Shown piece after piece: positions 1-23,334 of a stretch of DNA of 23,334 bases (positions within the stretch are counted from its first letter, which is position 1; every line of letters starts with the position of its first letter). The notes under the pieces were generated by a model that saw only the letters and a list, made by a program, of their open reading frames with translations, made no database searches and was not told where the DNA came from. A program made the position numbers and the translations under genes. Source of the stretch: Thermoproteota archaeon (GTDB taxonomy: Archaea; Korarchaeota; Korarchaeia; Korarchaeales; Korarchaeaceae); assembly GCA_027491395.1 (NCBI GenBank), contig JAOZFI010000047.1:1-23334 (forward strand). The letters run 5' to 3'.

Positions 1-588
1 AAGACCACCATCATGAAGACCATATCTGGACTCCTAATTCCCAAGTCCGGGACTATAACCTTCAAGGACCGAGATATCACTAAGGAAGAACCTCATAGGA
101 GGGTGGAGTTGGGGATAGCCCACGTTCCAGAGGGCAGACAGCTCTTCCCGAGGCTCACAGTTATGGAGAACCTGAGAGCAGCTGCCTACACTAAGAGGGC
201 TAGGGAGAAGTTTCAGGACACGCTGGAGGAGGTGTTTAACCTGTTCCCCATCCTCAGGGAGAGGAGAAATCAGCTGGCTGGCACGCTCAGCGGTGGGGAG
301 CAGCAGATGATTGCCATAGCTAGGGGACTGATACTCAGGCCAGAGATCCTAATGTTAGACGAGCCCTCGCTCGGCCTGGCGCCTAAACTCGTTATAATGA
401 TCCTTAACCTCGTCAGGAAGCTTAGGGAAGAGGGATACACCATTCTACTGGTCGAGCAGAACGTCTATCAGGCACTGAAGCTCTCCGACAAGGCCTACGT
501 CCTAGAAACCGGGAGAATAGTTAAATCCGGAACTGGTGAGGAGTTATTAAGGGACGAGGACGTGAAGAGAGCTTATCTGGGGTTGTGA
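1..588 (+). CDS. livF: Branched-chain amino acid ABC transporter ATPase (LivF-like), 5'-truncated by the window edge
   Basis: The frame is open from base 1 (KTTIMKTISGL, the end of Walker A). It has HVPEGRQLFP, LSGGEQQM, the Walker B LMLDEPSLGLAP, LLVEQN and a C-terminal AYLG, all typical of LivF. Confidence 0.93.
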   Translation, partial: KTTIMKTISGLLIPKSGTITFKDRDITKEEPHRRVELGIAHVPEGRQLFPRLTVMENLRAAAYTKRAREKFQDTLEEVFNLFPILRERRNQLAGTLSGGEQQMIAIARGLILRPEILMLDEPSLGLAPKLVIMILNLVRKLREEGYTILLVEQNVYQALKLSDKAYVLETGRIVKSGTGEELLRDEDVKRAYLGL

Positions 589-1310
589 GGATGTACGGTT
601 GGAGGGCCCGGGTCGGTCTCATAGTACCCTCCTCCAACACGACAATGGAGGAGGAGTTCAGGAGCGTACTCCCCGAGGGAGTCTCACTTCACGTGGCTAG
701 GGTCAGACTCAGGAAAGTTAATGTCGAGGAGCTCAAGAAGATGGAGGAGTACGTGGAGCTAGCCGCTGACACTCTGGCCGATGCCGGCGTTGACGTCATA
801 GCATACGGATGCACTACTGGGAGCTTGGTCGGTGGAGTGGGCTATGACGAGAGGATAGCGGATAAGATAGAGAGGATGACCGGGGTTAAGGCCGTTGCTA
901 CAGCCACAGCGGTGCTGGAAGCCCTCCGCCATCTGGATGTGAAGAGCGTGGCCGTGGCCACTCCCTACATAGATGAGGTGAACAATAAGGAGGAGGAGTT
1001 CCTAGAGGGCAACGGGTTCAAGGTCGTCTCAATGATAGGTCTGGGCATAGAGGACAACATAGAGATAGGGAGACAGGCGCCTGAGGTCGCCTATAGGTTA
1101 GGGAAGGCAGCCTTCCACCACGACGCCGACGGCCTCTTCATAAGCTGCACCAACTTTAGGACGTTCGAGGTTCTAGAGGCCTTGGAGGTGGACCTAGGCA
1201 AGCCCGTGATATCCAGCAACTCCGCGACCTTATGGGCTATCCTCAGGGAGGTTGGAATCAGGGAACCGGTGGTGGGCTTAGGAGGGCTGCTGGAATTCGG
1301 CGTCAGCTGA
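585..1310 (+). CDS. Maleate cis-trans isomerase / Asp-Glu racemase family protein
   Basis: GLIVPSSNTTME, YGCTTGS, ATPY, ISCTNF and PVISSN motifs with both catalytic Cys present. GTGA overlap with livF; the ATG at 591 is an alternative start. Confidence 0.88.
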   Translation: MRMYGWRARVGLIVPSSNTTMEEEFRSVLPEGVSLHVARVRLRKVNVEELKKMEEYVELAADTLADAGVDVIAYGCTTGSLVGGVGYDERIADKIERMTGVKAVATATAVLEALRHLDVKSVAVATPYIDEVNNKEEEFLEGNGFKVVSMIGLGIEDNIEIGRQAPEVAYRLGKAAFHHDADGLFISCTNFRTFEVLEALEVDLGKPVISSNSATLWAILREVGIREPVVGLGGLLEFGVS

Positions 1311-1380
1311 CCTTTCTCCTCAAATTTTTCCGAATCACCATGTTTTACAGCCATATACCGACCGCTTTTTCAACTTTTTG
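1311..1380 (+). terminator. Probable oligo-T archaeal terminator region
   Basis: Several T5 runs (TTTTTCC, CTTTTTC, CTTTTTG) follow the stop codon, between convergent genes. Confidence 0.4.
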
Positions 1381-1410
1381 TGAACCTCGTGAGTAGTCTT
1401 AAATTGAGGT

Positions 1411-2565
1411 TCAGGTTATCCTCATAGATTGAATTGATGAAATAGCCATGTATACGCCCACAAAAGCTAGACAGGCTGCTGAGAATCCGAAGGCTGCAGA
1501 GTAACTGAACGCTGCTATAAGCGCACCAGTCACTAGTGGTGCAGGCAGCCTAGAGAAAGATATTGCTGTTGAGAGGAACGCCACTGCGTCCTGCGGATTT
1601 TCAGGGGCCATCTCAGACACAGTGGCAGTAGCTATAGGAGCGTAGCTCGACATACCCAACCCCAGAAGGAAGGCTGAGATGAGGAAGCCAGGTATGCCCG
1701 CTTTCGGCACGATGTAGACCGCTATCCCAGAGACCATGAAGAGCTCTGATAGAGCGAGGACCGATCTCTTGTCCTTCACCCTGTCCGAGAGCCATCCCAC
1801 AGGTATTCCGGCCAAGGTTGATGTCAGGGTCTCGATGACCGCAGCCATGGCCACGTGCTCCACGCCAGCTCCGAAAATTACAGGGGCCATAACCAAGTGG
1901 AACGGTAGAAAGGAGTTCCTCGCGAAGTTATTGACTATGGTGAGGGCCACTATCCCCTTGATTTCAGGAGTGAGAGATCCCTTCCAGAAGGAGATCTTCC
2001 CCTTTCCCTTAACCCCGAACTCCTTTATCATAGGAGAGATCAGCACACTGGAGATCAGCCCCAAGAACAGGCCCAGCGCGAGGACTAAGTCCCTAGTAGC
2101 CATCGCTACCAAGAGCGCGCCTGCAGCTGGTCCGAGGATGGCTCCTATCTGCCACGAGACCCTCACTGAGCTGAAGGCGGTCCCGACCTTCTCCTTGAAT
2201 AGTAGGCTGGTGACCTGATTCCTCCCCATTATGTGTAGCGCCCTGCCCATTCTTGCCAAGGCTAGAGAACCGAAGATCACGGCAGGTGATACGTCCGCCA
2301 GCAGTAGACCGGAAGAGAGGGATATACCCAGAGAGCCGATGAGAAAGGTTAGTGAGGGCGAGGCGAAGGCTGCAAAGGCCCACCTGAAGATGAACTCCAT
2401 GAGGTTGGCACCAAAGGCTATGATCCCGTAAGTAGCGGCGTCGACGCCAGCCTCCTCCACTAAGAAGGGCCATATCGGCTGGTAGAGAGAGATCGTCATC
2501 CCAGCTAGGAAGGAGCTAAGCAAGACTATGAGGAGTTCCCTCCTGATCTTCGGAATGAACTTCAC
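1411..2565 (-). CDS. MFS transporter
   Basis: 384 aa with about 12 hydrophobic segments and MFS motif A-like GWLSDRVKDKR in the second half. Confidence 0.88.
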   Translation of the reverse strand: MKFIPKIRRELLIVLLSSFLAGMTISLYQPIWPFLVEEAGVDAATYGIIAFGANLMEFIFRWAFAAFASPSLTFLIGSLGISLSSGLLLADVSPAVIFGSLALARMGRALHIMGRNQVTSLLFKEKVGTAFSSVRVSWQIGAILGPAAGALLVAMATRDLVLALGLFLGLISSVLISPMIKEFGVKGKGKISFWKGSLTPEIKGIVALTIVNNFARNSFLPFHLVMAPVIFGAGVEHVAMAAVIETLTSTLAGIPVGWLSDRVKDKRSVLALSELFMVSGIAVYIVPKAGIPGFLISAFLLGLGMSSYAPIATATVSEMAPENPQDAVAFLSTAISFSRLPAPLVTGALIAAFSYSAAFGFSAACLAFVGVYMAISSIQSMRIT

Positions 2566-2582
2566 CGTGAGAGTGGTCTCTG

Positions 2583-2600
2583 ATTTAATATCTCTTTTCC
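2583..2600 (-). promoter_or_regulatory. BRE/TATA promoter of the MFS gene (probably a leaderless mRNA)
   Basis: The minus strand reads GGAAAAGAGATATTAAAT about 20-35 nt upstream of the GTG at 2565. Confidence 0.5.
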
Positions 2601-3431
2601 CTAATGGCCACTCCCCCTGTCCTTGAGCACATCCCTACCCAGCTTGGACAGGCGTATCAGGCTTCCGGACCTAGTTCGCTCCACCTCTACGAGCCCTTTG
2701 CCCTCCAATCGCCTCACCCTCCTCCAAGCAGTGGTCTTAGGGAGTGATAGCTCTTCCCTTATGGTGGAGAGGCTCTTCTCACCCTCCACAAGTGAATTAA
2801 GGATCCTCACATCCATTGAATCCAGCTCGAACTTATTGCCACGGGACCTGCTGTTCAAGAGAATAAGGACAACAGCTAGAGCCGGCAATATGGCCAATAG
2901 GTAATACGGGAGGTTATCTCTCCCCCTGTCCTCCCTAGGAGGGTTCGCATAGACATACTCTATGGTGAAAGGAGGTTCTATAGTCAGTTCCAAGTAGGAG
3001 GGCCCCTCCCGTATGGAAACGGGGGTCTTGGAGAGTCCTACTACATCGGGATGTCCCATCAATCTGACTGATATTAGCGAGTACGATGTGGCGGATACGT
3101 TCAGGCTCCAGACTAGTCCCCTCTTATAGGTCAGGCTCTGGGTCTCGTAAGTCACATTGATCTCGTCGGCCACCTCGGCATCCACTATGATCTTGTCACC
3201 GTTCAGCGTGTAGTTGAGGGGGAGGTCCCCCTCGTCCACGACAGATAGAAGGGTGGGCTGCCCCAAAAGCGGTATCTCGACTATAGGATCCTGAACAGGC
3301 GCTCTGATGCTGACGGTACACCACCCATCTGGGTATACCTCTATTACCGCGTTTGTCGGGCCTCCCACAGCTGTGATCAGCGTTACTATAAATACTGTTG
3401 CGAGTAGTGATGATGAGAGACCCCGTCTCAT
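2601..3431 (-). CDS. Membrane-anchored transcriptional regulator (signal/TM, extracellular beta domain, TM, C-terminal wHTH; COG2512-like)
   Basis: N-terminal hydrophobic segment, second TM YYLLAILPALAVVLILL, then the winged HTH LDSMDVRILNSL...LSTIREELSLPKTTAWRRVRRLEGKGLVEVER. Confidence 0.85.
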   Translation of the reverse strand: MRRGLSSSLLATVFIVTLITAVGGPTNAVIEVYPDGWCTVSIRAPVQDPIVEIPLLGQPTLLSVVDEGDLPLNYTLNGDKIIVDAEVADEINVTYETQSLTYKRGLVWSLNVSATSYSLISVRLMGHPDVVGLSKTPVSIREGPSYLELTIEPPFTIEYVYANPPREDRGRDNLPYYLLAILPALAVVLILLNSRSRGNKFELDSMDVRILNSLVEGEKSLSTIREELSLPKTTAWRRVRRLEGKGLVEVERTRSGSLIRLSKLGRDVLKDRGSGH

Positions 3432-3467
3432 CGGGATGTCCCTCCGGGAGAAGGAAAAAATATGTGG

Positions 3468-4340
3468 TCAGGTGCCTAGCCTGCGACAGACCCTGAGATA
3501 CCTGAAAAGCTGCCTGACATCTTCCAGTGCTAGGAACCTCTGGCCATTCTCGATGTGCCTCTTCAGAGAAAGTAGGGTTCTTTCGATGCTATTCTTCAGT
3601 TTCAGTACTTTCTCAGCGTCTTCCGTCTTGTTCTCCCTCAACAGCTTCTTGTATATCAGATCAAGCCTGACGATGCATCTCTCGGAGGCCCTCTCGATTT
3701 TCTTTACCCTGTTGAGGACTTTCTCCTTTGTTAAGTTGAGATGCTCTTTAGCAGCTCCCCTCACATCGCTGTAGAGAGATCTCAAGCCGTTAGCTGCTTC
3801 TTCTATTTTCTCACGGGCTTCCTCTAAATCTCCTGACTTGAGGAGCGATTTGGCATCTTCCAAGAGCGACTTAACCTCTTCCAATTGGGAAGTAAAGTTC
3901 GTGGTGTTCACTCCCCTGTTCTCCAAGGCTTGTATCACTCTCTCAACCCTAATTACTGCCCTGCTCAGTCTCCCAATGGCCATTCTGAGCCTTCCTCCCT
4001 CCCTTATTGCATCGACATCCTTTATATCCCTCAGCGCATCTCTTATCACTGAAAGGGCCTCTCTAGCCTTTTCGACCGCAGATTCGTAATCCCCAGAGGA
4101 AAGAAGTGTATTAGCTTCCTCGATCAGTGGATCGGCCCTAGCTAAGGCATCTTCAACCTTACTGGCTGTCTCGTCGTTTAGGTTATCTATTATGCTCTGG
4201 AGAAAGGACTTGACGTTACCGTACGACTGTATCAACCTTTTAGCTAGTTCCTCGGCACCCGCTTGAGCATATACGGGGAAGGTCAGCAGAGCTATTAGCG
4301 AAATGCTGGCAAGGACTAGAATGGGCTTTTTCCACATCAT
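3468..4340 (-). CDS. Secreted all-helical/coiled-coil hypothetical protein with an internal repeat
   Basis: Signal peptide (KKP, hydrophobic core, VYA|Q). Repeats LIEEANTLLSSGDYESAVEKAREA and LLEDAKSLLKSGDLEEAREKIEEA. Confidence 0.8.
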   Translation of the reverse strand: MMWKKPILVLASISLIALLTFPVYAQAGAEELAKRLIQSYGNVKSFLQSIIDNLNDETASKVEDALARADPLIEEANTLLSSGDYESAVEKAREALSVIRDALRDIKDVDAIREGGRLRMAIGRLSRAVIRVERVIQALENRGVNTTNFTSQLEEVKSLLEDAKSLLKSGDLEEAREKIEEAANGLRSLYSDVRGAAKEHLNLTKEKVLNRVKKIERASERCIVRLDLIYKKLLRENKTEDAEKVLKLKNSIERTLLSLKRHIENGQRFLALEDVRQLFRYLRVCRRLGT

Positions 4341-4380
4341 TCCGGCTCAGCCCTCTCCATTGACGAAGGAAGTGTAGATT

Positions 4381-4413
4381 AGGAATGCGCGTGGAACGGC
4401 CATGGGACGGCAT
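4381..4413. repeat. Three direct repeats at an 11-bp period (AGGAATGCGCG / TGGAACGGCCA / TGGGACGGCAT), candidate wHTH binding site
   Basis: GGRAY cores at 4382, 4393 and 4404, lying 40-70 nt upstream of the 4340 start. Confidence 0.55.
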
Positions 4414-4428
4414 CCAAGGGGACTTGCG

Positions 4429-4471
4429 GGTCACCTTTATATAATGACCGTGGGCACGCATGCAGAGGTGA
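4429..4471 (+). promoter_or_regulatory. TATA box (TTTATATAA) flanked by a GGTCA/TGACC inverted repeat, followed by SD GAGGTGA
   Basis: TTTATATAA at 4436-4444, GGTCA at 4429-4433, TGACC at 4445-4449, GAGGTGA at 4465-4471. Confidence 0.65.
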
Positions 4472-4503
4472 TCTCATGAGGGGTCTCATCGCCCTAAGGC
4501 TGG

Positions 4504-5844
4504 ATGGGGCCTTCCTTGGAGGTGTCAGCCTTTCGCACCTCCGAGGTGGTGTCCTTTGGAGAGTTAAGTGACTGCTCTTACTTTTGGAAGCCCTGCGTGG
4601 ACAGGTTAGCCAAGATCCTGTCAGGTGTAAGGGAGGAAGAGTTCTACGAACTGGCAATTCCCCGCGAGAGGTTAGACTGGCTCCCAAAGGTAAGGGGTAA
4701 GGGGGTGGTCGCCTCCCTCGGATGGGGACTGGCGCCCACGGCGTCAATACTGACTGAACCTGACTTCCTCGCCGCATCCGAACCCATCTTCAAAGCTGGG
4801 TACCTTATGGACCTGTTGAACCCTCACGACGATTTCGGTTCCTCATTAACAGCAGCTATGAGGGTTACTAGGACGCTCAAAGACAGATTGGTCGTCATAA
4901 GCGACGTGAACACCGGACTAGAGGGCGTTACTCACGTTAATCCCGGAGGAGACTTCTCAATAAGTCCTGATAGTGAGGAACTCTTTCTGCTGGCAGATAA
5001 CCTCCCCAGAGAATTGGATAGCAGATTAGAGAGCTTAGGTGAAGTTACGAGGGATTGGAACAGGTTAGACGAGGCCACGGTGGTCGTGGTCAGGACCAGC
5101 AAGGGTCTGGGACCGGAGGAGTTCGAAACGGCTAGACGCCTCAAGCTTGTGATCACAGCCACGCACGGTCTCGATCACATAGATGTGTCAGAAGCTAGAA
5201 GGAGGGCCGTTATAGTTGAGAGAGCTCCCGTGAGGGCCAGAGCTGTAGCCGAGCTCACTCTCGGCCTCATCCTAGATCTAGCCAGAGGTATCAGCTTAGG
5301 CGACAGGAGAATGCGCGAGGGAGAGTGGGCCAAGAAGAGGCTGAAGGGATTCGAGGTATCTGGGAAGAGGGTCGGCATAATATCAATGGGGATAGTTGGA
5401 TCCGAGATAGCCAGCCTGCTCAGAGCTATAGGGATGGAGGTCAGCTTCTACGACAAGTACAAGGACGGAGGGAAGCCCTTGGATGACCTACTCAGAGAGA
5501 GCGACATAGTGGTCCTGGCCTCACCCCTGACGGAGGAGACCAAGGGGATGATAGGGAGGAGGGAGCTCTCCCTCATGAAGGACAGCGCCTACCTAGTCAA
5601 CGTGGGAAGGGGAGAGCTTGTCGATTTGGAAGCCCTCATAGACTCCTTGGAGAGTGGAAAGATCGCCGGAGCGGCCCTCGATGTGTTCCCTAAGGAGCCA
5701 CCATTCGGAGAGGATGCCTATGAGAGGCTTAGTCAGCTGGACAATGTAATCCTCACACCTCACATAGGTGGGAACACGAAGGAGTCTGACAGAAGAATTG
5801 TTAGGGAGGTGCTGGGGATCCTTGACAAGTGGTTTCAAGATTAG
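4504..5844 (+). CDS. D-isomer-specific 2-hydroxyacid dehydrogenase (SerA-like) fused to an unknown N-terminal domain of about 160 aa
   Basis: GLDHID, AVAELT, GKRVGIISMGIVG (Rossmann fold), catalytic NVGRG, DVFPKEP and TPHIGG; no ACT domain. The true start may be 4476 via a frameshift. Confidence 0.85.
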   Translation: MGPSLEVSAFRTSEVVSFGELSDCSYFWKPCVDRLAKILSGVREEEFYELAIPRERLDWLPKVRGKGVVASLGWGLAPTASILTEPDFLAASEPIFKAGYLMDLLNPHDDFGSSLTAAMRVTRTLKDRLVVISDVNTGLEGVTHVNPGGDFSISPDSEELFLLADNLPRELDSRLESLGEVTRDWNRLDEATVVVVRTSKGLGPEEFETARRLKLVITATHGLDHIDVSEARRRAVIVERAPVRARAVAELTLGLILDLARGISLGDRRMREGEWAKKRLKGFEVSGKRVGIISMGIVGSEIASLLRAIGMEVSFYDKYKDGGKPLDDLLRESDIVVLASPLTEETKGMIGRRELSLMKDSAYLVNVGRGELVDLEALIDSLESGKIAGAALDVFPKEPPFGEDAYERLSQLDNVILTPHIGGNTKESDRRIVREVLGILDKWFQD

Positions 5845-6904
5845 CTTCATTCCTGGGCCAGTCAATCCCAGTCCCAGAGTAATGAGAGCGCTCAGCGAAC
5901 CGATGCCCTACCACAGGGGAGAGGAGTTCTCGAGAATGTACGAGGAGATCGTTGAGAGGGTGAAGCCCCTCTTCGGTGCTGAAGGGGATGTCGTAGTCAT
6001 CAGTGGATCCTCCACTGCTGGACTCGAGTCGGCTCTAGCGGGATTCGCGAGGGGCAGGAATGTGGTGGCTATAGTCGACGGCAAGTTCGGGGAGAGGTTA
6101 GCTGAGATATCATCCCTCTATGCTAAGGAGGTCACGATGGTCCGTTCTGAGTGGGGTAAAACACCCCCTCAGGAAGAGCTGGAAGCTTCCTTGGGAGGTG
6201 CTGACCTCTTAGCGGTCGTTCACAATGAGACATCTACGGGTATCGAGCATGACATGGATCTTATAGCGGACCTAGCGTCAGATAGAGGAGTTGATCTTGT
6301 GGTGGACGTTGTGAGCTCGATAGGAGGTATTGAGGTGAAGGGGGATAGATGGAGAGCCAAAGCCCTAGTGGGGGGAGTTCAGAAGTGTTTAGGTGCTCCA
6401 CCGGGCTTGGCACCTGTGATGGTAAGGGACTGGGAGGGTTACGGAAGAGCTCCTTACTACCTAGACCTGACGATGTACCAGAGTTCTGCTATGGGTAACC
6501 TCAGGCAGACGCCCTTCACCCCAGCACTTCCACTTTTCGCAGCTCTGAGGGCCGCGCTCCGGGAGATACACTCAGAGGGGCTGGAAGCCAGGTTCCTTAG
6601 GCATTGTAGGATGGCTGAACTCCTGAGAGAGGGATTAGAGGAACTTGGAGTGGAGCTGTTCGCGCTTCCCGGTGAATTAGGCAGGTTGTCCGATACCGTG
6701 ACCTCCTTCATGGTCCCCAATCCAGAGGTGGTTAGGAGGGAGCTGGCGAAAGGGGGCATACTAATAGCGGGAGGACAGGGTCCTCTGAGGGGAAAGATAC
6801 TTAGAGCTGCCACAATGGCCGGTGTCACGGAGGGAGACATTCAATTACTGCTGTCCCAATTGGGAGAGATTCTGAGTAAGATCACCTCAAAAGTTCCCTC
6901 CTGA
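5822..6904 (+). CDS. Class V PLP aminotransferase (serine-pyruvate / archaeal phosphoserine aminotransferase family)
   Basis: FIPGPV, MPYHRGEEF, GKFGER, VHNETSTG, VDVVSS and QKCLGAPPG (PLP Lys), QTPFTP. Start moved to the in-frame TTG at 5822 downstream of GGAGGT (5805-5810). Confidence 0.9.
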   Translation: MTSGFKISFIPGPVNPSPRVMRALSEPMPYHRGEEFSRMYEEIVERVKPLFGAEGDVVVISGSSTAGLESALAGFARGRNVVAIVDGKFGERLAEISSLYAKEVTMVRSEWGKTPPQEELEASLGGADLLAVVHNETSTGIEHDMDLIADLASDRGVDLVVDVVSSIGGIEVKGDRWRAKALVGGVQKCLGAPPGLAPVMVRDWEGYGRAPYYLDLTMYQSSAMGNLRQTPFTPALPLFAALRAALREIHSEGLEARFLRHCRMAELLREGLEELGVELFALPGELGRLSDTVTSFMVPNPEVVRRELAKGGILIAGGQGPLRGKILRAATMAGVTEGDIQLLLSQLGEILSKITSKVPS

Positions 6905-8459
6905 CCTCTTCTTTCAACCTGCCTGAGAAGGCTTCAAGTAATGAATCCACATCCATTTCAAATGTCTGCTCCTCCTCGTTCCACAAGTCAACGGGTATCT
7001 GCCAGTTGGAGGGACCTGCGACCAATAGATGCTCGACTCTTATCAGCTGATCGCTGAAGAGCGTCCTCAGGGACTTCACGAGCGTACCTAAGATCTTCTC
7101 GTTAACTAGGATGACGCTGGTTATCCCCGTAAGGGAACCTTCGGTGTAGAACATTATCGGGGAAGATACCTTGGAGAGGGCCTCTCCTATCCTCAGGAAG
7201 TCCTTGTAGGGGGCATCGAATCTAGCTAGCACCGCCTCTCCCAAACCCACTCCAGTGGGGAAGTATCCCTTAACTACTAGCCCGTTTCTCCTGTACCTAG
7301 CGAACCTCTCCGCTGCATTAGGTACGCCAATCCTTCTGAGGTAGGAACGAGAGGCCTTTCCCTGACTGTTGATCACACTGAGCGCAAGGATGTCCTTTTT
7401 ATCCAGTTTTATCGGGGGCTTGATTCCCCTGTAAACCCCCCTCCAAGTGGGAGGGGTATCCGATGCTCTGGAGTAGCCGTCAACCATGAGACCCAGTACT
7501 TCTTCAGATTGTATTTCGTCTAGAGAGTGAAGATCAAACGAAAAAAGAACCTCCTTTCCTGTTCGAAGTCCATCTCCTGATAATTTAGTAAATATCCTCT
7601 CGTATTTGAGAGGTACTAAGAAAAGAATGTAGTAAGTATTGTCCTCAGCTACATAAACATTGTAGGTAAAAGGGAATTTCTCTATGAACTTTATTTCATG
7701 AGGCCCGGGATCACTTAATTCAGTTACATAAATGGTCAGCCCCATTCTCAAAGGGAATATTGTATAAGGTCCATGAACTATGTTCCTTCCAATTAAATCC
7801 TTGAGAGCTCTTGAGATAGAAGCAAGAGAGAGCCCTGTGTATTTTGCCAAATTTTCTAGCTTGGCATCTTCAGAACGAGTGACGTAGACGAGCGATCTCA
7901 GGACCTGTAGTTCTCTCTTAGATAGCTTGATAGACGGATATCTCCTAGCTATCGAAACCAAGAGTAAATAGTCCTCTAAGCTAATATCTCGCCCTCTCTC
8001 CAGATATAGAAAATTTATAGCCTTAAGAACGCTCTTGACTACACCAATCCTTTCTCTGATATTGTAGGCCTGAAATATCTCAGGAGCGTAGTAAGGAGGG
8101 ACCGTAGGTAGTCCTACCCTCTGGGTGCACTCAGACCACCAAGATGGATCGGCGTTAGAGTATGCCCATGCCAGATCATAGATGTGGGGGAAATCAAGGG
8201 GAGGTAAAAAACGGATGAAAGCTTCCCTTTTGATTACTATCCCAATCCTATCGGGCGAGAGATCCCTACTTACGAGAAGATCGCTGCCCTCCTCCTTAAC
8301 ACCGCTCCTGAGATTTTTCTCTATCTTAACGTCTGCCAGTAAAACTCTCTTGGGAATTCTCCTCACAGGATCCATCCCCAGCTCTTTTTGGATCTTCCTA
8401 ATTTCCTCTTGGAAAAGTTTAGTCAGATCCTCATTTTTTTCATGTCTCTTCTGTTGCAC
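6882..8459 (-). CDS. Large hypothetical regulator: unknown N-terminal domain plus two tandem wHTH/Lrp-AsnC-like modules
   Basis: 525-aa ORF. HTH1 is LSKRELQVLRSL...LENLAKYTGLSLASISRALKDL followed by PLRMGL; module 2 is IKLDKKDILAL...RNGLVVKGYFPTGVGL. Confidence 0.7.
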   Translation of the reverse strand: MQQKRHEKNEDLTKLFQEEIRKIQKELGMDPVRRIPKRVLLADVKIEKNLRSGVKEEGSDLLVSRDLSPDRIGIVIKREAFIRFLPPLDFPHIYDLAWAYSNADPSWWSECTQRVGLPTVPPYYAPEIFQAYNIRERIGVVKSVLKAINFLYLERGRDISLEDYLLLVSIARRYPSIKLSKRELQVLRSLVYVTRSEDAKLENLAKYTGLSLASISRALKDLIGRNIVHGPYTIFPLRMGLTIYVTELSDPGPHEIKFIEKFPFTYNVYVAEDNTYYILFLVPLKYERIFTKLSGDGLRTGKEVLFSFDLHSLDEIQSEEVLGLMVDGYSRASDTPPTWRGVYRGIKPPIKLDKKDILALSVINSQGKASRSYLRRIGVPNAAERFARYRRNGLVVKGYFPTGVGLGEAVLARFDAPYKDFLRIGEALSKVSSPIMFYTEGSLTGITSVILVNEKILGTLVKSLRTLFSDQLIRVEHLLVAGPSNWQIPVDLWNEEEQTFEMDVDSLLEAFSGRLKEEVRRELLR

Positions 8460-8626
8460 ACTAATTAGTGTCGTTAGGGCTAATAAAGTTTTTCTTCACA
8501 TGAGATCGGTTGTAATATTACTTATTACACCAGCAATACACCCTCTTGTCGGTCTACTAAATAAAATGAGCAAGTACAGACCATATAGGTTTGGTCTACA
8601 TAAGTAGTAAAGGAGGAAGGAGGTTG

Positions 8627-8677
8627 ATGGATATGGTGATCGGGCCAATTCATCCGCCCGCTCCTCCTGTAAAGTGA
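8627..8677 (+). CDS. Putative 16-aa Pro-rich micro-ORF MDMVIGPIHPPAPPVK
   Basis: Strong SD AGGAGGAAGGAGGT (8611-8624) directly upstream; TATA-like TAAATAAAA at 8558-8566. Confidence 0.55.
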   Translation: MDMVIGPIHPPAPPVK

Positions 8678-8760
8678 GCTCTCCATCACTTATTTTCTTA
8701 TCTATCAGTTTTCTCCTCTTTCGGTATTTGTTGAAAAAAATGTCGGAGCACAACATTTAA
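8674..8760 (+). CDS. Putative 28-aa hydrophobic micro-ORF MSSPSLIFLSISFLLFRYLLKKMSEHNI
   Basis: Its GTG overlaps the preceding TGA (GTGA) and its TAA overlaps the next ATG (TAATG). TM-like core followed by basic residues. Confidence 0.35.
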   Translation: MSSPSLIFLSISFLLFRYLLKKMSEHNI

Positions 8761-8798
8761 TGGGGGGAGGTCCAGATCCACCAAGGGATGATCCATAG
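8760..8798 (+). CDS. Putative 12-aa micro-ORF MGGGPDPPRDDP
   Basis: The ATG lies in a TAATG overlap; its TAG overlaps an in-frame ATA of the downstream gene (ATAG). Confidence 0.35.
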   Translation: MGGGPDPPRDDP

Positions 8799-8902
8799 AG
8801 TACAAAGAGGGAAAAGCTGACAATACGATTTACATCGCAGCTATAACAGTAAAAGAATTCATCAAGAATGGGGCTGAGCCTTTAGAGCCACTCTCCTCAA
8901 TC

Positions 8903-9847
8903 TTGGTAGAGAGGCTGGGTGAGGAGTGGAACATCCTCATTACTAAGCAAGATCAGAAGGCTGAGTTCAGCTTCGGTCTGGGAGTTACTTTAAGGTCAGA
9001 GCCTGTTGAAGATTGGGTAGTGGGTCTAAAGTTCCTAAGAAACGGGGAAGTGATGGTGGGGACTCTAGGTAAATCGGTCAAGGTGAGATTGGGGGAAGAC
9101 AGGGAGACGATACTGTTGGCTTCGGAGCTCGCGGCTCTCGCCCTTTACCTCTATAGGAATCCCTTAATGTGCCTGAGAGAGAACCTCATAGTGACGGGGA
9201 TCTTCTACCTAAACCCGTGTGTGTGGTCTGATCCTGCGATTTCAGGTATAGAGCTGGCCGCAGCCTTCTCAGCGATCTCGAAGGGATTGGAATTGGAGAA
9301 GAGATACAGGTCTTTCGTGAAGGCCCTCCACTTCCTGAGTCAACTGGATCACCTGCCGGAGATAATCAGGGCACTTAAAGCCTTAGCAGTGATAGGCGTG
9401 GCCCCGCCTCTGAGCAAGAGGGACCTTTTCTATGTGGATCAGCTGTCCCCGGTAGAGATAAAGGTCCTGAACGCTCTCACAGCCAAGGAGGCCATAGACA
9501 GGCTGTACGGTTTGGATGAGAAGAAGGTTGTTGCGCTTCTATCAGAGCTGCTGGGATTGAGATCGGAGACCTTCGATAGGAGAAAGCTAGTCAGATCCCT
9601 GTCCCAGAGGGAATCCAAGGAAGGCCTATCATTGAGCGAGATCTCCCATGTTCTAGGGATCGATAAGGCCTACCTCTGGAGGGACGTCCTTCCCAAGATG
9701 ATAGAGCGCTTCCTCATTACCGTGGGAAGCGACAGGTACAGAGGAAAGACCGTTAAGGTCTACAGGCCCAATATATCCCTGCCGACAATAGGAGATATGG
9801 TGCTCACTTATACGCTCAACCTCAGCTACCTCGTCACTAGGGGCTGA
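8903..9847 (+). CDS. Hypothetical protein with C-terminal winged HTH; frame open upstream to 8792
   Basis: LSPVEIKVLNAL...GLSLSEISHVLGIDKAYLWRDVLPKMIERFLI...GKTVKVYRP. The start codon is uncertain. Confidence 0.72.
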   Translation: MVERLGEEWNILITKQDQKAEFSFGLGVTLRSEPVEDWVVGLKFLRNGEVMVGTLGKSVKVRLGEDRETILLASELAALALYLYRNPLMCLRENLIVTGIFYLNPCVWSDPAISGIELAAAFSAISKGLELEKRYRSFVKALHFLSQLDHLPEIIRALKALAVIGVAPPLSKRDLFYVDQLSPVEIKVLNALTAKEAIDRLYGLDEKKVVALLSELLGLRSETFDRRKLVRSLSQRESKEGLSLSEISHVLGIDKAYLWRDVLPKMIERFLITVGSDRYRGKTVKVYRPNISLPTIGDMVLTYTLNLSYLVTRG

Positions 9848-9849
9848 TA

Positions 9850-10434
9850 ATGAGGTTGAGCAGAGATTTCTTCTGCAGGGATCCAGTGGTGGTAGCCAGA
9901 GATCTCCTTGGGAAGCTCCTAGTCAGGGAATTTAAGGGGGACAGAATATCTGGGGTTGTGGTGGAGACAGAAGCGTACCTAGGGAGGAACGACAGGGCCT
10001 CCCACGGTTTCGGTGGGAAGAGGACGCCAAGGATGTGGCCTCTCTACGAAGGATGTGGCTTATTCTACATTTACCCGGTTCACGGCTACGCCATGCTGAA
10101 TGTTACGACTGCGCCACCCGAAGAGCCCACAGCCGTCCTCATAAGGGCCCTAGAGCCCGTGGAGGGCGTGGATATCATGAGGAGGAACAGAGGAACTGAT
10201 GATGCGAGGAACCTGTGTTCTGGCCCTGGGAAGCTCACTAAGGCGCTTGGTATTACCTTAGAGATGAACGGCTTGAGCGTCGAGGACGGACCTCTCTACT
10301 TCGAGGAGTACATGAGGGTGGACGAACGGGAGATAGTGGCCACGAAGAGGGTGGGAGTGGACTATGCTGGCAGGCACGCGGACCTTCCCCTTAGGTTCTA
10401 CTTGAAGGGAAACAGGTACGTATCAAGGCCATGA
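9850..10434 (+). CDS. mpg: 3-methyladenine DNA glycosylase (MPG/AAG family)
   Basis: VARDLLGK, VETEAYLG..DRASH, AVLIRALEP, SGPGKL, KRVGV, PLRFY. Confidence 0.95.
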   Translation: MRLSRDFFCRDPVVVARDLLGKLLVREFKGDRISGVVVETEAYLGRNDRASHGFGGKRTPRMWPLYEGCGLFYIYPVHGYAMLNVTTAPPEEPTAVLIRALEPVEGVDIMRRNRGTDDARNLCSGPGKLTKALGITLEMNGLSVEDGPLYFEEYMRVDEREIVATKRVGVDYAGRHADLPLRFYLKGNRYVSRP

Positions 10435-11643
10435 TCCCCTGAAGATGACCTCGACCTCCTCCGGATCCACCTCTCCGTTCCCATTGTCATCCATCCACCT
10501 AACTATGATGACTCCATCGATCCCTCCCTCTGCTATCTTGATCGCCGCCACCCGAGTCCCGAATCTAGTGAGACCCTCTCCAAGTACTATCCTCCTACCG
10601 CTCCTCTCGAGAGATGTCACCAAGGCGTAATCTGAGCGACCATACTCCACTTGGAACCTCCACACGCGATCGCCCAGCTTAATAATGCCCTTCGACCCGT
10701 CGATGTCCACCACTATCCCCAGCTCCTCGTTGAGTCGAGCCGCCAGCTCATTGGCCTTGGGACCGCCGAGGATTATGATGTTGCCGTCTGGCAGTTCATC
10801 TCCAGCTTTCCTCGCCTCCAGACCTAGGATCGAGGCCGCTTCACGGTCATGCTCTCCGTAAAGGACCCTGAAATGCACACCAGATGAAATCTCGGCTCTG
10901 ACTCTGCGCTCCTCGACGGTGGAGCCAGCGATCACCCTCACAACCCACTCCCCTGGCTCCGAAAGGGTAAGGGATATCTGGAAGTGTCCTGACGAGACCA
11001 TGGCTGAGTATTCCTCCTCGACCCCATTAGGGGAAACCAAGACTATCCTGACGCCGTTCACTCCGGAGGCGGTTCCGCTAACTACTAGGGACTCCCCCAC
11101 CTCCACCCTGCTCGGGATGTCAACCTCTAGATCTACCAGCCGGTAATAGGCCTCCTTGACCTTCTTAACGGTGACTGAGACCATATCAGGAATATAAGGG
11201 ACGTCTTCAGGTTCTATCTTGACGAATAGGTTGCCAGATGGATCTATTATCACCACCGTGGCTGTGTACTTGATGCCGAAGTAGAGGAGATGGGACCACG
11301 AGACCGTCAGGAGGATCCAGCTGGACGGAGGATTATAGCTCCTGAAGGCTGGCAGTACAGCCTGAGGATTCGAGGGTGAATACATGGCGACGGCTGCGAC
11401 GTAACGACCACTGGAGAGTTCGGGGTCGGTCCTCCAAGCATCGGCAAGCAAGGGTATGAACTTCTTGCAGTGAGAGCAGGTGGGCTGACTGAATATGAGA
11501 ACGACGACCTTTCCCCTGTAATCGGAGAGCTTGAAGGTCCCTCCCCCATAGATCGGGGCCTCGAACCCAGAAGCGGAGGTAGGGAGGCTGGACAGACAAA
11601 GCATCGACAGCAGAAGTAGTGTGATCGCTCTCTTCATCATCAA
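10423..11643 (-). CDS. Secreted TlpA/redoxin-domain protein with Ig-like and S-layer C-terminal-like domains
   Basis: Signal peptide; LSDYRGKVVVL...TCSHCK; NIIILGGPKANE; Ca-binding-like tail WMDDNGNGEVDPEE. Confidence 0.8.
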   Translation of the reverse strand: MMMKRAITLLLLSMLCLSSLPTSASGFEAPIYGGGTFKLSDYRGKVVVLIFSQPTCSHCKKFIPLLADAWRTDPELSSGRYVAAVAMYSPSNPQAVLPAFRSYNPPSSWILLTVSWSHLLYFGIKYTATVVIIDPSGNLFVKIEPEDVPYIPDMVSVTVKKVKEAYYRLVDLEVDIPSRVEVGESLVVSGTASGVNGVRIVLVSPNGVEEEYSAMVSSGHFQISLTLSEPGEWVVRVIAGSTVEERRVRAEISSGVHFRVLYGEHDREAASILGLEARKAGDELPDGNIIILGGPKANELAARLNEELGIVVDIDGSKGIIKLGDRVWRFQVEYGRSDYALVTSLERSGRRIVLGEGLTRFGTRVAAIKIAEGGIDGVIIVRWMDDNGNGEVDPEEVEVIFRGSWP

Positions 11644-11783
11644 CTTCCTTCAAGGGTTCCATTTATAATAGCTCGCCGTTATACGCCAAAGACCTTCTGG
11701 ATAACCATGGCTAATAGTGCTTATGGGATAATAATATCTAGAGATACCCAAAAAGTAAAGTGAGGAGAGATCGGTAAACAAGT

Positions 11784-14105
11784 TCATCGTCGCGCTGAAA
11801 GCCTCCTCCTGTATAGAAGAATAGCCGCGATTAGAATCGCTAGTGCCACCACGCCACCAACTAATATGAATGGAGGCTTTGATCTAATGGAAGCATACGT
11901 CTCTGACGGGAAGCAGCCCTCAGCGTAGGCGGCTATCTTGACCTGAGTCTCTTCACTGATATCAGGAACCTTCAGTCTAGTCTCGCCATTCTCAAGCTCA
12001 TATACGGTCCCGTTGAAGACTAAAAGTCCGGTAGCAGGCCTTCCACGGCATGTCACCTGTATCGATGCCCCAGTGTTTCCCTCCAGTTCATCCGGAAGTA
12101 GGATCTGGGCGTGAGGGAGATAGGTCACCTTGAACCTCCTCTCCAACCTGGTGCTGTTGTACAAGGCCTCCACTATGACATCGTTCTCCCCTAGAGTAAG
12201 GCTTATTGTTGAAGAGAAGGTCCCGGTGTTCGATGGCCTGACCTCCTGACCATTAACCTTTACCAAGGCGAAGGGCTGGGCCCTACCCCTCACCTCGAGC
12301 GAGGGCGCATCTACCACATCGGGTAGATCGTTGACCTCCAGCACAGGAGGCTTGACCAGTCGGTAGCTAACATCGCCTCCGTTCACCCTCACCACCATGT
12401 AGTGGAAGAAGAGGCTCTCCTTGGGATACTGGTTATCCAGCTCGGCGCCCCCACCTCCCAAGATGAAGGTCTTGATGCTCTCATTCTCGCCACTGTAGTA
12501 CATGTGCTCGTGGCCCTGGAATATGGCATCTATCTTGTCTTTATGGAGTCTCACCACTGCTCTGAGCCTCTCGAGAGCTGACTTGTCCTCGATCCCGTGG
12601 GCATAGGGATAGATGGGCTGGTGTATGAAGACGAAGACGTGCTCCGCCTCCGTATCATCTAAGTCCTTCGCGAACCACTCTATCTGCTCGTCACTCATCG
12701 AGTACCTGAAGCCAGGTACGTTGGCGTTCAGGAAGACGAAGTGGGAGTTCCCATAATCGAAGGAGTAGAAGAGCTTGCCGAAGAAGGACATGAAGTTCCT
12801 CTGAGCGATCTTCCCGATCTGATTCTCGTGGTTGCCCTCGGCTATGAAGAGGGGCATCCTTATCGCGCTGGTGACCCTCACGAAGTCCTCATACTCCTTG
12901 AGCTCTCCGCTGTAGACTATATCGCCCACGTTGGCGTATAAATCCGCGTTCTCCTCGATAATGTACTCTAGCAGTTGCTTGTAAACCTCCGGCTGTTTCG
13001 CACCCCCGGACGGTCTGTTATCCCCTAGAACGATGAATGAGAGTGCGTTCCTGTCAGGGAAGAGTCTGGTCCCATTCCTGATGTTCTCGACCCAGATGAG
13101 CTTCCTGAACTCCGCGTACCTGCCGGTAGAATCGTAAGCCCTTATCACCATCACGTGTCTCCCGTCCCAAGTGGTCAGAGTGTCCCATTTGGCCCTCCAC
13201 GATCCGCCTGAGGGCTTGAAATCTATCAGCACGCCCTTATCGTCGGTCCAGTTATACTGCCCTTCATAGTCGAGCCTAGCCTGGACCTTCGTGATAGGTG
13301 AGAGGTTGCCCGATACTTCCACAGATAGATCGACCACTCCGCTTAAGTTTCTAGGGAAAGACGGCACTACTACGAATGCTTCCACCCTCGTGGGCTCTAT
13401 TCTCTTCGCTGAGGTTATCTCAACCCTCTTGGAATTGACCGGAGATTTATCTAAGGTGATCACGTATTCCCCGGGAGAGTCAGCTCTCCACCTGATCAGG
13501 AGGTTTCCCGATACCAGCTTGAGATATGACATGCAAGCTAACTCAGGGCCAGGCATTATGAAGAAGGCATAGGGCCTATCTCTCTCCAGTGAGGAACGGG
13601 AATATCCCAAGAATACATCGGTGTAGCCATCTGAGGAAACCTCGGTCTCGGAGATGATCCTCATGAGGGAGGCGTCCCTCAACGCCACTCTGAACCTGCC
13701 CTTGGCCGAGAAAGTGAATCCTATCGCATCATCAAGGGCAGACCTGTCAACCATAACCTTGATGTAGGGGTCTGGTCCTGTGGCAAAGAAACAACGTTCA
13801 TCGTTCACAATGAAGGAGGCAGCATTTTTGTGCTCGAGTTCCCACTCTATCACGGTCTCCTTCTCGAAAGACGTCGATATGGGTAGGAGAGATCCGTCCG
13901 GGGCGGTCACCTCGACGGAGAGGGGGTTCAGGGTCCCATTGGATGGGAAACCGTGATTCATTATGTCCACCGCTAGCTCGTAGTTTCCGGGTCCCTTTAC
14001 ATCGACGTAATACCGGTATTTGCCCATGGGTTGGGCGTGGATCGGTAGAACTGGTAACAGGAGAGCTAGCGCGAGTATCAGAGCAAGTACAGGGGATTTA
14101 CTCAT
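11784..14105 (-). CDS. Surface-anchored calcineurin-like metallophosphoesterase with Ig-like domains
   Basis: Signal peptide; GDNR, GDIV, GNHE, HQP and GHEH metal motifs; C-terminal TM followed by an RRR tail. Confidence 0.88.
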   Translation of the reverse strand: MSKSPVLALILALALLLPVLPIHAQPMGKYRYYVDVKGPGNYELAVDIMNHGFPSNGTLNPLSVEVTAPDGSLLPISTSFEKETVIEWELEHKNAASFIVNDERCFFATGPDPYIKVMVDRSALDDAIGFTFSAKGRFRVALRDASLMRIISETEVSSDGYTDVFLGYSRSSLERDRPYAFFIMPGPELACMSYLKLVSGNLLIRWRADSPGEYVITLDKSPVNSKRVEITSAKRIEPTRVEAFVVVPSFPRNLSGVVDLSVEVSGNLSPITKVQARLDYEGQYNWTDDKGVLIDFKPSGGSWRAKWDTLTTWDGRHVMVIRAYDSTGRYAEFRKLIWVENIRNGTRLFPDRNALSFIVLGDNRPSGGAKQPEVYKQLLEYIIEENADLYANVGDIVYSGELKEYEDFVRVTSAIRMPLFIAEGNHENQIGKIAQRNFMSFFGKLFYSFDYGNSHFVFLNANVPGFRYSMSDEQIEWFAKDLDDTEAEHVFVFIHQPIYPYAHGIEDKSALERLRAVVRLHKDKIDAIFQGHEHMYYSGENESIKTFILGGGGAELDNQYPKESLFFHYMVVRVNGGDVSYRLVKPPVLEVNDLPDVVDAPSLEVRGRAQPFALVKVNGQEVRPSNTGTFSSTISLTLGENDVIVEALYNSTRLERRFKVTYLPHAQILLPDELEGNTGASIQVTCRGRPATGLLVFNGTVYELENGETRLKVPDISEETQVKIAAYAEGCFPSETYASIRSKPPFILVGGVVALAILIAAILLYRRRLSARR

Positions 14106-14124
14106 ATGCCGTTTCGAGAGTAGA

Positions 14125-14137
14125 CCTTAAAAACCGT
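14125..14137 (-). promoter_or_regulatory. TATA box for the metallophosphoesterase gene (leaderless)
   Basis: Minus-strand TTTTTAA at 14127-14133, about 22-28 nt upstream of the ATG at 14105. Confidence 0.5.
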
Positions 14138-14145
14138 GGGAATCT

Positions 14146-14922
14146 TCATCCCCTCCCAGCCACCTTCCTGTACTCCCTCTCCACTAGGCTCTGAGCTAGA
14201 TCCAAATATATCTCGGTGGTTCGAAGGCTGCTGTGTCCCAAGATGCGCTGTAATACTCGGGGATTCCCTCCCTTGGAGAGGAACCAGACCGCGAAGGCGT
14301 GCCTCACAGCGTGGGGATGGGTCTTCAGCAGCTCGGAAACCCACCTCCTGATGGTGCGGTCCGTCACTGGGAAGATTTTTCCGTTTCCATTCTTAGGTAG
14401 CTCCCCCAGCAGTTCAGCGGTGCGCTCGGTGAAGTAGACGTACCTGAACTTCCCCCCCTTCCCCCTCACTCTGGCTCTCTTCCCGTTTAGATCCACATCC
14501 TCCCATCTTAACGAGACCAGTTCGCCCACCCTCATGCCAGTCTCCGCGAGCATCATTATTGCCGCCCTCTGGAGGGGTTTGGCCGTCGAGAGTATTTCAT
14601 CCATCTCCTCGTAAGTCTTCAGAAGGTCCTCGTTTACCTTAGGAAGGGGGGGAGGGACCCTTATCTCCTTCGCGAGGGCTCTGGCCTCCTCGCTCAAGTC
14701 CTTTCTCCCTGCCACCTTGAAGAGCCTGCTGAGCATGTAGAGCTGCTGCTTTAAGGTGCGTCTGTTCACCTCTTCTTCCCTCTTAGAGGCCCATATTCTC
14801 ACATGAATCGGTTTAGCTTCCTCTAATGGTACCATCTCCAAGAAGGAGGTAAAAACGGGCCTGTACTTCCTCTTACTCGAAGGAGCTAAACCCGCTAGGG
14901 CTGCTTCAACGAGGGCATTCAT
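14146..14922 (-). CDS. xerA: Tyrosine recombinase, XerA-like
   Basis: Complete catalytic set: TGMRVGEL (R), GKGGK (K), HAVRH (HxxR), LGHS (H), TTEIY (Y). 258 aa, in a housekeeping-like context. Confidence 0.85.
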   Translation of the reverse strand: MNALVEAALAGLAPSSKRKYRPVFTSFLEMVPLEEAKPIHVRIWASKREEEVNRRTLKQQLYMLSRLFKVAGRKDLSEEARALAKEIRVPPPLPKVNEDLLKTYEEMDEILSTAKPLQRAAIMMLAETGMRVGELVSLRWEDVDLNGKRARVRGKGGKFRYVYFTERTAELLGELPKNGNGKIFPVTDRTIRRWVSELLKTHPHAVRHAFAVWFLSKGGNPRVLQRILGHSSLRTTEIYLDLAQSLVEREYRKVAGRG

Positions 14923-15141
14923 TCACTCGCTCACCTTAACCAGCTTCTCCCTAGATCTGTGACCCCTCACAATCTCCACATGGGACTTTGGTACGCCAAA
15001 ATGCTCGGCCAGAAGTTCTACCACCCTTTTATTGGCCCTTCCCCTCTCGGGAGGCTCCCTGACCTTGACCACTAGGAAGTCGCCCTCAAAGACGACTTCC
15101 TCCCTCTTAGCCTTCGGTATCACTCGAACCTTCACCAACAT
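14923..15141 (-). CDS. DUF167 (YggU/UPF0235) family protein
   Basis: VKVRVIPKAK, EPPERGRAN, IVRGHRSREK. Confidence 0.93.
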   Translation of the reverse strand: MLVKVRVIPKAKREEVVFEGDFLVVKVREPPERGRANKRVVELLAEHFGVPKSHVEIVRGHRSREKLVKVSE

Positions 15142-15526
15142 GGGTCATCCTTTCCAAGAGGGTTAGCATGCTCTCCGCCACGTAGTATATGCTCTCGAGG
15201 AGGTAGTCCTTCTTCAGGTGGCACCTGTCTAGGTCCATCTCCACCACCGCGGAGCCCCTGTCCACAGCGACCTTGCACGGTATTCCCTTGTCCACGAGAT
15301 CCCAAGAGGCCCTCATGAGATCCAGCTCCCTTCCCTCCGCCTTCAGGGGTGGGTAAGCGGTGGCCAGAACGTAAGCGACGCCCCTCTTCTCCTCAGCAAC
15401 TATGTAGATGACCACATCCTTCCCTTCCTCCCCTATCATGAGCACGAGCATGCCCTCCTCCCTGAGGTGAGTCAGGCCCGCTTCTCCGAGCATGGACTCT
15501 ATCTCGTCAAGAAGCAAGGTTCTCAC
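15107..15526 (-). CDS. YbjN / T3SS-chaperone-like domain protein
   Basis: 139 aa, acidic, with an alpha-beta3-alpha-beta2-alpha pattern; resembles the upstream neighbour. Confidence 0.6.
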   Translation of the reverse strand: MRTLLLDEIESMLGEAGLTHLREEGMLVLMIGEEGKDVVIYIVAEEKRGVAYVLATAYPPLKAEGRELDLMRASWDLVDKGIPCKVAVDRGSAVVEMDLDRCHLKKDYLLESIYYVAESMLTLLERMTHVGEGSSDTEG

Positions 15527-15875
15527 CCAGTTTCCGTAAGAACGTGAGCGTTATGTAGAAGTTCCTCTTAAAGGACTCCTCTATGCACTCACTCCTCAGG
15601 AAGGATGTCACTATGACCTCATTATCTTCACTCAGCTGGTAGGAAGCGAAGTTCATCTTGAAATTCTCTTCCAGCAGCAGCTTGGCCATCTCAGCCGTGG
15701 GGATAAGGGGTGGATCGGTCCTCCCCACTATCACGGTCATGTCCTCATCGGCCAGAACGATGACATTGTAGGAGATCTCACCCTCCCGGAAGGACGATAT
15801 GATGGCCTGCTCCACCCTTCTGTAGTTGATCCCTTCCTCCTTCAGTATCTCCTCGATTTGTTCCAGATGTCCCAT
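15507..15875 (-). CDS. YbjN / CesT-like domain protein
   Basis: IEEILKEEGINY...LLLEENFKMNFASYQLSEDNEVIV matches the YbjN/CesT pattern. Confidence 0.7.
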   Translation of the reverse strand: MGHLEQIEEILKEEGINYRRVEQAIISSFREGEISYNVIVLADEDMTVIVGRTDPPLIPTAEMAKLLLEENFKMNFASYQLSEDNEVIVTSFLRSECIEESFKRNFYITLTFLRKLGENLAS

Positions 15876-16007
15876 AGGTATTCGTGTTTTCTTCAGACTA
15901 CTAAAGTTTTCCTCAGGGGGGTCGCGTAATTAGAGTGATTGTTGGTCGCCGTGCGAGCGCCCTCTACCCTTAAATGGGCGGTATGGGCTCTACCAAGGTG
16001 ACTGAAA

Positions 16008-16424
16008 ATGGTTCGCTATGCAGTGGGAGGAGCCTTCTCCGGGGTACTGGGCTTCATCCTCGCTGCTCTTCTATCCATAGCCTTCCAGGCCTTCTACTTC
16101 TGGGTTGCTCAGATATTTGTCATGGAAGAGAGAAAAGGTTTCTTCTCCCTGATGGGCCTTGTAGTCACGGGAAACTTCCTGTCTGGCCTCGCCTACCTCA
16201 CCGTCGTGAGAGTGGTCACGATTCATCCACTGCCGCTACCGTCCCTCTTCGGAGTAGCCTCAGTCCTGCTGGTATGGGTGCTGGTCGCTAAGTACTGGTA
16301 CGATACAAGCTGGGGAAGGGCTTTCTTGCTGATATTGATAGCCAGCCTGTTGCAGCTGCTGACCATCTACGTGGTGACTCCTGAATCATGGGGCATGAGA
16401 CCCTTCAGAGAACTAGGTCTCTGA
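16008..16424 (+). CDS. Four-TM hypothetical membrane protein
   Basis: Four hydrophobic segments and YDTSWGRAFLL; SD AGGTGA upstream. Confidence 0.75.
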   Translation: MVRYAVGGAFSGVLGFILAALLSIAFQAFYFWVAQIFVMEERKGFFSLMGLVVTGNFLSGLAYLTVVRVVTIHPLPLPSLFGVASVLLVWVLVAKYWYDTSWGRAFLLILIASLLQLLTIYVVTPESWGMRPFRELGL

Positions 16425-16465
16425 TACCATCCTTAAGCTTGGTCTCGAGACAGTTCAGGAGATCG

Positions 16466-16861
16466 TCAGGGGATCAACCTGATCCCGAGTCCGTTGAAGT
16501 GCTTCCTATCCATGGTGGCTAGGTCCGATCCTGAAACGGACGCGGTGGCGGCCACCAAGATGTCGCTGAAGGGTATCGGTCTCCCCCCCTTCCTCCTCAG
16601 CTTGGTGTCAAGTTCTAAGGCCCTGACCAGGATGTCCTGGTCTGGTTCCACGATCATCCCAATTTCGTGAAGTAGATCCTTCCTACCCATTGCTGCATCA
16701 GGTCCTCTAGCCAGATAGTGGCCAAAGAGGTATTCGTAGGCCACCACCCAAGGGATCATTATCCTCTCATACTCGGCGATCAGATCAACGAGTTCTTCCC
16801 GGCCTCTGTCCAGCAGTTCGATCAGGAAGGATGTGTCCAAAACGACGTTACCACCACTCAC
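16466..16861 (-). CDS. vapC: VapC PIN-domain toxin
   Basis: Acidic tetrad VLDTSFL, AYEY, PFSDILVAA, TMDRKHF. Start moved to the GTG at 16861, which overlaps the end of vapB. Confidence 0.92.
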   Translation of the reverse strand: MSGGNVVLDTSFLIELLDRGREELVDLIAEYERIMIPWVVAYEYLFGHYLARGPDAAMGRKDLLHEIGMIVEPDQDILVRALELDTKLRRKGGRPIPFSDILVAATASVSGSDLATMDRKHFNGLGIRLIP

Positions 16862-17081
16862 GTGACTCGACTTCTTTGACGATCTCCTCAACTTTATCGG
16901 CCTCTTCTTCACTCAGTCTCGAGCTCCTGACGAGATCCTTCAGTCTTTCCCTCTTCCTCTTCAGATATTCGTCTATAAGCCTGTCTATGGTCTCATCTAG
17001 GCTTTTAGCTCTCATTCTCTCCTTGAGAGATTTGAGCCTCCTGTAAGTGTCCTCCCTAACCGAGATTACTTTACCCATCAT
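16848..17081 (-). CDS. vapB: VapB-family antitoxin (RHH-like)
   Basis: KVISVREDTYRRLKSLK...SLDETIDRLI; directly upstream of and overlapping the PIN gene. Confidence 0.88.
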   Translation of the reverse strand: MMGKVISVREDTYRRLKSLKERMRAKSLDETIDRLIDEYLKRKRERLKDLVRSSRLSEEEADKVEEIVKEVESREWW

Positions 17082-17100
17082 CCAATTTCTCTCTATAGCC

Positions 17101-17127
17101 CTATACCTATATTAGTATAGCGGTATA
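17101..17127. promoter_or_regulatory. Nested inverted repeats in the vapBC promoter (probable autoregulatory operator)
   Basis: CTATAC-N8-GTATAG (17101-17120) and TATACC...GGTATA (17102-17127). Confidence 0.5.
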
Positions 17128-17290
17128 TCGAAAGCTCCCTTTTATAAAGTCAGTTCGACCCCATTGTATCGTATCTGATTGGATATTATACCTGATAACT
17201 GTGTATTTATAGTCTTTTATATCTATTTATTTCACTAATAGAAGTCATATTGATGACAACTTTTTTATTGCTAATCGGGATGACATCGAG

Positions 17291-18376
17291 ATGAGCATGT
17301 CCCAGAAGCTCGAACTGCCCCTCGAACCCCAAGCATTCGCCGAAGACATATTCAGGATAGTGAGCCATCCTGTCATGCAGGAAGTCTATCGATTCAGGCA
17401 CCTCATAGCCAAGACCGTGAGGGACTTCCTAGATGAAGAGGGCTTTGTGGAGTTCGATCCCATAATGGTTGGTCCAGTAACGGATCCAGGTACGAGAGGC
17501 GCGTTCGAGTTCAGAATCCCCTACTACGGTAGGGAGTACAGGTTGATGAGAAGTGGCATCCTGTACAAGCAGCTTCTAGCTGCGGCAATGGAGGAGGGTA
17601 AGATTTACTTCTTCTACCCAAACCTGAGGCATGAACCGATAGATGCCGCCAAAACCGGACGCCATCTCGTGGAATTCGTCCAGATCGATCTGGAGGTCAG
17701 GGATGCGGACCACTTTCAAGTGATGGAGATAGCGGAGAGGCTTCTCAAGCACGTTATCGATGAGATGAGGAGGTACGAGGACCGCCTCAGAAAGATATGG
17801 GAGTTCTTCGGTTCTGAGAGGGAGAGCTTACCAGATGTGAACCTCCCCTTGAAGAGGATGACTCATAGAAAGGCTGTAGAGCTTTTAATGGAGCATGCTA
17901 AGGATGATGAGGTCATCAAAGAGCTGGAGAGAAGGTTCGGCGTCAGGAGACCACAGGACAGGCTCAGTTTCAAGACCGAGATTCCTTGGGAGTGGGAGTG
18001 GTACTTATCAAAGATACACGACCAGCCCTTCTTCATCCACGACTATCCGAGGGGGGCGAGAGGCTTCTACGACCGCGAATACCCTGACAAACCGGGCGTA
18101 CTGATGGACTTCGACCTGCTCGCTCCGGAAGGTCACGGGGAGTTATCCTCAGGTGCGGCGAGGGAGTACGAGGTGTCGAGAGTCTTCGCTAGGATGAGGG
18201 AAACCAACGAGAACCCCGAGCTCTATCGCTGGTACCTTCAGTTCCTCCGCGATCACGGGAAGCCAACGGCGGGATTCGGTATAGGAATGGAGAGATTGGT
18301 GAAGTACATCTGCGATCTCCCGTCCGTTCACCTCGCCAGACCGGCTCCCAAGATACCGGGGGTGCACTCGCCATGA
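17291..18376 (+). CDS. asnA: Archaeal asparagine synthetase A (AsnRS catalytic-core paralog)
   Basis: VTDPG, ILYKQ, PNLRHE, TGRHLVEFVQIDLE, FYDRE, GELSSGAAREYE, AGFGIGMERL, KIPG; no anticodon-binding domain. Confidence 0.9.
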   Translation: MSMSQKLELPLEPQAFAEDIFRIVSHPVMQEVYRFRHLIAKTVRDFLDEEGFVEFDPIMVGPVTDPGTRGAFEFRIPYYGREYRLMRSGILYKQLLAAAMEEGKIYFFYPNLRHEPIDAAKTGRHLVEFVQIDLEVRDADHFQVMEIAERLLKHVIDEMRRYEDRLRKIWEFFGSERESLPDVNLPLKRMTHRKAVELLMEHAKDDEVIKELERRFGVRRPQDRLSFKTEIPWEWEWYLSKIHDQPFFIHDYPRGARGFYDREYPDKPGVLMDFDLLAPEGHGELSSGAAREYEVSRVFARMRETNENPELYRWYLQFLRDHGKPTAGFGIGMERLVKYICDLPSVHLARPAPKIPGVHSP

Positions 18377-19803
18377 CCGACTACCCGATAGACGAGATAT
18401 TTAGGAGGGCCAAGCTGGGCGAGCTGGCCGTCTATCCTCCTAAGGACGAGTTCGGTTACAACGTCTTCGGAGCTGACGTTTATACGAAGCCGAGGAGGTT
18501 CCTCCTTCTAGATGACATAGTCCTGCTCCCGCCCCAGTTCACGCCTGAGAGGCTTGAAAAGGGCATTGAGCTCCTCAGGGAGCCCCTCTACACAGATGTG
18601 AGCACAGAAGCCTCTGTAGGCAGGTTCAGGGTGAGGATGCCCGTCGTCTGCGCGGCCATGGGGGGCACGCACATCGCCAACCTGATAGGCCCCAAGATAG
18701 CTAAGGGATGCGCCGAGATGGGCATCGTCTACTCGCTTGGGGAGAACATAGCTGCCATCAGGGGATACGATGAGAGGCTCACTAAACAGCCATCATTCAA
18801 GGAGAGGGCCTTGGCCTACTTGGAGAACCTGAAAGACGGGTATGGGGGGCTTGTCATACAGCAGAGCGTCGAGGATGAGAACCTGAAGCTCTGGGAGAAG
18901 GTCTACACAGATCCAGACTTCGATCGATACGTGGAGGAGGGGTTGATAGCCTTCGAGATCAAGGCGGGACAGGGCGCCAAGCCCGGCTTAGGCGGGGAGG
19001 TGCTGGTCAGCAGGGAGGTGGCCATGAGAATAAAGGATCACTACTACATACCGGAGGATCCGGAGAAGGTGGTCAAGGACTACTACGAGAGACATTCAGC
19101 ACCTGGAACATTCACCGAGGATATACTGACCAGTCAGATCAGGCTAATCAAGAACAACTTCCCCCGCGTGAAGGTGTTCTTGAAGACGGGACCGTACAGG
19201 GACTTGGACAGGGTGATAGAGATAGCGAGTAGGGAGGGGGTAGACGCCGTAACTATAGATGGGAAGGAGGGAGGGACTGGGATGAGCCCCATAGCTGGCA
19301 TGAGAGACCTGGGCCTCCCCACCGTGGCCTGCCTAGGGGCCATCACGAGGGCTAGAGATAGGGGGATAAGGACCAGCCTCATAATATCGGGCAGGTTATA
19401 TGACGGCTCCCACGTGGTCAAATCCCTAGCACTGGGAGCCAGCGCGGTGGCGTTCGGGAGGCCCTTGGTATACGCCTGCATGGGCAGCATACCCCTCGCT
19501 CCCGCTTTCATTAGGAGGGAGCTCTTCAGGAATCCGTTACTGAGGGAACTGGGTAAGATAGCCCTGAGGTGGGGAGTAAGGGGAGAGGGCTGCACCGAGG
19601 GCGTGGTGAACTACTTGAAGAGCGTGGAGAACGAGATCAAGATGCTCACCTCCGCCCTAGGAAAGTACTACATGGATAGGCTGTCCAAGGAGGATGTCGG
19701 TGCCCTTAACAGGGATCTAGCGGAGCTCTTTAGAATCTGGTACGTGTATAGCGCTCCTGAAGCGTCAGAGAAAGTGATTCAAAGAGGGATTGAACTTTCC
19801 TGA
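18373..19803 (+). CDS. Stand-alone FMN-binding glutamate synthase (GltB central domain)-like protein
   Basis: EIKAGQGAKPGLGG, IDGKEGGTGMSP, LGLPT, SGRLYDGSHVVKSLALGA; ATGA overlap with asnA. Confidence 0.88.
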   Translation: MTDYPIDEIFRRAKLGELAVYPPKDEFGYNVFGADVYTKPRRFLLLDDIVLLPPQFTPERLEKGIELLREPLYTDVSTEASVGRFRVRMPVVCAAMGGTHIANLIGPKIAKGCAEMGIVYSLGENIAAIRGYDERLTKQPSFKERALAYLENLKDGYGGLVIQQSVEDENLKLWEKVYTDPDFDRYVEEGLIAFEIKAGQGAKPGLGGEVLVSREVAMRIKDHYYIPEDPEKVVKDYYERHSAPGTFTEDILTSQIRLIKNNFPRVKVFLKTGPYRDLDRVIEIASREGVDAVTIDGKEGGTGMSPIAGMRDLGLPTVACLGAITRARDRGIRTSLIISGRLYDGSHVVKSLALGASAVAFGRPLVYACMGSIPLAPAFIRRELFRNPLLRELGKIALRWGVRGEGCTEGVVNYLKSVENEIKMLTSALGKYYMDRLSKEDVGALNRDLAELFRIWYVYSAPEASEKVIQRGIELS

Positions 19804-19846
19804 TGGTATCCACTGAAAATGAAGTATTTTGAAGTGAAGCGGAGAA

Positions 19847-20233
19847 TCAGCACTTAATCACTGTTACGGACTTAATGCAGTAATCTATCTCCACTCTGGC
19901 TCTTTCCAAAGCTTCTCCACCTATTATGATCTCGTTTAACTCCTCATAACTTTCTAGCAGCCCGTCAACCTTGTAATCACCTGAGATAAGCGTGGAATAA
20001 CCCCCCATAGATTTGATAATTCTGCCATCCGGCAGGACCAAGTGCCTCTCGGTAGAAGGTCTTATACCTAACTTGTGGAGAACCTCGCTTGGTACCAGAG
20101 CGAAGCCCTCATATCCCGTATCTAGAACACCCCACTCCTCCCCCAACTCCGGATATACCTTCCCGCCGAGAGGATTGTAGAATTTGACTCTAATGTAGGG
20201 GATTTGATCAACCACGCTCAAGTACCCTAGCAC
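19847..20233 (-). CDS. Clan AA (retropepsin-like) aspartic protease, AF_0612-like
   Basis: VLDTGYEG catalytic motif, LPDGR flap and C-terminal IIIG. Confidence 0.85.
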   Translation of the reverse strand: MLGYLSVVDQIPYIRVKFYNPLGGKVYPELGEEWGVLDTGYEGFALVPSEVLHKLGIRPSTERHLVLPDGRIIKSMGGYSTLISGDYKVDGLLESYEELNEIIIGGEALERARVEIDYCIKSVTVIKC

Positions 20234-20534
20234 CTGCCCGGGCTAAGGGCTTAGGGGGAGGTAGGGCCCTCACCGTAACGGTACTGGGATCAATACCCTT
20301 GGATTTTAGAATCTCAGCGAGTTCTTCGAGGGAAAGTGCCCTAGCTACTTCTTTTCCCCCCACTTCAGCTATGAATACTCGTTTAAACTCAGATTCTAGT
20401 AGAGCCCTCTCTATAGCCGATGAGACGAACTTTGACAGCGCTCCTCTTCCGGCCCCTCTCTCCTTAAGATGCTTCCTTAACCTCCGGAGCAGATCATCGG
20501 GTATCACGACGGTTAAGGTCCCCATACCCACCAA
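20208..20534 (-). CDS. Ribbon-helix-helix (CopG-like) protein with a small C-terminal domain
   Basis: TLTVVIPDDLLRRLR...GALSKFVSSAIERAL, then FIAEVGGKEVARALSLEELAEIL. The start may be the ATG at 20525. Confidence 0.8.
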   Translation of the reverse strand: MVGMGTLTVVIPDDLLRRLRKHLKERGAGRGALSKFVSSAIERALLESEFKRVFIAEVGGKEVARALSLEELAEILKSKGIDPSTVTVRALPPPKPLARAGARVLERG

Positions 20535-20544
20535 CTTTTATTGT

Positions 20545-20570
20545 GTAATTACTTACTATTTAACTATTTA
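20545..20570. promoter_or_regulatory. Palindrome GTAATTAC plus tandem ACTATTTA x2 upstream of the RHH gene
   Basis: GTAATTAC at 20545-20552; ACTATTTA at 20555-20562 and 20563-20570, in an AT-rich promoter region. Confidence 0.45.
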
Positions 20571-20684
20571 TTATTCATTTATGTTTGTTTCGCTGAAGCA
20601 CTCAAACCCAAGTCGAAGGAGATTGCCGATAGAATGCGGGCCCTATGACTTCTCAAAATCGTATCCATTCTTGCTTGATATACC

Positions 20685-21377
20685 CTAACAGCAGTCTAAG
20701 ATCTCTGATGGTCTACCTACAGACCCTACCACTCCATTCTCAACGATCACAACTCTGTCCGCCGTCCTCAGGGCTAGCAAGTGGTCATGAGTGGCAATGG
20801 CTATTCCCATACCCTCCGATCTCAACTTTCCTATGAGATTCGTCAAGATAACCCTCTTCTCCCTGTCAAGATGAGCCGTAGGTTCATCCAGTAGAAGTAT
20901 TTTTGGGCCAGCAGCCACTGCTCTGAGGATCGACACCACCTGCGCTTCCCCTGCAGACATCTCTCTCCTATCCTTCCGAGATAGGTAGGCCGAGCTCGTG
21001 TCACTGAGCAGCTCTTCCGCAATCTTGATCGCCTCCTCCCTAGGCACGCCCCTCAGCAGAGGGGCAAAGGTCACATTATCCAAGGCCGTTCCCCTCAGGA
21101 GGATAGGCTTCTCGTGAACATAAACCACCGCCCTCCTTAGCTCAAGCCTCTTGGATCCGTTCACCTCCCATATATTCGATCCCCAGAACGTGACCTCTCC
21201 CCTCGAGGGCCTGTAGAGACCCCCAGCTAACTTCAGGATGGTAGTCTTCCCGGAACCATTGGGACCCACCAAGACGAGCACTTCACCCCGCCTGATCTCC
21301 AAGCTCACCCCCCTCAGGGCCCACTCCTTAGATCCTGGGTACTTGAACCAGACTTCCCTCAACTCTATCCCATTCAT
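20685..21377 (-). CDS. tupC: Tungstate ABC transporter ATPase
   Basis: GPNGSGKTT, SAGEAQ signature, LLLDEPTAHLD, ATHD; in an operon with tupAB. Confidence 0.85.
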   Translation of the reverse strand: MNGIELREVWFKYPGSKEWALRGVSLEIRRGEVLVLVGPNGSGKTTILKLAGGLYRPSRGEVTFWGSNIWEVNGSKRLELRRAVVYVHEKPILLRGTALDNVTFAPLLRGVPREEAIKIAEELLSDTSSAYLSRKDRREMSAGEAQVVSILRAVAAGPKILLLDEPTAHLDREKRVILTNLIGKLRSEGMGIAIATHDHLLALRTADRVVIVENGVVGSVGRPSEILDCC

Positions 21378-22009
21378 TCTCTGAGCCTCCCCAAGAACCT
21401 GAGGGTGAGAGAGATCATAGCCAGTATGAGCAGCAGGATGATGCCCAGCGACACGGCCAGCTCGAACTCCCCCTTGGACACCTCGAGCGCTATGGCGGTG
21501 GTCATGACCCTCGTGTAACCTCTTATGTTACCTCCTACCATCAAGGCGACGCCTAGTTCCCCCAGAGCTCTAGAGAAGCCCATCACCACGGCAGCAGCTA
21601 CCCCTGAGAGGGACTCTGATATCACTATCTTGGCCGCCTGACCCTCAGCAGCGCCCAAGGAGAGGGCCAGTTCCCCGTACATGTCCCAAGAGTGGGTGAG
21701 GACCCTATAGGCGACTGACGTTATTAGAGGGGTTATCAGGATAGCCTGCCCGATCACTATGGCTTGGGGGGAATAGAGTAACCTCAGTACACCGAGGGGG
21801 CCCTGCCTGCTGAGGAGTAGATAGAGGAGGAGCCCAATCAGAACGGTGGGCACGCCCACCATGCCCTCTAGGAGAGGAATGAGAGGCCGGGAGGTCCTGG
21901 GAGATCGCACAAGCAGGTAAGCTAGGACAATACTCCAAGTGGAGGCCAGTAGTGTCGCCGTTCCTGACACCACCAAGCTCCTGACTACGATCTCCAAGAC
22001 CTCCCTCAC
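21374..22009 (-). CDS. tupB: Tungstate ABC transporter permease
   Basis: PTVLIGLLLYLLLSRQGPLG, GVALMVGGNIRGYTRVMTTAIALE. Confidence 0.93.
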   Translation of the reverse strand: MREVLEIVVRSLVVSGTATLLASTWSIVLAYLLVRSPRTSRPLIPLLEGMVGVPTVLIGLLLYLLLSRQGPLGVLRLLYSPQAIVIGQAILITPLITSVAYRVLTHSWDMYGELALSLGAAEGQAAKIVISESLSGVAAAVVMGFSRALGELGVALMVGGNIRGYTRVMTTAIALEVSKGEFELAVSLGIILLLILAMISLTLRFLGRLRE

Positions 22010-22013
22010 CGGA

Positions 22014-22898
22014 TCACCCTTCAGCCAGCACCTGCCACCTCTCCCTGAGCCAATCCAACTTATCCTTTGCGGGATGGAAGAGGGGCTGCCCGTACTTAGA
22101 GATACCGTAGTGAGCGATCAGATCACGGGCATCCCTCACTACGAAATCAGCGAAGGCCCTAGCATACTTGGCCTCTTCCCCATCACAGGAGGGCACGAGG
22201 TAAACGCTGTATATGTTTAGGAGCTCGTCACCGCCCTCGAACAGGATGACCAAGTCGGGAACTTTACCGTCCTTGCTGTATTTGAGGAATGTGCCTATGT
22301 CTGAGAGCACATATGCTCCCTTCTCGTTCGCCACCAGTAGGGTCGCACCCATCCCGCTCCCAGTTTCCAAGTACCAAGGTCTCCCCTTGGGATCCAATCC
22401 AGCAGCTCTCCACACGCTCAGCTCTTTGACATGAGTACCGGAGTTATCTCCTCTGCTGGCGAAGCTGGCTTTTCCCATCTCTGCTGCCTCATATATCCTC
22501 TTGAAGGCATCTCCCGGCGACTTAGCCTCCTTCACCTTGGCTGGATCCGATGGAGGGCCGGCTATGATGAAGTAATTATATGCGAAAATATGCCCCTCAG
22601 CTATGGCCCCTTCCTCCATGTACCTTTTCTCTAGGCTGGGAGCGTGCACGAGGACCATACACGCATCACCCTGCTTCGCCCTCCTCAAGGCCTCACCGCT
22701 TCCTACTGCTATGAAGTCAAGTTCGACGTTGGGATGATCCTTCCTGAACCGATCTCCAAGGTAGTCGAGGAGTCCTGTGGCGTAGAGGCTGGTAGTGGTG
22801 GTTATCCTGACCCTGACGGGCCCACTCCCCAGCATGAGGAGAGAGGCTATTAATAGGACCAGCACGATAGCTGTTGCAGCTATGAGCCTAGTGCGCAT
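22014..22898 (-). CDS. tupA: Tungstate-binding protein
   Basis: TTTS motif, VGSGEAL, VHAP, SRGDNSGTHVKE; N-terminal membrane anchor. Confidence 0.94.
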   Translation of the reverse strand: MRTRLIAATAIVLVLLIASLLMLGSGPVRVRITTTTSLYATGLLDYLGDRFRKDHPNVELDFIAVGSGEALRRAKQGDACMVLVHAPSLEKRYMEEGAIAEGHIFAYNYFIIAGPPSDPAKVKEAKSPGDAFKRIYEAAEMGKASFASRGDNSGTHVKELSVWRAAGLDPKGRPWYLETGSGMGATLLVANEKGAYVLSDIGTFLKYSKDGKVPDLVILFEGGDELLNIYSVYLVPSCDGEEAKYARAFADFVVRDARDLIAHYGISKYGQPLFHPAKDKLDWLRERWQVLAEG

Positions 22899-22935
22899 GG
22901 GAATACCCCAGCGAGTTGGCTTCAGTTACTTATAT

Positions 22936-22959
22936 TCGTTATCCGATGTTGGATAACGA
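22936..22959. promoter_or_regulatory. Perfect 9-bp inverted repeat TCGTTATCC-N6-GGATAACGA, ModE-like operator
   Basis: Abuts the minus-strand TATA-like AATATAAG (about 22929-22936) of tupA. Confidence 0.7.
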
Positions 22960-23221
22960 TAAATTCGCTATCGAGCTATTGCCGTACCCCGAGCTGCATC
23001 ATTTACCCTGACGGGAACTCAATAGCACTCTTCTCTCCTCGTTACTAGCTAATCTGGTACCTAAACTAACTGTTTTTTACTAAAGTTAAGATTGTTTGTG
23101 AAGTATATCACGCGCGATCTCTCCATAGAAGTGGTCCTATCCGGCTGTCAGCACCAAAGCGCAGGCTACTACCGATTTCTCATTTCTCTATGCTAGTGTA
23201 CCCGTACCTTCTCACAGGTAA

Positions 23222-23252
23222 CTTTATAATAAGGGCGGAATTCGAGCCCTTA
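23222..23252 (+). promoter_or_regulatory. TATA box (CTTTATAA) followed by the inverted repeat TAAGGGC-N9-GCCCTTA
   Basis: TTTATAA at 23223-23229; arms at 23230-23236 and 23246-23252. Confidence 0.55.
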
Positions 23253-23263
23253 AGGTGAGTAGT

Positions 23264-23290
23264 GTGCGTTACCGGAGATTCCTTCTTTGA
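23264..23290 (+). CDS. Putative Arg-rich leader peptide MRYRRFLL
   Basis: SD AGGTGA at 23253-23258; GTG CGT TAC CGG AGA TTC CTT CTT TGA; the stop overlaps the argG TTG. Confidence 0.45.
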   Translation: MRYRRFLL

Positions 23291-23334
23291 ATGAGAGCAT
23301 CTCCAAGGTGGTTTTGGCCTACTCAGGCGGTTTA
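23287..23334 (+). CDS. argG: Argininosuccinate synthase, 5' end only (truncated by the window edge)
   Basis: TTG start giving MNESISKVVLAYSGGL, which matches the ArgG N-terminal KVVLAYSGGLD(TS) motif. Only 16 codons are visible. Confidence 0.75.
   Translation, partial: MNESISKVVLAYSGGL

Follow-up and report, generated by a model that had tools for sequence, protein, structure and literature searches.

A proline-rich micro-gene back-to-back with a tandem-Lrp protein gene in Korarchaeota, and its peptide as a candidate ligand

Lrp/AsnC ('feast/famine') proteins are among the commonest transcription regulators of archaea, where they sense free amino acids. Going by the titles of the structure entries, ligand-bound members include ST1022 with glutamine (2efq), Rv3291c with Phe (2vbw) and a regulator with L-Ile (9w4w). 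A fused tandem form of the same fold is found in the siroheme decarboxylase NirDL/AhbAB (PDB 4ch7, 4czc), an enzyme of haem d1 and alternative haem synthesis that binds its ligand between the modules. In Firmicutes, the RRNPP-type and leaderless-communication-peptide (LCP)/RopB cassettes place a peptide gene beside the gene of a cytoplasmic receptor (PMC10518010). With regard to proline-rich reading frames, two bacterial studies report that the coupling of translation to transcription at polyproline depends on EF-P (PMC5021804), and that the proline codons of mgtL control mgtA mRNA levels in Salmonella (PMC6460261).

The locus examined here lies in a 23,334-nt stretch of korarchaeal DNA (contig JAOZFI010000047.1; referred to as the window), in which a very short proline-rich ORF (ORF1) is located between the p525 gene and a wHTH gene (Table 1). 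Like the RRNPP and LCP/RopB cassettes, it combines a very short and unprocessed-looking peptide gene with the adjoining gene of a regulator, here a predicted binder, and it belongs to a set of paralogous receptor/peptide pairs that each have their own peptide 'code'. Unlike those cassettes, its peptides are Pro-rich (PPxPP), its host is an archaeon and binding is predicted only, while the p525 model comprises an N-terminal domain followed by two HTH+RAM units and no TPR. Judging from this model, p525 and its micropeptide are not members of the RRNPP/LCP group and at most work like one. With the Lrp/AsnC regulators p525 shares the HTH and RAM (beta-alpha-beta-beta-alpha-beta) fold and a predicted site between two RAM domains, but it fuses two modules in one chain behind an N-terminal domain of ~170 residues, and its putative ligand is a gene-encoded peptide of 12-17 residues instead of a free amino acid. 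The fused tandem fold is common to p525 and NirDL/AhbAB, and the p525 site is likewise predicted between the modules, but p525 has the extra N-terminal domain and no siroheme-pathway genes were found near its locus. We know of no peptide/receptor pair in archaea, and none was found in the literature searched either.

Table 1. Coordinates of the genes and candidate control elements of the locus, numbered from the first nucleotide of the window.
Feature	Position	Strand	Description
p525	6882..8459	-	525 aa; N-terminal domain and two Lrp/AsnC-like HTH-RAM modules
p525 promoter TATA box	8480..8487	-	reads TTTATTAG on the minus strand, with an A-rich BRE-like stretch before it
Inverted repeat	8511..8529		7-nt arms (8511-8517 and 8523-8529), 5-nt spacer; between two divergent promoters
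Candidate micro-gene TATA box	8557..8568	+	A/T-rich, ~65-75 nt upstream of the micro-ORF start; conserved in 17/17 loci
Shine-Dalgarno (SD) element	8611..8625	+	double GGAGG core, GGAGGT at its end
Micro-ORF1 (ORF1)	8633..8677	+	real gene by sequence comparison; 14-residue peptide MVIGPIHPPAPPVK; best start 8633
Hairpin and T-tracts	8672..8712	+	arms 8672-8677 and 8686-8691, enclosing the ORF1 stop; T4 at 8693-8696 and 8709-8712
ORF2	8674..8760	+	GTG 8674 to TAA 8758-8760; over the hairpin, T-tracts and 16-nt element
16-nt element	8731..8746	+	invariant or nearly so in the alignment of all 17 orthologous loci
wHTH TATA-like box	8755..8761	+	overlaps the ORF2 stop and the ORF3 ATG
ORF3	8760..8798	+	over the spacer between wHTH promoter and start
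wHTH gene	8792..9847	+	N-terminal beta-rich domain, helical domain, C-terminal winged helix
mpg, methylpurine-DNA glycosylase	9850..10434	+	Pfam PF02245, E=4.1e-59

Coding evidence and control elements of ORF1

The longest reading of ORF1 in the window (8627-8677) contains a second in-frame ATG at 8633, which lies 9 nt past the GGAGG core and aligns with the sole ATG of the distant orthologs; starting at ATG 8627 instead would lengthen the peptide by two residues. The SD-like motif (AGGAGGAAGGAGGT, 8611-8624) is complementary to the 3′ end of the 16S rRNA (GGAUCACCUCCC, taken from three genomes of the genus). An earlier note on this DNA, made from its letters, had proposed testing whether homologous loci conserve short SD-led Pro-rich ORFs with synonymous-biased substitutions, and for ORF1 they do: an ATG-started ORF1 with an SD-like motif was present in 17/17 loci of the genus, and ORF1 was found in all ten metagenome loci that had enough upstream DNA to be usable. 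Across the orthologs, the mean codon-position entropy amounted to 0.49, 0.45 and 1.28 bits at positions 1, 2 and 3, respectively. More specifically, the Gly codon and five Pro codons were invariant at positions 1 and 2 and variable at all six third positions, with all four synonymous codons in use at both Gly and Pro. The position of the stop was fixed, with TGA, TAA and TAG all in use, and lay two codons past the second Pro-Pro (PP) pair in 16/17 loci and directly past it in the remaining one.

The encoded peptides follow the form M-x-G-P-hydrophobic-x-P-P-x-P-P-hydrophobic-x, in which the residue between the two PP pairs is A, G, D, N or L and in which the G-P and flanking hydrophobic positions are conserved alongside the prolines. 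All orthologs comprise 12-16 codons with two PP pairs near the stop, and one lineage (L010, L049) has lost the C-terminal residues and gained a third PP. Proline accounts for 5 of the 14 codons in the window, and for 4-9 per 11-23 codons among the members of the wider family described below. The strict pattern ATG-x-GP-xx-PP-x-PP occurred at 19 places in 18/21 genomes of the genus and nowhere in the reversed control. A strict DNA pattern of ORF1 had no match in 22 other genomes of the phylum outside the genus; diverged versions were then recovered by a looser, protein-anchored census.

On this substitution pattern, ORF1 is a real micro-gene under peptide-level selection. A search of sequencing runs for the locus of this uncultured organism listed no RNA run that contains it, and the DNA runs listed matched at most 0.14 of its words. 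The alternative that ORF1 is untranslated, and that its conservation stems from a function at the DNA or RNA level, for instance as an operator or sRNA, draws on its location between divergent promoters, where operators are expected, and on the fact that ORF1 is known from sequence alone. We regard it as extremely improbable given the three-nucleotide periodicity of the variation, the use of all four synonymous codons at Gly and Pro, the conserved ATG, SD and stop position with three stop codons in use, and the existence of paralogs that encode the same peptide architecture in differing DNA sequence. Moreover, the window had no match to an Rfam family or tRNA, and RNAalifold detected no conserved structure around ORF1 (consensus of -0.17 kcal/mol over 17 loci). 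We rejected the idea that the PPxPP region codes on the opposite strand, as the matching antisense frame had no start in 13/17 loci. Likewise, an 86-aa ORF on the minus strand (8496-8756), whose variable sites fall at its second codon position, was read as noncoding. As a separate observation, base pairing between the SD region and a pyrimidine tract downstream of it is possible in the window (z=-3.9) and not in L008, L011 and L016.

Around this ORF lie the candidate parts of a transcription unit. In the 100 nt upstream of 29 micro-ORFs of the family, 32 of the 41 TATA-like hexamers fall at -80 to -71. The hairpin enclosing the stop codon has a folding energy of -5.9 kcal/mol and, together with its T-tracts, is the probable 3′ end of the micro-transcript, although these tracts are only T4 in the close group of the window, so that read-through into the wHTH gene would be possible. 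As read from these elements, ORF1 is a self-contained mini-gene: an A/T box lies ~70 nt upstream, the SD precedes an ATG and 14 sense codons, and the stop sits within a small hairpin that is followed by T-tracts.

The promoters on either side could be assigned as well. The p525 TATA box is present in all aligned loci, as TTTATTAG or TTTATATAT, and its hexamer starts 28 nt upstream of the p525 GTG, a start codon that the aligned loci conserve. This spacing matches the position at which TATA-like hexamers peak genome-wide, -30 to -27, and by its sequence the p525 transcript is probably leaderless. In the distant orthologs, a clear TATATATA aligns with the TATA-like box of the wHTH gene, whose GTG or ATG start follows 29-30 nt downstream. 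The inverted repeat, a candidate operator by its placement, is kept in close relatives and replaced by a different inverted repeat at the same place in distant orthologs. The 16-nt element may act as an operator or belong to a promoter; it was not enriched genome-wide (12 matches with at most 3 mismatches vs 8 for the reversed control), and we therefore rejected it as a regulon motif. An 11-nt core of this element recurs on the minus strand within the first p525 codons (8432-8447).

The apparent ORF chain and the start of the wHTH gene

The earlier note had described the region as a relay of three translationally coupled micro-ORFs, two of them Pro-rich, leading into the wHTH gene. The SD, the three ORFs and their overlaps (GTGA at 8674-8677, TAATG at 8758-8762 and ATAG at 8795-8798) are indeed present in the window exactly as reported. 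However, the full ORF1-ORF2-ORF3 arrangement was found in only 2/17 orthologous loci (the window and L004), with a different chain in L003 and no ORF starting at the ORF1 stop in 10/17 loci. The ORF2 start is lost in L005, the length of ORF2 ranges from 16 to 38 codons among close relatives, and the indels found here have lengths that three does not divide. In ORF3, variable sites were spread over the three codon positions without bias (5, 5 and 7 of 13), its ATG reads ATC in L006, and nothing comparable exists in L009-L018. Of the two Pro-rich peptides, the one encoded by ORF1 thus stood as the product of a genuine SD-led micro-gene, and that of ORF3 proved to be unconserved. The shuffling suggested in the note did not make the chain exceptional either: among 5000 dinucleotide-preserving shuffles of one 311-nt stretch (8600-8910), chains of at least three overlapping ORFs arose in 4.6%, 3.2% and 1.8% of cases with minimum ORF lengths of 8, 10 and 12 codons, respectively.

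One feature of the wHTH gene that speaks for the relay is its start. The wHTH frame is open from 8792, with TTG 8903 as its first canonical start and no ATG, GTG or TTG before it. Nevertheless, the structural model (pLDDT 86) has a beta strand, predicted with confidence, for the residues that 8825-8848 encodes, which places the beginning of the protein upstream of TTG 8903. Third-position bias was seen over 8828-8902 (8, 7 and 16 variable sites of 25) and was missing from 8792-8827 (7, 4 and 6 of 12). Within the latter segment, ATA 8795 is invariant in six close relatives without an in-frame ATG; candidate starts comprise this codon, ATT 8828, ATC 8834 and TTG 8903. Another conserved codon, ATG 8788, follows the TATA-like box at a nearly leaderless spacing and shares the wHTH frame only in L005. 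A programmed +1 frameshift from this ATG into the wHTH frame is unlikely; no slippery site was found for it, and the stop of the ATG 8788 frame differs per genome.

Serial translation of ORF1, ORF2 and ORF3 by termination-reinitiation, feeding ribosomes to a non-canonical wHTH start at ATA 8795, would account for the overlaps in the window, for an N-terminal strand encoded upstream of any canonical start, and for the invariance of ATA 8795, on which the ORF3-type frame ends in five of the six close relatives; moreover, the four close genomes that have no in-frame canonical start all have the ORF3 ATG. Even so, we consider such a relay very improbable. In addition to the rarity of the full chain, the truncated or startless ORF2 of several of the closest relatives and the 2-5% of shuffles with comparable chains, neither ORF2 nor ORF3 has an SD or a coding signature, and the wHTH gene of the distant orthologs simply starts leaderless at GTG or ATG. 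From the comparison of loci, ORF1 alone among the three micro-ORFs is conserved far beyond chance. ORF2 is, on the same evidence, a chance frame over terminator-like DNA and ORF3 one over promoter DNA, and the stretch holds one real micro-gene and no chain. The apparent chain of coupled micro-ORFs would then be largely a by-product of promoter and terminator DNA.

As to the wHTH protein itself, its winged helix resembled ArsR-, MarR- and TFE-alpha-type chains (probability 0.9-0.99, with E-values above 0.001), and searches of Pfam, NCBIfam and PDB sequences returned nothing above cut-off. The junction with mpg is as the note had given it, with the wHTH stop (9845-9847) and the mpg ATG at 9850 separated by 2 nt. 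Since mpg follows wHTH in nine loci (L002-L010) and not in L011-L018, it is not a constant part of the module.

A family of micro-ORFs accompanying p525 genes

The genome that contains the window (G000) has four p525-family genes, each with its own adjacent Pro-rich micro-ORF. More generally, 28/36 distinct complete p525-family genes had such a neighbour, compared with 40/710 (5.6%) of the other long ORFs of G000; these family loci are related and not independent, and correspond to some six to eight truly independent peptide/protein groups. Divergent micro-ORFs (at most 300 nt upstream) made up 20 of the 28, and convergent ones (at most 250 nt downstream) the other 8. Looser criteria raised the count to 30/36, leaving 6 to 8 of the 36 genes without a recognisable micro-ORF, depending on the criteria. 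The pairing extends to other genera (g2, g3), and each p525 paralog group has a distinct peptide variant. A peptide gene adjoining the gene of its presumptive receptor, with paralog-specific peptides, is the arrangement that characterises a peptide/receptor cassette.

Paralogous micro-ORFs independently displayed a coding substitution pattern like that of the ORF1 orthologs, with 2, 3 and 9 variable sites of 11 at the three codon positions (5 loci), and 2, 2 and 9 of 15 in genus g2 (3 loci). Their anatomy is shared as well: of 29 distinct micro-ORFs, 25 have an SD-like motif and 27 an ATG start, while 21 are followed within 70 nt by a run of T5 or longer, which occurs at 2.4% of random genome positions. 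In many members a hairpin covers the last codons or the stop, with several reaching -10 to -20 kcal/mol before a T5-T8 run. Outside Korarchaeota, distant relatives in Thorarchaeota match the p525 profile nearly over their full length (E=4.9e-10), and a divergent Pro-rich micro-ORF was found in 9/9 loci of one thorarchaeal family. Pairing and layout are thus the same in both lineages; the signature G-P...PPxPP and the SD-led start belong to the korarchaeal micro-ORFs.

Because paralogous micro-ORFs accompany p525 paralogs in both orientations without any wHTH gene, the micro-ORFs are, by gene neighbourhood, linked to the p525 family and not to wHTH. Within the genomes compared, ORF1 is shown by these sequence data to be a member of an undescribed family of Pro-rich micropeptide genes that accompanies the p525 family throughout Korarchaeota; no published description of a Pro-rich micropeptide/double-Lrp pairing was found in the literature searched. 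No export, import or processing genes were identified beside the locus, and no modifying enzymes or transporters were conserved near the family loci.

One way to explain such micro-ORFs is that ORF1 is a cis-acting, translation-sensing leader on which ribosomes slow at PPxPP via aIF5A or prolyl-tRNA supply. The position of the ribosome over the stop hairpin and T-tracts would then decide between termination and read-through, the latter leading on the same strand into wHTH-mpg or, in the convergent paralogs, antisense into the p525-type gene. Every ortholog is short and has PP pairs near the stop, invariant pairs being what a ribosome-stalling sensor would need, and the changes in the L010/L049 lineage suit a stalling motif better than a fixed ligand. 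Hairpins followed by T5-T8 at the end of many members and a spacing to the wHTH gene that is conserved within groups point the same way. Bacterial precedents exist (PMC5021804, PMC6460261): like mgtL, ORF1 is tiny, is enriched in the codon to be sensed, as attenuators are, and lies upstream of a terminator-like element, which makes EF-P/aIF5A-class dependence plausible.

A place in the 5′ leader of a regulated gene is possible in the window, where the wHTH gene lies downstream of ORF1. However, the downstream genes differ across the family: eight micro-ORFs converge on the 3′ end of a p525 paralog and others precede unrelated genes, and there is no single downstream target. The eight convergent micro-ORFs, of 28, are not in a 5′ leader position, unlike mgtL. 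Unlike attenuators of the mgtL/trpL type, ORF1 has no conserved mutually exclusive RNA structures and its non-Pro positions (G-P and the flanking hydrophobic residues) are conserved. Indeed, RNAalifold found no conserved terminator/antiterminator or other alternative structure over the 17 loci (-0.17 kcal/mol), the simple stop hairpin occurring in part of the family. In addition, the four Pro codons are interchangeable, so that rare-codon sensing is not indicated, and in distant orthologs a separate TATA box precedes the wHTH gene at leaderless spacing. Taken together, we deem a sensing leader unlikely, if worth keeping in view.

The peptide as a candidate ligand of p525

The note had taken the 525-aa product for a tandem-Lrp protein, an identity on which structure prediction and structure search now agree. 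The AlphaFold model (pLDDT 88, pTM 0.83) shows two HTH-RAM modules at residues 181-308 and 354-480, with both HTH units kept, behind a conserved N-terminal domain of ~170 residues. Foldseek returned many Lrp/AsnC chains at probability 1.00, and its best match was NirDL (tandem Lrp fold; E=1e-6 over 360 columns at 10% sequence identity). At the sequence level, searches of Pfam, NCBIfam and PDB sequences gave nothing above cut-off: HTH_36 was the only Pfam hit, below cut-off, and no Lrp/AsnC model reached threshold. A word-indexed search with the p525 alignment likewise gave no new relatives. Membership of the Lrp/AsnC (FFRP) family is thus suggested by the predicted fold only, and from that fold p525 would be a regulator.

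Co-folding, as put forward in the note, yielded a score of 0.77 for p525 with the 14-residue peptide, against 0.02 for the best of 3 controls. This value is the median of three runs (0.03, 0.87 and 0.77), and the mark applied is reached by 58/80 solved complexes and 2/110 mismatched pairs in a calibration whose chains all have at least 30 residues. The runs agree in at least 21% of contacts with a partner pLDDT of at least 46, the peptide's own fold being uncertain. All 14 peptide residues are buried in the cleft between the RAM domains, where the predicted interface consists of RAM1 (241-308), the loop and sheet of RAM2 (396-449) and the C-terminal residues 481-487, and includes or adjoins the family-invariant Y399, P401, G403 and W486. 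These predictions support, and do not show, binding.

The same data have also to be weighed against the view that the p525-type protein is not a transcription regulator. It would then be an enzyme or a chaperone-like protein for which the peptide is a substrate, a target of modification or an assembly partner, much like a RiPP precursor or a small subunit beside its partner protein. In favour of this view, p525 has its best fold match in an enzyme (NirDL, a siroheme decarboxylase built on a tandem Lrp/AsnC fold; E=1e-6), the two genes are tightly paired whatever the orientation, and the co-fold buries the entire peptide. On the other hand, p525 keeps both HTH units in its model, and some paralogs carry the Pfam HTH families PF01022, PF13412 and PF01325. 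Moreover, regulators that control their own expression are typically arranged in this way, divergently and with promoter DNA in common, and no conserved modifying enzymes or transporters are found nearby. In our judgement, a role of the peptide as substrate or precursor is therefore quite improbable.

Of the two functions that the note had offered, a peptide/receptor cassette fits better, as judged from the paralog pairing in both orientations without wHTH and from the RAM-RAM cleft in the co-fold, and a stalling leader of the wHTH gene fits worse. The best explanation of the data, which we hold with about even confidence, is that the locus contains one real micro-gene, that this gene belongs to a family of p525-associated micropeptides, and that its peptide is likely the cognate ligand of p525. 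The peptide would bind the back-to-back encoded p525 between its two RAM domains, in a cleft that in single-domain Lrp/AsnC proteins is the site of amino acid binding. Binding would then change the action of p525 on a shared control region of 370 nt, in which the promoters of p525, the micro-gene and wHTH lie together with the inverted repeat and the invariant 16-mer. The peptide may act either inside the cell only, or be exported and sensed between cells.

More tentatively, and as a possibility on which we would not yet rely, Korarchaeota and Asgard archaea may share an ancient system of fused double-Lrp regulators switched by their own gene-encoded Pro-rich micropeptides (9-17 residues), with a private peptide per paralog. 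As the pairing spans Korarchaeota to Thorarchaeota, such a system would be old and widespread. Genes of 12-17 codons are invisible to gene callers. The case lends itself to testing: synthesis of the peptide is feasible, and p525, one chain that looks soluble, has a confident model in which a pocket is predicted. If true, archaea would here have their first regulatory code based on peptides, possibly a code for cell-to-cell signalling, and the first Lrp/RAM pocket to read a ribosomally made peptide instead of an amino acid. A branch of the Lrp/AsnC proteins sensing a genetically encoded peptide would thereby add a new type of input to archaeal regulation.

A conserved proline-rich micro-gene opposite the 525-aa protein gene

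A counterpart of the Pro-rich micro-ORF ORF1 was located at the same place in all 17 orthologous loci of the genus, reading M-x-G-P-(I/L/V/M/F)-x-P-P-x-P-P-(I/V)-x-stop, with a differing version (M-N-V-P-P-A-G-P-P-A-P-P-stop) in the lineage of L010. Because a stop codon immediately precedes the ATG in three of these loci, ORF1 is not part of a longer frame. Its mean entropy was 0.49, 0.45 and 1.28 bits at codon positions 1, 2 and 3, respectively. Within the Gly codon and the five Pro codons, positions 1 and 2 never changed while position 3 varied in every case, with up to four synonymous codons in use; the position of the stop was fixed, its codon being TGA, TAA or TAG. Conserved motifs upstream of ORF1 (GGAGGT in the window's group and GAGGTGAT in the distant group) were complementary to the 3′ end of the 16S rRNA, which reads GGAUCACCUCCC in three genomes of the genus. 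By alignment and spacing, the ATG at 8633 is the best start in the window and would yield a peptide of 14 residues. ORF1 was also present in 10 of the 10 metagenome loci with enough upstream DNA, three more being too short to judge, and RNAalifold found no conserved RNA structure around it (–0.17 kcal/mol). The alignments show that ORF1 is a coding micro-gene, conserved and under selection, which carries translation signals of its own.

Antisense coding over ORF1 was considered and rejected: the sole frame sharing its synonymous positions has no upstream canonical start in 13 of the 17 loci, and is broken in the window.

No sequence-library matches above the cut-off were found for the divergently encoded 525-aa protein (p525). 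Its AlphaFold model (pLDDT 88, pTM 0.83) comprises an N-terminal domain of approximately 170 residues, followed by two modules of an HTH and a beta-alpha-beta-beta-alpha-beta domain. Foldseek matched it to NirDL, a fused tandem-Lrp enzyme (E=1e-6), as well as to many Lrp/AsnC regulators (probability 1.00), and the "tandem-Lrp" label that the earlier note had given to this protein therefore holds, the model showing a tandem Lrp fold. HMMER, run in full against 1.84 billion representatives, returned only 157 proteins at E≤0.001 and 53 at ≤1e-10, the more distant, nearly full-length hits bearing Asgard and Thorarchaeota labels. One such protein, P0096, was traced to 10 Thorarchaeota loci (L135–L144), where a divergent upstream micro-ORF of 12–19 codons, with P-P-x-N-P-(P/T)-E-P-(W/F) or a close variant at its end, was present in 9 of the 9 with upstream DNA; no obvious Shine-Dalgarno (SD) motif precedes these Thorarchaeota micro-ORFs.

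Across the genus, p525 is kept as a gene pair with the winged-helix gene (wHTH). The latter was present in 20 of 41 related genomes, the one carrying the window (G000) among them, and in 17 of the 20 genomes of the same genus; p525 lies upstream in 15 of the 17 loci, the remaining two being cut by contig ends. The mpg gene follows wHTH in L002–L010 only. The window constitutes the whole of contig C30 (23,334 bp) of a 1.72 Mb genome that is 98% complete. Close relatives of the proteins it encodes bear the label Candidatus Korarchaeota, and no tRNA or Rfam family was found in it. Another orphan regulator on the contig, of 276 aa, has a C-terminal winged helix of the TrmB/MarR/AsnC type. A gene of the phage-integrase family and another with a PIN domain, separated by three orphan ORFs, lie approximately 5 kb downstream and possibly represent a small integrated element, unrelated to the micropeptide finding.

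Frames and regulatory DNA between ORF1 and wHTH

ORF1 had been described in the earlier note as the first of a chain of translationally coupled micro-ORFs, running through ORF2 and ORF3 into the wHTH frame. All sequence features were indeed where the note had placed them, and the GTGA, TAATG and ATAG overlaps were confirmed, as was the open wHTH frame, whose first canonical start is TTG 8903. However, the chain does not exceed chance: in the shuffling check that the note had proposed (5000 dinucleotide-preserving shuffles of 8600–8910, a single 311-nt stretch read on one strand), chains of at least three start/stop-overlapping ORFs arose in 4.6%, 3.2% and 1.8% of shuffles for ORFs of at least 8, 10 and 12 codons, respectively. 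Nor was it conserved, as following it through the 17 aligned intergenic regions recovered the ORF1–ORF2–ORF3 arrangement in the window and L004 only. ORF2 is without a start in L005 and ranges from 16 to 38 codons in other close relatives, and no ORF begins at the ORF1 stop in 10 of the 17 loci. The ATG of ORF3 is missing from L006, L009–L018 hold nothing that corresponds to it, and it shows no codon-position bias (variable sites 5, 5 and 7 of 13). Because a hairpin with T tracts, a 16-nt element and a TATA-like box lie beneath them, ORF2 and ORF3 read as frames over stretches of terminator-like and operator-like DNA and a promoter. The first ORF stands as a real gene, and the coupled chain is mostly an artefact of frames read across regulatory DNA.

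In distant orthologs, T5–T7 runs occur 11–13 nt past the ORF1 stop, with a second T5 further on. The 16-nt element does not behave as a motif spread over the genome. An A-rich core of 11 nt within it is found again, inverted, in the first p525 codons, where the synonymous sites of GAA AAA never vary in 16 loci; this invariance and the inverted recurrence suggest a DNA- or RNA-level constraint on both stretches, which are possibly paired operator sites. The TATA-like box is a clear TATATATA in distant orthologs, located 29–30 nt before the GTG/ATG start of wHTH, which is where TATA-like hexamers are most frequent ahead of long ORFs in G000. An inverted repeat (7-nt arms, 5-nt spacer) was also seen between the p525 promoter and the A/T box of the micro-gene, with a different inverted repeat at the equivalent position in distant orthologs.

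In the wHTH model, the residues encoded by 8825–8848, upstream of TTG 8903, form a confident beta strand, and codon-position bias was present in 8828–8902 and absent from 8792–8827. TTG 8903 is replaced by TTA or CTA in L008 and L009, and no in-frame ATG, GTG or TTG lies upstream of it in the window, L003, L004 or L007. ATG 8788 is conserved at a near-leaderless distance, 33 nt past the TATA-like box, and is +1 out of the wHTH frame in six of seven close genomes, being in frame in L005 only. ATA 8795 is invariant, and the stretch before it could pair with the 16S 3′ tail. The gene might begin at a non-canonical start codon, through a +1 frameshift, or by something else.

Coordinates of the micro-ORFs, neighbouring genes and DNA elements
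Feature	Sequence	Position	Strand	Remark
p525 gene	window	6882-8459	-	525 aa
Inverted core of 16-nt element	window	8432-8447	-	start of p525
Inverted repeat	window	8511-8529
Double SD	window	8611-8624
ORF1	window	8627-8677		divergent from p525
Hairpin	window	8672-8691		-5.9 kcal/mol; includes ORF1 stop codon; two T4 tracts after it
ORF2	window	8674-8760
16-nt element	window	8731-8746		invariant or nearly so in 17/17 loci
TATA-like box	window	8755-8761		wHTH side
ORF3	window	8760-8798
wHTH gene	window	from 8792	+	open frame
Orphan regulator gene	window	2601-3431	-	276 aa
Phage-integrase-family gene	window	14146-14922	-
PIN-domain gene	window	16466-16912	-
Pro-rich micro-ORF	C51	618-659	+	unannotated; convergent with a p525 paralog
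Pro-rich micro-ORF	C15	7954-8025	-	unannotated; divergent from a p525 paralog
Pro-rich micro-ORF	C15	~11302-11355	-	unannotated; convergent with a p525 paralog
Micro-ORF hairpin	L098	3164-3260
Micro-ORF hairpin	L076	640-700

Micro-ORFs beside p525 paralogs

The decisive new evidence of the analysis came from the paralogs. Scanning G000 for SD-led ATG ORFs of 8–30 codons yielded 1121, of which 21 held PPP or closely spaced PP pairs. The micro-ORF on contig C51 has the ORF1 architecture (M-S-G-P-x-I-P-P-S-P-P-P-T) and is 19 nt away from the stop codon of its p525 paralog. The pattern ATG-x-G-P-x-x-P-P-x-P-P occurred at 19 places in 18 of 21 genus genomes (reversed control, 0), and the additional matches likewise adjoin p525 paralogs. 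With a definition set in advance (9–25 codons, at least four Pro, a PP pair, at least 25% Pro, opposite strand, ≤300 nt upstream or ≤250 nt downstream of the gene), a Pro-rich micro-ORF was found beside 4 of 4 p525-family genes of G000 versus 40 of its 710 long ORFs; two of these paralogs stand in tandem on contig C15, with one micro-ORF on either side. Among 36 distinct complete family genes, which stem from the loci returned by the searches and include non-independent kin amounting to some six to eight separate peptide/protein groups, 28 had such a neighbour (20 divergent, 8 convergent; 30 with looser criteria). These groups include genus g3 as well as genus g2, three genomes of which carry M-(Q/E)-G-P-G-x-P-x-P-V-P-P-D-A-P-G, divergent and 166–178 nt upstream.

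Third-position bias was evident in two paralog micro-ORF groups (variable sites 2, 3 and 9 of 11, and 2, 2 and 9 of 15). Of 29 distinct micro-ORFs, 25 had an SD-like motif, 27 an ATG start and 21 a T5 or longer run at ≤70 nt, compared with 2.4% of random positions. The genes downstream of family micro-ORFs differ, wHTH occurring at the window-type locus only. These data show a genomic linkage of the ORF1 family to the p525 family that holds in either orientation.

In several family micro-ORFs, a strong hairpin has the last Pro codons as its 5′ arm. In L098 and L076, this hairpin is GC-rich, 8–9 bp long and followed by T5–T6, and resembles an intrinsic terminator of the bacterial type, which would be melted by a ribosome as it terminates. 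The main rival to the peptide being a ligand of p525 is that PPxPP acts as a stalling sensor, reporting aIF5A or proline status via the hairpin and T tract. No feature of the peptide is more constant than its prolines, one lineage has swapped its C-terminal residues for a third PP, and the T tracts are weak in the window's group, all of which keep such a sensor in play; the existence of convergent paralogs, the failure to find conserved alternative RNA folds and the conservation of non-Pro positions weaken it, making it the less likely explanation.

Predicted peptide binding and relation to known systems

Co-folding of p525 (with alignment) and the 14-residue peptide scored 0.77 (median of 0.03, 0.87 and 0.77), against 0.02 for the best control; in a calibration on chains of at least 30 residues, 58 of 80 solved complexes attained the mark, as did 2 of 110 mismatched pairs. 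Contact agreement between runs was at least 21% and partner pLDDT at least 46. These models support binding of the peptide to p525 as a prediction. The peptide would contact p525 in the cleft that separates its two RAM domains (the beta-alpha-beta-beta-alpha-beta domains, 241–308 and 396–449) and at C-terminal residues 481–487, and this predicted interface holds or adjoins Y399, P401, G403 and W486, which are invariant or nearly so across paralogs. The peptide is inferred to be the cognate ligand of p525, and would modulate its action on the shared control region. The NirDL-like fold of p525 suggests, as a further and less likely rival, an enzyme/substrate relation between the two.

In its proposed working, the pair comes closest to the LCP-RopB peptide/receptor cassettes of Firmicutes (PMC10518010); p525 is without the receptor fold that defines those cassettes, and the pair is therefore not a member of that class. 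p525 belongs to the Lrp/AsnC fold class, within which both its architecture and the kind of its putative ligand are new. The literature searched, with bioRxiv supplements and subscription journals outside its scope, held no description of such a peptide/regulator pair in archaea. ORF1 leads to an undescribed, widely conserved pairing of a micropeptide with a tandem-Lrp protein.
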